Positions 1 to 64,000 of a stretch of DNA of 64,000 bases are shown one piece after another. The stretch lies in NCBI GenBank assembly GCA_963677085.2, contig CAXXFH010000006.1, positions 43,862-107,861 of the forward strand, written 5' to 3'. The stretch is from Thermoguttaceae bacterium. GTDB lineage: Bacteria; Planctomycetota; Planctomycetia; Pirellulales; Thermoguttaceae. Made by a program: the position numbers and the translations under genes. The notes under the pieces are model-generated. The model was not told the origin of the DNA and searched no databases. It worked only from the letters and a program-made list of their open reading frames with translations. Positions within the stretch are counted from its first letter, which is position 1. Each line of letters opens with the position of its first letter.

Positions 1-291
1 GCCAGGTCGCTGGCGACCTTCTTTCCCGGCACAGACGCCACTCGTGACGCCGTCGCACCCCATCCGTCCTGGCGGAAAGACCTTGTGGGTCGACTCGTAG
101 TTGGCCAGCGCCAAGCCGAGTTGCTTGAGATTATTTACACACTGCGATCGGCGCGCCGCCTCTCGGGCGGTCTGTACCGCCGGCAGAAGCAGTGCAATAA
201 GAATGCCGATAATGGCGATCACTACCAGCAATTCGACCAGGGTGAAACCGCGACGCGGTCCACGGAAGATATCCTGCCCCAGATAACCCAT
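1..291 (-). CDS. DUF1559-type protein with prepilin-type N-terminal cleavage/methylation domain (5' part only; runs off the window)
   Basis: Reverse translation from ATG (rc of 289-291) reads [68 protein letters not shown]. This is the classic [17 protein letters not shown] prepilin motif plus the DUF1559 continuation. It is absent from the ORF track because it is truncated by the window edge. Confidence 0.8.
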
Positions 292-730
292 GGTCAACGA
301 TCCTGCTTGCTTGGGTTACCAGCTATCGAAATTCGCGCGAGCATCACACACAGAGGCCTTCCTGCTGAGCGAAAAGCCGTGGGAAAGCTCCTATGGCGAC
401 TTCCTCGCAAAACGCCACACCTCTTCTCTCAGAACCGTTGCCATCCAGTATATTTTTGAAATGCGTGAAATGCCAGCCGAATGCACTTCACGCTCCAGGC
501 AGAAACACAAGATCTACTCGCCCGATCTTCAAGCTTGGCCCAAGACAAGAAATCTTCCAGGATTCTCAGCCAAAAACGCGTCTTCGAGACGATTTGGCTT
601 GCTCGACGGCCCTCAAGAGGGGGTACTTGCTGTTGACCCACAAACGACCGCCAGCTATTCTCCCTCGTTACTCCCGACGACCCCTCCAAGGATAGAACGA
701 AAAACAACCACCAATTTGCCGGGCCGTACT

Positions 731-795
731 CGGCCACGGCCCTCGGGCTCCGCCTTGAAAACGGTAAGTTGTTTCTTGGGCCGTCCTAAAACGGA
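731..795. repeat. Hairpin repeat family E (GACGGCCCTCGGG...GCCTTGAAAACGGTAAGT...GGGCCGTCC)
   Basis: Near-identical copy at 4172-4230 and a partial reverse copy at about 24955-24990. The arms gacggccc/gggccgtc are complementary. Confidence 0.6.
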
Positions 796-898
796 CATCG
801 GTTGGCGTCGTCGCGGAGTTCGTTCCCGCGGATCGGCTCCTCGTAGATAATGATCACATCGAGGCGCGGATCCCTACGAATTGGACCCCAAAAAAGCC

Positions 899-2209
899 AT
901 GGACTGGGCGTTACTTTTGTTCTTCCCCCTGGCCGGTCTGGCGATTCTCCAGAGCCTGCTGTTGGTGTTGCAGACCTGGGAACACCGCCGGTATGCGCGG
1001 AGCTGCATGAACCGCAAGCGCCAGGGGTATCCGAAAGGACGGGCCGCCGTCTTCGTGCCCTGCAAGGGACTCGATGTCGACCTGACGGAGAACCTCCGCG
1101 CCTTGATGATCCAAGACTATAACGACTACGAGGTGAACTTCATTGTCGAGCGTTCCGATGATCCGGCCTGCGAAGCCATTCAGCGGGTCATGGCCGACCA
1201 TCCTTTGGTGCCCTCGCGGATGCTAATTGCCGGCCGGGCGATCAATTGTGGGCAAAAGGTCCACAACCTGCGTGTGGCCACGGCCCACCTGGCTTCCGAC
1301 GTGAAGTATCTCGTGTTCGTCGATTCCGACGCCGGGCCCCGTTCTTCCTGGCTGCGAACGCTCGTGCTTCGTCTCTGGGGTCGCAACGGGGGCGCCGTGA
1401 CCGGCTACCGCTGGTTCATCCCTACCCGCCCGACCGTCGCCAACCTGCTGTTGTACAGCTTGAACTCGGTGATCATGTCGTTGTTCGGCCGTCGCAGCCA
1501 CCATCTGGTCTGGGGTGGCTCATGGGGTATCCGCCGCGAGTTGTTCGACCGGCTCAAACTCCGCGATGCCTGGGCAGGTACGCTTAGCGACGATCTGGTG
1601 GCCACGCAGGTGTTGCGCAAGGCCAAGGTAACCGTGGCATTCGAACCCGGCTGCGTTGTGGCCTCGCCGTGCGACTACTCGTTGGGCGACCTGTTCGACT
1701 TCATTCGCCGCCAGTACCTTGTGACACGTTTCTATACGCCGTGGTGGTGGGGATTTGGAATCGCCGTCTTGTCGGCTAGCAATCTCTTGTTTCTGGCCAA
1801 CGTGGGATTGCTCGGTGTCGGGTTGCGTTCCGACGCGGCCTGGTCGTGGGCGTCGTTGGCAATCTGCGTCATGCTCTATGGGCTGATGGCCGCGCGGGGC
1901 ATGTTGCGGCAGTCGCTCGTGAAGACCTACTTTCCAGAACATTACCAATCGCTGCGCGCGGCCCGATGGTTCGACATCGTGGCCAACCCGCTGGGTAGCT
2001 GGACACACTGGCTGGGTGTGGGCGGTTCGCTATTCGGGCAACACATCACGTGGCGATCGATCTGCTATCGCGTTTCTCGCGGTGGACAGGTGCAAATTGT
2101 CCGCCGCGACGAACATTTCGATCCGGAAGCCACCCAGGTGATCGCTGTCGATGAAACCGTCCTCTGCCTGCCGCAATCCAAGGGAGTGTCGCTGAAGAAG
2201 GCCGGATAG
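899..2209 (+). CDS. Membrane glycosyltransferase, GT2/GT21 (ceramide glucosyltransferase / HpnI-like)
   Basis: ORF 881-2209; the first ATG is at 899 (a TTG at 881 is also possible). Evidence is an N-terminal TM segment, a D-x-D-type core (KYLVFVDSDAGP) and QDYNDYEVNFIVERSDD, typical of the glucosylceramide-synthase-like GT fold, plus C-terminal TM helices. Confidence 0.7.
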   Translation: MDWALLLFFPLAGLAILQSLLLVLQTWEHRRYARSCMNRKRQGYPKGRAAVFVPCKGLDVDLTENLRALMIQDYNDYEVNFIVERSDDPACEAIQRVMADHPLVPSRMLIAGRAINCGQKVHNLRVATAHLASDVKYLVFVDSDAGPRSSWLRTLVLRLWGRNGGAVTGYRWFIPTRPTVANLLLYSLNSVIMSLFGRRSHHLVWGGSWGIRRELFDRLKLRDAWAGTLSDDLVATQVLRKAKVTVAFEPGCVVASPCDYSLGDLFDFIRRQYLVTRFYTPWWWGFGIAVLSASNLLFLANVGLLGVGLRSDAAWSWASLAICVMLYGLMAARGMLRQSLVKTYFPEHYQSLRAARWFDIVANPLGSWTHWLGVGGSLFGQHITWRSICYRVSRGGQVQIVRRDEHFDPEATQVIAVDETVLCLPQSKGVSLKKAG

Positions 2210-2230
2210 CTCAAGAAAATCGCTGGTATT

Positions 2231-2370
2231 ACTGGTTCCCACACTTTGCGTGGGAACTCGCGGTCGGACGCTTCGCGTCCCGGCCCCACCGGTGAACACC
2301 GTTTGACACTTCTCGACACAAAGCGTCGAACGCCCACATTCCCACGCAAAGCGTGGGAACGAGAAGAAAC
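2231..2370 (+). repeat. Composite ~135-bp four-hairpin repeat (copy 1)
   Basis: Architecture is GGTTCCCAC-loop-GTGGGAAC, GGACGCTTCGCGTCC, TCGAC-loop-GTCGA, TTCCCACGCAAAGCGTGGGAACGAGAA. A co-linear, same-orientation copy lies at 16739-16878. Confidence 0.75.
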
Positions 2371-2418
2371 GAACTGACCACTGACAACTGTCCATTGACC
2401 ACTACCCAATAAGCACTC

Positions 2419-3915
2419 ATGCACGTTGTTCTCTGGGATACGAACCAACTCGATGCTTCCAAAGACTTTGCCGGAGGATTCGGCGTCGGAAAATACCCCG
2501 GCCACGGCGGCGTACGGGGGAAGCTCATTCGCTGGTTCTACACCCGGGATCGACGTCCCGTGGCCCTGCTGTTTGCCCATCTCGCGGCCGCGTTCAACCG
2601 CCTGGGCCATCGGGTGGAGTATGCTGTCGACCGCGTGCCTCGCGAGGCCGACATGGTGATTTTCTCCCCGTCGCTGATCACCCTCGACCTGGAAAAGCGG
2701 CGGATGGCCGAGGTGCTCAAGCGGCTTCCCGGCGTGCGGGTGCTGGTCGTCGGGCTGGTGGCATCCGTCATGCCCGAGGCCTTCGAAGGTCTCGACGTCA
2801 CCGTAGTCAAGGGCGAGGCCGAGCAGCTCTTCTGGCGACTGGACGAGGTGCTGGCACGGCCCGGTACCGCCGTGCAGCTCGGCACGATCGAAGACCTCGA
2901 CCGCCTGCCGCTGCCCGACTGGTCGCCGTTTGCGCCGAAAAATTTCCGTATCGGTTACGATTTCTGGAAGTTTCCCACCGCGTTGATCCAAGCCAGCCGC
3001 GGTTGCACGTTTCACTGCAACTATTGTCCCTACATCGTTCTCGAAAACGCCACGCGGATGCGCAGCCCCGAGGCCGTGGTCGATGAAATCCACCATGGCA
3101 TTCGCCACTGGGGTTTTCGATCGTTCAAGTTCCGCGATCCGCTGTTCGGGCTGAAGCGTCCGTTGGTCTACGAACTGGCCGAACGCATCGGCCGGTTGCC
3201 GCGGAAGATTCAGTTTTCGATCGAAACACGCATTGAACTCGTTCCGCCCGAGATCTTGCGCCTGCTGAAACGCGTCGGGCTGACGAGCATTACCGTGGGT
3301 ATCGAATCGCCCAACGACGAGATGCTCAAGCGCTACCACCGGGCGCCGGTCCACGACGACAAACAACGCGAGTTCGTCGACACGTGCCGCCAATTGGGCA
3401 TTCGTACGGTGGCCGGGTTTCTCATCGGTTTTCCCGAAGACACGGGCCGTTCGATTCGCCGGGTGCTCGATTACGCCAAGCTGGTCAACCCGACGTTTGC
3501 CAACTTCAACGTCGTCACACCTTACCCGGGCACGGCCTTCTACGACGAAGTCCACGACCAGATCGCCGACCACGATTTGAGCCACTACACGGTTTACACG
3601 CCGGTGATGAAGTACGAAAACCTCAGCGGCGAGCAGATGCAAGAGTGGCACGCGAAGTGTTTTCGGCAGTTTTACTTCCGTTTCCCGTATCTGCGCGACA
3701 ATGCCCACCTCCTCTGGCCCGTATTGCGGCGGTTGGGCGTGGGGCGAGGCGGCCGCACCGCGTCGTCGCCGGAAGCCCTCGGCCAGTCGGCCCACGACGG
3801 AGTGCCCAAGCCACTCAGCGGCCAAGAGCTTCTGCGCAAAAAGGGTCTGCGGACCGACGGCCCCCATCTGCAACCCGGTTCCCGCGACCAGGCCGAAAAC
3901 CGCCGGACGGGGTGA
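2419..3915 (+). CDS. B12-binding-domain radical SAM enzyme (class B; HpnJ-like)
   Basis: CxxxCxxC motif (RGCTFHCNYCPY). The N-terminal Rossmann-like B12-binding region is followed by a radical SAM core (SITVGIESPNDEML, GFLIGFPEDT). Confidence 0.85.
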   Translation: MHVVLWDTNQLDASKDFAGGFGVGKYPGHGGVRGKLIRWFYTRDRRPVALLFAHLAAAFNRLGHRVEYAVDRVPREADMVIFSPSLITLDLEKRRMAEVLKRLPGVRVLVVGLVASVMPEAFEGLDVTVVKGEAEQLFWRLDEVLARPGTAVQLGTIEDLDRLPLPDWSPFAPKNFRIGYDFWKFPTALIQASRGCTFHCNYCPYIVLENATRMRSPEAVVDEIHHGIRHWGFRSFKFRDPLFGLKRPLVYELAERIGRLPRKIQFSIETRIELVPPEILRLLKRVGLTSITVGIESPNDEMLKRYHRAPVHDDKQREFVDTCRQLGIRTVAGFLIGFPEDTGRSIRRVLDYAKLVNPTFANFNVVTPYPGTAFYDEVHDQIADHDLSHYTVYTPVMKYENLSGEQMQEWHAKCFRQFYFRFPYLRDNAHLLWPVLRRLGVGRGGRTASSPEALGQSAHDGVPKPLSGQELLRKKGLRTDGPHLQPGSRDQAENRRTG

Positions 3916-4171
3916 GCCTGTCCGACAGCGGCAGACCGCAAAGCGGCCGTTGCCCGTCAAAGCCAACTCAACACGTCGCGCCGTCCGGCATAACCAGCAC
4001 AAGCTGGCCGTACTTCACGCCGAATAGGGTGGTACGCTAAGTGGGGGTTTCACGCCACTGGCCGCGTGTCGCTCCTCTCTTGTTCGGCTGCCATCCTCTC
4101 ACCGGCCTCTCGGTTTTCTCGCCCCTTCGGATCGATCGACAAATAACCTGCCGATTCGCCGGGCCGTGCGT

Positions 4172-4230
4172 CGCGACGGCCCTCGGGTTTTGCCTTGGAA
4201 AACGGTAAGTCGTTTTTCGGGCCGTCCTTA
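4172..4230. repeat. Hairpin repeat family E (copy 2)
   Basis: cgcgacggccctcgggttttgccttggaaaacggtaagtcgtttttcgggccgtcctta matches 731-795. Confidence 0.6.
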
Positions 4231-4412
4231 CCATCCGATGGCCGCTTCGTGTTTGCCTGGCCCCGATTCCTGAACTAGAGTTTCGATGGCAAGTTGCGAA
4301 GTTGTCGTCGGGGCACAGCTCATCAGAGGCTCCCCCCCCCGACCATGGTAGGATCCACGTCGTTTCCCACTGAAAACACACTCCTCGCACAAGCCGTGTT
4401 TCCTCTTCCTCC

Positions 4413-5558
4413 GTGTTGGTCGTTTACGGGATTGCCGTGTCAGCCGATCTGTCAACACAACTTGCTGGTTGGAACGATGTCCGGCACACGCTCGATGAAA
4501 TTCGGGCGTGCCAAGGCGAATACGATTCGTTCTTCTCCGGCGTGTTCGATCACCTGCAATCCCTTTCGGGCGATCTCTCGCAACACAAGTCGCACTGGGT
4601 GGCCCAACGCCATCAGCAGGCGGCCTCGATGGTTGAGCAGTCGCAGTCGGTCGCCCAGCAGAGCGACGATCGCTGGGAACGATTGCTCGAGGAAACCCGA
4701 TCGCAGCACGCCGAGATGTGCGACGCGCAAAAGGTCGTGCGCCAGCAGGTCGAACGTCTAGCCGCCATCGCCGCCGAGTTGGCCGAGGCCCACCGCCAGG
4801 ACGCCGAGCAGGGCAGGTCCGGCCACGACAGTGCCAACCACGACAGCGCCTCGGAGGAATCGTTGCGGCAATTGCTCGACGAGTTTCGCCAGCAGCAACA
4901 ACAATGGCGCAAGTTACACGAGCAGGCCGCCTCGAACACAACCGAGGCTTTCGGCCAGGAGCTGGCGGAAGTTCGCCGTGAACTCGCCGCCGCGCAACAG
5001 GCGCTACTCGAACGTTTCGAACAGCTTCAAGCGGCCCAGGCCAAAACAACCGGCAAACCGGCCGCCGCTTCGGCGATCGACACCGAACTACGCAAACGTC
5101 TCGACGAAATCCATCGCCTGCAACTCGAGTGGTCGCAGTCGGCTCCCGCAGCCGCGGCCGACGACGATCCCCTACGACAGCAACTTCAGGAGATGACCAC
5201 CCAGCAGGCGGCCTTAGATCAAGAACGGGCGTCGCTGGAAATCGAGTTGGAGTCGGTCCGTGGCCGAGCAGCCGAACTGGCCGAGTCGTTGGCCGATGAG
5301 AAACGCCAAACGCGTCGCCACCAAGAAGAATTCGCCGAAGAACTTAAACGCATGCGCGGGCTGTTGGAACTGATGTCGTATCGGATCAGCGAAACCGCGC
5401 CGGCCCCGGCTACACCCGTCCAAGCAACCCCGACCACGGCAGGCGCCGCTGCGGGTACTACGGCCGACAACGGTGCCGATCCAGTACTCGACTCCGTGAT
5501 GGCGCAGTTCGAGATGCTCCAACGCGATCTGGCCCGACGCCGCAATACCAAGGGATGA
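4413..5558 (+). CDS. Hypothetical Gln/Glu/Ala-rich coiled-coil protein
   Basis: Long ORF with heptad-like charged low-complexity sequence (QQLQEMTTQQAALDQERASLEIELESVRGRAAELAESLADEKRQ). The start is uncertain (GTG at 4413; the first in-frame ATG is about 70 codons in). No recognisable catalytic motif. Confidence 0.5.
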   Translation: MLVVYGIAVSADLSTQLAGWNDVRHTLDEIRACQGEYDSFFSGVFDHLQSLSGDLSQHKSHWVAQRHQQAASMVEQSQSVAQQSDDRWERLLEETRSQHAEMCDAQKVVRQQVERLAAIAAELAEAHRQDAEQGRSGHDSANHDSASEESLRQLLDEFRQQQQQWRKLHEQAASNTTEAFGQELAEVRRELAAAQQALLERFEQLQAAQAKTTGKPAAASAIDTELRKRLDEIHRLQLEWSQSAPAAAADDDPLRQQLQEMTTQQAALDQERASLEIELESVRGRAAELAESLADEKRQTRRHQEEFAEELKRMRGLLELMSYRISETAPAPATPVQATPTTAGAAAGTTADNGADPVLDSVMAQFEMLQRDLARRRNTKG

Positions 5559-5771
5559 CCGGAAACACAACGGGAGAATGCTATAAACAATAGGGTAGCC
5601 GTTCATGGCCGTTGTTTTTTTCGACAACTATTGGGGCCTGCATTGCTTGCGGAACGAGGGCGACCAACGGGAGCCCGGTTCGCGGGGACAAAACGCAACG
5701 AAATGTTCCACAATTAACCTCGGAATCAATAATAGCATAGCGCACCTTCAATTCACACATCGGAGAAGACC

Positions 5772-7139
5772 ATGGGCTCACGTTGCCGCATCGTGGTCCT
5801 GAGTACGATTCTGTTATTCAGCCTGATTAATCTCGGTATTGGCTGCTGGTACGTTCAACCGATTTTGGCGGCGTCCGGGGCAATGGGATGTTGCTACCTG
5901 GCCTTGCGCGTGGCGCGGCTCAGACGCACTTCGTTGGGCATCAACCAATCCCAAACGTCGGACGATTCGGCGACTTCGTCCCCGACGGTGGTTCGACCTG
6001 CCCAGCGCGAACCGGTCGATCCCAACGATACCGAGGCGTTGGTCAATCAGTTGCTCGAGCAGGGCCGCTACGCGCTGCTGCTGCGTCCACAAATCGCCAA
6101 CACGCTGGACGATGTTCGTTTCGGCCGGGTGCTGGACGCCCTGCAAGACGGTGCCGCCCTGGTGCCGGAGGGCGAAGTCGTGTTGGGCGGCGTCGACGCC
6201 GCATTGGACGACGGCCACCTCACACCCGACGAGATAATCGCTACCCAGGGACGCGTGGTGAAAGTCCGAGGGCTTTTTCTCGACCGCTACCCGGTGACGA
6301 ACGTCCAGTATTACGAATTCGTGGCCGCCGGAGGTTACCAGCAGATGTCGCTTTGGGACAAGGGGATTTGGCCGGCAGTTCTCGACATGGTCGACAGCAC
6401 CGGCGTACCAGGTCCGAAGTACTGGCAATATGGCTGCTTTGCCCCCGGCCGGGAGCAACACCCCGTGGTAGGAGTGAGTTGGTACGAGGCCTGTGCCTAC
6501 GCCCGATGGGTCGGCAAGCGGCTGCCCACCGACGCGGAATGGGTAAAAGCCGGCAGTTGGCCGGTCACCCTTTCCGAAACCAACCGGTCGCAACGGCGCT
6601 ATCCGTGGGGCGACACCATGGATCGTCGCAAAGCCAACCTCTGGGGCTCGGGCACCGATGATACCGTGCCGGTGCAGGAATATGCCGACGGCGGCAGTGT
6701 GGGTGGTGTTTCCCAACTAATCGGAAACGTCTGGGAATGGACCTCGAACAACTTCTCGCCCGTCGACCCGTATGGCAACCATTATCAAGTCGGTAATCCG
6801 ATGAAAAGTATCCGCGGAGGGGCCTTCGACACCTATTTCGATAACCAAGCCACCTGCCAATTTCAAAGTGGAGAAAACCCGTTGAGTCGCCGTCACAATA
6901 TTGGCTTCCGTTGCGCGGTGGGTGTGTGCGACTTGCTGTTGGCGCAAAGTGGACGGCCGGCAGACGTGTCGGCAAACGTTGACACTCCGCCCGACGCCAG
7001 CGTTCCCTCCGACTCGAAGGCCCCCTCGGACACGGCCGAGGTGCAAGCCGACGTGGCAATCGCGCCGGCCGACACCACGGCAGCCGACATCACGGCGGCC
7101 GATGCCCAGGTTTCCAAGTCTGAAGAGGTGCCCGCATGA
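5772..7139 (+). CDS. Membrane-anchored FGE-sulfatase (SUMF1/EgtB/PvdO-type) domain protein with low-complexity C-terminal tail
   Basis: GGAGAAG RBS lies 4 nt upstream of the ATG. There are two N-terminal hydrophobic helices. FGE-domain hallmarks are LDRYPVTNVQYYEFV, HPVVGVSWYEACAYARWVGKRLPTDAEW, YPWGD, GNVWEWT, RGGAF and NIGFRC. Confidence 0.85.
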   Translation: MGSRCRIVVLSTILLFSLINLGIGCWYVQPILAASGAMGCCYLALRVARLRRTSLGINQSQTSDDSATSSPTVVRPAQREPVDPNDTEALVNQLLEQGRYALLLRPQIANTLDDVRFGRVLDALQDGAALVPEGEVVLGGVDAALDDGHLTPDEIIATQGRVVKVRGLFLDRYPVTNVQYYEFVAAGGYQQMSLWDKGIWPAVLDMVDSTGVPGPKYWQYGCFAPGREQHPVVGVSWYEACAYARWVGKRLPTDAEWVKAGSWPVTLSETNRSQRRYPWGDTMDRRKANLWGSGTDDTVPVQEYADGGSVGGVSQLIGNVWEWTSNNFSPVDPYGNHYQVGNPMKSIRGGAFDTYFDNQATCQFQSGENPLSRRHNIGFRCAVGVCDLLLAQSGRPADVSANVDTPPDASVPSDSKAPSDTAEVQADVAIAPADTTAADITAADAQVSKSEEVPA

Positions 7140-8095
7140 CAAAAAGCATGATTCAACCGCTGGAGTCGTGTCGGCTGATCCAATATGCGGTGCCGGTACC
7201 GTGTCACATTTGCGGGACCGACAACACGCTGGATTCCGAGTTTTGCAACCACTGTTTTGCGCCCATGGCGCTGGCCCATCAATCGTGCGGTCGAAAGACG
7301 CAACCCCAGATGTTGGCCGCGTTGGGAGCCAGCGGCGCGGGGAAAACGGTTTACTTGGGCATGCTGATCGACATGCTTTCGCGGCAGCCCGAACGTATGC
7401 AACTGCTCGCCCGGGGAGCGTTTTCCATCACCCTGCAACAGACCACGCTGGCGGCCTTGTCGCGCTGCGAATTTCCGCAGAAGACCCCCAACGAACCCGA
7501 CCGTTGGAATTGGGTACACTGCCAGATTCGCCGTCGCCAGCAACGTCAACCGTTGGAATTGATTATGCCCGACATGGCCGGCGAGGCCCTGTTGGAAGAG
7601 GTCGACCATCCGCACACGTTCCGTGTCGTGCGATCGTTTCTGCAAAAGTGTACCGGCGCGCTGGTGCTGATCGATACCATGCGGTTGGAGGAATCCTCGC
7701 AGGATCAGGACTATTTCACTCTGAAACTGTTGACCTACCTGAACGAACTGGACAACGACGACTCGGACGACACCCGCTGGCAGAAGTCGCTTTCCTGGAA
7801 GAACCGGCCGGTGGCGTTGGTCTTCAGCAAGGCCGACCACTCCGATCTTTGTTCGGACGATCCGGAGGGCTACGCCAAAACTCAAGCCCCGGCGTTGTGG
7901 CAGTTTTGCCAGGAACGGTTCCACCGCCATCGCTTCTTTGCCGCCAGTGTAGCCGGGACGTGCGTTTACCGCGAGTCGTTGACCGAAGGGCGCATGCAGG
8001 TGCCGCTGCGGATCGAGCCGCAAGGTGTCGTGGAGCCCTTCCAGTGGTTGCTCGAGGAACTCGACTCCCTTGCGGGAAAACGGCCGAAGCGTTGA
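7136..8095 (+). CDS. Zinc-ribbon + P-loop small GTPase-like protein
   Basis: The ATG overlaps the upstream stop (ATGA at 7136-7139). N-terminal CxxC...CxxC (CHICGTDNTLDSEFCNHC). Walker A GASGAGKT (nt 7325-7348), DxxG (MPDMAGE) and an NKxD-like motif (FSKAD). Confidence 0.8.
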   Translation: MTKSMIQPLESCRLIQYAVPVPCHICGTDNTLDSEFCNHCFAPMALAHQSCGRKTQPQMLAALGASGAGKTVYLGMLIDMLSRQPERMQLLARGAFSITLQQTTLAALSRCEFPQKTPNEPDRWNWVHCQIRRRQQRQPLELIMPDMAGEALLEEVDHPHTFRVVRSFLQKCTGALVLIDTMRLEESSQDQDYFTLKLLTYLNELDNDDSDDTRWQKSLSWKNRPVALVFSKADHSDLCSDDPEGYAKTQAPALWQFCQERFHRHRFFAASVAGTCVYRESLTEGRMQVPLRIEPQGVVEPFQWLLEELDSLAGKRPKR

Positions 8096-8237
8096 ATTTG
8101 CGTGACACGTCAGCTATTGACGGCTGCCTAGCCAATGAGCGGAAGGCGACCAGCGGGAGCTTGGATTTCCGGGCTATCGGTTTCCAGAAATGATCATTCC
8201 CAATGCGGACATCAATAAATGAAGAACGTGTGTAATG

Positions 8238-8447
8238 ACTCAAACTGAAAACAGAAGGAAGCCGCAGATGAACACAGATACACGCAGATGACGAAAACGA
8301 CTTGGAAACGTGGATTGTCTGGTCGATCACGCCGTGAAGGCGATGCTTTCCAAAAGCCGCTCCACGCCAGATAGTCCGTGCGATGCTATCTGCGTTCATT
8401 TGCGTCCATCTGCGGCTCCAATGTTGGAATCATTTTCAGTTTGAGTA
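8238..8447. repeat. Long imperfect hairpin repeat (family G; GCCGCAGATGAAC..CAGAT arms)
   Basis: Left arm actcaaactgaaaac...gccgcagatgaacacagatacacgcagatg (8238-8291) is complementary to right arm ctatctgcgttcatttgcgtccatctgcggc...ttttcagtttgagt (8387-8447). Confidence 0.6.
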
Positions 8448-8600
8448 ATAAGGGAAGAGGGAAAAGAAGCTGCCACACGTGTTTTTCCCTCTTTCTCTTT
8501 CCCATTTTTCCTTCTTACACCAAGGAGTGGGGAAACGTTTGAATTGACGACTTCCTGCTCCAGATGGCTGAATAGTTGCGAATTGCGGAAAAACCGGAAA
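8445..8600 (+). repeat. Dispersed repeat family F (copy A)
   Basis: gtaataagggaagagggaaaagaagc...ttttccctctttctctttccc...ttccttcttacaccaag...cagatggctgaatagttgcg is co-linear with 25011-25160. A sub-module also occurs at 42064-42155. Confidence 0.6.
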
Positions 8601-8843
8601 AACCGGCCCTGTCGCGCTTGCGTTTCGCCGCAAGGTGGGTCGGGAAAATTCCCTCGCATGGGGTTCGAAAATGCTAGAGTTGGGGAACATCCCACCCGTT
8701 TTCCCGCCATGTTTGCCTGAACTGTCCGCCGCGTTTGCCAAGCAACCTCCGGCATTCGCGATACTCCCCTAGCCATCGTCGGTTCCCTCGTCCAGGCGTG
8801 GGAACGCATTGCCCCTGCCGATAGAACACGAACCAGTCGACGC

Positions 8844-10355
8844 ATGTCACACATCGAACAAGCAGTATTCACCTCGGCGGAAACGGATCGTTCCTTAGGT
8901 TACCAAGTGGTAGGTCGGAGTCCCGGACTCCGCGAGGAAGACGCCCAGGCGTTGGCCATTTGGGGGCCTTCACACGACTCGCTGCTCGATTTGAGCCCCG
9001 AAGCGGAGAGCTACAACTTCCATCCACTGCCCAGCGGCGCGTTTTGTGTGTCGCGCACGACACCGGCCGGCTGGGAGTATAGCGGTCGCGGTGGTCATCG
9101 AGTTTACACTCAATGCCTGATCGTGCAGCCGGAACTCTTGGCCCGCTTCGCCAACAATCCGTTTGCCTTGCTTCGTGCCGCGCTGGCATCCGGGATGTTG
9201 GAGGTTCACGAACACGTACCGAGCCGTCTCGATCCACTGCAATTAAGCGGTCGCGCCTCACCGGTCGACCAATCGCTACTGGCCCGACTGGCCGCCAATC
9301 CAGGAAGCCAACGGATGGCCAATCTGGTGCAGGCCGCTTTGGACCTCATGCAAACCGACGCGGGCACCGCTCGATTGGCCGTAGCCGGTTCTCCTTCGGC
9401 CGCCCAACTGCTGGCCGGCCTGTTCAACTGCCTGCCGGTGGAAAGCCGCACGGCGTTTTCGTTTTGCACGGGCTTGAAGTATTCGTCGCGACGGCCGTTT
9501 CGGATTCAGGCCCTCTCCGACGATCCGGCCGAACGCCGCTGGGTGGCACATCAGCCGAACGTTACCGTGGTGGAATTGTACCACGATTCGCCCACCGAGC
9601 CGTTGCCCTGGGAAGGTTGGGCGCAACTGATCAATCGGGTGTTGGCCTCCGGACGAACCACGTTTCTGGCGACTCAACTCTCGAAGCGTCGTTTCGATCT
9701 CACGCCCGACGACTTGGCGGCCCTGGGTCTGCAATTGCTCGAGGATTTCGAGGCCTCGGCATTGCGTCACGACCATGGCGATTCAGACCTGACAGAGACG
9801 ACCTCCGACGAGGTGACTTCGGCCGAAAGCGATCTGGATCGGCCGTTTGTCGACCCGGTCGACATGCTCGCGGACCCCACCGACCTCAACACCCAGCCGA
9901 AAACGCTGGATACGACCGACGATACGGCGCGGCCGGGCGGGGCCTCACCCGACTATCAACAGGCCCATGCGGCGCATCAGCAGTTCGCGAAAAGCACCTC
10001 TTCGGCCATCCCATCGTCGGGCACCGGATCGTCGGCTAAAGCTCCATCGCGCGTGGTTGCCCCGTCGAAAAATTTAGGGACCGCCTCGCCGCAAGTGTTG
10101 GAAAAACTGGAGTTGCTCGACGACCTGGTCTACGAGGCGCTTAGCGGCCAAACCACGGCCTTGAATCGGCTTGAAGTGCTTTGGCCCGAGATTCGCAGCA
10201 AATTGGACGACGAGTTGCTTGCCGAGTCGCGCGAACAGTATTTGCAATACGCGTTGTCGATCTGGGAAAACTGCGTCAACGACTCAGGCGTTCGCGCCCC
10301 AGCGCGTGCCGTGCAAGCCCTCGACGTACTGTGCGTGCTGTTCGACGAAGTATAG
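8844..10355 (+). CDS. Hypothetical 503-aa protein; N-terminus resembles GTPase-associated protein 1 (GAP1-N-type) domains
   Basis: Long ORF with good coding appearance. N-terminus is MSHIEQAVFTSAETDRSLGYQVVGRSPGL. The middle is acidic and Ser/Thr-rich low complexity, and the C-terminal module is helical. The family assignment is from memory of the M..Q..YTS....G[FY]Q..A.SPG pattern and was not searched. Confidence 0.6.
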   Translation: MSHIEQAVFTSAETDRSLGYQVVGRSPGLREEDAQALAIWGPSHDSLLDLSPEAESYNFHPLPSGAFCVSRTTPAGWEYSGRGGHRVYTQCLIVQPELLARFANNPFALLRAALASGMLEVHEHVPSRLDPLQLSGRASPVDQSLLARLAANPGSQRMANLVQAALDLMQTDAGTARLAVAGSPSAAQLLAGLFNCLPVESRTAFSFCTGLKYSSRRPFRIQALSDDPAERRWVAHQPNVTVVELYHDSPTEPLPWEGWAQLINRVLASGRTTFLATQLSKRRFDLTPDDLAALGLQLLEDFEASALRHDHGDSDLTETTSDEVTSAESDLDRPFVDPVDMLADPTDLNTQPKTLDTTDDTARPGGASPDYQQAHAAHQQFAKSTSSAIPSSGTGSSAKAPSRVVAPSKNLGTASPQVLEKLELLDDLVYEALSGQTTALNRLEVLWPEIRSKLDDELLAESREQYLQYALSIWENCVNDSGVRAPARAVQALDVLCVLFDEV

Positions 10356-10379
10356 CCACGCTTCTGTTGTAGGCCATTT

Positions 10380-10538
10380 CACTGTGTAGGCTATGCTTCA
10401 GCATAGCGCGGCTCACGCCGCAACCAATTGGTGCTACCGCACCCACTTCCACTCGGTCCCAAGCTCCAGCTTGGGACCGCACATCCGCGAAGCATTGCTA
10501 GGGCTGTCGCGCTATGCTGAAGCATAGCCTACACAGTG
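10380..10538. mobile_element. MITE-like element with 31-bp perfect terminal inverted repeats
   Basis: cactgtgtaggctatgcttcagcatagcgcg (10380-10410) is the exact reverse complement of cgcgctatgctgaagcatagcctacacagtg (10508-10538). The 97-bp interior carries a family-C half site and a GGTCCCAAGCTCCAGCTTGGGACC hairpin. Confidence 0.6.
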
Positions 10539-10748
10539 GTGCTGGCAATGCACTCACGTCTCTCGCCCCTCGTCTCAACCTCGCCCCTCGTCTCAACCTC
10601 GCCCGCCAAATCTAACGCCTTTCTTGCAGATCGCTAACCCGGCGTTCATGGCCTTTGGCGATAATTCAGTTAGAGGACTTCGGGAAGACACTCGCTTTGG
10701 TGAAACCTTCTCCCGAAGCAGTCGACCACTCCGAGGACGATTCCCTTG

Positions 10749-13247
10749 ATGTACACGACCCAGAAGACGTCGAAGGCCGATCTTCACGTCCACAGCAAAC
10801 ACTCCGACCGGCCGAGCGAGTGGTTTCTTCGCCGCATCGGATCGCCCGAGTGTTTCGTCGAGCCGCTGGAAATCTACCATCGCGCACGACAGCGGAGGAT
10901 GGACTTCGTGACCATCTCCGATCACAACTGCATCCGCGGGGCGTTGGAAATCGCCCATCTGCCGGGCACATTCATCTCGAACGAGGTGACCACCTACTTC
11001 CCCGAGGACGGCTGCAAGCTCCACGTGCTGGTCAGCGGAATCACGGAAACCGAGTTCCGCGACATCCAGGAAAATCGCTCCAACGTTTACGACTTGCAGA
11101 AGTATCTTGTCGAGCAAGACATCATCCACAGCGTGGCCCATCCGCTGTTTCGCATCAACAGCCGGCTGACGATCGACCACGTGGAAAAGCTGCTCGTGCT
11201 GTTCAAGCGGTTCGAGGCGATCAACGGCACCCGCGACGTCCGAGCGGCCGAACTGGTCGACGCCATCTTCGGCCACCTCACGCCCGAGATGATTGAAGCG
11301 ATGGCCAATCGCCACGGTCTCGCACCGGTCGGTCCTGAACCTTGGGTAAAACACTTCACCGGCGGCAGCGACGACCACAGCGGAGCCTACACGGCCGCCG
11401 CCCATACGATGACGCCGCCGTGCGACGACGTCGACGAGTTCCTCGGTCATCTGCGCCGCGGCGAGCACGGGCCGGCCGGCACCTCGGGTGGCAGCGTGAT
11501 GATGGGACACTGCCTGTACCACATTGCTTACAGCTACTACAAAGACCGTTTCGTCCGCGGCACCGGCGACGGCAAACCCACCATCATCGGCGAGCTGTTC
11601 AAAAAACTGCTTCAACAGGCCGAGCAACAACGTCCGCCGGCCAGTCTGGGCCAACGGTTAAAGGACGCCGCGGTGAGTTTCGTTTGGGCGCGTCAGAAGA
11701 ATCGTCTCAGCGAAGTTGATCGGGAGTTGGTCGACGAGTTTTCCCAACTATTCAACGTCGAAGAACAGCGCGACGTGGCCTCGCCGCCGATGGACGACCG
11801 GCGCACGTTCTACACGGCTTGCCGCATCAGCCACGTATTGGGTTACAGCTTCCTGCGTCGGTTCGAGAAGTACGCCCGCCAGGGCCGGCTGATGGAAAGT
11901 TTGCAGACGGTGGCCTCCTTGGGGCCGGTCGCTCTGAGCATGGCTCCGTACTTGGCTGCGTTCTCCACCCAACACAAGGATGAGCCGTTTCTCCAGGCCG
12001 TGGCAGAACACTTTCCCACGGCGCACCACCTACGGCAAAAGAGCGATCGCAAGGCCTGGGTGACCGACACGTTTGCCGACGTCAACGGCGTGACGCGAAC
12101 CATTCACTCGTTGGCAGCCATGGCCAAGAAGACGGGCCGGAAGATGACCGTGGTAACCTGTCTCGACGAACTGCCGACCACGAAGCTCGACGTCAAGAAT
12201 TTCCGCCCGGTGGGTACCTTCCAGTTGCCGGAATACGAGTCGCTGCGGTTGGCCTTTCCCCCGTTTCTTGAGGTGATCGAGTATCTCGAACGGCAACGGT
12301 TCAGCGAGGTGATCATTTCCACACCCGGCCCTATGGGACTAACGGCCCTGGCCGCGGCACGCCTTTTGGGTTTGCGCACCACGGGCATCTACCACACCGA
12401 CTTCCCGCAGTTCGTCCGCTATCTGACGGGCGACGACGACATGGAGGAACTTACCTGGAAGTACATGCTGTGGTTCTACGAGCAAACCGACCGCATCCTG
12501 GCCCCCAGCGAGTATTATCGCAAGACGCTCGCTTACCGTGGCTTCGATCCCACCAAGCTGCAACTGATGGTTCGCGGCGTGGATACCGCGTGGTTCACGC
12601 TGGAGAAACGCGACCCGGCATTCTACCGTCGCTGGGGTCTCGACGATCGGCTGACATTCGTCTACGCGGGCCGTATCTCCTGCGAAAAGAACCTCCACCT
12701 GCTGGTCGACGCGTTCCGCTCGCTGATCGAACGCGACGTGACAGCCCAGTTGGCAATTGTGGGCGACGGCCCTTATGTGGAAGAACTTCAGAAGCAGTCT
12801 CAAGGGTTACCCGTCTTTTTCACGGGCTTTCTCGACGGCGAAGATCTGGCCACTGCCTATGCCAGCGCCGATGTGATGGTGTTTCCCTCGACCACCGACA
12901 CGTTTGGCAACGCCGTGCTCGAAGCCCAAGCGAGCGGACTGCCCGCGATCGTCGCCGACCGGGGCGGTCCTCCCGACATCGTCGGCCCACACGAATCGGG
13001 CCTGATCGTGAATCTCAACGAACCGAACGCGCTGGCCGATGCCATGCAACAGTTGGCATGCGACGAAACCATGCGGAACGAAATGGGACGGCGCGCGTTG
13101 CGCAACGCGGCCGAACGTCGTTGGGAAGTGGTGCTCGAAGAATTCTGGAACGGCGCGGAGAACGATCCCGCCACATCCGAACGGCTCGTCTATCGTCAGC
13201 CGAACGAGCACGTCACGGCGGGCCTGGTTTCTCTCGATACCGCCTAG
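10749..13247 (+). CDS. PHP-domain phosphoesterase fused to GT4 (group 1) glycosyltransferase
   Basis: N-terminus ADLHVHSKHSDRPSEW ... TISDHN ... HPLF is the PHP metal-binding pattern. C-terminus VYAGRISCEKNLHLL ... VFPSTTDTFGNAVLEAQASGLPAIVADRGGPPDIV is the GT4 E-x7-E region. Confidence 0.85.
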   Translation: MYTTQKTSKADLHVHSKHSDRPSEWFLRRIGSPECFVEPLEIYHRARQRRMDFVTISDHNCIRGALEIAHLPGTFISNEVTTYFPEDGCKLHVLVSGITETEFRDIQENRSNVYDLQKYLVEQDIIHSVAHPLFRINSRLTIDHVEKLLVLFKRFEAINGTRDVRAAELVDAIFGHLTPEMIEAMANRHGLAPVGPEPWVKHFTGGSDDHSGAYTAAAHTMTPPCDDVDEFLGHLRRGEHGPAGTSGGSVMMGHCLYHIAYSYYKDRFVRGTGDGKPTIIGELFKKLLQQAEQQRPPASLGQRLKDAAVSFVWARQKNRLSEVDRELVDEFSQLFNVEEQRDVASPPMDDRRTFYTACRISHVLGYSFLRRFEKYARQGRLMESLQTVASLGPVALSMAPYLAAFSTQHKDEPFLQAVAEHFPTAHHLRQKSDRKAWVTDTFADVNGVTRTIHSLAAMAKKTGRKMTVVTCLDELPTTKLDVKNFRPVGTFQLPEYESLRLAFPPFLEVIEYLERQRFSEVIISTPGPMGLTALAAARLLGLRTTGIYHTDFPQFVRYLTGDDDMEELTWKYMLWFYEQTDRILAPSEYYRKTLAYRGFDPTKLQLMVRGVDTAWFTLEKRDPAFYRRWGLDDRLTFVYAGRISCEKNLHLLVDAFRSLIERDVTAQLAIVGDGPYVEELQKQSQGLPVFFTGFLDGEDLATAYASADVMVFPSTTDTFGNAVLEAQASGLPAIVADRGGPPDIVGPHESGLIVNLNEPNALADAMQQLACDETMRNEMGRRALRNAAERRWEVVLEEFWNGAENDPATSERLVYRQPNEHVTAGLVSLDTA

Positions 13248-13290
13248 GGCGGCAGGGCCGCCAACCAAACGGCACTACCGCACCCAATCG
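13247..13290. repeat. Repeat family C (GGGCGGCAGGGCCGCCAACCAAAC(C)GG..CTACCGCACCCA)
   Basis: Related copies at 32919-32966 (same orientation), 47291-47323 and 49101-49140 (reverse), 61018-61059, and a half site at 10418-10445. Confidence 0.6.
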
Positions 13291-13311
13291 ACAAAGCGCC
13301 AGCACGACCTG

Positions 13312-13719
13312 TTACGGCACGATCTTGAAAACTTGATCGCCCGCTGACACTGGTTCGATCGTTTTGATTCCCACCACTTGCCCCACGGTAGCTTCGTCGA
13401 CCGGTTGGGCGTCGATTTGCATCGATTCGACCGCCTGAGTCAGGTCGACCGAGGTGCCGCAAATACGAATCGTGTCGGTGGCGCGCAAGGTGCCATCGGC
13501 AATTTCAACGGCCGCGATTTCGATACGTGGGAAGTAGTGTGTTACCCTGCCAAGGCGTACTTCAGCCATTGGTCCGTCCTGCCCCGAAAAACACGGACCG
13601 GTCAACATGTGCCCACGGCGTAGGTCTACCCAACTGCCGCAGTCGCACAGGACCCGGTGTCCAAACTGAAAGAGCGTTACATCGAAACCCATCCCGCAAC
13701 GCGGGCAGGTGATCGCCAT
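13312..13719 (-). CDS. Hypothetical zinc-ribbon protein with C-terminal small beta-barrel-like region
   Basis: N-terminal CPRCG...CDCG zinc ribbon. It follows lutC co-directionally. Function unknown. Confidence 0.55.
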   Translation of the reverse strand: MAITCPRCGMGFDVTLFQFGHRVLCDCGSWVDLRRGHMLTGPCFSGQDGPMAEVRLGRVTHYFPRIEIAAVEIADGTLRATDTIRICGTSVDLTQAVESMQIDAQPVDEATVGQVVGIKTIEPVSAGDQVFKIVP

Positions 13720-13950
13720 GCCCCAACTCCTCCCTCAATTCCCTGATTCTAACTTCGTAGCCAGGGATGGGTAAAGCGAGAAATCGTGCTCTATCACGGC
13801 GACAACACCGACGGGCTTGCGTCTGTACCGCTTTAGGAAGTAGAACGGCTGGTGGAACCCTCACCAGCCGTTATCGGGAGTCGCCGTTCGTCTTTCAACC
13901 AGATAAACTAGTGCTAAAACACCACGCTACATTTACCCCAGTTCACCAGT

Positions 13951-14601
13951 TCAGTCGACCAGTAAGACGATCAACCGCTTGGGACCGTGAACGCCGAGGA
14001 TCAAGATCTTCTCGATGTCGGCCGTACGACTTGGGCCGGTAATGATCACCGTTTCGCCACGCTGTTGGGCGTCGGCCGCCTGTTTGGCAATCGTTTCCCA
14101 TGCAGCCGGCAGATGTTCGGCCAGGGTTTCGGCCTGGGCCAAAACCACCGAGACCGGCGGCAGATAGCACAACAAGCGTTCTTCGGCCGTGTTGCACGAG
14201 ACGACACAACTGCCCGTATCGGCGAGAAGTTGATCGGCGGAAACCAGGCCGGCGGAAAGCTCGGCCATTGCCTTGGGGTCCCACCCGTCGTGTGCCCAAA
14301 CCACCTGATCCTCGGCCAACCCGGCCACCGCCGTACGGCAAACCGCATTGTCGACCGCACCCAGGCAGCTCCACTCAGACTGCCGAAACAATTCGGCCAG
14401 CCGGTCGGGCACTTCTTCCATCGAGCCGCATCGAACGACCTCGCCCGTAACGGCCGCAAGCTCGGCCAAAAAGCGTTCGACCATCGCTTCCCGCGACGGA
14501 TTGGTCCGCGGCCACACCTCGGGCACGGGCGGCCGTTTCACTTCCGGAGCGTGAGAAACCTCGCTACGAATCCGCGCCAATATTGCTTCGCGACTGTTCA
14601 T
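13951..14601 (-). CDS. lutC: Lactate utilisation protein C (LUD domain)
   Basis: LUD-domain-like sequence (MNSREAILARIRSE..., ...ITGPSRTADIEKILILGVHGPKRL) downstream of lutA and lutB. Confidence 0.8.
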   Translation of the reverse strand: MNSREAILARIRSEVSHAPEVKRPPVPEVWPRTNPSREAMVERFLAELAAVTGEVVRCGSMEEVPDRLAELFRQSEWSCLGAVDNAVCRTAVAGLAEDQVVWAHDGWDPKAMAELSAGLVSADQLLADTGSCVVSCNTAEERLLCYLPPVSVVLAQAETLAEHLPAAWETIAKQAADAQQRGETVIITGPSRTADIEKILILGVHGPKRLIVLLVD

Positions 14602-14655
14602 GATGCGCTTTCTTTTACACCGAATTCAGCCTTTGTCGCTCAACCACTACGGTTC

Positions 14656-14685
14656 TTTTGACAGGATAACAGGATTGACGGGATG
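14656..14685. repeat. Repeat family I arm (TTTTGACAGGATAACAGGATTGACGGGATG)
   Basis: Same arm sequence as at 15161-15180 and 59387-59408. The complementary arm is at 15238-15268. Confidence 0.65.
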
Positions 14686-14710
14686 AAAGAAGAATGGAAT
14701 CCCGCGAATT

Positions 14711-15097
14711 CTACTCCCGCAGCGGTGGATCGAGTATGCGTACCTTGCGTTTCACTTCCACTTTTTCCGGCCCAAAGTTTAGCAGCAGCCCAATATCCAA
14801 ATGAGTCGCAACGAGATAATTGACCAATTGAATCTCGTGGGCGATGGCAAGCTTACGAACGGATTTGAGTTCAACGATGATTCGTTGGTCGACAACAATG
14901 TCTGCTACGAACTCTCCGACCAATTCGTTGTGGTAATATACCTGGATTGGTTTCTGTTCTTCCATCTGCAGCCCGGCGTCGGCCAATTCGATCATCAAGC
15001 ATTTTTCGTACACTGACTCCAGAAACCCAAAACCCATCGTGTTATACACTCGATAAGCACATCCAATAATCTTCTGGGTTGTCTGCTCATGCAACAT
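14711..15097 (-). CDS. GxxExxY protein (PD-(D/E)XK nuclease-fold family)
   Basis: Diagnostic GFGFLESVYEKCL (G-x-x-E-x-x-Y) motif and ...DIVVDQRIIVELKSV... (D...E-x-K) core. Lower GC than its neighbours. Confidence 0.85.
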   Translation of the reverse strand: MLHEQTTQKIIGCAYRVYNTMGFGFLESVYEKCLMIELADAGLQMEEQKPIQVYYHNELVGEFVADIVVDQRIIVELKSVRKLAIAHEIQLVNYLVATHLDIGLLLNFGPEKVEVKRKVRILDPPLRE

Positions 15098-15160
15098 TTC
15101 TTCAACCGTCGCAGCCAGCTTCCGTCAACATTCCAACATGAACCATGCCTACGACATGTT

Positions 15161-15268
15161 TTTTGACAGGACAACAGGATTTCAAGGGTAAACACACCAC
15201 ACATCTCCCGCCAACAAACGTGTGGATCTTACAACACTATCCTGTCCATCTTGTTATCCTGTCAAAAG
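15161..15268. repeat. Repeat family I, complete inverted-repeat unit
   Basis: ttttgacaggacaacaggat ... atcctgtccatcttgttatcctgtcaaaag with an inner ccacac/gtgtgg hairpin. Confidence 0.65.
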
Positions 15269-15279
15269 AAAAACGCGCT

Positions 15280-16707
15280 CTACTTCTCGATCGCCTTCGG
15301 CTTCGGTGCCCCGTTGCGGCGCCAGAGGGTGCGGTAGGCTGGGCCGGGGACCTTCGGGATTTCTCGGCCCCGCGTCCAGCCGCCTAAGTGCCAAACGTGC
15401 AAAAACTTGGGTAGGTACTTCGCCATTCGCGATCCCAGTCGAACGCTCCACATGGCCAAACGATAGCGCCGCGGGCCGGCCATGAAATACGACCACGCCG
15501 TCCACAGCAGCCGCTCGCTGAGCAGGTTCATCGGCGACGGCTCATTGACCGCCCGATGCCGCAAGTGGACCAGTTGGTGCGGGATGTCGATCTTCACCGG
15601 ACAAACCTCGCCACAGGCTCCGCAAAGCGACGATGCAAACGGCAGCTTGGCCGCTTTCATGCCCACCAGGTGCGGTGTGATGATCGAGCCGATTGGCCCC
15701 GGATACACCCAACCGTAGGCCGCTCCGCCCACGCGACGGTACACGGGACACGCGTTCAAACAGGCCCCGCAGCGAATACAGTGCAACGCTCGCCAAGCGG
15801 CGCGGTCTTTGAGGATCTGCGTGCGGCCGTTGTCGAGAATAATTACGTAAAGCTTCTTGCCCGGCGCGGGACCGTGGATGAAGTGGGTGTACGTGGTCAA
15901 CTTTTGGCCGGTGCCGCTGCGGGCCAAGAGATTGAGGAACACGGGCAGGTAGTCGATGCTGGGCAACAGCTTCTCGACGCCCATCAGCGCCACGTGAACC
16001 GGCGGCGTGGCGGTCGACAGCCCGGCGTTGCCTTCGTTCTCGATGATGGTCAGCGTGCCCGTATCGGCAATGGCGAAGTTGCAACCCGACATGCCCATTT
16101 CGGCGTCGAGATAGTCTTGCCGAAGGTGCTTTCGGGCAATCGACGTGAGATGTTGATGCTCGGCGCTGAACGGCTCGTTGAGCTTCTTCTGGAACAGGTG
16201 GCCCACGTCTTCGGCCGACATGTGCAGCGCGGGAGTCACGATGTGCTCGGGCCGCTGTTCGGCCAATTGCACGATGTACTCGCCCAAGTCGGTCTCCACG
16301 GGCCGGATACCTTCGGCCTCGAAGACGTGGTTCAGCTCCATCTCCTCGGAAATCATCGACTTCGACTTGACCACGCTCTTGACGTTGTGCTCCCGGGCGA
16401 TGTCGAGCACCATCTGGTTGGCCTCTTTGGCGTCAGCGGCATAGAGCACGGTGACACCCTTGGCCGAGATATTGCGCTCGAACTCGACCAACAGCTTGTC
16501 GAGGTTGGCGATCACGTAGCTTTTGATTTCGTGAGCCGCTTGGCGCCAGTCCTGGAAATAGGGAATGGCGTCGGTTACCTCGCGGTTGTGCTTGGAGGAA
16601 CGTTCGGTCGCAACCCCCAATGCCTTAGAACCGTGGGGCTCGGCCAGCCCTTTGTTGTTCTGCTTCAGGAATTCCGCGCCGTCGAGTGATACGTGATGCT
16701 CGGACAT
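15280..16707 (-). CDS. lutB: Lactate utilisation protein B (LUD domain + 4Fe-4S ferredoxin-type)
   Basis: CIRCGACLNACPVY and CGACGEVCPV 4Fe-4S motifs plus LUD-domain sequence. The start was moved to ATG 16707 (MSEHHV...) because the longer ORF runs into the composite repeat at 16739-16878. Confidence 0.9.
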   Translation of the reverse strand: MSEHHVSLDGAEFLKQNNKGLAEPHGSKALGVATERSSKHNREVTDAIPYFQDWRQAAHEIKSYVIANLDKLLVEFERNISAKGVTVLYAADAKEANQMVLDIAREHNVKSVVKSKSMISEEMELNHVFEAEGIRPVETDLGEYIVQLAEQRPEHIVTPALHMSAEDVGHLFQKKLNEPFSAEHQHLTSIARKHLRQDYLDAEMGMSGCNFAIADTGTLTIIENEGNAGLSTATPPVHVALMGVEKLLPSIDYLPVFLNLLARSGTGQKLTTYTHFIHGPAPGKKLYVIILDNGRTQILKDRAAWRALHCIRCGACLNACPVYRRVGGAAYGWVYPGPIGSIITPHLVGMKAAKLPFASSLCGACGEVCPVKIDIPHQLVHLRHRAVNEPSPMNLLSERLLWTAWSYFMAGPRRYRLAMWSVRLGSRMAKYLPKFLHVWHLGGWTRGREIPKVPGPAYRTLWRRNGAPKPKAIEK

Positions 16708-16738
16708 AATCGAACCGATGTCGTTTTGGTTACGTTTT

Positions 16739-16878
16739 ACTGGTTTCCATGCTTCGCGTGGGAACCCACTGCCGGACGCTTCGCGCCGTTGTATTACCGA
16801 TGAAACATCTTCCACAACCCTCGACGCGAAGCGTCGAACCCTTGCGTTCCCACGTAAAACGTGGGAACGAGAAAACCC
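16739..16878 (+). repeat. Composite ~135-bp four-hairpin repeat (copy 2), in the lutA-lutB spacer
   Basis: Co-linear with 2231-2370: actggtttccatgcttcgcgtgggaac ... ggacgcttcgcg ... ctcgacgcgaagcgtcgaac ... gttcccacgtaaaacgtgggaacgagaaaa. Confidence 0.75.
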
Positions 16879-16907
16879 ACTAGTCCCTAGCCCCCGATCC
16901 CCAGCCC

Positions 16908-17681
16908 CTACTCAGCTACCAGCAGTTCCGCAATATGCTTACACTGGATATGCTTCGTGGCCGGGTTACGTCGCATGATGCCATCGACGTGCATCAGGCA
17001 ACTGATGTCCACGGAGGTCACCACGTCGGCCCCGCTCTTGATGATATTCTCGACCTTGGTTTGTCCCATGGCAACCGACGTGCCCGACATCTTCACGCTG
17101 AATGTCCCGCCGAAGCCGCAACATTCTTCGATGTTGGGCAATTCGTGGTACTCTAGATCACGGATATTCTTCAGCAACGAAAGCGGCTGCTCGAACAGGC
17201 CCAACTCGCGACGGCCGTGGCAACCGCTGTGCATGGTCACCTTGTGCGGGAAGCGGGCGCCCGTGTCGGTCACGCCCAGCACGTCGACCAGGAATTCGGT
17301 CAGTTCGAACACCCGGCGGCCGATTTCCACGACCCGGTCGTCGGGATCGACATGGCCGAAGAACACCCGGCACATCGCCGTGCAGGAGCCCGACGGACAG
17401 ACGACCCAGCGATGCTTCTCGAAGGCCTTGCAAAACTGGTGGATCACCCGCTTGGCTTCTTCCCAGTAGCCCGAGTTGAAGGCCGGCTGGCCGCAGCAGG
17501 TTTGCTCCTCGGGATAGACTACCGGAATACCGCGATCGGTCAGCAGTTTGGCCGTGGCTTCGGCGATATGAGGGTAGAACTGATCGATGTAGCAGGGGAT
17601 AAACAGCGCCACGGGCTCGCCCAATTGGTAGGCCGAGCCGTCCGGTTTCGGGGCATGTCCGTTCGAGCTGGATGCGTTCAT
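16908..17681 (-). CDS. lutA: Lactate utilisation protein A ((Fe-S) oxidoreductase, CCG domains)
   Basis: VALFIPCYIDQFYP, CCGQPAFNSGY and ECCGFGGTF are CCG-domain motifs typical of LutA/YkgE. ATG 17681 was preferred as the start; 17720 is possible. Confidence 0.9.
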   Translation of the reverse strand: MNASSSNGHAPKPDGSAYQLGEPVALFIPCYIDQFYPHIAEATAKLLTDRGIPVVYPEEQTCCGQPAFNSGYWEEAKRVIHQFCKAFEKHRWVVCPSGSCTAMCRVFFGHVDPDDRVVEIGRRVFELTEFLVDVLGVTDTGARFPHKVTMHSGCHGRRELGLFEQPLSLLKNIRDLEYHELPNIEECCGFGGTFSVKMSGTSVAMGQTKVENIIKSGADVVTSVDISCLMHVDGIMRRNPATKHIQCKHIAELLVAE

Positions 17682-18068
17682 AGGGCGACAATTACCAGAG
17701 GAAAAAGCACTTAAGACCAATCCATCCGTTATAGCGTCCTCCGCGGAGAATCGCCAGTAGGCCGCCGGCCCCCCACTTGCCGGGCGTCGGTTTGTCGCCG
17801 ATACGTCCGAAAAGCCCGACGTTTTGCGACAACCTTAAGGATTGGACTCGGGAGAAAGTGTGTGCCGCTGGCTATGCCCGTGCCGCAGCACCTTGGTTCC
17901 CACGCTGCAGCGTGGGAACGAGGGGATTTTGCGACAGACGTATCATGCCACTACTTGACACCCGCGCTGCGGGGCATGGTATCATGGGGAGACTCAAGAT
18001 CCCATCATTCTGGGTTCTGGGATTTTCGCTCCCATCGTGCTTCCCGCTTCTTGCCGCCTTGACTCTCC

Positions 18069-19013
18069 GTGCGACATTCCTATCTATTGGCTGCCGTCGT
18101 CTTGCTGGTCTTTGCCGGATGTCTTCTGGCAATGGTCGTGATGTCGTCGTTCGACGATCCTGCCTCTCCGGACGAAACGGCATCGGCCGAGTCGCAGCGG
18201 ATTATCTCGGTGGCTCCCAGCCTGACCGAAGCACTGTTCGCCCTGGGCCTGGGCGATCGGGTGGTGGGCGTGTCGCGCTATTGCAACTACCCGCCCGAGG
18301 CTCAAGACCTGCCGCGAATCGGCGGCTTTCTGGATCCCAACCCCGAGGCCATTCTGGCGCTGAAGCCCGACACGATCGTCCTCTTCCCCGAGCACGATCC
18401 AACCCGGCTCGCAACGGCCGCGCTCGACATTCGCCACATCGTGGTTCCGCACCAAACGCTCGACGACATCCTTGGAGGTTTCACCCTACTAGGCAAGGAA
18501 CTCCACGCCGAGGTCGAGGCACAACGGATCGTCGACGACCTGCACGCCCGCATCCAGCGAGTCGAACAGCAAACGGCCGACAAACGGCGTCCCCGCGTCT
18601 TGCTCTGCGTGAATCGAACCCTCGGCTCCGGCAAGCTTCAGGATGTGATGGTCGCCGCGAGCGACGGCTATTACGACCGCTTGATCGAGTTGGCCGGCGG
18701 CGAAAACGCTTGTCGCCAGGCGGGCGTTGCGTTTCCGGCCGTTTCCAGCGAAGGCATTCTGTGGATGAAACCCGAGGTGATCGTCGACATCGTCCCGCCT
18801 GATACGTTGACGAAGCTCGACGTGGACAAGGTCCGCGCCGACTGGCGCCACGTGGCCGACACGCCGGCGGTCCGCGACGATCGCGTCGTGGTGATCGATG
18901 CCGACTACGCGTCGATTCCCGGCCCAAGGTTTATCCTTCTGCTGGAGAAGCTGGCTGAGGTTCTGCATCCTGAGACGTACACTGTGCCCAACTCCTCGCC
19001 GGGGACCGACTGA
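18069..19013 (+). CDS. ABC transporter periplasmic binding protein, BtuF/FhuD class (cobalamin or Fe3+-siderophore); probable lipoprotein
   Basis: Signal/lipobox-like LLVFAGC. RIISVAPSLTEALFALGLGDRVVGVSRYCNYP is the class III SBP signature. Confidence 0.8.
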   Translation: MRHSYLLAAVVLLVFAGCLLAMVVMSSFDDPASPDETASAESQRIISVAPSLTEALFALGLGDRVVGVSRYCNYPPEAQDLPRIGGFLDPNPEAILALKPDTIVLFPEHDPTRLATAALDIRHIVVPHQTLDDILGGFTLLGKELHAEVEAQRIVDDLHARIQRVEQQTADKRRPRVLLCVNRTLGSGKLQDVMVAASDGYYDRLIELAGGENACRQAGVAFPAVSSEGILWMKPEVIVDIVPPDTLTKLDVDKVRADWRHVADTPAVRDDRVVVIDADYASIPGPRFILLLEKLAEVLHPETYTVPNSSPGTD

Positions 19014-19864
19014 TGCCACAATCACGGGCGGCCCTGTTGAACACGGCGATCGAGATCCGCGACTTTTCCTATCGCCTGAGTAACGAAGAGGAGATTTTGC
19101 GGGAAGTATCGTTCTCGGTCACGGCCGGCGAGTATTTGTCGATCGTGGGACCCAACGGGGCCGGCAAAACCACGCTGCTAAGATGCCTCGACCGGATCCT
19201 CACCGGTGGCACGGGACGGATCGATATCTTCGGGCGGCGGCTCTCCGACTATCGTCAACGAGAGCTTGCCCGGCTGGTCGGCTATGTACCCCAGGCCGAC
19301 GGGCGGTTGTTTCCGTTTACTGTTGAAGAGTTCGTGCTGATGGGGCGTTATCCGCACCTCAGCCCGTTCTCTTCGATCAGCACGGAAGATCGCCGCATCG
19401 CGACCGAAGCCATGCAATGGACCGACACCCAGCAGTTCGCCGACCGCCAGTTGGGCACACTCAGCGGCGGCGAACGCCAACAGGTTTACATCGCGGCCGC
19501 TTTGGCCCAGGGGGCGAAAATTCTCCTGCTGGACGAGCCGACTACGTTCCTCGACTACCGCCACCAAGCCGAGGTTCAGCAGTTGCTCGCCCGGGCGAAC
19601 CGCGAGTCGGGCCTGACGATCGTGGCCGTCACGCACGACGTCAATCAGGCCGTGTTGCATAGCGACCGCGTGGTGGCTCTGTGCCACGGCAGCGTCGTGT
19701 TCCATGGTACGCCCACCGAAATCATGCGGGCGGAAGTGCTCGAACGAATCTATGGTACACCATTTACTTTGGTCAACCATCCGACAGTGAACCTGCCGGT
19801 AATCGTGCCGGTGGTTCAGACAAATCCTCTCCCCTCTCCCCTTGGGGAGAGGGGCCGGGGGTGA
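19013..19864 (+). CDS. ABC transporter ATP-binding protein (FecE/BtuD-type)
   Basis: Walker A GPNGAGKTT, signature LSGGERQ, Walker B ILLLDEP. The start overlaps the upstream stop (TGATG). The last ~15 codons run into a hairpin repeat (19826-19870). Confidence 0.9.
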   Translation: MPQSRAALLNTAIEIRDFSYRLSNEEEILREVSFSVTAGEYLSIVGPNGAGKTTLLRCLDRILTGGTGRIDIFGRRLSDYRQRELARLVGYVPQADGRLFPFTVEEFVLMGRYPHLSPFSSISTEDRRIATEAMQWTDTQQFADRQLGTLSGGERQQVYIAAALAQGAKILLLDEPTTFLDYRHQAEVQQLLARANRESGLTIVAVTHDVNQAVLHSDRVVALCHGSVVFHGTPTEIMRAEVLERIYGTPFTLVNHPTVNLPVIVPVVQTNPLPSPLGERGRG

Positions 19865-19992
19865 GGGGGTTTTTGTATCAACGGGTTCCCAAACTCCAGC
19901 TTGGGAACGAGTAACGCGAGTGAAGACGCTCCGCGACCATTGGTCGCGGCTTTGCAGGATTTGAAAACATCGCTTAACGAAATATTCGCCCT

Positions 19993-20979
19993 ATGAATCG
20001 CGTGTGGATCTTGTTGTCGCTGATGCTCTTCGCCCTGGTGGTAGTGCTGGCTGCGCCGTTGTGGGGGATGCAGTCGATCTCCATCAGCACGCTTTGGGCC
20101 AACGACAACGCTACGGCCTCGCACATCTTCTGGTCGCTGCGGATTCCGCGCGTGTTGGTGGCCTTCCTGGCCGGGGCATCGCTAGCCGTTAGCGGAATGG
20201 CCTTTCAGGCACTGTTTCGCAACGCCCTGGCTACGCCGTTTACGCTGGGTGTGGCCAGCGGGGCGTCGCTGGGGGCGGCCGTGGCGATCCGCCTGGGGCT
20301 GGCGTTCACCGTCTGGCACTTCGCCACCACGCCGCTGTTCGCGTTTGCCGGGGCACTGCTGTCGATCTTGCTGGTCTACGGGCTGACCCAAACCCGGCGG
20401 GGGTTCTCCACGGCCACCATGTTGCTGGCCGGTGTGGCGATCAGTTTCTTCTTCTCCAGCTTGATCCTCTTCATCCAGTATCTCAGCGACTTCACGCAAA
20501 CGTTTCTGATGATTCGCTGGGTGATGGGCGGGCTGCAAGGAGGCATCAACTACTACGACGTGCTCACCGTGTTGCCCTTCGCCACGGCCGGATGCCTGGT
20601 CGTCGTCTACCACACGCGCGAACTGAATCTGCTATGCACGGGCGAGGAACTCGCAACCAGCCGCGGTGTCGACGTGAATCGCACGAAGCAGGCGTTGTTC
20701 TTCGCGGCGTCGCTGATGGTCGGTGCCGTGGTGGCCGTTTGCGGACCGATCGGCTTCGTGGGCCTGATGGCCCCGCACATCTGCCGCCTGTTGATCGGGC
20801 CCGACCACCGTTGGCTGATGCCGGCCACGCTACTGTTCGGCGGCAGCTTCTTGGTTCTCTGCGACACATTCGCCCGAACGGTAATGCCCCCCACCGAATT
20901 GCCGGTCGGTATCATCACAGCTCTGCTAGGCGGTCCGTTCTTTCTCTGGCTGCTGCTGACACGGCTCGGCGAAGAGTAG
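19993..20979 (+). CDS. ABC transporter permease (FecCD/BtuC family)
   Basis: Multi-TM protein with FecCD hallmarks (RIPRVLVAFLAGASLAVSGMAFQALFRNALATPFTLGVASGASLG; LPVGIITALLGGPFFLWLL). Confidence 0.9.
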   Translation: MNRVWILLSLMLFALVVVLAAPLWGMQSISISTLWANDNATASHIFWSLRIPRVLVAFLAGASLAVSGMAFQALFRNALATPFTLGVASGASLGAAVAIRLGLAFTVWHFATTPLFAFAGALLSILLVYGLTQTRRGFSTATMLLAGVAISFFFSSLILFIQYLSDFTQTFLMIRWVMGGLQGGINYYDVLTVLPFATAGCLVVVYHTRELNLLCTGEELATSRGVDVNRTKQALFFAASLMVGAVVAVCGPIGFVGLMAPHICRLLIGPDHRWLMPATLLFGGSFLVLCDTFARTVMPPTELPVGIITALLGGPFFLWLLLTRLGEE

Positions 20980-21114
20980 TCGTGTAAAGCCGCGACCAGT
21001 GGTCCCGGTCCGTGGACTACCTCAAAACGTCGGCCCCGCCAGTTTGCCCCACCCAAAATCGTGAGCTAGGCTTGGGGGTAGTAATTCGTTTTTTGAAGGA
21101 AAGGGGCTGCGGCC

Positions 21115-21411
21115 ATGAAGAATCTTCTGTTGATTGCTGTTGTGATGGCGGTGGTATTGAGTTGCGGTACGGCGATGGCCGGCTGGGCTCACGTGGCACC
21201 GCTGAGCGTCTATTCCTACTGGCCGGTTGGCCCGGTCTACGCGTATCCGGCTCCGATCGTACCCGCCCCGGCGGTAGTCGATGTTTATCCGGTCGCCCCT
21301 CCCGTGATGGTGGCACCGTCTCGGGTGTTCGTCCCGTCGACGATGACCGTACGCACCCGGGTATCGCCGTACGGACGTCGCGTACGTCAGACGGTGCGTT
21401 ACTGGCCGTAA
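21115..21411 (+). CDS. Small secreted Pro/Val-rich hypothetical protein
   Basis: Signal peptide MKNLLLIAVVMAVVLSCGTAMA. A purine-rich stretch lies upstream, and an intrinsic terminator follows. Confidence 0.5.
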   Translation: MKNLLLIAVVMAVVLSCGTAMAGWAHVAPLSVYSYWPVGPVYAYPAPIVPAPAVVDVYPVAPPVMVAPSRVFVPSTMTVRTRVSPYGRRVRQTVRYWP

Positions 21412-21467
21412 GGCGAAATCAACGATTCTCGGCAGTCGCGTACTGCCGCATCCGAAAAACACACAAA

Positions 21468-21499
21468 GCCCTTCGACGTGGTCGAGGGGCCTTTTTTTT
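21468..21499 (+). terminator. Rho-independent terminator
   Basis: gcccttcgac / gtcgaggggc stem (one G-U pair) followed by cTTTTTTTT. Confidence 0.6.
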
Positions 21500-21621
21500 G
21501 GGCGATTCTCCGCGGCCGTGCCATCGATGATCACGGCCGTGTTTGGCCATCGACGAGCAAAAATCCCCTGATCCCAGCCCCTGTGACCTCTGGTTAATCT
21601 ACGAATCAATGACCTGTCCCT

Positions 21622-23286
21622 CTAGTTCCGCGACCCACCGGGGCGCGAGGGGCTGAGAAGCGAATTTCCAGCGGTCGGTGCCGGAAGCACAGATACCAAG
21701 ATCGCCGTGTCAGGAGCCTTGCCGGAGTAGAAAGAGAGGTAGTGTGTGCCCTTGATCGCGGTGGCGTTCACGTTGCCCGAATCGATCCCGATCTTACTAC
21801 CTATGGCAACCGCCTCGGAAACGGGCCAGTTGAGCGCATTGTCGAACACGCTGTCTGGATCAACGACACGACGCCGAAGGATACCCCTACCACGCTGATA
21901 GTAATAGTTGCTCAGCAGACCGGTTTCGGCGTCGAAGATCAGGCTCGGCGTGGAGGAAGAGACTTCGCCGATGTTTGTTTGCGAGCGTGTCCACGTCGTA
22001 CCGTAGTCAGTTGATACCATCTGGAATTGAGTTCGCGTCGAGGACGTACCGCCCCCCTCTGTCCGTCCGATTGCGAGAATCCTGCCATTGCCGAGATAGA
22101 CGGCGGAGGGCTCAGTCGGCCACTGATCTTTGATCAGTCCGGACTCGATGGTGGTCTGTGTCCAGGTTGCGCCATTGTCACTGCTGGTTATTTTTCCCCA
22201 CGCGTTACTCTTATCATCACGGTAGTTCCCTGCGAACCACAGTGCCATGAGCCCGACCGTGGGGACCTCGAAGACATCGGTGATCTGCATGGGTCTCACG
22301 GCGAGCTTCGGCGTCGCCACGAGCTCGAACTTTACACCATCCGTGGTGCGGTAGAGGTCGTGGTTCCAATCCTTTCCGATTCGACGCACCCAGACTAACA
22401 TGGCCCCCTTGGAATCCAGCCCCTTCCCTACTACGACCTCGCCATAGTGCGGCGTGTTGGCAAAAACCGCTTCCTCGGTCCACGTTTTTCCGTTGTCCGT
22501 GGATGTGCGGGCGTAACAAGCGCGGAAGTCTTCACCGATCGAGTGCGCCGTGCCTCGGCTATACACGCAGACCAGCTTATCTCCGATGGCCTGAATCATC
22601 GGCCACGAGTTGTAACCGCTCACATCCTGCACGACATGTGCCTTCGCAGGAGCTTTCAGGGGCGTCACTTTGACCATTGCCAGGCCAGTGGGGTGGTTGA
22701 ACGTGTCGGCAGGGTCGTCAGGCTCCCGCTGAACACGCACGCACAGCGGTGCGTTCGGATCCACTTCGTAGTAGGACTCCAGGACAATGGTCCGGGTGTA
22801 GAACGGTGCGGCGGGAAGCGATGTTCTCACTGGATTGCCCAAAATACTCCGGGACGTGAAGGCAGCATCCTCCACCATCTGCGATAGGTGGACCCTGTAT
22901 ACATCCTCATAGCTGGAGTTCGTCGCTGCATCCGTCGTAGTCACGACGATTTCAACCTTCACGGCGTCGCAGTCGCTGGGGAGGCCGGGCACGAGTCCGG
23001 CGACCGACTGCCCAACGGTGCCACCCGAGAGTGACCAAACCGGGATGTGCGTGGCGCCGCTCGACATGAGCACGAGCGAAGGTTGGCCCGTGGCGACCGA
23101 CATGTTGTTTGCGCTCAGGTAGATCGGGGACTCCGCCGAGCTGCTGGAAGTTCGCTCTTCAACCCCTTGCACACCATCCTCGGCAACCGCCTGGTTCTTT
23201 TCCCCGGGTGGATCGACAGGATTGCCCGCCCCGAAGCTGGTCGCGGTAGAGGCAAGCAGCGCAATGCATAGGAGGGTTATTCGCAT
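21622..23286 (-). CDS. Secreted BNR-repeat (sialidase/neuraminidase-fold) protein
   Basis: Signal peptide MRITLLCIALLASTATSFG. BNR motifs STDNGKTW, SSDNGATW and STDYGTTW. The start was moved to ATG 23286. Confidence 0.8.
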   Translation of the reverse strand: MRITLLCIALLASTATSFGAGNPVDPPGEKNQAVAEDGVQGVEERTSSSSAESPIYLSANNMSVATGQPSLVLMSSGATHIPVWSLSGGTVGQSVAGLVPGLPSDCDAVKVEIVVTTTDAATNSSYEDVYRVHLSQMVEDAAFTSRSILGNPVRTSLPAAPFYTRTIVLESYYEVDPNAPLCVRVQREPDDPADTFNHPTGLAMVKVTPLKAPAKAHVVQDVSGYNSWPMIQAIGDKLVCVYSRGTAHSIGEDFRACYARTSTDNGKTWTEEAVFANTPHYGEVVVGKGLDSKGAMLVWVRRIGKDWNHDLYRTTDGVKFELVATPKLAVRPMQITDVFEVPTVGLMALWFAGNYRDDKSNAWGKITSSDNGATWTQTTIESGLIKDQWPTEPSAVYLGNGRILAIGRTEGGGTSSTRTQFQMVSTDYGTTWTRSQTNIGEVSSSTPSLIFDAETGLLSNYYYQRGRGILRRRVVDPDSVFDNALNWPVSEAVAIGSKIGIDSGNVNATAIKGTHYLSFYSGKAPDTAILVSVLPAPTAGNSLLSPSRPGGSRN

Positions 23287-23606
23287 GACGATCCGACCGA
23301 AAACGAAAAAGGAACCGAGCAAAACGGCCTTGATGAGTTTCAGCTCTACCGGCTGGATGAAAGACATAGTTCGGCTCTCGATGCTGGGTTGGTTGGTTCT
23401 CGTGTTCGTTGCTGGCGCGGTGGCTCCGGTAGGGAGTCTCTACTCCCAGGCTGTCCTGCTGGACCCGATTTTACCCCAGCCAACGGCTGGAAAGCAACAG
23501 GCCACGGTGAGGCTTCCTGGTTCCCAAGCTCCGGCTTGGGAACCAGGAATTTGGAAACCAAGGGGCTGGAAACCGGCGGTCTGGAAACCGGGACCTAACC
23601 TGGATT

Positions 23607-23765
23607 TCTCACAACCAGATCAACCACGGAGACACGGAGAAGCGAAGATTTGCCGCGGAGTGATATCCGTCTGACTGCTGATGGACTGTCGGACAACCGT
23701 TGTCATAAGTTGTTCCGTGCAAACGACTCCGTGTCCTCCGTCGTCCTCCGTCCTCCGTGGTGAGA
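23607..23765. repeat. Long hairpin repeat (family H; CCACGGAG(G)ACACGGAG arms)
   Basis: tctcac...caaccacggagacacggag is complementary to ctccgtgtcctccgtcgtcctccgtcctccgtggtgaga. Confidence 0.5.
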
Positions 23766-23858
23766 AATGCGGGCTAACACCGAAACTTGACACGCCGAAT
23801 GCCAGTACAGTATAGTACAGCACAGCTACCAGCCCGCGACCACGATATCCCCCCCGCC

Positions 23859-24902
23859 ATGGCCAAAAAACGCAAAACGCCGCCCGACCCGTTGCACGCC
23901 GTGCTGAAGATCCGTCCCGGCGATCGGGCACCCAAGTACCGCCAGATCGTCGATCAGGTAATCCACGCCGTCCAGCAGGGCAAGCTCGGCAAGGGGAGTC
24001 ACCTGCCGTCGATCAACGAGGTCTGCGCCCAATACGCGTTGGCCCGCGAGACGGTGGTGAAGGCCTACAAAACGCTCAAAGAAAAAGGCCTCGTCGACTC
24101 CCAACCCGGCAAAGGCTTCTACGTCGCGACCGACCACTACACGCAAAAGACCAACGTCTTCGTGCTGTTCGACGTGCTGGCGACCCCTTACAAGGAACGG
24201 CTCTACCAGGGAATTCGCGATGAGCTGAAGGGCAAGGCCTCGCTCGACGTCTACTTCCATCACCACAACCCCAATGTCTTCCGCAAGCTGCTGGACGACG
24301 CCCGAGGGCGTTATGAATACTACGTTGTGATGCCGTTTCCCGACGACTCCGTTCGCGACGTCCTGGCCGCCTTCGATCAAGAGAAGCTGCTGTTGTTGGA
24401 TATCGACATCGACTTTCCCGGCAAACAGTGCGCCGTCATCCGCCAGAACCACGACGAGCAACTCGAACAGGCGCTCGACTCGGGCGTAAAACAAATCAAG
24501 CGTTACCAGTCGTTTTGCCTGGTTTTTCCCCGCGACAAGAACCACCCCACGGTCATCAAAACGGCCTTCCGTCGCTTCTGCCGGCGCCATCAGATCGAGC
24601 ATCGCGTCATGTCGTCGCTCAGCAACGACGATATCCACCCGAGCAACGCTTACCTGGTGATCGAAGACGACGACCTAGTCACGCTTGTGAAACACGCTAA
24701 GGCACATCATCTACGCGTGGGTCGCGATCTGGGGTTTATCTCGTACAACGACACGCCCTTGAAAGAGATCGTCGAAGGAGGCGTTTCGGTCATCTCGATC
24801 GACTTCTACGCCATAGGCCGCCGCACGGCCGAACAGATCGTACGGCGCGAAACAATCGACGTACTGCAACCGACGGAGTTGATCCTGCGCGAATCGCTGT
24901 GA
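23859..24902 (+). CDS. GntR-family transcriptional regulator with periplasmic-binding-protein-like sugar-sensing domain
   Basis: wHTH KYRQIVDQVIHAVQQGKLGKGSHLPSINEVCAQYALARETVVKAYKTLKEKGLVDSQPGKGFYV, then a LacI/PBP1-like C-terminal domain. The start was moved to ATG 23859. Confidence 0.85.
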   Translation: MAKKRKTPPDPLHAVLKIRPGDRAPKYRQIVDQVIHAVQQGKLGKGSHLPSINEVCAQYALARETVVKAYKTLKEKGLVDSQPGKGFYVATDHYTQKTNVFVLFDVLATPYKERLYQGIRDELKGKASLDVYFHHHNPNVFRKLLDDARGRYEYYVVMPFPDDSVRDVLAAFDQEKLLLLDIDIDFPGKQCAVIRQNHDEQLEQALDSGVKQIKRYQSFCLVFPRDKNHPTVIKTAFRRFCRRHQIEHRVMSSLSNDDIHPSNAYLVIEDDDLVTLVKHAKAHHLRVGRDLGFISYNDTPLKEIVEGGVSVISIDFYAIGRRTAEQIVRRETIDVLQPTELILRESL

Positions 24903-25010
24903 AGCGACGTCGACATCACCGGTTCTCAAGCCGAAGCTTGGGGATCCATCCAAAGTAAGGGACGGCCGAAAAACAATTTTCGTAACACTTCAGCCAGCTA
25001 AAGTAAGTGT

Positions 25011-25260
25011 GTAATAAGGGAAAAGGGGAATATGGAAAAAGGGAAAAGAAGCTACCCAAAGTTTTTTCCCCTTTTCTCGCTTTCCCCGTTTTCCTTCTTA
25101 CACCAAGAAGTTAGGGAATATTCAGATTCACGTTCTTCTACTTCAGATGGCTAAATCGTCGTCAACTTTCCGTTTTTTCAAGGCGAAACGCGAAGGCCAT
25201 CGCGAAGCACGGCCCGGTGAATCAGCAAGTTACCTTTCGGTCGATCCTTAAAGGAAACCA
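25011..25260 (+). repeat. Dispersed repeat family F (copy B)
   Basis: Co-linear with 8445-8600. The 3' part (cgcgaagcacggcccggtga...tcggtcgatcc) matches 42064-42155. Confidence 0.6.
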
Positions 25261-25280
25261 CCAAACTCGATAGGCGTCCG

Positions 25281-26537
25281 ATGACTCCCCGCGAACGACT
25301 TCTGACGACTCTCAATCATCAAACGCCCGATCGGGTGTGCGTCGATTTCGGGGCCACGGCCGTGACCGGCATCTCGGTGGTTACTGTGGCCAAACTCCGC
25401 AAGGCCTTGTTCCACGACGACTCGCCAGTGAAAGTCATCGAGCCGTACCAGATGCTCGGCGAGGTGGACGAACCGCTGCAGGACGCCCTGGGCGTAGACG
25501 TATTGGGAGTTGTCGGGCCGAAAACGTTGTTCGGTTTCGAGAATCGCGATTTCAAGCCGTTCACCCTCTTCGACGGCACCGAGGTTCTCGTCCCCGCCAA
25601 TTTCCAGGTCACGCGCGACGACCGGGGCGGATGGTTGATCTATCCCGAGGGCGACACGACGGTTGCCCCCAGCGGCCGGATGCCCAAAGACGGGTTTTAC
25701 TTCGACGCCATCCGCCGGCAAGGGCCGATCGACGACGACAAACTCGACCCGGCCGACAACCTCGAAGAGTTCGGCCCCTTAAGCGATGCCGACGTGGCTC
25801 ACTACGCCGCGCAGGCCCAGGCGGCGGCCGGCCGCGGTAAGGGCGCAATTCTCAGCGTGCCCGGCACGGCCTTCGGCGACATCGCCCTAGTGCCGGCTAT
25901 GTGGAAGAAAAACGCCAAGGGCATTCGCGACGTCGAGGAGTGGTACGTCTCGACCGTCGCCCGCCGCGACTACGTTTACCAAGTCTTCCAGCGACAATGC
26001 GAGATTGCCCTGGGGAACCTCGAAAAGCTGGCCAACGCTCTCGGCGACAACGTGCAAGCGGCCTTTATCACGGGCACCGACTTCGGCACCCAGAACGGGC
26101 TATTCATCTCGCGCAACACCTATCGCGACCTTTACCAGCCGTTCCATAAGGCCGTGAACGACTACATCCACCGCCACACCTCGTGGAAAACGTTCATTCA
26201 TTCCTGCGGGGCCGTGATGGAGATGATCCCCGACTTCATCGATTCCGGCTTCGACATCCTCAATCCGGTGCAGTGCTCGGCCGCTGGGATGGATCCCGAG
26301 AAGCTGAAACGAGAATTCGGCGACGACGTGGTCTTCTGGGGTGGCGGCGTCGACACGCAGAAGACGTTGCCCTTCGGCACGCCGGACGACGTCTACCAGG
26401 AAGTGCGTCGGCGGATTGAGATTTTCAATCAAAGCGGCGGCTTTGTATTCAACACGATCCACAATGTCCAAGCGAACACGCCCGTGGAGAACTTTCTAGC
26501 CTTGATCGACGCGGTGAAGGAAGGTTCTCTAGCGTGA
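25281..26537 (+). CDS. Uroporphyrinogen decarboxylase (URO-D)/MtaA-like family protein
   Basis: MTPRERLLTTLNHQTPDRVCVDF N-terminus and overall TIM-barrel URO-D-like pattern (..HSCGAV..., ILNPVQ). Its sugar-locus context argues against a haem role. Confidence 0.7.
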   Translation: MTPRERLLTTLNHQTPDRVCVDFGATAVTGISVVTVAKLRKALFHDDSPVKVIEPYQMLGEVDEPLQDALGVDVLGVVGPKTLFGFENRDFKPFTLFDGTEVLVPANFQVTRDDRGGWLIYPEGDTTVAPSGRMPKDGFYFDAIRRQGPIDDDKLDPADNLEEFGPLSDADVAHYAAQAQAAAGRGKGAILSVPGTAFGDIALVPAMWKKNAKGIRDVEEWYVSTVARRDYVYQVFQRQCEIALGNLEKLANALGDNVQAAFITGTDFGTQNGLFISRNTYRDLYQPFHKAVNDYIHRHTSWKTFIHSCGAVMEMIPDFIDSGFDILNPVQCSAAGMDPEKLKREFGDDVVFWGGGVDTQKTLPFGTPDDVYQEVRRRIEIFNQSGGFVFNTIHNVQANTPVENFLALIDAVKEGSLA

Positions 26538-26625
26538 GGCAACGGCAGGCAGATCTCGCCCGCCAAACGGTAAACCAAGAACTACCTGACTCTCACCCCA
26601 ACAACCCTCTATCCCCTCCGCCTCC

Positions 26626-28044
26626 ATGTCCGACCCAAAAGGAAGCCTGGCCTATCTCACCCGGGTGTGCCTAGTGGCCACCTTGGGTGGGTTGCTCTTT
26701 GGCTACGATACGGCGGTAATCGCCGGGGCTATCGGGTTTTTGCAGACGCATTTCGAGTTGACCGCCGCGATGAAAGGCTGGACGGCTTCCTGTGCGCTGG
26801 CCGGGTGTGTTGTTGGTGTGGTGATGGCCGGGCCGGTCAGCGACCGCTTTGGGCGACGCAACACACTACTGTTGGCGGCCGTACTGTTTCTGATCTCGGC
26901 CGTCGGCTCGGCGCTACCTCGCACACTGACCGAGTTCATTGTCTTCCGTTTCGTCGGTGGGTTAGGCGTGGGAGCGGCGTCGATGACCAGCCCGCTGTAC
27001 ATCGCCGAAATCAGCCCCGCACGGATCCGCGGACGGATGGTCTCGGTCAACCAATTGGCCATTGTCTCTGGCATGTTGGTGGTTTACTTCGTCAACTACT
27101 TCATCGCCTTGTACGGCCAGCGTGTGGATGGCATCTCGGCGGTTGCCGCCGTCGACTCGTGGAATGTCGTTTATGGTTGGCGTTGGATGTTCGGCTCGGA
27201 AACGATTCCGGCGCTGGGGTTGATGTTTCTTCTGTTCTTCGTGCCGGAGAGTCCTCGTTGGCTGACGAAGCAGGGCCACGCCGACCGGGCTCGGGCGATC
27301 CTTGCTCGCATCGACGGCCCCGACCACGCCCAACGCGAGATGGCCGAAATCACCGACGCCCTGGCCCACGAGAGCCCGTCGCTGGTCCAACTCTTCCATC
27401 CTGGCATGCGACTGGTGCTCACAATCGGCATCGTGTTGGCCGTGCTGCAGCAGGTGACCGGGATCAATGTGTTCTTGTACTACGCTCCCGAAATACTCAA
27501 GACGATGGCCGGGACCCAGGTTGATACCGCGATGCTGCAGACCGTGGTGGTCGGTGCGGTCAATCTGTTGTTCACGCTGCTGGCCATCGCGACCGTCGAC
27601 CGGCTGGGCCGCAAGCCGTTGATGATCGTCGGCGCCGCCGGGATGGGCATCTCGCTCACGGCGATCGGCGGGGCCGTATTCTTCAATCAACTGGCCGCTT
27701 GGGTGTTGATCTTCATTTTGGGCTACATCGCCTGCTTTGCGATGTCGGTGGGTCCGGTCACTTGGGTGATTCTCGCGGAGATTTTCCCCACCAAAATCCG
27801 CGGTCGGGCGATGGCGTTGGCCACCTTTTTTCTCTGGGTAGCCAACCTGCTTGTCTCTCAAACCTTTCCCATGATGGACGACAACCCGTGGCTCGTCGAG
27901 CGATTTCACCATGGGTTTCCCTTCTTCATCTACGCCGTGTTTTGCGTGTTACTGGTAGCGTTTGTCGCGGTTGCCGTACCCGAGACCAAGGGCAGAACGC
28001 TGGAGGAAATCGAGAAGTACTGGCGAAAGTCCACCCCAAAATAG
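26626..28044 (+). CDS. MFS sugar porter (sugar:H+ symporter, XylE/GalP-like)
   Basis: LLFGYDTAVIAGA, GRRNTLLLAAVLF, PESPRWL and PETKGRTLEEIE are classic sugar-porter signatures. 12 TM helices. Confidence 0.9.
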   Translation: MSDPKGSLAYLTRVCLVATLGGLLFGYDTAVIAGAIGFLQTHFELTAAMKGWTASCALAGCVVGVVMAGPVSDRFGRRNTLLLAAVLFLISAVGSALPRTLTEFIVFRFVGGLGVGAASMTSPLYIAEISPARIRGRMVSVNQLAIVSGMLVVYFVNYFIALYGQRVDGISAVAAVDSWNVVYGWRWMFGSETIPALGLMFLLFFVPESPRWLTKQGHADRARAILARIDGPDHAQREMAEITDALAHESPSLVQLFHPGMRLVLTIGIVLAVLQQVTGINVFLYYAPEILKTMAGTQVDTAMLQTVVVGAVNLLFTLLAIATVDRLGRKPLMIVGAAGMGISLTAIGGAVFFNQLAAWVLIFILGYIACFAMSVGPVTWVILAEIFPTKIRGRAMALATFFLWVANLLVSQTFPMMDDNPWLVERFHHGFPFFIYAVFCVLLVAFVAVAVPETKGRTLEEIEKYWRKSTPK

Positions 28045-28254
28045 GAGAACTCGACGATGCTCCGAATGCTGCATTGCCAACGTGCCACTGGCGCTCAAGC
28101 CATCGCGTCACCTCGGGTTTCCAAACTCCGGCTTGGGAACCCACTTCCAGCAAGCTCTACCCCCTCGGCGGTGAAGCAGCGCTTCGCGACAACAGATTCC
28201 CTGGCTCGTGCCCGGCAAACAAGAGCGAATCCGCGTCTGGAAACAAGGAAGTTC

Positions 28255-31242
28255 ATGTTCTTCGAAAACACGCGCCTGTTGCTGTTGATCGTGCTGAGTG
28301 GTTGTCTGGTCGCGGCATTGGGAACTAGCCGTGCTGACGCGGCCGAAACGACGATTGTTTGCGATGCCACCGCTTCTTCTGTTCAGAAGCTGGCCGCTCG
28401 TGAGCTACGGCGTTACGTCTACGTTTGCACCGGCGAAAAGCTTCCGATCATCGCCGAATTACCGGCCGCTAAGGATGTCCTGCTGATCGACGTCGATCCA
28501 CAACTCGGCGAAGAACAATACCGCTTGAAGACCACCACCGAAGACGGCGGCGACCATAAACGTAAGATTCTGCGTATCTCGGGCGGAAGCGATGTGGCCG
28601 CGCTTTACGGAGTCTATCATTTTGCGGAACATCTCGGCGTGCGATTCTACCTGCACGGCGACGTCGTGCCCGACACACAAACTAAATTCGCGGTGCCCCA
28701 GATCGACGAAACGCATAAGCCGCTTTTCGACCGCCGCGGTATCCAGCCGTTCCACGACTTTCCCGAAGGTCCCGACTGGTGGAGCGCCGACGCCTACAAA
28801 GCCATTCTGGCCCAACTGCCCAAGCTGCGGATGAACTTCCTCGGACTGCACTGCTATCCCGAGGGCGGCGTGGGCCCCGAACCGCTGGTCTGGATCGGCC
28901 AGCCGAGCGACTTCGATGCCAAAGGCGACGTGCAGTTCAGTTACCCCGCCCGGCACTTCACCACGGCCAACCCCACGGGTGCCTGGGGTTATAAACCCCA
29001 AAAAACATTCGACTACCACTACGGCGCGGCCGCCCTGTTTCCCTCAGACGACTACGGCGACGCTTATATGCAGGGCATGAACCCTTGGCCCGAGCAATCG
29101 GTCGAACAGAGCAACGAATTATTTGGCCGCATGGGCACCTTTCTCGACGACGTATTCACCTTCGCACGCGGATTGGGTGTGAAAACCTGTGTTGGCACGG
29201 AAACGCCGTTGACGATCCCCACGCGAGTGAAAGAGCGTTTGAAGGCTCAGGGCAAAGATCCTTCGGACCCGAAGGTCGTCCAGGAGGTCTACGAGGGGCT
29301 GTTCCGCCGGATCATGGCAACGCATCCGTTGGACTACTACTGGTTCTGGACGCCCGAGGGCTGGACTTGGCGCGGCGCCAAGCAAGAGCAGGTCGATGCC
29401 ACGCTGGCCGACTTCCGTGCGGCCCTGGCCGCCCACCAACGCACGGCAGCACCGTTTACGCTGGCTACGTGCGGTTGGGTGTTGGGACCGCCGCAAGATC
29501 GGGCTCTGTTCGATAATGTGCTGCCGAAGAATATGCCCATTAGTTGCATCAATCGCGAGGTGGGCCATGCGCCGGTCGAGCCGGGCTTCGCCAACGTGAA
29601 GGGCCGACCCAAGTGGGCCATTCCCTGGTTGGAAGACGACCCGGCCATGATCATCCCGCAATTGTGGGCGGGCCGCATGCGCCGCGATGCGGCCGATGCC
29701 CTGCGCTACGGTTGCACCGGCCTGCTGGGTATCCATTGGCGCACCCAGATATTGGGACCCAACGTCTCGGCACTGGCCCAAGCGGCCTGGGACCGGCAGG
29801 ATTGGAATCCGACGTTCGGATCGCTCGACGACAAGCAAACCGGCGCCGAGTCGGCCGAGCCGAAAACCGAAGGACCCTTGGGTGGTCGTTACGCACGATT
29901 TGTCGGCGTCGACTTCGCCGACACCGACGAAGACACTCTTTATCAAACCGTGCGCTACAATCTCGGCGGGTACCATTTCGAACTTCCCAATGGGACCTAC
30001 CGTGTGACGTTGAAATTCTGCGAGCCACACTACACGAGCACCCACCGTCGGGCGTTTGGCGTGTCGCTACAGGGCGCGAAGGTGGTCGACACGCTCGATA
30101 TCTTTCGCCGCGTCGGCCGCAACAAAGCACTCGATCTCTCTTTCGACAATATCCCAGTGACCGACGGCTGGCTCCGAGTCGACTTCGACTGCCAAACCGA
30201 ATACCCGTGTATCGCAGGCATTGTCGTCGCGGGCGAGAAAACCACGCGCAAAATCAACTGCGGCGGCCCGGCCTGGCAAGGTTACGCCGCCGATTGGCCG
30301 GCCTCGGATAAGGTTGGGCCACCCCGGGGTCTGCCGGTCGACGATTTCTACCGCGATTGGGCAGCCGTGCAGTTTGGCGACGAAGTGGCCCAACCAGTGG
30401 CCGAGATCTTCACCGCGATCGACGGCCAATTGCCGCGACCATCCACTTGGGTGAAAGGACCCGGCGGGATCAAACCTAACGAACGTTCTTGGGATAACGT
30501 CGAGCGTGAGTATGCGTTTGTCGATCGGCTCGAACAGCTTCGCCCGCGGGTTCGCGGAGCAGGAAATCTCGAACGGTTCGATTATTGGCTCGACCAGTTT
30601 CGTTACTTGAAAGCTGTCGGACGGGTGAACTGCATTTGGTCTCAGTCCAACGCGGCCATCGCCCGAGCGAAAGGGGCCCAAACGGCCGAAGCTCGCAAGA
30701 CAATCGCTCGCTCCGAAGCGCTGCCCTTGCGAATCGAACTCGTCGAGGCCGTCACCGAAGTGCATCGCCATTTGCTCAACGCCACCTACACGCCCGGGGG
30801 CTTGGGCAACGTGACCAACTGGCAGCAACACATCCTGCCCACGCTGCTGGATGCGCCGGGCCAGGAGTTGGCCGCGCTGCTCGACGGGCCGTTGCCCGCG
30901 GAAGCGATGCCGTCGAACGAGTATCCCGGCCGCCCGCGACTTTTCGTGCCGGTGGTGCGCAACGTGATCACGGCCGGTGAAACGTTGACGCTCGAAGTGG
31001 TCATTCTCGGTGCCACACCCACCGACGCCGCGTTGTACTGGCGACGGCTGGGCCCCGGGCAACTCGAGAAGGTTCCGCTTCGGCATGTTGCCCGGGGGGT
31101 GTATCGTGTTGCGTTTCCGGCTGGCGCAACCGACGACGACCTGGAATATTACGTCGCGGCCAAGACGGCCTCGGGCGATACGCTGAAATTTCCTGCCACG
31201 GCCGATCGGCAAAACCAGACGGTTGTGGTGATCGACAAGTAG
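28255..31242 (+). CDS. Large secreted putative glycoside hydrolase with malectin-like carbohydrate-binding domain
   Basis: Signal peptide MFFENTRLLLLIVLSGCLVAALGTSRADA (start moved to ATG 28255). Malectin-like segment NGTYRVTLKFCEPHYTSTHRRAFGVSLQGAKVVDTLDIF. The N-terminal region resembles the non-catalytic N-domain of GH20/GH67/GH115-type enzymes. The GH family is not determined. Confidence 0.7.
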   Translation: MFFENTRLLLLIVLSGCLVAALGTSRADAAETTIVCDATASSVQKLAARELRRYVYVCTGEKLPIIAELPAAKDVLLIDVDPQLGEEQYRLKTTTEDGGDHKRKILRISGGSDVAALYGVYHFAEHLGVRFYLHGDVVPDTQTKFAVPQIDETHKPLFDRRGIQPFHDFPEGPDWWSADAYKAILAQLPKLRMNFLGLHCYPEGGVGPEPLVWIGQPSDFDAKGDVQFSYPARHFTTANPTGAWGYKPQKTFDYHYGAAALFPSDDYGDAYMQGMNPWPEQSVEQSNELFGRMGTFLDDVFTFARGLGVKTCVGTETPLTIPTRVKERLKAQGKDPSDPKVVQEVYEGLFRRIMATHPLDYYWFWTPEGWTWRGAKQEQVDATLADFRAALAAHQRTAAPFTLATCGWVLGPPQDRALFDNVLPKNMPISCINREVGHAPVEPGFANVKGRPKWAIPWLEDDPAMIIPQLWAGRMRRDAADALRYGCTGLLGIHWRTQILGPNVSALAQAAWDRQDWNPTFGSLDDKQTGAESAEPKTEGPLGGRYARFVGVDFADTDEDTLYQTVRYNLGGYHFELPNGTYRVTLKFCEPHYTSTHRRAFGVSLQGAKVVDTLDIFRRVGRNKALDLSFDNIPVTDGWLRVDFDCQTEYPCIAGIVVAGEKTTRKINCGGPAWQGYAADWPASDKVGPPRGLPVDDFYRDWAAVQFGDEVAQPVAEIFTAIDGQLPRPSTWVKGPGGIKPNERSWDNVEREYAFVDRLEQLRPRVRGAGNLERFDYWLDQFRYLKAVGRVNCIWSQSNAAIARAKGAQTAEARKTIARSEALPLRIELVEAVTEVHRHLLNATYTPGGLGNVTNWQQHILPTLLDAPGQELAALLDGPLPAEAMPSNEYPGRPRLFVPVVRNVITAGETLTLEVVILGATPTDAALYWRRLGPGQLEKVPLRHVARGVYRVAFPAGATDDDLEYYVAAKTASGDTLKFPATADRQNQTVVVIDK

Positions 31243-31425
31243 CCTGGCGGCTGCGAGTTGATCGTTACGTTGTTGGCCGGCACGTTGTTGGCCGTCACAG
31301 TGATTGGTCGCGCTCGGCGCAGTCTATACCGTAAAAACCCTACCCCACCATTGACGCCCCCTTGCCCTTGGTTAGGCTGAACCGGGTTGGAACCCGTGGA
31401 TCTCCTGTCAATCGAGAGGGTGAAA

Positions 31426-32427
31426 ATGATGAAAATATTGGCCATTACCGCGGTGCTGTTGTTCGGTTGCCTTGGAGTTGTACAGGCGGGACCTGTCGTG
31501 CCAAAGCACATTGCCAAGGACGCCGTCTGGTTCGGGCACGTGAACGTCGACGCGATTCGGAAACTCGAGTTGGTTCAGCAATGCAAGGACAAATGGTGCG
31601 ACGACGAATCGTGTGCGGCCAAGGTGAAGAAGATCACGGCCAAACTCGGCATGAACCCAGTGGAGGATCTGCGGGGCGTCACAGTCTACGCGAACCAGTA
31701 CGAGGGAAGAAACTGCACCGCGCTGGTGTACGTGCAAAACCTTGATCGAAAGGTTCTGCTGGCATCGTTCGAAAAGGAACATCCCGAACATCAGACAACC
31801 GAATACGGCGAGCGCACCCTCTACGCCTGGACGGCCAAGCACTGCGGCAAAGAAGAAAAGCTCTGCAGCGCGTTTGGCAGCGACACGCTGCTTGTCATTA
31901 GCACGGATCTTGCCAACCTGAAAGCGGCGTTGGATGTGGTCGACGACAAGAGGGAAGGCCTCGCCAAAGACGCCGAGCTGTTGGCTGGTGTGAAAAAGCG
32001 GGCTTTGTGCGTGTCGCGGGCGATGAATGTGCCGGCTGAATACCGCGGGACAACCACGTGTCCCGTTCTGCGCAACTGCACGGCAGGGTTCGTCCAGTGG
32101 TCGGAAAAAAATGGCACCATCACCGGCCGGTACCAACTTACGACCGTCTCTGAAGACGCGGCCGACGACTTCAAAGCGGTGATTGCCGGCTTCAAAGCAA
32201 TGGCGACACTCCGCTTCGGAGGAATCGAACCGGTCGAAAAATTGATCGCTGGGCTGAAATGCCGTAGAAAAAACTCGTCGATGCTGCTTTGCTGGAAAGC
32301 AACAACCGACGATATCCACGCCGCCATCAAAGCCGTGATGGAACTGAAGAAGCCGAAGAAAGTCGAAGAAAAACCGGCCGAAGAGGCCGAACCGGCAGCC
32401 AAATCGCAGCCGAACGCTGAAATGTGA
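31426..32427 (+). CDS. Secreted hypothetical protein
   Basis: GAGAGGG RBS, signal peptide MMKILAITAVLLFGCLGVVQA, Lys/Glu-rich C-terminus. No recognised domain. Confidence 0.55.
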   Translation: MMKILAITAVLLFGCLGVVQAGPVVPKHIAKDAVWFGHVNVDAIRKLELVQQCKDKWCDDESCAAKVKKITAKLGMNPVEDLRGVTVYANQYEGRNCTALVYVQNLDRKVLLASFEKEHPEHQTTEYGERTLYAWTAKHCGKEEKLCSAFGSDTLLVISTDLANLKAALDVVDDKREGLAKDAELLAGVKKRALCVSRAMNVPAEYRGTTTCPVLRNCTAGFVQWSEKNGTITGRYQLTTVSEDAADDFKAVIAGFKAMATLRFGGIEPVEKLIAGLKCRRKNSSMLLCWKATTDDIHAAIKAVMELKKPKKVEEKPAEEAEPAAKSQPNAEM

Positions 32428-32727
32428 CGGCCGAGTCACAGAGTTACACGACCGTGCCGCTCAGACTGTGTCTCGTCGAACAAAGACGAATATCGGGATG
32501 CCATGCTCACGTGAAGCGCGGAAGCGTGGGCATGGCGGTGAGCGAAGCCGCAAGTGGCAATCTCTCTTCTGTCACAGTTTCTAACTCCCCACCCCCGACT
32601 CCTCGCTCCAGTTCGACTGCTCTATCCCAGAATAGGAAAATGGCCTATATTTTCGGTGTCGACAGTGCGATCCTGCGACCGCCACCACCCACCGTGAGGG
32701 TGGGCCGCTAAGAACCAAGGCAATAGG

Positions 32728-33339
32728 ATGGTTTGGGGTAACTTCCTACGCTTCGAGGCTGTGATGGGGAAGGCCGTGATGGGTCGCCTGATTCACCAAA
32801 TCGCACTGAGCGCCGTCGCGCTGCACATCGTGGGGGGATGCTGCTGGCATCACCACCACGAAGTGGCACGCGTCGATGGCCAGCAGGCGGTCGAGTGTGC
32901 GGGTGGCCATGACCACGCAGGGCGGCAGGGCCGCCAACCAAACCGGTGCTGCCGCACCCAGGCAGGAACCCGCTCCTGTTGGTCGCTAATCTTCGCGAAA
33001 AACTTAACGATCTTTGAGGTTAGTAGTACAGACCACGCTCAGGCAAACCGCGGCCACGTTCACGCCTCTTGCCAGCATGAATCCCACGGTTGCCTTCCGC
33101 CCGATGGTCAACCGCCTTGCCAGGAACCGACTTGCGACAACCCAACGTGCAACTTCGTGCCGACGGACTCGCAGCGTTCGGTGGCGCCGTTGCTCGAACG
33201 GCTGGCTTGGTCGGCGTCTCCCACCATTGACACGGTCGAGTTGTCGGACTGCAATACGGCCGTTCGACTCTCCACGCATCCACCGGACCGCAGCACCGCG
33301 GTGCCACTCTCGTTGCTGAATCAAGTATTGCTACTTTGA
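32728..33339 (+). CDS. Questionable His/Cys-rich ORF upstream of the RND pump (possibly a small metal-binding accessory protein; start unclear)
   Basis: GGCCWHHHHE, HDH and several Cys/His clusters. However, the ORF contains a family-C intergenic-type repeat (32919-32966) in frame, so it may be two segments or non-coding. Confidence 0.3.
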   Translation: MVWGNFLRFEAVMGKAVMGRLIHQIALSAVALHIVGGCCWHHHHEVARVDGQQAVECAGGHDHAGRQGRQPNRCCRTQAGTRSCWSLIFAKNLTIFEVSSTDHAQANRGHVHASCQHESHGCLPPDGQPPCQEPTCDNPTCNFVPTDSQRSVAPLLERLAWSASPTIDTVELSDCNTAVRLSTHPPDRSTAVPLSLLNQVLLL

Positions 33340-33464
33340 TTCTTGCGCTCTTTGCGATTCTCTTTTTTTCGCACGTATTGGCCTGCGCGCTGTCGAACGG
33401 TTGCGCGTCTCGAGCCAAATCGCTTTCTTGCTACGAAACCAGCTCTCACAAGCCGGACAAATCT

Positions 33465-35126
33465 ATGGATACCACGCAGAAAAAAAACTCACGCCTCGAT
33501 CGCCCCTCGTCTGGCACGACGGCTTCGCGCGAGACTGCCGGTCCGCGCAAACCGAGCCTTTGGCCGTTAATTCCCGTGCTCGCTATAGTCTTGTTGTGTC
33601 TGGCGCTCGCCTTAGTGGGACGCGGTTGGACGACCGTAAACTTCCAACTACCGTCGTTCGCGGCTGGAGCAGCCAGCGCGAACGCCCCGGCCCACGATCA
33701 CGGCACAGTCGACGACGATCACCACGACACAGACCACGACCATGCGGCCCACAACCATGCTGACGACGACCATGCAGGCCATGACCCTGCGGCCGAAGGC
33801 GCGGCCCATTCGCATCCCGCCGACAGTCACCCGGGCCACAGTCCGGAAACCTGTCTCGAACTGAACGAGCAGGCCAGCAAGAACGTGGGCTTGCAGTTGC
33901 TCACCGTGGAACCTCGCGCGTTCGATCGCACGATCAGCATTCCGGCCAGCGTCGTGCCGCAGCCGGGGCGTACGGAGATCGACGTCTCGGCCCCCATGAC
34001 AGGTATTGTGACGCGAATCTACGTGCTGCGGGGCGAAGCCGTACGGCCCGGCCAGCCGCTGTTCGATCTGCGACTCACGCACGAAGACCTCGTCGAAACG
34101 CAAAGCCGCTTCCTGCAAACGGCCGAACAGCTCGACGTGATCAAGAAAGAGGTTGCCCGACTCGATAAAGTCACCTCCAGCGGAGCCGTGGCCGGCAAAC
34201 GGCTGCTTGAACGCCAATATGAACAGCAAAAGACCGAGGCCGCACTTCGGGCACAACGCCAGGCGTTAATCCTCCACGGCCTTTCGCCCGCGCAGGTCGA
34301 TGCGATTCTTACCAAGCGCCAACTCGTACAGCAAGTGACCGTCGTCGCCCCGCGGAACAACGAGGTGGCCGACTCGAATGACGCTACCACACGACCAAAG
34401 GAAACGGCGTCCGAAAGTCCATCCATGGGTGTTTCGCACCAATCTCCCTCCAAGGATACGACGGCTTCCCCATCGGCTTGTTATCTTCAGGTCACACGAC
34501 TCGATGCAAGACAAGGACAGCACGTCGAGGCCGGCGCGCGGCTGGCCATGTTGGCCGATTACCGGCAGTTGTACATCGAGGGCAAGGCCTTTGCCCGCGA
34601 CGCCGAACAGCTCACCACGGCGGCCAATCGCGATTGGCCGCTGGGTGCCGTTGTCGAGAATAACGGCGACAAGGGCCACACGCTCGAAGGGCTGAAGATT
34701 CTCTACGTGGAAAATGAAGTGGAGCGCGACAGTCGTGCCCTGCGATTTTATGTACCGCTGCCCAACGAACCGGTCCGCGAGGAAGTGGCGCCCGACGGCA
34801 GGCACTTCGTCGGCTGGCGTTACCGGCCCGGGCAACGTGTCGAGTTGCTGGTGCCCATCCAGCGGTGGTCGGACCGCATTGTGTTGCCGGTCGACGCCGT
34901 GGTGAAAGACGGGGCCGAATGGTTCGTCTTCCGTCGTGTTGCCGGCCACTTCCAGCGTTGCAGTGTCCACGTCGCCTATCGCGACCAGCATTGGGTAGTG
35001 CTCGGGTCGATCGACTGCGTGAAGCCAGGCGACGTGGTGGCCGCCAAAGGAGCCTACCAGTTGCATCTGGCTCTGAAAAACAAGAGCGGTCAGGGCATCG
35101 ACCCCCACGCGGGACATAATCACTAG
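33465..35126 (+). CDS. Efflux RND periplasmic adaptor (membrane fusion protein, CusB/CzcB-like) with His/Asp-rich N-terminal extension
   Basis: MFP barrel-sandwich/coiled-coil pattern (VSAPMTGIVTRIYVLRGEAVRPGQPLFDLR...). His-rich segment HDHGTVDDDHHDTDHDHAAHNHADDDHAGHD...HSHPADSHPGH and C-terminal HAGHNH. The start was moved to ATG 33465. Confidence 0.85.
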   Translation: MDTTQKKNSRLDRPSSGTTASRETAGPRKPSLWPLIPVLAIVLLCLALALVGRGWTTVNFQLPSFAAGAASANAPAHDHGTVDDDHHDTDHDHAAHNHADDDHAGHDPAAEGAAHSHPADSHPGHSPETCLELNEQASKNVGLQLLTVEPRAFDRTISIPASVVPQPGRTEIDVSAPMTGIVTRIYVLRGEAVRPGQPLFDLRLTHEDLVETQSRFLQTAEQLDVIKKEVARLDKVTSSGAVAGKRLLERQYEQQKTEAALRAQRQALILHGLSPAQVDAILTKRQLVQQVTVVAPRNNEVADSNDATTRPKETASESPSMGVSHQSPSKDTTASPSACYLQVTRLDARQGQHVEAGARLAMLADYRQLYIEGKAFARDAEQLTTAANRDWPLGAVVENNGDKGHTLEGLKILYVENEVERDSRALRFYVPLPNEPVREEVAPDGRHFVGWRYRPGQRVELLVPIQRWSDRIVLPVDAVVKDGAEWFVFRRVAGHFQRCSVHVAYRDQHWVVLGSIDCVKPGDVVAAKGAYQLHLALKNKSGQGIDPHAGHNH

Positions 35127-35208
35127 GATTTTTGATTGATGATTTGGGATTTCTGATTTCCACGCCGCACTCCCCTAACTCCAAACACCTAACTCCCGAC
35201 TCCTCCCC

Positions 35209-38200
35209 ATGCTCAATACGATCATTCGCTTTTCGCTCGAAAACCGCATGTTGGTGGCGGCCGTTTCGTTGTTTCTGATCGTCTACGGCGGCTGGCAGGC
35301 CACGCGGTTGCCGATCGACGTGTTTCCCAATCTCGACCGTCCTCGGGTAACTGTCATCACCGAAGCGTCTGGCATGGCGCCCGAGGAAGTCGAAGCCCTG
35401 ATCACCTTTCCCTTGGAAACGGCCTTAAACGGCGCCACCGGCGTGCAGGCGGTGCGCAGTTCCTCGGGCGTGGGCATTTCGGTGATCTACGTCGAGTTCG
35501 ATTGGGACACCGACATCTACAACGATCGCCAAATCGTTAACGAACGGCTCGCCCTGGTTGCCGAGCGACTGCCGCCAGGCATCGCACCCCAGTTGGCACC
35601 CGTCTCGTCGATCATGGGTCAAATCATGATCGTGGGCCTCTTCAGCGAAGACGGCACGACCTCGCCCATGCAATTGCGCACTCTGGCCGACTGGCAGATC
35701 GCTCCCCGGCTGCTCACCATCGGCGGCGTGTCGCAGGTCTTCGTGATGGGTGGCGACCGCAAGCAGTTTCAGGTGCTCGTTTCGCCCGAGGCCTTGCTTC
35801 GCTACGGCGTAACGCTGCACGACGTGGAAACCGCGCTGGCCGAAAGCAATGCCAACGCCACGGGCGGGTATCTCGATCAACAGGGACCCAAGGAACTGCT
35901 GGTTCGCTGCCTGGGACGGATTCAAACCGTTGACCAGTTGGAAGACATCGTCGTCACGATGCGCGACGGCCGGCCCGTGCTGTTAAGTCAAGTGGCTGAA
36001 GTCCGAGAAGGGGCCCAAGTGAAACGGGGCGACAGTGCCGCCTTTGTGCGCGAAGACGAAGACCATTTCGCCGGCGGCCCGGCCGTAGTGATGACGATCA
36101 ACAAGCAGCCCAACGCCGACACGCGCGCCGTTAGCGCCGAGGTAACCGCCGCGCTGGAAGAGCTTCACGACGCCTTGCCCAGCAACCTCCGCATCGTTCC
36201 CAATCTGTATCAGCAACGGGCGTTCATCGACAGGGCGATTGAAAACGTGGCCGAGGCACTGCGCGACGGCAGTATCCTGGTTGTTGTGATCCTGTTTCTT
36301 TTTCTGCTGAATTTCCGCACTACATTCATCACGCTCACGGCCATCCCGTTGTCGCTGGCCATTACGGCCCTGGTGTTTGCCGGGTTCGGGCTGTCGATCA
36401 ACACGATGACCCTCGGCGGATTGGCCGTGGCCATTGGCGAATTGGTCGACGACGCCATCGTCGACGTCGAAAACATCTTCCGCCGGCTACGAGAGAATCA
36501 ACAAGCCGGCGAGCCTAAGCCGTCGTTGCAAGTCGTTTACGAAGCCAGCGCAGAAATACGCAACTCGATCGTCTTCGGCACGCTGATCGTGGTGTTGGTG
36601 TTCTTGCCGGTATTTGCCTTGGGAGGCATGGAAGGGCGGTTGTTCACGCCGCTGGGTATTGCTTACATCGTGTCGATTGTCTCCTCGCTGCTGGTTTCGC
36701 TGACGCTCACACCGGTGCTTTCCTCCTGGCTGTTGCCCAACGCACGGGCCATGCGCCACACGCGCGAAGGACTATTATTGCGAGGGCTCAAACAACTCGC
36801 CCGACTGTGTATCCGCTTCAGCCTCAAAACGTCGACCGGCGTGCTCGTGGCTGCCGGCTTGGCTGTAGCCCTGGCCGGCTGGAGCTTGTGGCAACTGGAA
36901 CGCGACTTCCTGCCACCGTTCAATGAAGGGGCCGTACAGCTCAACGTCATCCTCCCGCCCGGCACGTCGTTGACCACCTCGAGCGAGATCGCCAGAAAGG
37001 TCGAGCAGCGGCTGCAAGAGATTCCCGACTTGACTGCCTTCGTGCGCAAAACCGGCCGGGCCGAACTCGACGAACACGCGGTCACCGTGAACATGTCGGA
37101 AATCATCGCCACCTTCGATCCCGACAGCACGCGTTCGCGGGAAGAGATCCTCGACGACCTGCGCGAGACGATGGCCGACATCCCGGGCATTGTGGTCGGC
37201 GTAGAACAACCGCTGCAACACCTTATTTCCCACATGCTCTCCGGCGTGCAAGCCCAAGTGGCCATTAAACTCTACGGCGACGATCTGCCCACCTTGCGCC
37301 GCACGGCCGCGCAAATGCAGAATGCGATTTCCGACGTGCCCGGCGTGGTCGACTTGCAGATCGAAACGCAGACCGACATTCCCCAACTGCGAATCGAAAT
37401 CGACGGCCATCGACTGATGCAATACGGGTTGCGGCGCGATGATATCAACGAATTCGTCGAAACGGCCATGCACGGCCGCGTGATCTCCCAGGTGTTGCTG
37501 GGCCAACAGACATTCGACCTGATGATACGGCTCGACGAACCGTTTCGCGAAGACCTCGAAGCGGTCAAACGGCTGTCGATCGATCTGCCCGATGGCGGCA
37601 CCACGCCGCTGAGTTCCGTGGCCAAGATCTACGTGGCCGACGGCCCCAACACCATTAAGCGGGAAGATGTCCGCCGGCGAATCGTCTTGCAGTGCAACAC
37701 GGCCGGCCGAGGGCTGGTCGATGTAGTCCGCGATATCCAGAATCAACTTCGGCCGATCGAAAAGAACCTGCCCACGGGCTACTTCGTGCAATACGGCGGT
37801 CAGTTTACCAGCCAGGAATCGGCATCGCGGGTGATCGTGCTGCTGTTCGCCGTCTCGCTGGTGGGCATGTTTCTGGTGCTCTACTCGATGTTTCGCTCGG
37901 TCAACCTGGCCGTGCAAGTGATGATCGCGCTGCCGATGGCCTTTCTCGGTGCGGTAGCGGCACTGTACCTCACCGGACAAACGCTTACGGTGGCCGCCAT
38001 GGTGGGCTTCATCTCGCTTTGCGGTATTGCTGCTCGAAACGGTATTCTGCTGATTAACCACTACCTGCAACTGGTTCGAAATGAGGACGAGACGTGGTCG
38101 GCCGAGATGATCGTTCGCGCGGGCCAAGAGCGTATGGCCCCGGTACTGATGACCGCGTTGACCTCGGGCATCGGGCTGGTCCCGCTGGCGATGGCAGCCG

Positions 38201-38379
38201 GGCAGCCGGGCAAAGAGATCCTCTACCCCGTGGCCACCGTAATCATCGGCGGCCTGATCACCAGCACGGCGTTGGAGTTCTTCGTCCGCCCGGCCTTGTT
38301 CTGGAAATTCGGACTCCGCGCCGCCCAACGGGTGGTGGAAGCGGACGCCGACAAGGAACATCAAATTCAGGCATCTTGA
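35209..38379 (+). CDS. Heavy-metal efflux RND transporter, CusA/CzcA family
   Basis: 1056 aa. MLNTIIRFSLENRMLV N-terminus and 12-TM RND architecture, with strong resemblance to the HME-RND family throughout. Confidence 0.95.
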   Translation: MLNTIIRFSLENRMLVAAVSLFLIVYGGWQATRLPIDVFPNLDRPRVTVITEASGMAPEEVEALITFPLETALNGATGVQAVRSSSGVGISVIYVEFDWDTDIYNDRQIVNERLALVAERLPPGIAPQLAPVSSIMGQIMIVGLFSEDGTTSPMQLRTLADWQIAPRLLTIGGVSQVFVMGGDRKQFQVLVSPEALLRYGVTLHDVETALAESNANATGGYLDQQGPKELLVRCLGRIQTVDQLEDIVVTMRDGRPVLLSQVAEVREGAQVKRGDSAAFVREDEDHFAGGPAVVMTINKQPNADTRAVSAEVTAALEELHDALPSNLRIVPNLYQQRAFIDRAIENVAEALRDGSILVVVILFLFLLNFRTTFITLTAIPLSLAITALVFAGFGLSINTMTLGGLAVAIGELVDDAIVDVENIFRRLRENQQAGEPKPSLQVVYEASAEIRNSIVFGTLIVVLVFLPVFALGGMEGRLFTPLGIAYIVSIVSSLLVSLTLTPVLSSWLLPNARAMRHTREGLLLRGLKQLARLCIRFSLKTSTGVLVAAGLAVALAGWSLWQLERDFLPPFNEGAVQLNVILPPGTSLTTSSEIARKVEQRLQEIPDLTAFVRKTGRAELDEHAVTVNMSEIIATFDPDSTRSREEILDDLRETMADIPGIVVGVEQPLQHLISHMLSGVQAQVAIKLYGDDLPTLRRTAAQMQNAISDVPGVVDLQIETQTDIPQLRIEIDGHRLMQYGLRRDDINEFVETAMHGRVISQVLLGQQTFDLMIRLDEPFREDLEAVKRLSIDLPDGGTTPLSSVAKIYVADGPNTIKREDVRRRIVLQCNTAGRGLVDVVRDIQNQLRPIEKNLPTGYFVQYGGQFTSQESASRVIVLLFAVSLVGMFLVLYSMFRSVNLAVQVMIALPMAFLGAVAALYLTGQTLTVAAMVGFISLCGIAARNGILLINHYLQLVRNEDETWSAEMIVRAGQERMAPVLMTALTSGIGLVPLAMAAGQPGKEILYPVATVIIGGLITSTALEFFVRPALFWKFGLRAAQRVVEADADKEHQIQAS

Positions 38380-38623
38380 GCAACCATCCCAAAGCCGCGC
38401 CCGTCGGCCACACCGTTAGTGGATAGTGGGTAGCCGCGATAGCTCTGCTATCGGGGCGGCGTAGCCGCAAGAGGAGCGGGACACGAGCTGACGCTTCTTG
38501 TGCCTTCGGCACCCCTACCCGTTTCTCCCGCCACGCTTGTCCACACGCTGCCTTTCTGCAAGAATCAACAATCTCGACGACACCCGCCGAACTCGCTTAG
38601 AATCCGAGAAAGACCCTTGCCAG

Positions 38624-39283
38624 ATGAACACCTCCGACCGAGACCAAGCCGACCGCGTGAACCACTTCGATCAAGCGGCGGCCACCTGGGACGATAAGCC
38701 CGAGCGGGTGGCCGTAATGAAAACATTGAGCGAGGCTATCCTCCGCAATGCCCAACCGTCGCCCGAGACCGACGTGTTCGACTACGGTTGCGGCACGGGC
38801 CTGGTCAGTCTGTTCCTGCTGCCGCATGTGCGTAGCGTGACCGGGGCCGACAATTCGCCTGGCATGCTCGAAGTGCTGCGGCGCAAGATTGCCGAAAGTT
38901 CGCTCGAAAACATGAAGGTCGTTCAGCTCGACCTGCAACACGACGACGTACCGGCCGACAGGTATCACCTGATCGTCACCAGCATGGCGATGCACCACAT
39001 CGCCGACACCGACCGCGTGCTTCGCGCTTTCCACACGCTTTTGCATCCTGGCGGCACGCTTTGCATTACCGATCTCGACACGGAGCCGGGCATTTTCCAC
39101 GACCCGAAGTCGGCCGAAAGCGTTTACCACCACGGATTCGATCGCGACGAACTGGCCCGCCAACTCAAGGCAATCGGCTTCGCCCAAGTCGATGCGACGA
39201 CCGCCCATGTGCTCCGCCGTCCTGTGGCCGACGGCAGCGAACACGATTTTTCCCTGTTTTTGATCACGGCACGCTGCAGTTGA
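38624..39283 (+). CDS. Class I SAM-dependent methyltransferase
   Basis: Motif I VFDYGCGTGLV plus post-I/II motifs. The start was moved to ATG 38624. Confidence 0.8.
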   Translation: MNTSDRDQADRVNHFDQAAATWDDKPERVAVMKTLSEAILRNAQPSPETDVFDYGCGTGLVSLFLLPHVRSVTGADNSPGMLEVLRRKIAESSLENMKVVQLDLQHDDVPADRYHLIVTSMAMHHIADTDRVLRAFHTLLHPGGTLCITDLDTEPGIFHDPKSAESVYHHGFDRDELARQLKAIGFAQVDATTAHVLRRPVADGSEHDFSLFLITARCS

Positions 39284-39314
39284 CATCGGTCGCAAAACAG
39301 TTAAGCTGAAGGCG

Positions 39315-39482
39315 TACTTATTCTCAGGGCGGGGTGCAATTCCCCACCGGCGGTGTCCCAGGTTGCGTTGGGAAGCCCGCGAGCGCTCTTTCCACGATGG
39401 TTGATTCCCACCGCGGAAAGAGGTCAGCAGATCTGGTGTGATTCCAGAGCCGACGGTTACAGTCCGGATGGAAGAGGATAAG
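39315..39482 (+). promoter_or_regulatory. FMN riboswitch (RFN element)
   Basis: cttattctcagggcggggtgcaattccccaccggcggt ... agcccgcgagcg ... ggtcagcagatctggtgtgattccagagccgacggttacagtccggatggaagaggataag matches the conserved RFN core and P1 closing helix. It sits directly upstream of ribB. Confidence 0.9.
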
Positions 39483-39601
39483 ACAGTGAGCCTCTCGTCA
39501 ACGGCTTCTTGCCTGGCGCGATGCTGCCCGAACGCGTTTCGGCGGCTGTCTTCTCCGGTGCCCTGATTCTGGTAGCTCGTTTTTGCGATAGGGGTATTAC
39601 C

Positions 39602-40273
39602 ATGAATCAGACGTTATTGAGACGATTTGGCGAACCACGGCAGCGCGTGGAAAATGCCCTGGCCGCGTTGCGCGACGGCCGCGGCGTTCTGGTGACTGAC
39701 GACGAACACCGCGAAAACGAAGGCGACCTGATCTTCGCCACCGAATCGCTCACCGAAGCCCAAATGGCCCTGCTGATTCGCGAGTGCAGCGGGATTGTCT
39801 GCTTGTGTCTTCCGGACGACAAAGTCCGCCAGTTGGCTTTGCCGTTGATGGCACCGTCGAACACAAGCCGTTTTCAGACGGCGTTCACCGTATCGATCGA
39901 AGCTGCCCGGGGTGTGACCACGGGCGTGTCGGCTGCCGATCGGTTAACGACCGTACGCGCCGCGACGGCCGACGGTGCTCGGCCCGACGACCTTTATCAT
40001 CCCGGCCACGTCTTTCCCCTTCGGGCATGCCCAGGCGGAGTGCTCCAGCGTCGGGGGCATACGGAAGCCACGGTCGATCTGATGCGATTGGCCGGCTTGA
40101 AGCCCTACGGCGTATTGTGCGAGTTGACCAATCCCGACGGCACCATGGCCCGGCTGCCGGAAATCATGGCCTTTGCAGAGAAACACCGCCTACCGGTGTT
40201 GACCGTGGCCGATTTAGTGAGTTATCGCACCTGCGACGGGACGGCCGTCGGGTGCGATGCGATGTGTGGCTGA
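39602..40273 (+). CDS. ribB: 3,4-dihydroxy-2-butanone-4-phosphate synthase (monofunctional)
   Basis: [34 protein letters not shown] and [15 protein letters not shown] are RibB signatures. The start was moved to ATG 39602. No GTP cyclohydrolase II domain is attached. Confidence 0.9.
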
Positions 40274-40282
40274 GGCGCATCC

Positions 40283-41926
40283 TCATTGGTAACAGTCTGC
40301 ATACCATTGCTGCCACAGGTCGGCCAACTTGGTGACGATCTCCGGGTGCGCGGCGGCCAGGTTGTCGGTCTCCGTGCGGTCGGTGCTCAGGTCGTAGAGT
40401 TCCCAGGGGCCGTTGTAGCTGACCAGTTTCCACTTGCCCTGGCGCACTGCTCGGCCTTTGTCCCATTGCCAGAAGATGGGCTTGCGCTGCGGGAGTTTTT
40501 CGCCGCGGAAAATCGGCACCAGGCTTTCGCCTTGTAGAGGCGTGATCTTCGTGTCGCCCAACTCGCTCGGGTAATCGGCCCCGGCGATGTCGACCAACGT
40601 GGCCATGAAGTCGATGAAGTGGCCCGGCCGACGGCAAATGCGGCCACCGTCCTTAACGACCTTCGGCCAACAAACGACCAACGGCGTACAGATGCCGCCC
40701 TCGTGACTGTAGTTCTTGAACTTGCGAAACGGCGTGTTGCTTACATTGGCCCAAGGCCCCCTGACCGAACTCCAGCGGGTCATCGTTCCGATTTCGCCCG
40801 AGCCGATGTCGACTACTTCGGAAGACCCGCCGTTGTCAGAGCAAAACATTACCAAGGTGTTGTCTTCTTCGCCCAACTCGCGGATCTTCGCCAACAGGCG
40901 GCCGATGTTCTGATCCATGCGGTCGACCATGGCCGCGTAGACGGCCATCCGTAAGTCCTCCTGGTCGCGAACATCCTCCGATAGAGTCTCCCAGTCGGGC
41001 GATTCGCGTTTGCTCAGCGGGGTGGTTTTCGGGTTGATAAGCCCCATTTTCACTTGGCGGTTATACCGGGCATTGCGGATCGCTTCGTAGCCAACACGAT
41101 ATTTGCCACGATATTTGGCGATGTCTTGGGGCCAAGCCATCAGCGGGTCGTGCGGTGCGTTGTAAGCCATGTAGAGCAGAAAGGGTTTGTCTTCGCCCTT
41201 GTACTCATCGAGCCATGCGAGTGCGCGGTTGGTGAAGTAGTCGGTCGTGTAGAAGTCCTTTTGCTCTGGCGTGTAAGGCTGCAACGTCTCGCCGTCGATA
41301 CACCAATTTCGTTTGCCATAGCGTTTCTGGGCCGGTTTGGGCTCGCCGGGCCGCTGCAGACCGGGATTGAAGTAGTTGCAGGCCCCGTCGCGGAGTCCGT
41401 CGTAGCGATCGAAACCACGGTCGAAGGGATTTTCGGTACCGTGGTGTTTGCCAGCCCACAGCGTGCGGTAGCCGGCCGTACGGAGAACCTCGCCTAGGGT
41501 AACGGCGTTTTGGATCGGCCCATGGCGTCGTGCCATACGGCACTGTTGCGAGTAGACGCCCGTGAGCAAGCAGGCGCGAGAAGGAAAACACTTCGACGTG
41601 TTGTAGAACTGGGTGAAACGGATGCCACCGGCCGCCAGCCGGTCGATATGGGGCGTGTCGATCTCGCCGCCATAACAGCCGATGTCGCTGAAGCCCATGT
41701 CGTCGCAGAGGATTAACAGAATGTTCGGACGGTCGTCGGCCGCGGCCGTTGAACCAACCAAGAGCAGCACGGCAAGCGTCAGGAAGTGACGACTCCAAAA
41801 CGGGCCGTTTCGACCGTGGCCAAACCTATCGAGGCCGACCTCCGACTCGTTGGTCCGTCGCCTACCAGAAACGCGGTCGTCGGCCGCGCGACGATCGCTT
41901 GTTGAACTCGGCCGAGTTATTCGCAT
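40283..41926 (-). CDS. Arylsulfatase (formylglycine-dependent sulfatase family)
   Basis: NILLILCDDMGFSDIGCYGGEIDTPHIDRLA and the C-x-P-x-R maturation motif (SKCFPSRACLLTG). Confidence 0.9.
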   Translation of the reverse strand: MRITRPSSTSDRRAADDRVSGRRRTNESEVGLDRFGHGRNGPFWSRHFLTLAVLLLVGSTAAADDRPNILLILCDDMGFSDIGCYGGEIDTPHIDRLAAGGIRFTQFYNTSKCFPSRACLLTGVYSQQCRMARRHGPIQNAVTLGEVLRTAGYRTLWAGKHHGTENPFDRGFDRYDGLRDGACNYFNPGLQRPGEPKPAQKRYGKRNWCIDGETLQPYTPEQKDFYTTDYFTNRALAWLDEYKGEDKPFLLYMAYNAPHDPLMAWPQDIAKYRGKYRVGYEAIRNARYNRQVKMGLINPKTTPLSKRESPDWETLSEDVRDQEDLRMAVYAAMVDRMDQNIGRLLAKIRELGEEDNTLVMFCSDNGGSSEVVDIGSGEIGTMTRWSSVRGPWANVSNTPFRKFKNYSHEGGICTPLVVCWPKVVKDGGRICRRPGHFIDFMATLVDIAGADYPSELGDTKITPLQGESLVPIFRGEKLPQRKPIFWQWDKGRAVRQGKWKLVSYNGPWELYDLSTDRTETDNLAAAHPEIVTKLADLWQQWYADCYQ

Positions 41927-42320
41927 CTTTGCTCATCTTCCGCAACTGTGCCCGTACTGGCCGTGACAGGTTCAACGAGCGATTCGTTCCCATGGAGTAA
42001 TCGCCCGTTTTCAGTCTAACGCCTCAACCGCGGGCGTGCAAAAAACGGCAAAACGGCTTCCGTTTGGCTGAATAGTTACGCAAATCCAGGCTGTCGCGAA
42101 GCACGGCCCGGCGACGCGGCAACTAATTTATCGGTCGATCCCAAGAAGGAAAAAAGGGTGCGTTTGCACGCACCCGGTGTGAACCCTATCACGAGAAGCC
42201 GTTTCAGAACCCGTGTCGACGTTGTTCGTCCAGCGAATGTACGAGCCCGGAGCTGAGTTTTGAAATGCCTCGACAGACTATCAGCGCAGCACGGCACTGG
42301 GCCCAGACGCAGAGATAAGA

Positions 42321-43508
42321 CTACTTCTCTTTCTCTTCTTCCTCTTCATCCTCGTCCTCTTCCTCCCAGTCCTCATCCTCCTCGTCGTCGTCTTCCTCCC
42401 AGTCCTCGTCCTCGTCCTCGTCGCCTACTTCCTCCCACTCATCATCCTCGAACTCGTCGTCGTCCTCTTCCTCCCCCTCTTCATCGTCATCGAAGTCGTC
42501 GTCATAGTCATCGTCGTAGTCGTCGTCGAAGTCCTCGTCATAGTCGTCGTCCTCATCCTCTTCGTCGTCATCGCCATCGTCATCGTCGTCGTCCAAATCA
42601 TCCTGAGCCTTCAAGGGCGTCGTGGTGCCCGTCTCGTCAACGACGACAACCGAAGTGGCCATTTCGTCGGCCAATGTTGTTTCTACAGTGGCAAGGGAAA
42701 TCATTTTCTTCACGTTCATCTCCTCTTCCGCGGCATGGCTGGAATCGGTCCCCGCAGAGATTGCTTGATTCGTTTCCGAAGAATCAGTATTACTGTCGCT
42801 GTTGGGATCTATTTCGGCAACCCCGACTCGTTGCAGTATCTCTTTTCGGGGCAATTCATCCAGATGCCGCAGTCCAAATACCTGCAAAAAACGTTTTGTT
42901 GTACCATAAAGTAACGGTCGCCCCAGTTCCTCTGAGCGGCCGGCAATCCGCACTAAATCACGTTCGATCAACTGCCGAAGCATTTCGCCGCATTGCACAC
43001 CCCGAATCGCTTCGATCTCGGCTCGTAAGACCGGCTGGCGATAAGCCACCACAGCGAGGGTCTCCATGGCCGGGGCCGACAGCCGCACCTCGACCTGTGC
43101 TGCATGTAGCCGGCGAAGCCAGGGAGCGAATTGCGGCCGCGTCAAGAGTGTAAAACCACCGGCAATTTCTTCGACACGAAACGCGCTTCCCTCGGCGTCA
43201 TACCGCCGATTCAGTTCGCGCACCAGTGTACGCGCTTTAGTGCCATCCGCCAAGCCGGCCAACTGGGCAAGTTTTCGGGTATTTAACGGATTCTGCGCAA
43301 TCAGCAACACCGCTTCCAGACGCTGCATTCGCGGGCTGCGGGCATGAGGGCTCGAACCTCGCGGTTCATCGTCCCCTCGCTGCTCCCCCCTGCCGGGCCA
43401 CCAGCGTGCCGACCCGGCTGCTGCCGTACCGCGATGATTCAACTCCAGGCGGTAGCGCAAGGCCACGCTGCCCAATTGTTCTGCCGTCGTGCCGGGGCGT
43501 TGGTACAT
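42321..43508 (-). CDS. scpB: Segregation and condensation protein B with ~130-aa poly-acidic C-terminal extension
   Basis: Tandem wHTH ScpB core (LEAVLLIAQNPL...; ETLAVVAYRQPVLRAEIEAIRGV...GRPLLYGTTKRFLQVFGL), followed by a D/E/Y/W-only tail. Confidence 0.85.
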   Translation of the reverse strand: MYQRPGTTAEQLGSVALRYRLELNHRGTAAAGSARWWPGRGEQRGDDEPRGSSPHARSPRMQRLEAVLLIAQNPLNTRKLAQLAGLADGTKARTLVRELNRRYDAEGSAFRVEEIAGGFTLLTRPQFAPWLRRLHAAQVEVRLSAPAMETLAVVAYRQPVLRAEIEAIRGVQCGEMLRQLIERDLVRIAGRSEELGRPLLYGTTKRFLQVFGLRHLDELPRKEILQRVGVAEIDPNSDSNTDSSETNQAISAGTDSSHAAEEEMNVKKMISLATVETTLADEMATSVVVVDETGTTTPLKAQDDLDDDDDDGDDDEEDEDDDYDEDFDDDYDDDYDDDFDDDEEGEEEDDDEFEDDEWEEVGDEDEDEDWEEDDDEEDEDWEEEDEDEEEEEKEK

Positions 43509-43583
43509 CAGTTCAACCTACGTGCCAAGACGCTCTAAGGCAAGCAACAAAAAAACCATCGGAGTTTCGCTCTTCGCGCAGAC

Positions 43584-44381
43584 TCACCGAGTGGCCACCC
43601 ACGTCTCGACTTGGCGAAGCACCGTAGCCATGGCCCGAAGCGGGTCGGCGTTGGTCTCTTCGAAATGATGCGTGTAGTTCGGGTTGCCGCCCACTGCCAC
43701 CCGACAGTGAAATCGATAGGTGGCTCCCCAGCTCTCCAGCAGGTAGTAAGTAGCTCCCAACGACCGAAGTCGCTGCTGGATGTAGGTGAACTGGTCGACC
43801 CCGTCCGCCGCATTCCGGGCAGGTGGCCGAACCGCACCATTGGGCAACGCACCATTAGACAGGGCCGCTGCCGTGCCCGGAAAACCGCCAACCGCGGCTG
43901 GCGAAAATGACCGATCGGCTGAGTCGGCCGGCCTTACCGCGTCGTGCTCGCCGGGCAGGGCGCTGTCGGTCGGCCAAACGGCGGCCATCGTCGGGGGGTA
44001 GCTGTCCGGCTGCTCGTTCGCCACGACCGCAGGCACAGCCGTTTCGTAGCTCACCGGCGATACGCCCGTTGGCATCGGGCAAGTCGATGGCATGGCACCC
44101 GCCGGCGGAATCGGCGCCAGTCCGGCAGGCTGTCCTTGGGGAAAGAGCGGTTGCGGTGGCGTGGTCATGACCGCCTGAGTCATCGGCAACGGCTCGAACC
44201 GCGGCGCCTCGCTCGCACAACATGCTTCCGATTCCGCCGTCGGTGGCCATTTTCCGGCCAGCAACGATCGGAGGACGTCGGGAAACGAATTGCCAAATAT
44301 CGCGGCCGCGGGAATGGCAATCAGACAGACTAGCATCACCAGCGCGCGAAAAAATACCGTCGCTGGGGAAGATTGAGACAT
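43584..44381 (-). CDS. Hypothetical membrane-anchored Pro-rich protein
   Basis: N-terminal TM segment (FFRALVMLVCLIAIPAAAIF), Pro-rich linker and a compact C-terminal domain. Co-directional with scpB, 75 bp upstream of it. Confidence 0.5.
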   Translation of the reverse strand: MSQSSPATVFFRALVMLVCLIAIPAAAIFGNSFPDVLRSLLAGKWPPTAESEACCASEAPRFEPLPMTQAVMTTPPQPLFPQGQPAGLAPIPPAGAMPSTCPMPTGVSPVSYETAVPAVVANEQPDSYPPTMAAVWPTDSALPGEHDAVRPADSADRSFSPAAVGGFPGTAAALSNGALPNGAVRPPARNAADGVDQFTYIQQRLRSLGATYYLLESWGATYRFHCRVAVGGNPNYTHHFEETNADPLRAMATVLRQVETWVATR

Positions 44382-44715
44382 GGGCGTTCCTTTCGCCTGT
44401 CGAAGTCACGAACATCCTTGTTCGCCAACCGCTGTGGTCGACTCGCCGACGCAGCGGTGCCGTCGCACCAGGAATACCTCAGCCCTGAGTACCTCGGTAC
44501 TTTCCTAGAACGCGAATTCTAACTAGCCGGGGCAACCGACAGCAATGCCAAATCGTGACGGCCGCGTTCAATCCCCCCAAATTGGCCCGCTTTCTGGTTT
44601 TCCTGGTTTCCACGCGAAGCATGGGAACGAGAAGAAGTGGAAAATGGGCCGTAGCGGCCCCCGATCCAACGTGACCATGCTTGCCAAACGTGGTCGCGTC
44701 GTCAAGAATTTGGGT

Positions 44716-45870
44716 ATGTCCATCTATCTCGACCACAATGCCACGACGCCAATCCACGCCGAAGTGGTGGAAGCCATGACCCGCTGCCACGCCGATGGCT
44801 ACGCCAATCCGGCCAGCCCGCATCGGCCGGGACAACGGGCTCGTCGAGTGCTTGAAGACGCTCGGGAGCGGATTGCCGAGTTGCTGGGAGCTAACCTCAC
44901 CTGCCCAAAGCCCGACCGGCTCGTTCTCACCGCCAGTGCCACGGAGGCCAACAACCTAGCCTTGCTGGGTATTGCCCAAGCGGCGGACGTGCGACCGGGG
45001 CAACTTGTCATCTCGGCCGTGGAACACGCCAGCGTCATCGAACCGGCCGAACACCTGCTGGACGAACATTGGCAGCTCGACACTTTGGCCGTCGATTCGC
45101 GGGGTGTCGTCCGCGGCGACCTCCTGCCTGGGCTGCTCGGCAAAAACACGGCCCTGGTAAGCGTCATCCTGGGCAACCACGACACGGGCGTGTTGCAACC
45201 GGTCGACCGCCTGGCGGAAGTATGCGACCAATTCGGCGTTCCTCTGCACACCGATGCCGTGCAAGTTGTCGGGAAATTGCCCGTCAATTTCCGCCAACTT
45301 CGGGTAGCGGCTATGACGGTGACAGCCCATAAATTCGGTGGACCGGTGGGCGTGGGGGCCTTGCTGCTACGCCATGACACGACCCTAAAACCGCTTTTGT
45401 TCGGCGGTCATCAGCAGTCGGGCCTTTGGCCGGGGACTGAATCGGTACCGCTGGCCGTGGGAATGTTGACCGCCCTGGAGATCTGCTCCCGCGACGCGGA
45501 ACGCCACCGCCGACACTTGGAAAACCTGCGTCAGCAGTTTGAAGACGGCCTTCGGTCTGGTTGGTCGGAGATCGTCGTCCACGGTGAATCGGCATCGCGT
45601 CTCCCCCAAACGAGTAACATCGCCTTTCCTGGACTCGATGGCCAAGTGCTGCTGATGGCACTCGACTTAGCGGGCGTCGCTTGCTCGGCCGGCTCGGCCT
45701 GTTCGAGCGGATCGACCGAATTGTCGCCAACGCTCCGCGCGATGGGTCTGCCGAGCGATCTGCTCCGCGGTTCGCTGCGTTTCAGCGTCGGTGCCACCAA
45801 TACCGAGGCCGAAATTCGCGAGGCCGTTGGCCGGATCCTTGACGTCTGCCGGCAACTTCGAAGTTCGTGA
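44716..45870 (+). CDS. Cysteine desulfurase (NifS/IscS family, PLP-dependent)
   Basis: IYLDHNATTP N-terminus, ...HKFGGPVGVGAL (PLP Lys region) and SAGSACSSG catalytic Cys loop. The start was moved to ATG 44716, past a hairpin repeat. Confidence 0.9.
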   Translation: MSIYLDHNATTPIHAEVVEAMTRCHADGYANPASPHRPGQRARRVLEDARERIAELLGANLTCPKPDRLVLTASATEANNLALLGIAQAADVRPGQLVISAVEHASVIEPAEHLLDEHWQLDTLAVDSRGVVRGDLLPGLLGKNTALVSVILGNHDTGVLQPVDRLAEVCDQFGVPLHTDAVQVVGKLPVNFRQLRVAAMTVTAHKFGGPVGVGALLLRHDTTLKPLLFGGHQQSGLWPGTESVPLAVGMLTALEICSRDAERHRRHLENLRQQFEDGLRSGWSEIVVHGESASRLPQTSNIAFPGLDGQVLLMALDLAGVACSAGSACSSGSTELSPTLRAMGLPSDLLRGSLRFSVGATNTEAEIREAVGRILDVCRQLRSS

Positions 45871-46033
45871 TTCTCAGACTGTTCATGGCCGCCGAAGCGA
45901 CCACGCCTCTCGGGGGGGCCGCAGAAGAAACCTTGAAGAGATACTGCCGGTAACCTGAAGGCGTGAGAACCAACGGTTTTTCTTTCCGAACCGGGTCCGT
46001 TTCGCCTCGTAAAACTGGGCCGAAAGCGGTACA

Positions 46034-47212
46034 ATGCCAGTTTGCGGAAATCCCAGGTTTATCGCCTTTTGCACGCGGTTTTCTGAGGACGGATCCGAGC
46101 TGGTGAACGACATAATCGATATTCCGTTGTCGGGCCAGCCGCTGCAATCCAGCCAGGCGGTCGATGGCTCGCCTCCTCCTCGCAACACGGCACCCACGCG
46201 GTTCCTGGCCGGTCCAGAAAACCATTTGGCCGTGGTGGCGGTCGAGGCAATCCTCGGCACCCCCCCCAACGGTTACAACCCGATTGTAATCTACGGGCCA
46301 AGTGGCAGCGGGAAATCGCATCTCGCTCGGGGTCTGGCCGCCGAATGGAAAAGTCGTCACCGTCGGCGCCGCGTAGTCTACACGACAGCCGTCGACTTCG
46401 CCCGTGAAGTCCGCGAGGCAGTAGAAGCGAACGCGATGGACGATTTCCGCGACCAATACCGGCAAACGGCGTTGCTGGTCGTGGAAGACGTCGGCCAATT
46501 GGCCGGCAAACCCCACTCACAGGAGGAGTTGGCATCGACCATCGAATGGCTGACGAAGAACGACGCATGGGTCATGGTCACGGCGGCCGCGGGGCCGTCG
46601 CAGCTAGCCGGTCTGTCGGATCGACTGCAGGGTCGGCTGATGGCGGGCCTCACCGTGCCCCTGAGTTTTCCCGGCCAGCCAGCCCGTCGGGCGATACTCC
46701 AACAGCTGGCTACGCAATGGGAAATCGATCTGGACGACACCGTGGCCGGTCTGCTGGCCGACGGTCTTCCGGTGAGCGTACCGGAATTAGGCGGCGCGTT
46801 GATGCAGCTTATGATGCCCACCCAGCTCGACCGGCAGGTGATCGGCGAACAGGCGATCGACCGGCAAGTAATCGATGCGGGCGCGGTGCACCAGTTTTTG
46901 GCCCTTCGAAAAACGCTGAACCGGCCGAGCCTTCGCGATATCGCTTTGGGCGCCGCACGATTTTTCTCCCTAAACCTGTCCGATTTGCGGGGACAGTCAC
47001 GTCGTCGGAATGTGGTGACTGCCCGCAGCGTGGCGATGTACCTCGCCCGCACATTTACCGAACAAAGCCTACAGCAAATTGGGGAGTATTTTGGGGGCCG
47101 GGACCATACCACGGTAATGCACAGTTGCCGCAAGGTAGAGGGACTCCGCAACTGCGATCCGGCCGTTCGCGCGGCGGTCAACCATTTGGAGCAAGCGTGG
47201 AGTGTGGGTTAG
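46034..47212 (+). CDS. dnaA: Chromosomal replication initiator DnaA (short N-terminal region)
   Basis: AAA+ Walker A IYGPSGSGKSHL, Walker B LLVVEDV, and domain IV RRRNVVTARSVAMYLARTFTEQSLQQIGEYFGGRDHTTVMHSCRKV. The start is uncertain (ATG 46034 or GTG 46103). Confidence 0.9.
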   Translation: MPVCGNPRFIAFCTRFSEDGSELVNDIIDIPLSGQPLQSSQAVDGSPPPRNTAPTRFLAGPENHLAVVAVEAILGTPPNGYNPIVIYGPSGSGKSHLARGLAAEWKSRHRRRRVVYTTAVDFAREVREAVEANAMDDFRDQYRQTALLVVEDVGQLAGKPHSQEELASTIEWLTKNDAWVMVTAAAGPSQLAGLSDRLQGRLMAGLTVPLSFPGQPARRAILQQLATQWEIDLDDTVAGLLADGLPVSVPELGGALMQLMMPTQLDRQVIGEQAIDRQVIDAGAVHQFLALRKTLNRPSLRDIALGAARFFSLNLSDLRGQSRRRNVVTARSVAMYLARTFTEQSLQQIGEYFGGRDHTTVMHSCRKVEGLRNCDPAVRAAVNHLEQAWSVG

Positions 47213-47321
47213 TGGAATACGGGCTGATCGACCACCATGTTCATGTCCGGCGCTTACCTGACAAGCAGCCAGTGGCACCCAACTTACGGAAGCACCGGTT
47301 TGGTTGGCAGCCCTACCGCCC

Positions 47322-47330
47322 TGTGGAAAA
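47322..47330 (-). promoter_or_regulatory. Candidate DnaA box (TTTTCCACA on the minus strand)
   Basis: Matches TTWTNCACA exactly. It lies in the dnaA-dnaN spacer next to a family-C repeat. Only one perfect box was seen by eye. Confidence 0.3.
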
Positions 47331-47583
47331 CCTGTTGAAACCGTGTTGGTTTGCTGTTGATGCCGAGGTGGTTACCGACAGCTATCGCCAACCGTCGAGG
47401 ATCTTCACTAACAGCTAACACAATACCGCCAGAGGATCGACAGCACGTCGACAGGTTGTCCACCGTCGGCTACCGCCAAGTAACTTCAGTGTCTGCAACT
47501 ACTTAGCGACATACCACATGCCTAAACCGACAGATTGCTGTCGCTTATTACTACTGCTACTAGTTTAAAGATTGGTTAGAACA

Positions 47584-48702
47584 ATGAAGCTGACCTGCGA
47601 ACGTGAGAAGCTCTTGCACGCGTTTCAAATGGCCGCCAGCGTGGCTCCCACACGGAGCCCCAAGCCCATCTTGCAGAACGTGAAGCTGGAGGTGACGCCT
47701 GAACTCGTCACGTTGACAGGAACGGATTTGGAGATTGGAATTCGTATCGAGGTCGCAGGCTTCGAGATAGAAGCTCCCGGCAGCGTCGTCTTGCCGATCG
47801 CCCGCGTTGGCTCGATCTTACGGGAAAGCACCGACGAGAAAATCCACTTCCATAGCGACGGGACCAAAATCTTCGTGCGAGGCGAGCGAAGCGAGTTCCA
47901 GCTTCCCTCGGAGAATCCCGACGAGTTTCCCAATGTGGAAACCTTTACGGCCGAAACGTATCACGAGATGCCGGCCCGCTTCTTCCGCGAGGTGGTGCGC
48001 CGCACGACTTTCGCCACCGACAACGAAAGCAGCCGTTACGCCTTGGGGGGGGTGCTGTTGGAGCTTGGCGAGTCGACCCTTACGGCCGTGGGAACCGACG
48101 GCCGTCGCTTGGCTCGTCAGGAAGGCCCGGCCACTTCAGTCGGAGGACACGATACTAGCGACAAGACCACGATCATTCCCACGCGGGCTATGCAGTTGAT
48201 TGCTCGGGCACTGGCCGACAACGACGAAAACATTCAGTTGGTCGCTCGAGATAACGACGTGCTGGTGCGCAGCGGTTCGGCAACGATCTACACCCGGCTT
48301 GTCGAAGGGCGGTTTCCCAAGTGGCGTGATGTCTTCCCGCGTGGCGACGGGGTGCAAAAGATCGAGTTGAATGTGGGCGTCTTCCGTTCGGCGGTCAAGC
48401 AGGCCGCGATCGTTACCAGTGAGGATCGCCGTGGGGTGGACTTCACCTTTGGCGACGGGAAGGCAACCCTTGCCGGCCACGGGGCGGAGTTGGGGGAGTC
48501 GCATATCGAATTGCCGATCAGCTACGACGGTCCCGAGGTGGGCATTACGCTCGACCCTCGCTACCTCAGCGATTTTCTCAATGTGCTGGATCCCGAGGGG
48601 ACCTTTGAGTTTCATCTGCGCGATGCCGAGAGCGCCGGTGTGTGTTACACCGACGACGGCTATGGCTACGTGATCATGCCCCTGGCCCGGGATCAGAAGT
48701 AA
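47584..48702 (+). CDS. dnaN: DNA polymerase III beta sliding clamp
   Basis: MKLTCEREKLLHAFQMAASVAPTRSPKPILQNVKL and a three-domain clamp pattern, directly downstream of dnaA. Confidence 0.9.
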   Translation: MKLTCEREKLLHAFQMAASVAPTRSPKPILQNVKLEVTPELVTLTGTDLEIGIRIEVAGFEIEAPGSVVLPIARVGSILRESTDEKIHFHSDGTKIFVRGERSEFQLPSENPDEFPNVETFTAETYHEMPARFFREVVRRTTFATDNESSRYALGGVLLELGESTLTAVGTDGRRLARQEGPATSVGGHDTSDKTTIIPTRAMQLIARALADNDENIQLVARDNDVLVRSGSATIYTRLVEGRFPKWRDVFPRGDGVQKIELNVGVFRSAVKQAAIVTSEDRRGVDFTFGDGKATLAGHGAELGESHIELPISYDGPEVGITLDPRYLSDFLNVLDPEGTFEFHLRDAESAGVCYTDDGYGYVIMPLARDQK

Positions 48703-48725
48703 CTCGAAGAAGTGAGCCAAACTGT

Positions 48726-49028
48726 ATGGCCAAGAGACCTCAAGCGATCGGTGACGTACTTGCCGAACTGATGGCCCGGCGCGGTTTCAACCGGGTCGAG
48801 GCCGCCGAGGTTTTGGAGACGGCCTGGGTGAAAGCAGCCGGGACGTTGGCCGCGAAGTATACCCGGGTGGCCGGGATTCGTCGCGGCAAACTCGAAGTGG
48901 TGGTGGCCAACTCTACTTTGATGCAAGAACTCGTCTTCCAAAAGGCGGCCCTTCGGAAGACGCTGAGCGAAGAACTTCCCGACGAGCAAATTCAAGACCT
49001 GCGATTTCGCGTGGGGAAGATCGATTGA
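48726..49028 (+). CDS. DUF721 (DciA-like) small protein
   Basis: 100 aa. IGDVLAELMARRGF...RGKLEVVVANSTLMQELVFQK is the DUF721 pattern. It sits in the classic position between dnaN and gyrB. Confidence 0.75.
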   Translation: MAKRPQAIGDVLAELMARRGFNRVEAAEVLETAWVKAAGTLAAKYTRVAGIRRGKLEVVVANSTLMQELVFQKAALRKTLSEELPDEQIQDLRFRVGKID

Positions 49029-49131
49029 AGAACGAAACACACGACGAACCTGTCAGAGTTTTTTAAAGCGGAATTTTAGCGACCAACGGAAGCGGGGTCT
49101 TGCCTGGGTGCGGTAGCACCGGTTTGGTTGA

Positions 49132-51714
<2,583 letters not shown>

Positions 51715-51754
51715 CGGCTCTCTGCTGCGCCCACCCACCAGAGGGTAAATCCCG

Positions 51755-51802
51755 CCAAGAAACACATCAATCTGTCGGGTGGTGTGTTTCTTGGTCGTTT
51801 TT
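51755..51802 (+). terminator. Rho-independent terminator after gyrB
   Basis: Perfect 12-bp stem ccaagaaacaca / tgtgtttcttgg (51755-51766 / 51783-51794) followed by tcgttttt. Confidence 0.7.
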
Positions 51803-51915
51803 GGAGGCGACCGCCGGCGGTTTGTTTTTTAACGTCGGCAACGATTGGTTGCACTACTCTCCGCGACCTGGGCTGCTCCATAATTGGTGCTCGGAGTGTT
51901 GGTGATGCCAGAGTC

Positions 51916-52584
51916 CTATCCGCCACCGATACTCGAAATCGCGTTCTTCGCCGCCAGACGCGTGTACCCGTGATCCGAATCGGCGGCGGCACGCAGTGCA
52001 TTGCATGCGTCAACAGCGGGCTTGCCAATGCGGCCAAGGCGGAGCGCCGCCCAATTCTGTTCGTGGTCGGTACCGTGGACAAGGATTTCCACAAAAACGT
52101 GAACGGTCTCGGGCAGATAGCGCCCAAACTCTTCCAAGGCTGACGCGGAAGCAAATCGAACGCGAATGTCAGGGTCCGATAATCGCTGGTGAAATAGTCC
52201 GATGACCGTTTCGGGATCTCTTCCCCAATCAGGCAGTACGGGATCGCGTTCGCCCAAGACCTGTTCTACCAACATCGTTGTTGTACAGAGGCGCCAACCA
52301 CATTCCATAAGCAACTCAATAGCCCGTTGGCGATGCGCGGGAGTCTCCGAATTGAGCCGCTCAAGAAGAAATGGCACAGCGGCTGAGTCAAGCCCTTTGA
52401 TCAAGGCGCATGACACGTCTTGAATGGGAGCCTGGGGATCAAAAGTCAACTCAAAGACACGACTCAGCCACGGCAGGGCCGCCTTCCCGTGCGCCTTCAA
52501 ATTACGCACGGCGATCGCTCGATTGAGCCAATCGGTATCGTCCGAAAGCTGCGCGCTAATGTCTTCGGGAGGCTGTAGGTTCAT
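51916..52584 (-). CDS. HEAT/Armadillo-like repeat protein
   Basis: Repeated helical units containing ...RxxAxxAL..G..A.P.L pattern (AVRNLKAHGKAALPWL; RQRAIELLMECG; VRFASASALEEFG; AALRLGRIGKPAV). The start was moved to ATG 52584. Lower GC than the flanks. Confidence 0.55.
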   Translation of the reverse strand: MNLQPPEDISAQLSDDTDWLNRAIAVRNLKAHGKAALPWLSRVFELTFDPQAPIQDVSCALIKGLDSAAVPFLLERLNSETPAHRQRAIELLMECGWRLCTTTMLVEQVLGERDPVLPDWGRDPETVIGLFHQRLSDPDIRVRFASASALEEFGRYLPETVHVFVEILVHGTDHEQNWAALRLGRIGKPAVDACNALRAAADSDHGYTRLAAKNAISSIGGG

Positions 52585-52619
52585 CGTGATGTGTCCAATT
52601 GCAGACCAGCGACGGGGCC

Positions 52620-53129
52620 TTACGTAACCCAGAATCCCAGGTCCTCCAGAGGTTCTCCGCAGACAGGGCATTTTGGAGTGCCCGACTGAAGCTTCTCCGC
52701 AGTGATGACGTTACCCTTGTCCGAACAGATGGGACAAACGAAGTTGTCGAAACCAGTAAACTGGTCGCTGCTCTCCTTTGGCTTGCCCGGCGGCATCGAC
52801 GCTTGATTCTTCTCCCACAAACAAGAGCGCTTCTCATGGTAGAGATATCTGTCTAGCGTGCCCTCAGTCACAGCGTGCTCAACATAGTGCGTAACTCCGC
52901 ATTTTCCACAGGCGAACGCTGTGCGGGAACCATATCCACTGGAAAAATCATGGTAGTGATACCAACCCACGGACATCGTGAAGTTGCACTTCCGACAGAT
53001 TAGATCTTGTGGCATTTTGCTGCTGGTCTCGGACGATCCAGGTTTCGAAAGGGTAGAGATGTCGGAAGGGTTAGGGGTCTCGCGAGTCGTCTTGGCCGAA
53101 GGAAGGCGGTCTTTGGAAACGACTTTCAA
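52620..53129 (-). CDS. Hypothetical double zinc-ribbon protein
   Basis: Four CxxC pairs (CRKC...CGKC; CPIC...CPVC). An alternative start is ATG 53015. It lies 35 bp upstream of the HEAT gene. Confidence 0.5.
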   Translation of the reverse strand: MKVVSKDRLPSAKTTRETPNPSDISTLSKPGSSETSSKMPQDLICRKCNFTMSVGWYHYHDFSSGYGSRTAFACGKCGVTHYVEHAVTEGTLDRYLYHEKRSCLWEKNQASMPPGKPKESSDQFTGFDNFVCPICSDKGNVITAEKLQSGTPKCPVCGEPLEDLGFWVT

Positions 53130-53166
53130 CCCTTGTTTTCCTTGTGTTCAACGCTTGGGTTGCCGA

Positions 53167-53844
53167 CTACGTTCGCGGATCGGTGACGCCCGTATCAAAC
53201 GGGTTCTCTTCGCGCCAACCGAAAGATTCGAACCGTTCATCCCCGGCCATTATGTCATCAATTACATCAGCGACGTAATCAACAGCGTTCCGTACCACCG
53301 TGTCTGATTGCAGCCGCAATAGCTTTCGCCGTGGTTTAATCGCGACGAGCCAACAATAGTCGAGGTAAGTCCATGGATAGATCAACAAGGCAATGGATGT
53401 CGCAGAGTCAATCGTACGAATACTCGCGTACCATCCCCAATCTTCCATCGTCGGATCAGTCTCGTGCGTGATATTCGGAAATGGCAACAACCTTGCGTAG
53501 AGCCAGCCCGTGCAGTCGCCACCGACAAACCATTGACCAATCTGGTCGTCCTCTTGGTGGTAGAGGAACAGTTCGGAACGGAACAACAGAAAGTTACGTG
53601 TTGTGTTGGCCAATGCGCTCGATTCCGAAACGGGTTTCCGGACTTTGTGGGCGAACTCGTTTGTGGGAAGTCTCTGTCTATCACAGGAAGATTGCATTCC
53701 TACGGCCCAACGCGCAGACAGCCAAGTATCGCAATCCGAAGGTTGAGCAACATCTGTTCTGTAAATTCTGTTGACCTTCTTTTCTGTGGTTAAGGAAAGT
53801 GGAGCGGCTTTGCCGCGGTTTTTATTGGCGTTCACGCAGACCAA
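53167..53844 (-). CDS. Hypothetical protein (N-terminus probably overlaps or is created by the IS end; alternative start ATG 53697)
   Basis: Long ORF in the low-GC segment with no recognised motif. The ORF start is only 6 nt from the transposase stop codon. Confidence 0.45.
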   Translation of the reverse strand: MVCVNANKNRGKAAPLSLTTEKKVNRIYRTDVAQPSDCDTWLSARWAVGMQSSCDRQRLPTNEFAHKVRKPVSESSALANTTRNFLLFRSELFLYHQEDDQIGQWFVGGDCTGWLYARLLPFPNITHETDPTMEDWGWYASIRTIDSATSIALLIYPWTYLDYCWLVAIKPRRKLLRLQSDTVVRNAVDYVADVIDDIMAGDERFESFGWREENPFDTGVTDPRT

Positions 53845-55210
53845 GGGGGCTCATTGCCGCCCCCTTGGAACCCGGCTAGCCTTTCTCTGTGTTCCGCTGG
53901 CTGACGCGTTTACCGGCATCGTCAGATAGACTTTGCCCGTCTCCCAGTCGTCGCTGGTTTCGCTGAGGATGGCGCTGACCAGACGCAGCAACGACGCTTC
54001 GTTGGGAAACAGCGTCGCCACGCGAGTCCGACGTTTGATCTCTTGATTGAGCCGTTCCAACGCGTTGGTGGTGCGCAGGCGGCGCTGATGGGTCGCGGGC
54101 AACTCGAAAACCGTGAGGCCTTCGGGGACGTTGGTTTCCATCCAGGCCGACAGATCGGGCGCACGGTCCGCGTATTTTTTCACCAGTTGCGCGAGCAGCC
54201 GATCGGCCTCGTAACGGTCCGGCGCATTGAACACGTTTCGCAGGTCTTGACTGACTTCCAGACGCATCGACACCTTCGGCACGTAGTGCAGCGCGTTCTG
54301 CATGAGGTGGAACTGGCAGCGTTGCCAGGCGATCCCCGGAAAGCCGGCCTTGCGGGCTTGTTTCAGGCCCGCGTGATCGTCGGAGGCGATCAACTGCACG
54401 CCGTGAAGGCCTCGATCGATCAGGCTTTTCAAAAAGTCGCGCCAGTGGACTTCCGCTTCGGATAATGAAACACTGACGCCCAGGACGCTTCGCCGGCCGT
54501 TGTCGAGCACTCCGATCGCAATCAAGACCGCGCAGTCGCGTACGCTGCCGCCGTGGCGCACTTTCTCGTAGCGGGCATCCAAGATAAGGTAGGGCGTTCT
54601 TGCTAATGGTCGATTGCGCCACGCCTCCAGTTCTTCGTCGAGCAGCCCGGCGGCGCGGCTCACTTGGCTGCTGCTCACGTCCAGGCCGCACAGTTCCTTC
54701 GTGATTTCCGCCACCTTTCGCGTGGACACGCCTTGGACGTACATCTCGGCCACGGCCAGCTTCAACGCCCGTTCGCTACGCTCTCCTCGATCGAGCGCGG
54801 AGGGGTAGAACTCGACGTCCCGCGTTTGGGGCACCTTCAGATTCAGGCGTCCGAGGCGACTGTTGACCGTCTTGGGCTTGAAGCCGTTGGCATAGCCCCG
54901 CCGCGACTCGCTGCGCTGGTAGGGCATCGCCCCCAAGGCGTCGGCCCGCTGGAGCTTCATCGCCTCGTTCATCAGGATCTCGATCGCTTCGGCCATTCCG
55001 TCGAACCCGTGCTCGCTGAGCAGTTGGAACAATTCCTCGAAACAGGTAGAATGATCGTCGTGGGCCATGAAGGTCTCCTTTCGCATGAGTGATGTCTTGC
55101 GAAAAGAAGATCAACATTGGCCCACACTTTTTCAAGCCGGCTTCCGAAATCAGGCCATCACGGTAGACTCGATAGTCACTGTCAATTTACAGACGAAAGT
55201 TTACACGACC
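53750..55210 (-). mobile_element. IS256-family insertion sequence (ends approximate)
   Basis: Transposase CDS plus about 100-140 bp of flanks. Only a weak candidate terminal match was found (tctgtaaatt at 53758-53767 versus the rc of 55186-55195), so the ends are not firmly defined. Confidence 0.4.
53851..55068 (-). CDS. IS256-family (Mutator-type) transposase
   Basis: AAGGAG RBS lies 6-7 nt upstream of ATG 55068. Sequence LLSEHGFDGMAEAIEILMNEAMKLQRADALGA...RRGYANGFKPKTVNSRLGRLNLKVPQTRD...MYVQGVSTRKV...DARYEKVR...WQRCQFHLMQN...LERLNQEIKRRT is the canonical IS256 transposase pattern. Confidence 0.9.
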   Translation of the reverse strand: MAHDDHSTCFEELFQLLSEHGFDGMAEAIEILMNEAMKLQRADALGAMPYQRSESRRGYANGFKPKTVNSRLGRLNLKVPQTRDVEFYPSALDRGERSERALKLAVAEMYVQGVSTRKVAEITKELCGLDVSSSQVSRAAGLLDEELEAWRNRPLARTPYLILDARYEKVRHGGSVRDCAVLIAIGVLDNGRRSVLGVSVSLSEAEVHWRDFLKSLIDRGLHGVQLIASDDHAGLKQARKAGFPGIAWQRCQFHLMQNALHYVPKVSMRLEVSQDLRNVFNAPDRYEADRLLAQLVKKYADRAPDLSAWMETNVPEGLTVFELPATHQRRLRTTNALERLNQEIKRRTRVATLFPNEASLLRLVSAILSETSDDWETGKVYLTMPVNASASGTQRKASRVPRGRQ

Positions 55211-55530
55211 AATCCGAATCGCGGCAGTCGGTGACTCGGTTGTATCACCTTGTTCCGCGTGATAGGGATTTTTTACCTGGCGATCATAGGACCGACCGGT
55301 CGGCAGGATTGCCCACGTCGCGGCCGTCGCGGTTCCAAGCGTGTGTGTCGATCCATCGTGATACGAACGTTCGGGAATTTCCCCCAAGTGTACACTCCCG
55401 AGGAGCACACTAAGAGCTCCTCAATTGAAATGCCCACTGAAGTGTCCGTCAAGGCCCCTTGGAAGCGTGGGTGCGCGATTGCAGGTACAACCGCTCCTTT
55501 CGCGCATTCCCACGACGGATAAACCCGCGT

Positions 55531-55598
55531 GTGTGCCACTGGCTCTGCCAGTGCTGGTGACCGTAGCGTTCTCCGCACTGGCAGGGCCAGTGGCACAC
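55531..55598. repeat. Strong 24-bp-stem hairpin
   Basis: gtgtgccactggctctgccagtgc (55531-55554) versus gcactggcagggccagtggcacac (55575-55598): 23/24 complementary with a 20-nt loop. Confidence 0.7.
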
Positions 55599-55835
55599 AA
55601 AGCCGGCCGAAGATACGCTCCCGCAACGTTGACGCGCTACGCCAGAAGACAGCAACTCTCTGTCCCTGACGCCTTCGCCGCTTTGCGAGAACATCCCGTG
55701 AAAACCGAATACCGCGAAATTGGCGGGCGGCTCGTCGCGAACGACGTATCAACCGCCGGCATTCTGCAGCAACAGCGCGATGGGCTGTTCCGGACGGCGC
55801 CGAAAAAACCGAGACCTAACCGTCCCGCCCCGCGC

Positions 55836-57206
55836 TTATTTCGCGCCGGCGGTCAGCAACTGGTGCAGTTCGCCGGTCTTCAGCGTGCGCGTTACGCGGA
55901 AGATGCCCGCGGGGCCAGTGGGCATGCCGGCGTAGATGAAGATGTGTTGCACGCCCCGCTTGGCGTCGATCACCGCTCCGCCGGGATGCATGCCATCGGC
56001 CGTGGCCTTGGCGCAGATGCCGTGGCGGCGCAGCAGGGTGCCTTTGAATCGCCATGTGGCGCTGCCTTCGTCCAACTCGGCTGGGGCGATACTCCAGAGG
56101 TTCAATGTTTGGCTGTCGCGGTCCAGTTCGTGGCCCGGGCCGCCGCCGTTGCGGTTGGTCACCACGGCTTCGATCCGGCCCGACATCGGGTTTATGCAAA
56201 GCGAGGTGGTATCTTGCGTCCAAGGGCCGTGGTATGCACCGCCGCCGATGTCTCGGGTGTCGGAACAACGGATGTTCGTCAACTGCGGGGTTAACGGCCG
56301 TCGGCCGTTGCGCGAGAACAACTGCACGTAGCGCCACGTTTTTCGCTCAGGTTCGAAGCTCGCGGCACCGTGACATCGGGCCAACACGAGTAACCGACCG
56401 TCGAACGTCAGTAGCGTGGGTTCGATCGGCGTGGCGAAATCGGGCAACTGCTGCATTTGCTCCTGCCACGTACGGCCCCCGTCGCGCGAGTAACGAAGCC
56501 AGAGTTCCGGCGGGATGTAGGGCGTGTGGTCCGGGTTGCGCCGCTTCTGGCTCGCGTCGTGGCCGGCGCACAGCAAGCCGTACTCGGGATGTTCGATCAG
56601 GCGCGGCCCGTGGTTCGTCCTTGGCCCCTTGAGTTGACCTTCGCCAAAGGCGCCGGGCAAGTGTTGCCACGTGACGCCTTCGTCGGACGAGCGGAACACA
56701 CCGTAGCTGGTGCCCACGACCACGGTGCCATCGGTTGTCGTGCCGATCGAGTTACCGAAGCCTCGGCGGCAACCCGGGGTCTGCGTTTCGACCAGATCGC
56801 CGAGGCTTAGGGGCTTCGACCAGGTGTGGCCCCCGTCGGTCGATCGCACGACGACGGCGTTGCTGGTGAATTTATCGCGTGGTGCCTTGTCTCCCCAGTG
56901 CTGTGGGATGCGGTAGAAGACAACAATGATCGCCCGCCTGGCCATCGTGGCCACCGGCCAACCGAAATGGTCGTTGTTGCCCAGCAGCGTGTCGCCCTCG
57001 GGCAAGACGACCGGGGCGATCTCCAGCAGATCGTTGGCCTTGGCAAGCAGGGCTTGGGTGGGGGCGTCTAGCGCCAGGATCTTTTTGGCTGTCGTCGACG
57101 TTGTTGGGGAAGTTGACGGCATGGCATCATCAGCCCCACGACTTACGGCTGAGACGGCAATGGTGGAAATCAAGAGCACTGCGACCGAAAGCATGCGGCA
57201 GTACAT
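55836..57206 (-). CDS. Secreted BNR-repeat (sialidase-fold) protein
   Basis: Signal peptide MYCRMLSVAVLLISTIAVSAVS. BNR motifs STDGGHTW, SSDEGVTW and SRDGGRTW. The start was moved to ATG 57206. Confidence 0.8.
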   Translation of the reverse strand: MYCRMLSVAVLLISTIAVSAVSRGADDAMPSTSPTTSTTAKKILALDAPTQALLAKANDLLEIAPVVLPEGDTLLGNNDHFGWPVATMARRAIIVVFYRIPQHWGDKAPRDKFTSNAVVVRSTDGGHTWSKPLSLGDLVETQTPGCRRGFGNSIGTTTDGTVVVGTSYGVFRSSDEGVTWQHLPGAFGEGQLKGPRTNHGPRLIEHPEYGLLCAGHDASQKRRNPDHTPYIPPELWLRYSRDGGRTWQEQMQQLPDFATPIEPTLLTFDGRLLVLARCHGAASFEPERKTWRYVQLFSRNGRRPLTPQLTNIRCSDTRDIGGGAYHGPWTQDTTSLCINPMSGRIEAVVTNRNGGGPGHELDRDSQTLNLWSIAPAELDEGSATWRFKGTLLRRHGICAKATADGMHPGGAVIDAKRGVQHIFIYAGMPTGPAGIFRVTRTLKTGELHQLLTAGAK

Positions 57207-57650
57207 GGCAAGGTCTCCTGGTAAGCAAGCGTAGCTAGTTGTTGTGAAAATATTCCCACACAAAATGGAATGATGATAGGCTAGGGGTTTCGAGACCACT
57301 TGTCAATTTTTGGGGCCGATGTCGAAAGGACTTTCGGAGAGCACTTTCGCGGGGTATTGGAGTGGGCAGGGCGTTGAAGGCCGAAGTCGGCGGCTTACTG
57401 GAGTTTGGCACACCGTTTGCTTCCTCTAAAAACGCCGGGACCAGACGAGAGGCAAACTTGACCCGAGAAGAGGCAAACTTTTTCGGGGTCGGAACAGAGG
57501 AGAGGCCCTGTCAGGGGGCCGGCAAAGAAGAAGAGGAAGAGTGCGACGTTTGAGAGGCGTCCCCGTTGGGTAATATCCGCTTTGAGTATCCCCTCAGGAC
57601 GGAGAAGAAGGCACCCCGACGGGTCGGAGGCAAACGCTTCCGAGTATCAA

Positions 57651-57704
57651 GGCGAGTTGGGGGTTGGTTGCCCGAGCGACCCTCAACTCGCCTGTTTTGT
57701 TTTG
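57651..57704 (+). terminator. Candidate rho-independent terminator with no upstream + strand CDS
   Basis: 13-bp stem ggcgagttggggg / ccctcaactcgcc (one G-U pair), 16-nt loop, then tgttttgttttg. Confidence 0.5.
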
Positions 57705-57887
57705 CTACAGCATAATTGAACATGTGTTGCGAAATAAAGCACTCGTGACCCACCCAGCGAAACGACTTCGCCACCCGTTTTTCATCTTTTCTGACAAAAT
57801 CTTGTCCTAACTTGGCTGGGACTGCATACTGGTGCAACGTCAGGTTTCAAGTGACAGGGAAAATTAGCGCCACTGGTTGTTTGCCGG

Positions 57888-59357
57888 TTGGTGCTGATCA
57901 CAGGCAGACAATTGCCCGTGCCGCCCGTCGCCCCCGTAACGCGCTTTAAGCACGGACTCGCTTTGTCTGTACCGCTCACCGAGACGCCCGGCATCTTTCG
58001 GCCTATGTTGCGATTGGCGCTGCCGGTCTTGGCCGAGCAGGCTTTGGGGATTCTGGTTTGGTTTTCCGATCGGGTGCTGACCGGCCATTATCTGGAAACC
58101 GCGCATCAGGCCGCCGTTACTTTGATGGCCTACCTGATGTGGCTGGTCGTAGGGATGTTTGCCGTAGTGGGGATCGGTGCCACGGCCATGGTTGCTCGAT
58201 TCGTCGGTGCACACGACCGGCGGCTTGCCCGGCGCGTAACCAATCAGGCCGTCACCGTGGGGGCCGGTTTGGCGATCGCCGTGACGCTGATGGCTTGGGC
58301 CGAAGGCGATCAGTTGATCCGCTGGCTTCAGCTCCGTGGCGAATCGGCTCGACTGGCCGGGATCTACCTGAACTACATGTTGCCGATCATTCCCATGATT
58401 ATGCTCAGCAGCGTGGGCATTGCCTGTTTGCGCGGGGCCGGCGACATGGTGGCCGGCTTGTGGGTGATGTCGATCGTCAATGTGGTCAACGTCCTGGTTA
58501 GTTGGGTCCTGGTGCTCGGGGTCGGACCGTTTCCGTGCATGGGGTGGAGCGGAATTGCGGCGGGAACCATGGTGGGGCATGGCGTGGGCGGACTGCTCGT
58601 GTTGGGGCTGTTGGTCCGCGGACGCTCCGGGTTGCGGTTGCGTTGGCGGTGGATGCGGCCCGACGGGGTGCTGATTCGGCGACTGTTGCGGATTGGGATA
58701 CCGGGCGGGGCCGATATGTTGTCGATGATCGGTTGCCACCTGTGGTTTGTTTCGGTGATCGCGCGCTTGGGGGATGTGGCCACCGCGGCCCACGGCGTGG
58801 CGCTGTGTGTCGAGTCGTTGGGATTCCTTCCGGGCGCTGCATTTCAGGCGGCAGCTACCACGATGACCGGCCAGTACCTGGGTGCTCGGGATTATCATCG
58901 CGCCAATCGCAGTGTTGTGCTGGCCTGTTTGGTCGGCATCGGGTTGATGGGATCGGTGGGCGTGTTGATGTTTACGCTGGCCGAGCCGTTGGCGCGGCTA
59001 TTTGTGCGGGCGGAGCAGATCGACGTTGCCCGGCAAGCGGTCCCGTTGCTGCGCACGGTTTCGATTGCCCAACCGGCGCTGGCCATGGTGTTGATTATCA
59101 CGGGCGCGTTGCGCGGTGCGGGCGATACGCGTTGGCCGCTGATCTTTTCGCTGGTAGGGCTACTGGGAGTACGGATTCCCGGGGCCTACTGGTTGGCTCT
59201 GCCTGAGATCTATATTCCCGTGTTAGGAATCACGATCACCGGCTGGGGCCTGGGCGTGGTGGGCGCCTGGTACGCGATGGCCGTCGACCTTCATGTGCGC
59301 GCGGCCCTGGTGGTTTATCGGTTTTCGCACGGCGGCTGGCGGCGAATCGAAGTTTAG
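57888..59357 (+). CDS. MATE-family efflux transporter
   Basis: LRLALPVLAEQALGILVWFSDRVLTGH, 12 TM helices and the duplicated MATE pattern (RGAGDMV / RGAGDTRWP). The start is uncertain (TTG 57888 to ATG 58005). Confidence 0.85.
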   Translation: MVLITGRQLPVPPVAPVTRFKHGLALSVPLTETPGIFRPMLRLALPVLAEQALGILVWFSDRVLTGHYLETAHQAAVTLMAYLMWLVVGMFAVVGIGATAMVARFVGAHDRRLARRVTNQAVTVGAGLAIAVTLMAWAEGDQLIRWLQLRGESARLAGIYLNYMLPIIPMIMLSSVGIACLRGAGDMVAGLWVMSIVNVVNVLVSWVLVLGVGPFPCMGWSGIAAGTMVGHGVGGLLVLGLLVRGRSGLRLRWRWMRPDGVLIRRLLRIGIPGGADMLSMIGCHLWFVSVIARLGDVATAAHGVALCVESLGFLPGAAFQAAATTMTGQYLGARDYHRANRSVVLACLVGIGLMGSVGVLMFTLAEPLARLFVRAEQIDVARQAVPLLRTVSIAQPALAMVLIITGALRGAGDTRWPLIFSLVGLLGVRIPGAYWLALPEIYIPVLGITITGWGLGVVGAWYAMAVDLHVRAALVVYRFSHGGWRRIEV

Positions 59358-59386
59358 TTTGGCTTTGGGATGACGGGAGCCCATTC

Positions 59387-59492
59387 TTTTCGACAGGATA
59401 ACGGGATGTTCAGGATAGAGGGTACTGACTCAAGACATCAAACAGAGACATCCCGTCGATCCTGTTTATCCTGTCAAAAAAGGAAGCCGGGG
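59387..59492. repeat. Repeat family I, complete inverted-repeat unit
   Basis: ttttcgacaggataacgggatg ... catcccgtcgatcctgtttatcctgtcaaaaaagg. Confidence 0.65.
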
Positions 59493-59519
59493 TTGATGGG
59501 GCTCGCTTTCGCTCAACCC
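59483..59519 (+). repeat. 37-bp direct repeat (family J), left copy
   Basis: gaagccggggttgatggggctcgctttcgctcaaccc. It is identical except for 1 nt to 60134-60170. Confidence 0.8.
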
Positions 59520-59531
59520 GCGTTCATATAC

Positions 59532-59942
59532 TCACGAGTTGTCGATACACACGGCCGTCACGGCATCATCATGATACGTTATATGTACATAAACGTGGTC
59601 GCACTCATCTACGGGCAGTGTGCTAGTAAAGCGTAACAGGAATCCTTCGCTGTATTCATGCGGCGAGCGACGACGGTTTCCAATCTCGCGAGCGCCAACG
59701 CCCTCTAGATACGCCCGCACCTCGGTTCGGCTCATGCCCGGTGGCAGCTTGGCTAGAAAATGGTCGCGGTAGTAGTAGGGCGGCCGTGCGAAGAAAGGCG
59801 GCGTTTCCGACAGGCCGATTCGCTGGTTGAAGGCCCTCATCTCTGCATTCAACGTCAGCCGTCGCCATACAACATCGGCGCAGACAAGCACGACGATCAC
59901 CAGTAGGAAAAGCAATACGCCTCGACGGATTCGATCAAACAT
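59532..59942 (-). CDS. Hypothetical membrane-anchored small protein
   Basis: N-terminal TM segment (GVLLFLLVIVVLVCADVVW). Lower GC. Bracketed by the family-J direct repeats. Confidence 0.45.
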   Translation of the reverse strand: MFDRIRRGVLLFLLVIVVLVCADVVWRRLTLNAEMRAFNQRIGLSETPPFFARPPYYYRDHFLAKLPPGMSRTEVRAYLEGVGAREIGNRRRSPHEYSEGFLLRFTSTLPVDECDHVYVHITYHDDAVTAVCIDNS

Positions 59943-60133
59943 GCAATCACTCCCACGTGTCGTGGTTGCGGCAAGGCCGAGTAATCATTCTTTCCACCTT
60001 CACACGTTTGTGCGGCACGCGGCGCGAAGGGGCGAAGAAATCGTGAACGCCCTATCCTTTGCGCCTTCGCGCCTTGGCGAGAACATCCCCCGAAGATCGG
60101 AAACCGCGGAAACGACGACCATGTGCGAACCGA

Positions 60134-60170
60134 GAAGCCGGGGTTGATGGGGCTCGCTTTCGCTCGACCC
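60134..60170 (+). repeat. 37-bp direct repeat (family J), right copy
   Basis: gaagccggggttgatggggctcgctttcgctcgaccc. Confidence 0.8.
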
Positions 60171-60205
60171 ATCCTACTTACTACTTGCTTGCTCGCGACG
60201 GTCTC

Positions 60206-60889
60206 TCACCATCGCTTCTGCACGAGATTGTAATCCTCGGCGCGATGGCGGATGATTTTGCCGTCGGCCATGTAGACGACGTCTTCGGCGATGCTGGTGG
60301 CCAGATCGGCGATGCGCTCGATGTGGCGCGAAATTCCCAGCAGGTGCAGCAGGGCTTCGAGGCTCTCAGGCCGGCGGCGGATCTCTTCCTTCACTTGGTC
60401 GTAGATCTGGCTGTTGATCGCGTCGACCTCGTCGTCGTCGTTGCAAACCTCTCGGGCGAGCGTGGTGTCGACGTTGACCAAAGCGTCGATCGATCGGGTA
60501 AGCATCGATTGGGCCTTGACCGCCATGCCGGGGAAATCGAAGAGAATCTCGGGCTGGTCTTGGCGGGCGAGGAAGGCTGCCCGTTCGGCGATGTTCACCG
60601 CCAAATCGCCGATGCGTTCCAGTGCGGCATCGATCTTCAACACGGCCACAATCATCCGCAGATCGACGGCCACCGGTTGATGTAAGGCGAGCGCCTTGAG
60701 GCATTCTTCTTCGACGTCGACTTCCATCTGATCGACGGCTAAATCGCCCCCGATCACCTGCTCGGCAAGTCGGGCATCGCGCGTTTCCACGGCTTTGACT
60801 GCCAAGCGAACGCGGTCTTCAACCAGGGCGCTCAGGGAGAGCGTCTTCTTTTTGATGTTTTCGATCGACTGTGTCAGATGGGCAGACAT
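60206..60889 (-). CDS. phoU: Phosphate signalling complex protein PhoU
   Basis: Two PhoU repeats with the D...E..D / IERIGDxA pattern (LERIGDLAVNIAERA; IERIADLATSIAEDV). Confidence 0.9.
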   Translation of the reverse strand: MSAHLTQSIENIKKKTLSLSALVEDRVRLAVKAVETRDARLAEQVIGGDLAVDQMEVDVEEECLKALALHQPVAVDLRMIVAVLKIDAALERIGDLAVNIAERAAFLARQDQPEILFDFPGMAVKAQSMLTRSIDALVNVDTTLAREVCNDDDEVDAINSQIYDQVKEEIRRRPESLEALLHLLGISRHIERIADLATSIAEDVVYMADGKIIRHRAEDYNLVQKRW

Positions 60890-61214
60890 GGCCCAGGTCT
60901 CCGTGCCCGAGCAACGGGAGCGACTTCTTGGTAAGGGTGCGGCGCAGGCCGCGATATGCCATTAATCTCCAGGATTGAGGAAATCTCCTCAAAGCAAGCG
61001 ACCAACGGGAGCGGTTTCTGGCCTGGGTGCGGTGGCACCAATTGGTTGCGGTCCTACCGTGCTATGCTGAAGCATAGCCTACGTGATGCGTTACTGGTTT
61101 GTGTGAGCGATTGGTTAGCACACGGCACGCCACGTTCGACAAAACGCCATCCCTATTATCCTTCAGTTGATGGCCGTGTCCAGGGCAGTGGCGATCTGGC
61201 AAAAATGTCGGTAA

Positions 61215-63002
61215 TCAGTCGTCGGATGCCGGCAGATGGATGCAGAAGGTACTTCCCTTACCCAGGGTGCTTTCGACGGAGACTCGGCCGTTGTGGGCGT
61301 GGGCGATGTGTTTGACGATCGCCAGTCCCAGCCCGGTCCCGCCCAAGGTGCGGCTGCGGGCCTTGTCGACGCGGTAAAAACGCTCGAACAACCGGGGCAG
61401 GTGGATGGGGGCAATGCCACAGCCGCGGTCGTGGACGCGGATCAATACCTCGTTTTCGCTTCGCGCGCCCTCGACATACACGGTTTGCCCTTCCTCGCTG
61501 TACTTGATAGCATTGTCGATCAGGTTGACCACGGCCTGTTCCAGCAGCGTGGGATTAACGAGGGCCATCAGATCGTTCGGGCAGTCTAGTTCCAAGCGGA
61601 TATTGCGTTCGCCGGCTTTCATCTGACAAAGATCAACCGCCGCGTCGAGCACTTCTCGGATACCGCTGTCGTGTAAGGCAATGTCGTTCCGTTCGGCTTC
61701 CTGTTCAATGCGAGAAAGGTCGAGCAGGTCGTCGATAATCGCGTTAAGACGATCGGTTTGGCCTTCGACGATCTTCAAGAAACGCTCTGTATCGGTTGGG
61801 TTGTTCATGGCTCCGTCGAGCAGGGTTTCGACAAAACCCTTGATCGACGTGACGGGGGTTTTCAACTCGTGCGACACGTTGGCCACGAAGTCGCGGCGAA
61901 CGTTCTCCAGACGGCGCAGTCGCGTGACATCGTGCAACACGACGAGAACGCCCACGGTGTCGGTGTCGTCCGAGGCCGGCTTCAGGATGGTGCCGTGGGC
62001 CTGAAGACGACGTTCGTCTTCCTGGTTCAGCACGATCAGTTCTTGTTCTCGGGGGTGCCGGCTGGAAAGCACCTCGGCCACCAACGCCTGTAGTTGGGGA
62101 AGGCGAATCGCCTCGGGTAGCGTGCGCCCCAGGGCCGAATGGGCGTCGACCGGCAACAGCTGGGCGGCGGCCGCGTTGAGGCTGATAACGCGTTGCTGTC
62201 CGTCGACTGCCAACACACCTTCGACCATGCTGGAGAGGATGGCTTCGCGCTCGTTGCGTTGGGTTTCCATAGTGCGGATTCGTTCGGCCAATTGCTGAGC
62301 CATCTGGTTGAGGACTTCGGCCAGAGTGTCGACTTCCTCGGTTTCTGCGCTGGGCAGATGGTGGTCGAGTTCACCTTGAGCAAGGCGAGCGGCGCCCTGT
62401 TTGAGTTGTTCCAACGGCCGGCTGATTCGCCGGGTAATCCAAAGGCTCAACAACGAAAGGACCACGGCCACGGCGACCACGGCCAAGAAGTTTCGCCAAA
62501 GAGCGTCCTGCAACGACTGTTCGATCGACGAAACCGTCACCGAAGTACGCACCACTCCCAGCGGTTCGTCGTCTTGCGAAATGCGACGGGTCACGTACAG
62601 CAAGTTCTGCTTCAGCGTATGGCTGTAACGCATCTGCATGCCTCGGCCGTTGGCCAACGCGGTACGGATTTCCGGGCGGTCGGCGTGGTTGTCCATGCGG
62701 GCGGGCGTCTCGTGGCTGTCGCCGACCACCTTGCCGCCGGGAAGAATCACAGTGATCCGCGCCGCCGTCTTGTCACCCAAATGGCGGCAAAGACGTTGCA
62801 GTTCCTCGAAGTCGCGTGCCTTTAGCGACGTATCGACAATGTCTTCGACCAAAGCCGTTTGCACGGAGAGATCGTCGATCAACTGCTCCAGATACGATTG
62901 CCGAAGCATATGGGCGACGTACCAGGTGAAGACCGCCAGCGAAAGCAGGGTGACGATCAACAACGGAGGATAAATCTGCCAGAAAAGTCGTTTGCGCCGC
63001 AT
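61215..63002 (-). CDS. phoR: Sensor histidine kinase (TM-sensor-HAMP-PAS-HisKA-HATPase), PhoR-like
   Basis: H-box FVANVSHELKTPVTSIKGF, N-box LIDNAIKYS, G-boxes DRGCGI and GGTGLGLAIVKH. It is adjacent to phoB and phoU. The start was moved to ATG 63002. Confidence 0.7.
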   Translation of the reverse strand: MRRKRLFWQIYPPLLIVTLLSLAVFTWYVAHMLRQSYLEQLIDDLSVQTALVEDIVDTSLKARDFEELQRLCRHLGDKTAARITVILPGGKVVGDSHETPARMDNHADRPEIRTALANGRGMQMRYSHTLKQNLLYVTRRISQDDEPLGVVRTSVTVSSIEQSLQDALWRNFLAVVAVAVVLSLLSLWITRRISRPLEQLKQGAARLAQGELDHHLPSAETEEVDTLAEVLNQMAQQLAERIRTMETQRNEREAILSSMVEGVLAVDGQQRVISLNAAAAQLLPVDAHSALGRTLPEAIRLPQLQALVAEVLSSRHPREQELIVLNQEDERRLQAHGTILKPASDDTDTVGVLVVLHDVTRLRRLENVRRDFVANVSHELKTPVTSIKGFVETLLDGAMNNPTDTERFLKIVEGQTDRLNAIIDDLLDLSRIEQEAERNDIALHDSGIREVLDAAVDLCQMKAGERNIRLELDCPNDLMALVNPTLLEQAVVNLIDNAIKYSEEGQTVYVEGARSENEVLIRVHDRGCGIAPIHLPRLFERFYRVDKARSRTLGGTGLGLAIVKHIAHAHNGRVSVESTLGKGSTFCIHLPASDD

Positions 63003-63138
63003 GGAAGTTAATCTAGTGAGTAGTGAATAATGGGTAGTGGGTGATGAATAACGGCCCACCCGCGTCAAAGCCCACCGGTTGCAGCCGGTGGGATAATTAT
63101 ACGTTTTCTTTAGCCAGGACCACTCTGGTCATACACGC

Positions 63139-63825
63139 TCATTCCTTGAAGCGATAGCCGACACCGCGAATGGTTTCGATATATTGCCCGGCCGTTCCCA
63201 GTTTGCGGCGCAGGCCGACGATTTGTACGTCGATCGCACGATCGGTCACGATGTATTCGTCGCCGTGGACTGCATTGGCGATTTGGTACCGGGTGAAGAC
63301 CCAGCCCGGCCTGCGCATCAGGGTTTGCAGCACGCGAAATTCGGTCGCCGTAAGACGGATCGGTTCGTCGTCGACCAGCACTTCATAACGGCCCGGGTGG
63401 AGGATCAAATTGTGCATACGCAGCACAGATTCCTCATCGTCCGACTCGTTGCTATCTCGTCGCAGGACTGCCCGAACCCGCGCCACAAGCACCCGGGGAC
63501 TGAACGGTTTGGTGATGTAGTCGTCGGCTCCCATTTCCAAGCCGGTGACGATATCGGCCTCTTCGCCTTTGGCCGTGAGCATCACAACACGAATCCGTCG
63601 GGTGGCCGGGTCGCGCTTCAGTTGGCGACACACCTCCAGCCCATTGATGCCGGGCAACATCAGGTCGAGCAGAGTCAGGTCGGGCAACGTCGAGGCGGCC
63701 TGTCTTAGCGCGTCTTCGCCGGTGATGGCACACTGGGTGCGAAATCCTTCCTTTTGAAGGTTGTAGGCGACGAGTTCGCGGATTTCGCTTTCGTCTTCGA
63801 CAATCAGGATGAGTTCACGTGCCAT
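63139..63825 (-). CDS. phoB: OmpR/PhoB-family response regulator
   Basis: MARELILIVEDE...VVMLTAKGEEADIVTGLEMGADDYITKPFSPRVLVARVRAVLRR closely parallels E. coli PhoB as recalled. There is a winged-helix C-terminus (IETIRGVGYRF). The start was moved to ATG 63825. Confidence 0.8.
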   Translation of the reverse strand: MARELILIVEDESEIRELVAYNLQKEGFRTQCAITGEDALRQAASTLPDLTLLDLMLPGINGLEVCRQLKRDPATRRIRVVMLTAKGEEADIVTGLEMGADDYITKPFSPRVLVARVRAVLRRDSNESDDEESVLRMHNLILHPGRYEVLVDDEPIRLTATEFRVLQTLMRRPGWVFTRYQIANAVHGDEYIVTDRAIDVQIVGLRRKLGTAGQYIETIRGVGYRFKE

Positions 63826-64000
63826 AAAATCGACCAAGAGGGGGGATACACACGGGCGACGACCGACTGTAGTGTAGCACGCTACCCCCCCGACACCAAG
63901 CCGGTTTTTCCGTTTCGGCACCGCAGTTGCGGAACTCAGAGGCCGGGAAATGCGTCTATAAGAAGCCGCCGTGGTGACAAGTTGTTCAACAGAGTGCTCG

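Follow-up and report, generated by a model that had tools for sequence, protein, structure and literature searches.

Genes and base composition downstream of gyrB

We examined the region 3' of gyrB in a 64-kb stretch of DNA, hereafter the window. Three co-directional minus-strand ORFs (the trio) and a transposase gene encoding 411 or 405 aa come next after gyrB (Table 1), and the order dnaA-dnaN-DUF721-gyrB lies upstream of them, so that both the gene content and the origin-proximal position described in the original prediction are borne out by the ORF map. No other 1.5-kb stretch of the window is as poor in GC as the trio, at 53.2% compared to 59.6 ± 1.9%; the drop in composition that had been reported is thus real, but its level is 52-57% by segment and not about 50%. 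A GC and codon-usage profile, which had been recommended as a check, marks the three genes as atypical, with GC3 values of 0.585-0.611 (0.59 in ORF3), whereas those of the neighbouring genes are ~0.69-0.84 (about 0.75). An Rfam scan of 51500-56000 returned nothing above threshold, with chance matches only, reflecting a long hairpin. Additionally, att sites, direct repeats and attC-like palindromes were looked for at the islet borders and none was found.

Table 1. Features of the region 3' of gyrB (positions in the window)
Feature	Position	Strand	Basis or remark
gyrB	49168-51714	+	
Terminator-like hairpin with T-run	51809..51822	+	between convergent gyrB and ORF3; consensus scan only
ORF3, 222-aa HEAT-repeat protein, last gene of the trio	51916-52584	-	Pfam
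ORF2, 131 aa, two zinc ribbons	52620-53015	-	homologue alignment from MPQDL start
ORF1, ~148 aa, alpha+beta, uncharacterised family	53167-53613	-	in-frame TTG 53613, family length
Target-site duplication, right copy, AATCCGAA on the + strand	53733-53740		identical to left copy, flush with inverted repeat
Right inverted repeat of the IS	53741-53767		27 nt, imperfect
Complete IS256-family insertion sequence, 1470 bp	53741-55210	-	inverted repeats and target duplication
Transposase gene	53851-55086 (55068 for the 405-aa version)	-	IS256/Mutator-type DDE
Left inverted repeat of the IS	55184-55210		27 nt, imperfect
Target-site duplication, left copy, AATCCGAA	55211-55218		identical to right copy
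Former leader/promoter region of the trio, now cut off by the IS	55219..55500	-	lower GC

An IS256-family element in the leader of the trio

The assignment of the transposase to the IS256 family is confirmed by NCBIfam transpos_IS256 (NF033543; 3e-108, 361.7 bits, cut-off 150) and Pfam Transposase_mut (PF00872; 3e-107, 359 bits). Elements of this family have imperfect inverted repeats, a target duplication of 8-9 bp and a length of ~1.3-1.5 kb. The element displays both structural traits of the family, namely a Mutator/IS256-type DDE transposase and the corresponding repeats (70% complementary), 8-bp duplication and length. Nothing about it is unusual. Within the protein collection its exact transposase stands as a singleton, and the element is just a new member or isoform of the IS256 family. 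The terminal-repeat pattern has no second copy in the window, where none is expected by chance, and the IS is present there once. By eye, a weak promoter-like TTAACC-17 nt-CAGAAT arrangement can be made out near 53790-53762 on the minus strand, which is not significant.

The 8-bp duplication is perfect and brackets the IS alone, and the event was therefore a simple insertion into pre-existing sequence. The insertion point lies 43 nt upstream of the ORF1 ATG at 53697, or 127 nt if the likelier TTG is taken as the start; it had been thought that the IS ends at the transposase stop and that the operon abuts it, which places its right end wrongly. When the IS and one repeat copy are excised in silico, a continuous leader results in which a stop codon lies in frame ahead of ORF1, and the IS consequently split no gene. 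Furthermore, the GC3 of the IS is 0.774, which is native-like, compared to ~0.59-0.61 in the trio, implying different histories. The IS is a simple insertion into the leader, later than the trio, and not the carrier of its genes.

On the far side of the IS, GC is 56.6% in 55211-55500 and 63.3% in 55501-55835, and this lower GC suggests that 55219-55500 belongs to the islet, which with the IS spans roughly 51.8 kb to 55.5 kb. In 55219-55500 we found no convincing ORF, Rfam match or homology to related loci. A pseudogene remnant in 55219-55835 was considered and rejected: neither a convincing ORF nor a tblastx match to related loci turned up there. Outward or hybrid promoters are known to arise from IS256-family elements, and we infer that the trio can still be co-transcribed, most likely by putative read-through that starts in the co-directional transposase gene or at an outward or hybrid promoter of the IS end. 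Between the transposase stop at 53851 and ORF1 at 53613 the minus strand has no terminator-like sites, and in a sigma-70 scan nothing at the IS end passed the threshold as an outward promoter.

Three protein families

The first protein had been read as 225 aa starting at 53844, with an N-terminus derived from the IS end. This model was rejected, as its first 35 codons fall within the IS; the N-terminal over-extension is an ORF-calling artefact created by the IS, and the IS-derived part is conserved in no homologue. A start at the alternative ATG, 53697, would yield 176 aa, but no homologue reaches upstream of ~residue 29-33 of that version, DNA homology to related loci stops at 53612, and the 148 aa obtained from the TTG are the usual family length. 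The 26 homologues of ORF1 are mostly 132-165 aa long, those with a source name being mostly Planctomycetota, and the conserved core of the family begins at RNFLLF and has 18 invariant columns. ORF1 has no match in Pfam, NCBIfam or PADLOC, and its predicted structure (pLDDT 85) has no significant match in the PDB, where the best is the AMPK alpha C-terminal domain (E 0.016, TMq 0.34, TMq being the TM-score normalised to the query) and the BamC-N and START-like matches are weaker still and not significant, nor in the viral BFVD. Profile searches with ORF1 and ORF2 against PDB sequences gave none below E 0.38.

The four CxxC pairs noted in the second protein are found at residues 7/10, 36/39, 94/97 and 116/119 and are invariant across the family. 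The 169-aa model of ORF2 from TTG 53129 is probably over-extended: all six close homologues (6/6) are 130-131 aa long, start with MP[QTK]D (MPQDL in the window) and align from residue 39 of that model, and because of this shared start we place the gene as in Table 1. Spacers of 35-37 bp had been reported for the trio; ORF2 and ORF3 are indeed 35 nt apart, but ORF1 and ORF2 are separated by 151 nt rather than ~37. The AlphaFold model of ORF2 is confident (pLDDT 89, pTM 0.83) and has no match in the PDB (best E 2.5), and searches of Pfam, NCBIfam and PADLOC revealed nothing above cut-off, with weak sub-threshold matches to many Pfam Zn_ribbon models. ORF2 shares two CxxC...CxxC ribbons with the small zinc-ribbon proteins of the Pfam Zn_ribbon clans and DZR, but its ribbons are part of a beta-rich domain of 131 aa that is conserved (motifs GWYHYH, THYVEH and DRYLYH) and has neither Pfam model coverage nor a PDB fold match. 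Its superfamily comprises 164 clusters at 50% identity, and 24 of 150 relatives have a ribosomal L7/L12 C-terminal-like domain inserted between the ribbons. The families of ORF1 and ORF2 are both small, uncharacterised and mostly planctomycete.

ORF3 had been described as a HEAT-like repeat protein, and it scores above the gathering cut-off for Pfam HEAT_2 (PF13646; 1.3e-15, 57.8 bits, cut-off 27.7) and also for HEAT (PF02985; 2e-8, 34.1 bits, cut-off 23.5). Its 18 homologues, several of them named Gimesia, are 43-65% identical over ~99% coverage, with homology starting at the ATG at 52584.

Comparison with a close relative and related loci

We compared the region with a close relative (contig of 8,756,912 bp), in which DnaN and the DUF721-like protein are identical, GyrB is identical at 831/836 residues (99.4%) and the flanking BNR-like protein is at least 90% identical. 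As judged by protein-cluster membership, the trio and the transposase have no counterpart in the protein set of this relative; ORF1, ORF2, ORF3 and the transposase each form a singleton cluster from one contig only. The best non-self matches of ORF1, ORF2 and ORF3 are 71%, 64% and 65% identical, none of them on the contig of the relative. The three genes are intact, each protein aligning full-length with its homologues. A tblastn search with ORF1 and ORF2 that covered 72,556 plasmids as well as 50,697 phages gave no match, and no relatives were found in IMG/VR. The atypical GC and GC3 and the absence from the proteins of the close relative support the horizontal acquisition that had been suspected, and the islet is recently acquired and compositionally foreign.

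Upon searching 29 related loci (about 24 distinct) by tblastn with all three proteins, we found more than one of the families in none (0/29). The neighbourhoods of the homologue loci differ in every case, and DNA homology to related loci ends at the coding borders of each gene. For ORF3, the contexts are unrelated: some homologues lie beside an unknown protein of 548 aa that is conserved and divergent, and in a single locus the homologue runs over the 3' end of a cation-efflux (CDF) gene within a CzcB/ACR_tran/CorA cluster; the four other fetched loci, representing two distinct neighbourhoods, differ. Several ORF1 homologues are solitary amid housekeeping genes, and other ORF1 relatives occur in co-directional arrays of small genes without Pfam matches, in loci L020 (~14-15 genes), L005 and L008. 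In an integron-cassette check, neither the window nor the L020 array showed recurring inverted repeats between genes. The L008 array contains a DMP19-like gene, and in this locus an ORF1-like domain carries at its C-terminal side a fused zinc ribbon (CxxC...CxxC), which is of the generic DZR type and has no tblastn match to ORF2.

Relatives of ORF2 adjoin SMI1_KNR4/SUKH-1 genes above the Pfam cut-off on two independent contigs (L002 and L016), an association seen in 2 of about 3 informative contexts. In L002 there is one SUKH-1 gene, with a single 96-aa gene between it and the ORF2 homologue, plus a Fic gene, and L016 has two SUKH-1 genes which, together with a Cys_rich_CPCC gene, form part of a long co-directional array. 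Against curated Imm/immunity families the trio proteins have no match beyond generic HEAT, and ORF1 and ORF2 have none to Imm, SUKH or SuFu families. No toxin or secretion-system genes were identified next to the trio.

Discussion

As its genes are not found together in the other loci compared, we read the trio as an ordinary accessory islet rather than as a novel system of the defence or toxin-antitoxin kind. We consider the region to be, probably, a strain-specific islet of ~2.2 kb without the IS, holding three unrelated small genes of separate families and distributions. It shares with generic strain-specific ORFan islets the low GC3, the absence from a close relative, the nearby IS and the lack of conserved synteny, and it does not differ from them in any respect; this is the default description for the region. 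The original prediction is partly confirmed, its sequence features being real and several of its details, as well as its main interpretation, being in need of correction.

As to what the products may do, the best, though tentative, guess is that they are separate binders resembling the contents of heterogeneous polyimmunity arrays. The HEAT solenoid of ORF3, the two-zinc-ribbon beta protein of ORF2 and the small alpha+beta domain of ORF1 would act separately, as binding proteins rather than enzymes, each being an orphan immunity-type protein that would neutralise an incoming polymorphic toxin by binding. Immunity classes include HEAT repeats and SUKH, also in planctomycetes, and polyimmunity loci consist of closely spaced genes in the same orientation, are strain-variable and often lie beside recombinases (Zhang et al. 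2012, PMC3482391). The trio likewise encodes structurally unrelated small non-enzymatic proteins from tandem genes that share one orientation, lie only 151 and 35 nt apart and include no toxin domain, it is strain-variable, being missing from the proteins of a relative with 99.4% GyrB identity, and it lies beside a recombinase-type gene. HEAT repeats, as in ORF3, are a listed immunity class, whereas ORF1 and ORF2 are tied to immunity only by the SUKH neighbours in L002 and L016. In contrast to such loci, ORF1 and ORF2 fall outside the described Imm families, the trio has no known cognate toxin, the recombinase next to it is an IS transposase with a separate arrival, and the trio has only three genes, below the "four or more" of extended polyimmunity loci (Zhang et al. 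2012, PMC3482391). The unrelated contexts of ORF3 homologues and the solitary ORF1 homologues also argue against immunity-type binders.

It is rather unlikely that the trio consists of unrelated orphan genes from the planctomycete flexible pool without a role in conflict, for example in metal handling or regulation, gathered at a permissive site beside gyrB. The cation-efflux overlap of one ORF3 homologue, the two predicted Zn sites in ORF2, the often solitary ORF1 homologues and the lack of an immunity or defence family match are consistent with it, but the metal context is confined to that one locus, SUKH adjacency recurs for ORF2 relatives, and variable small-gene arrays surround ORF1 relatives. 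We regard as quite improbable the further proposition that ORF2 represents an undescribed superfamily with a new two-zinc-ribbon fold whose members, perhaps together with the ORF1 family, would be new immunity or decoy proteins in conflicts involving polymorphic toxins. If this held, L12-like ORF2 variants would mimic the ribosomal stalk, trapping toxins aimed at translation factors or the stalk, and the three genes would make up a polyimmunity locus in miniature, planctomycete in origin and built from immunity families not recognised before.

The original prediction proposed a compact defence, toxin-immunity or addiction module, and a dedicated three-component module of cooperating parts (anti-phage defence, toxin-immunity set or addiction cassette) now appears very improbable. 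The genes are co-directional, the ORF2-ORF3 gap is only 35 nt, the region is strain-specific and of foreign composition, and the L008 fusion is a faint hint of a link between ORF1 and zinc-ribbon proteins; however, its ribbon is generic and unmatched to ORF2, and the true ORF1-ORF2 spacer is 151 nt. A lack of co-localised homologues elsewhere had been named beforehand as one outcome that would refute the module, and they are co-localised nowhere in the sampled 29 loci, a missing synteny that largely refutes the module. PADLOC yields zero for ORF1, ORF2 and the transposase, and for ORF3 only a weak generic HEAT-ARM_XIII match (2.6e-5 over 37 residues). The trio has no obvious enzymatic motif, as had been stated, with no toxin or enzymatic domains by Pfam, NCBIfam or fold search and no conserved gene pairing in the sampled loci. 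Just as hard to credit is a single mobile unit in which the IS256 element carried the trio as composite or transduced cargo, or made the ORF1 N-terminus and promoter. The two are adjacent, co-directional and both missing from the relative, and IS256 outward or hybrid promoters are generally known, but the duplication flanks the IS alone, the window holds a single IS copy, GC3 differs and no homologue conserves the IS-derived N-terminus.

Overall, the locus is of little import: it is typical of strain-specific islets, has an IS inserted in it and does not amount to a conserved three-gene system. The gene models are corrected, two N-termini being artefactual and one of these due to the IS, and the locus offers a clean case of IS256 insertion in an operon leader, usable for tests of IS-driven expression in a planctomycete. 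The analysis flags two uncharacterised families of small proteins in variable small-gene arrays, some beside SUKH immunity genes, of which the dual-zinc-ribbon family of ORF2 is the more notable for its confident model without a structural match, and both are reasonable candidates for mining new immunity or binding-protein families.

A probable strain-specific islet next to gyrB

We found that the three minus-strand genes downstream of gyrB (ORF1, ORF2 and ORF3, hereafter the trio) are the lowest-GC 1.5-kb stretch of the 64-kb window (53.2% vs a mean of 59.6%, SD 1.9%), with GC3 values of 0.585-0.611 against approximately 0.69-0.84 in the window's plausible genes, in agreement with the compositional drop of the original prediction. 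GC content is 51.6-56.8% in the trio genes, 56.6% at 55211-55500 and 63% from 55501 on. The runner-up low-GC patch of the window lies at ~13751-15250 (54.2% over 1.5 kb).

In a close relative, a genome with an 8,756,912-bp contig, exact-sequence and cluster look-ups returned identical DnaN and DUF721-like proteins, a GyrB with 831 of 836 residues identical, and a BNR-like protein of the same 90% cluster as the window's. ORF1, ORF2, ORF3 and the neighbouring transposase are singleton clusters, each on one contig only, and the best non-self matches of the trio (71%, 64% and 65% identity for ORF1, ORF2 and ORF3, respectively) all lie elsewhere than on the relative's contig, for which we infer an empty site. 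By composition the region appears foreign, and the comparison with the close relative agrees; the accessory islet proposed earlier is upheld by the low GC and GC3 and by singleton trio genes set against shared flanking proteins. We consider it quite probable that the locus is a strain-specific mosaic islet into which an IS256 element inserted later.

The label "origin-proximal" is also correct, since dnaA, dnaN, the DUF721-like gene and gyrB all lie on the plus strand at 46-52 kb of the window; the trio and then the transposase gene follow on the minus strand, convergent with gyrB. The dnaA-dnaN-gyrB cluster is without recF, and the small DUF721-like protein had no NCBIfam match at 1e-5.

Coordinates of the gyrB-side genes and of the insertion sequence (positions in the window)
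Feature	Position	Strand	Remarks
dnaA	46034-47212	+	
dnaN	47572-48702	+	
DUF721-like gene, dnaN/gyrB gap	48642-49028, or 48726-49028	+	100 aa from ATG for the shorter model
gyrB	49168-51714	+	
IS256-family element	53741-55210		1470 bp; 27-nt inverted repeats and 8-bp target duplication

Gene models and the insertion sequence

The original observation was largely real, with coordinates and gene models needing correction. ORF1 had been read as a 225-aa protein beginning 6 nt from the transposase stop, but this frame reads out of the end of the insertion sequence (IS) and is an ORF-calling artefact. The 26 ORF1 homologues are mostly 132-165 aa long, their conservation begins at RNFLLF (residue 34 when counted from ATG 53697, the start of the 176-aa version), and nucleotide homology to related loci stops at 53612; a start at the in-frame TTG 53613 makes the product 148 aa long, in line with the family, and places the IS end 127 nt upstream (43 nt if ATG 53697 is used). 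Since all six close homologues of ORF2 (130-131 aa) align from its MPQDL start, ORF2 spans 52620-53015 and is separated from ORF1 by 151 nt, so that of the 35-37-bp spacers described earlier the one between ORF2 and ORF3 stands (35 nt; ORF3 starts at ATG 52584, 222 aa). Each of the three aligned full-length with its homologues, and the genes appear intact.

The assignment of the adjacent transposase to the IS256 family was confirmed as IS256/Mutator-type (NCBIfam transpos_IS256, 3.2e-108; Pfam Transposase_mut, 3.1e-107). An inverted-repeat search placed imperfect 27-nt terminal repeats at 53741-53767 and 55184-55210, a pattern with a single occurrence in the window (0 expected by chance), and the octamer AATCCGAA lies directly outside both ends (53733-53740 and 55211-55218); the repeats and flanking octamers set the element's borders. 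The insertion is a textbook case of the simple IS256 type. In-silico removal of the IS and one octamer copy yields an unbroken sequence, in which a stop codon closes the ORF1 frame a few codons 5' of the target site; the insertion went into the trio's leader and split no gene. The transposase GC3 of 0.774 is native-like, which suggests a history separate from that of the trio.

The likeliest source of present trio transcription would be read-through from the transposase gene or a promoter at the IS end, because the insertion has cut the trio off from its earlier upstream region (55219 to ~55500), trio and transposase gene point in the same direction, and a consensus scan of the minus strand from the transposase stop to ORF1 found no terminator-like site. 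The consensus scan gave no qualifying outward promoter at the IS end. Between the IS and the BNR-like gene, the intergenic spacer contains a near-perfect long palindrome (55531-55598; arms GTGTGCCACTGGCyCTGCCAGTGC; folding at -71.9 kcal/mol, z = -5.0), which accounts for spurious miRNA-type Rfam matches; a 3-mismatch copy of one arm, without its partner, is located at 17860-17883.

Genomic contexts of related genes

We compared 29 loci (~24 distinct) around homologues of each gene, from isolate, MAG and metagenome sources, and observed that DNA and translated similarity does not extend past the coding region of each gene. One ORF1 homologue stands isolated, with a TPR gene on one side and a methyltransferase gene on the other (locus L001); others adjoin topA (L004) or MarR (L021), or lie inside co-directional small-gene arrays without Pfam match (L020, L005, L008). 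ORF2 homologues in L002 and L024 lie downstream of unrelated small genes. ORF3 homologues in four fetched loci (L025-L028; two distinct neighbourhoods, some from Gimesia) adjoin a conserved divergent 548-aa protein, and in L029 the homologue and a cation-efflux (CDF) gene overlap by 8 nt at the latter's stop. The 548-aa neighbour of the closest ORF3 homologues is without Pfam match. The array in L020 (1175-11963) places the ORF1 homologue within 15 co-directional genes of 57-258 aa; of the 19 small genes called there, only one has a precomputed Pfam match, and no inter-gene repeats were detected.

Several contexts point to immunity-like arrays. In L002, a SMI1_KNR4/SUKH-1 gene of immunity type and a 96-aa gene precede the ORF2 homologue, downstream of which a Fic gene lies on the opposite strand. 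In L016, an ORF2-like gene is apparently split (5004-5369 and 7958-8068) by ~2.6 kb of inserted sequence, the first piece carrying the N-terminal ribbon and the start of an L12-like part and the second the C-terminal ribbon. The gene belongs to a long array of co-directional genes, which includes a Cys_rich_CPCC gene as well as two SUKH-1 genes. ORF1 relatives occur in similar arrays, one of them (L008) with a DMP19-like gene; the informative ORF2 contexts number about three. Heterogeneous polyimmunity loci combine unrelated immunity proteins in tandem, same-strand, closely spaced sets that vary between strains and often lie near recombinases, with SUKH and HEAT repeats among the classes and planctomycetes among the carriers (Zhang et al. 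2012, PMC3482391). The trio fits this description qualitatively, but ORF1 and ORF2 have no Imm-family match and no toxin lies near the trio. From this thin and associative evidence, it is possible, though we think it rather unlikely, that the trio encodes immunity-like proteins; that these are plain unrelated ORFan accessory genes appears less probable still. We found no support for a defence or toxin-antitoxin module with three dedicated components, such as the original prediction had proposed as a compact unit for defence, toxin immunity or addiction. None of the 29 loci searched with ORF1, ORF2 and ORF3 carries two or more of these families, an outcome that the prediction itself had named as refuting; PADLOC gave no match for ORF1 or ORF2, and neither family is present in plasmid, phage or IMG/VR collections.

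Protein families of the islet

Within the probable strain-specific islet, the earlier remark that the three proteins have no obvious enzymatic motif holds, none being enzymatic-looking, and all are plausibly binding modules. ORF3 is a HEAT_2/HEAT protein scoring over the Pfam cut-offs, as had been proposed. ORF1 had no match in Pfam, NCBIfam or PADLOC; its predicted model, a confident one (pLDDT 85), combines a six-stranded sheet and two long helices in a small alpha+beta domain. A fold search with it gave similarities short of significance (AMPK alpha C-terminal domain, BamC-N, START-like folds), and viral models no significant match. In L008, a 234-aa ORF (4890-5594) joins an ORF1-like domain to a C-terminal CxxC...CxxC zinc ribbon, the next ORF downstream (125 aa) ends in a similar ribbon, and the array also has a thioredoxin-like gene, its DMP19-like gene matching PF14300 at 2e-15.

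The predicted ORF2 model, of very high confidence (pLDDT 89, pTM 0.83), is a beta-rich domain without match in the PDB, and the Pfam zinc-ribbon matches of the protein are all sub-threshold. Its four CxxC pairs, recognised in the original prediction, are invariant, which implies two predicted Zn sites. An exhaustive profile search returned a superfamily of 164 clusters at 50% identity, with two main architectures of ~131-145 aa and ~210-225 aa; across its members, including the ORF2-like genes of L015, L017 and L018 and protein records P0061-P0209, both terminal zinc ribbons are kept and the middle is variable. A ribosomal L7/L12 C-terminal-like domain (PF00542; best E 4e-22) lies between the ribbons in 24 of the 150 relatives scanned, and no fused enzymatic or toxin domain was found anywhere in the family. 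Overall, the locus is ordinary, and its mild novelty is confined to the uncharacterised ORF1 and ORF2 families, foremost the dual-zinc-ribbon ORF2 superfamily.
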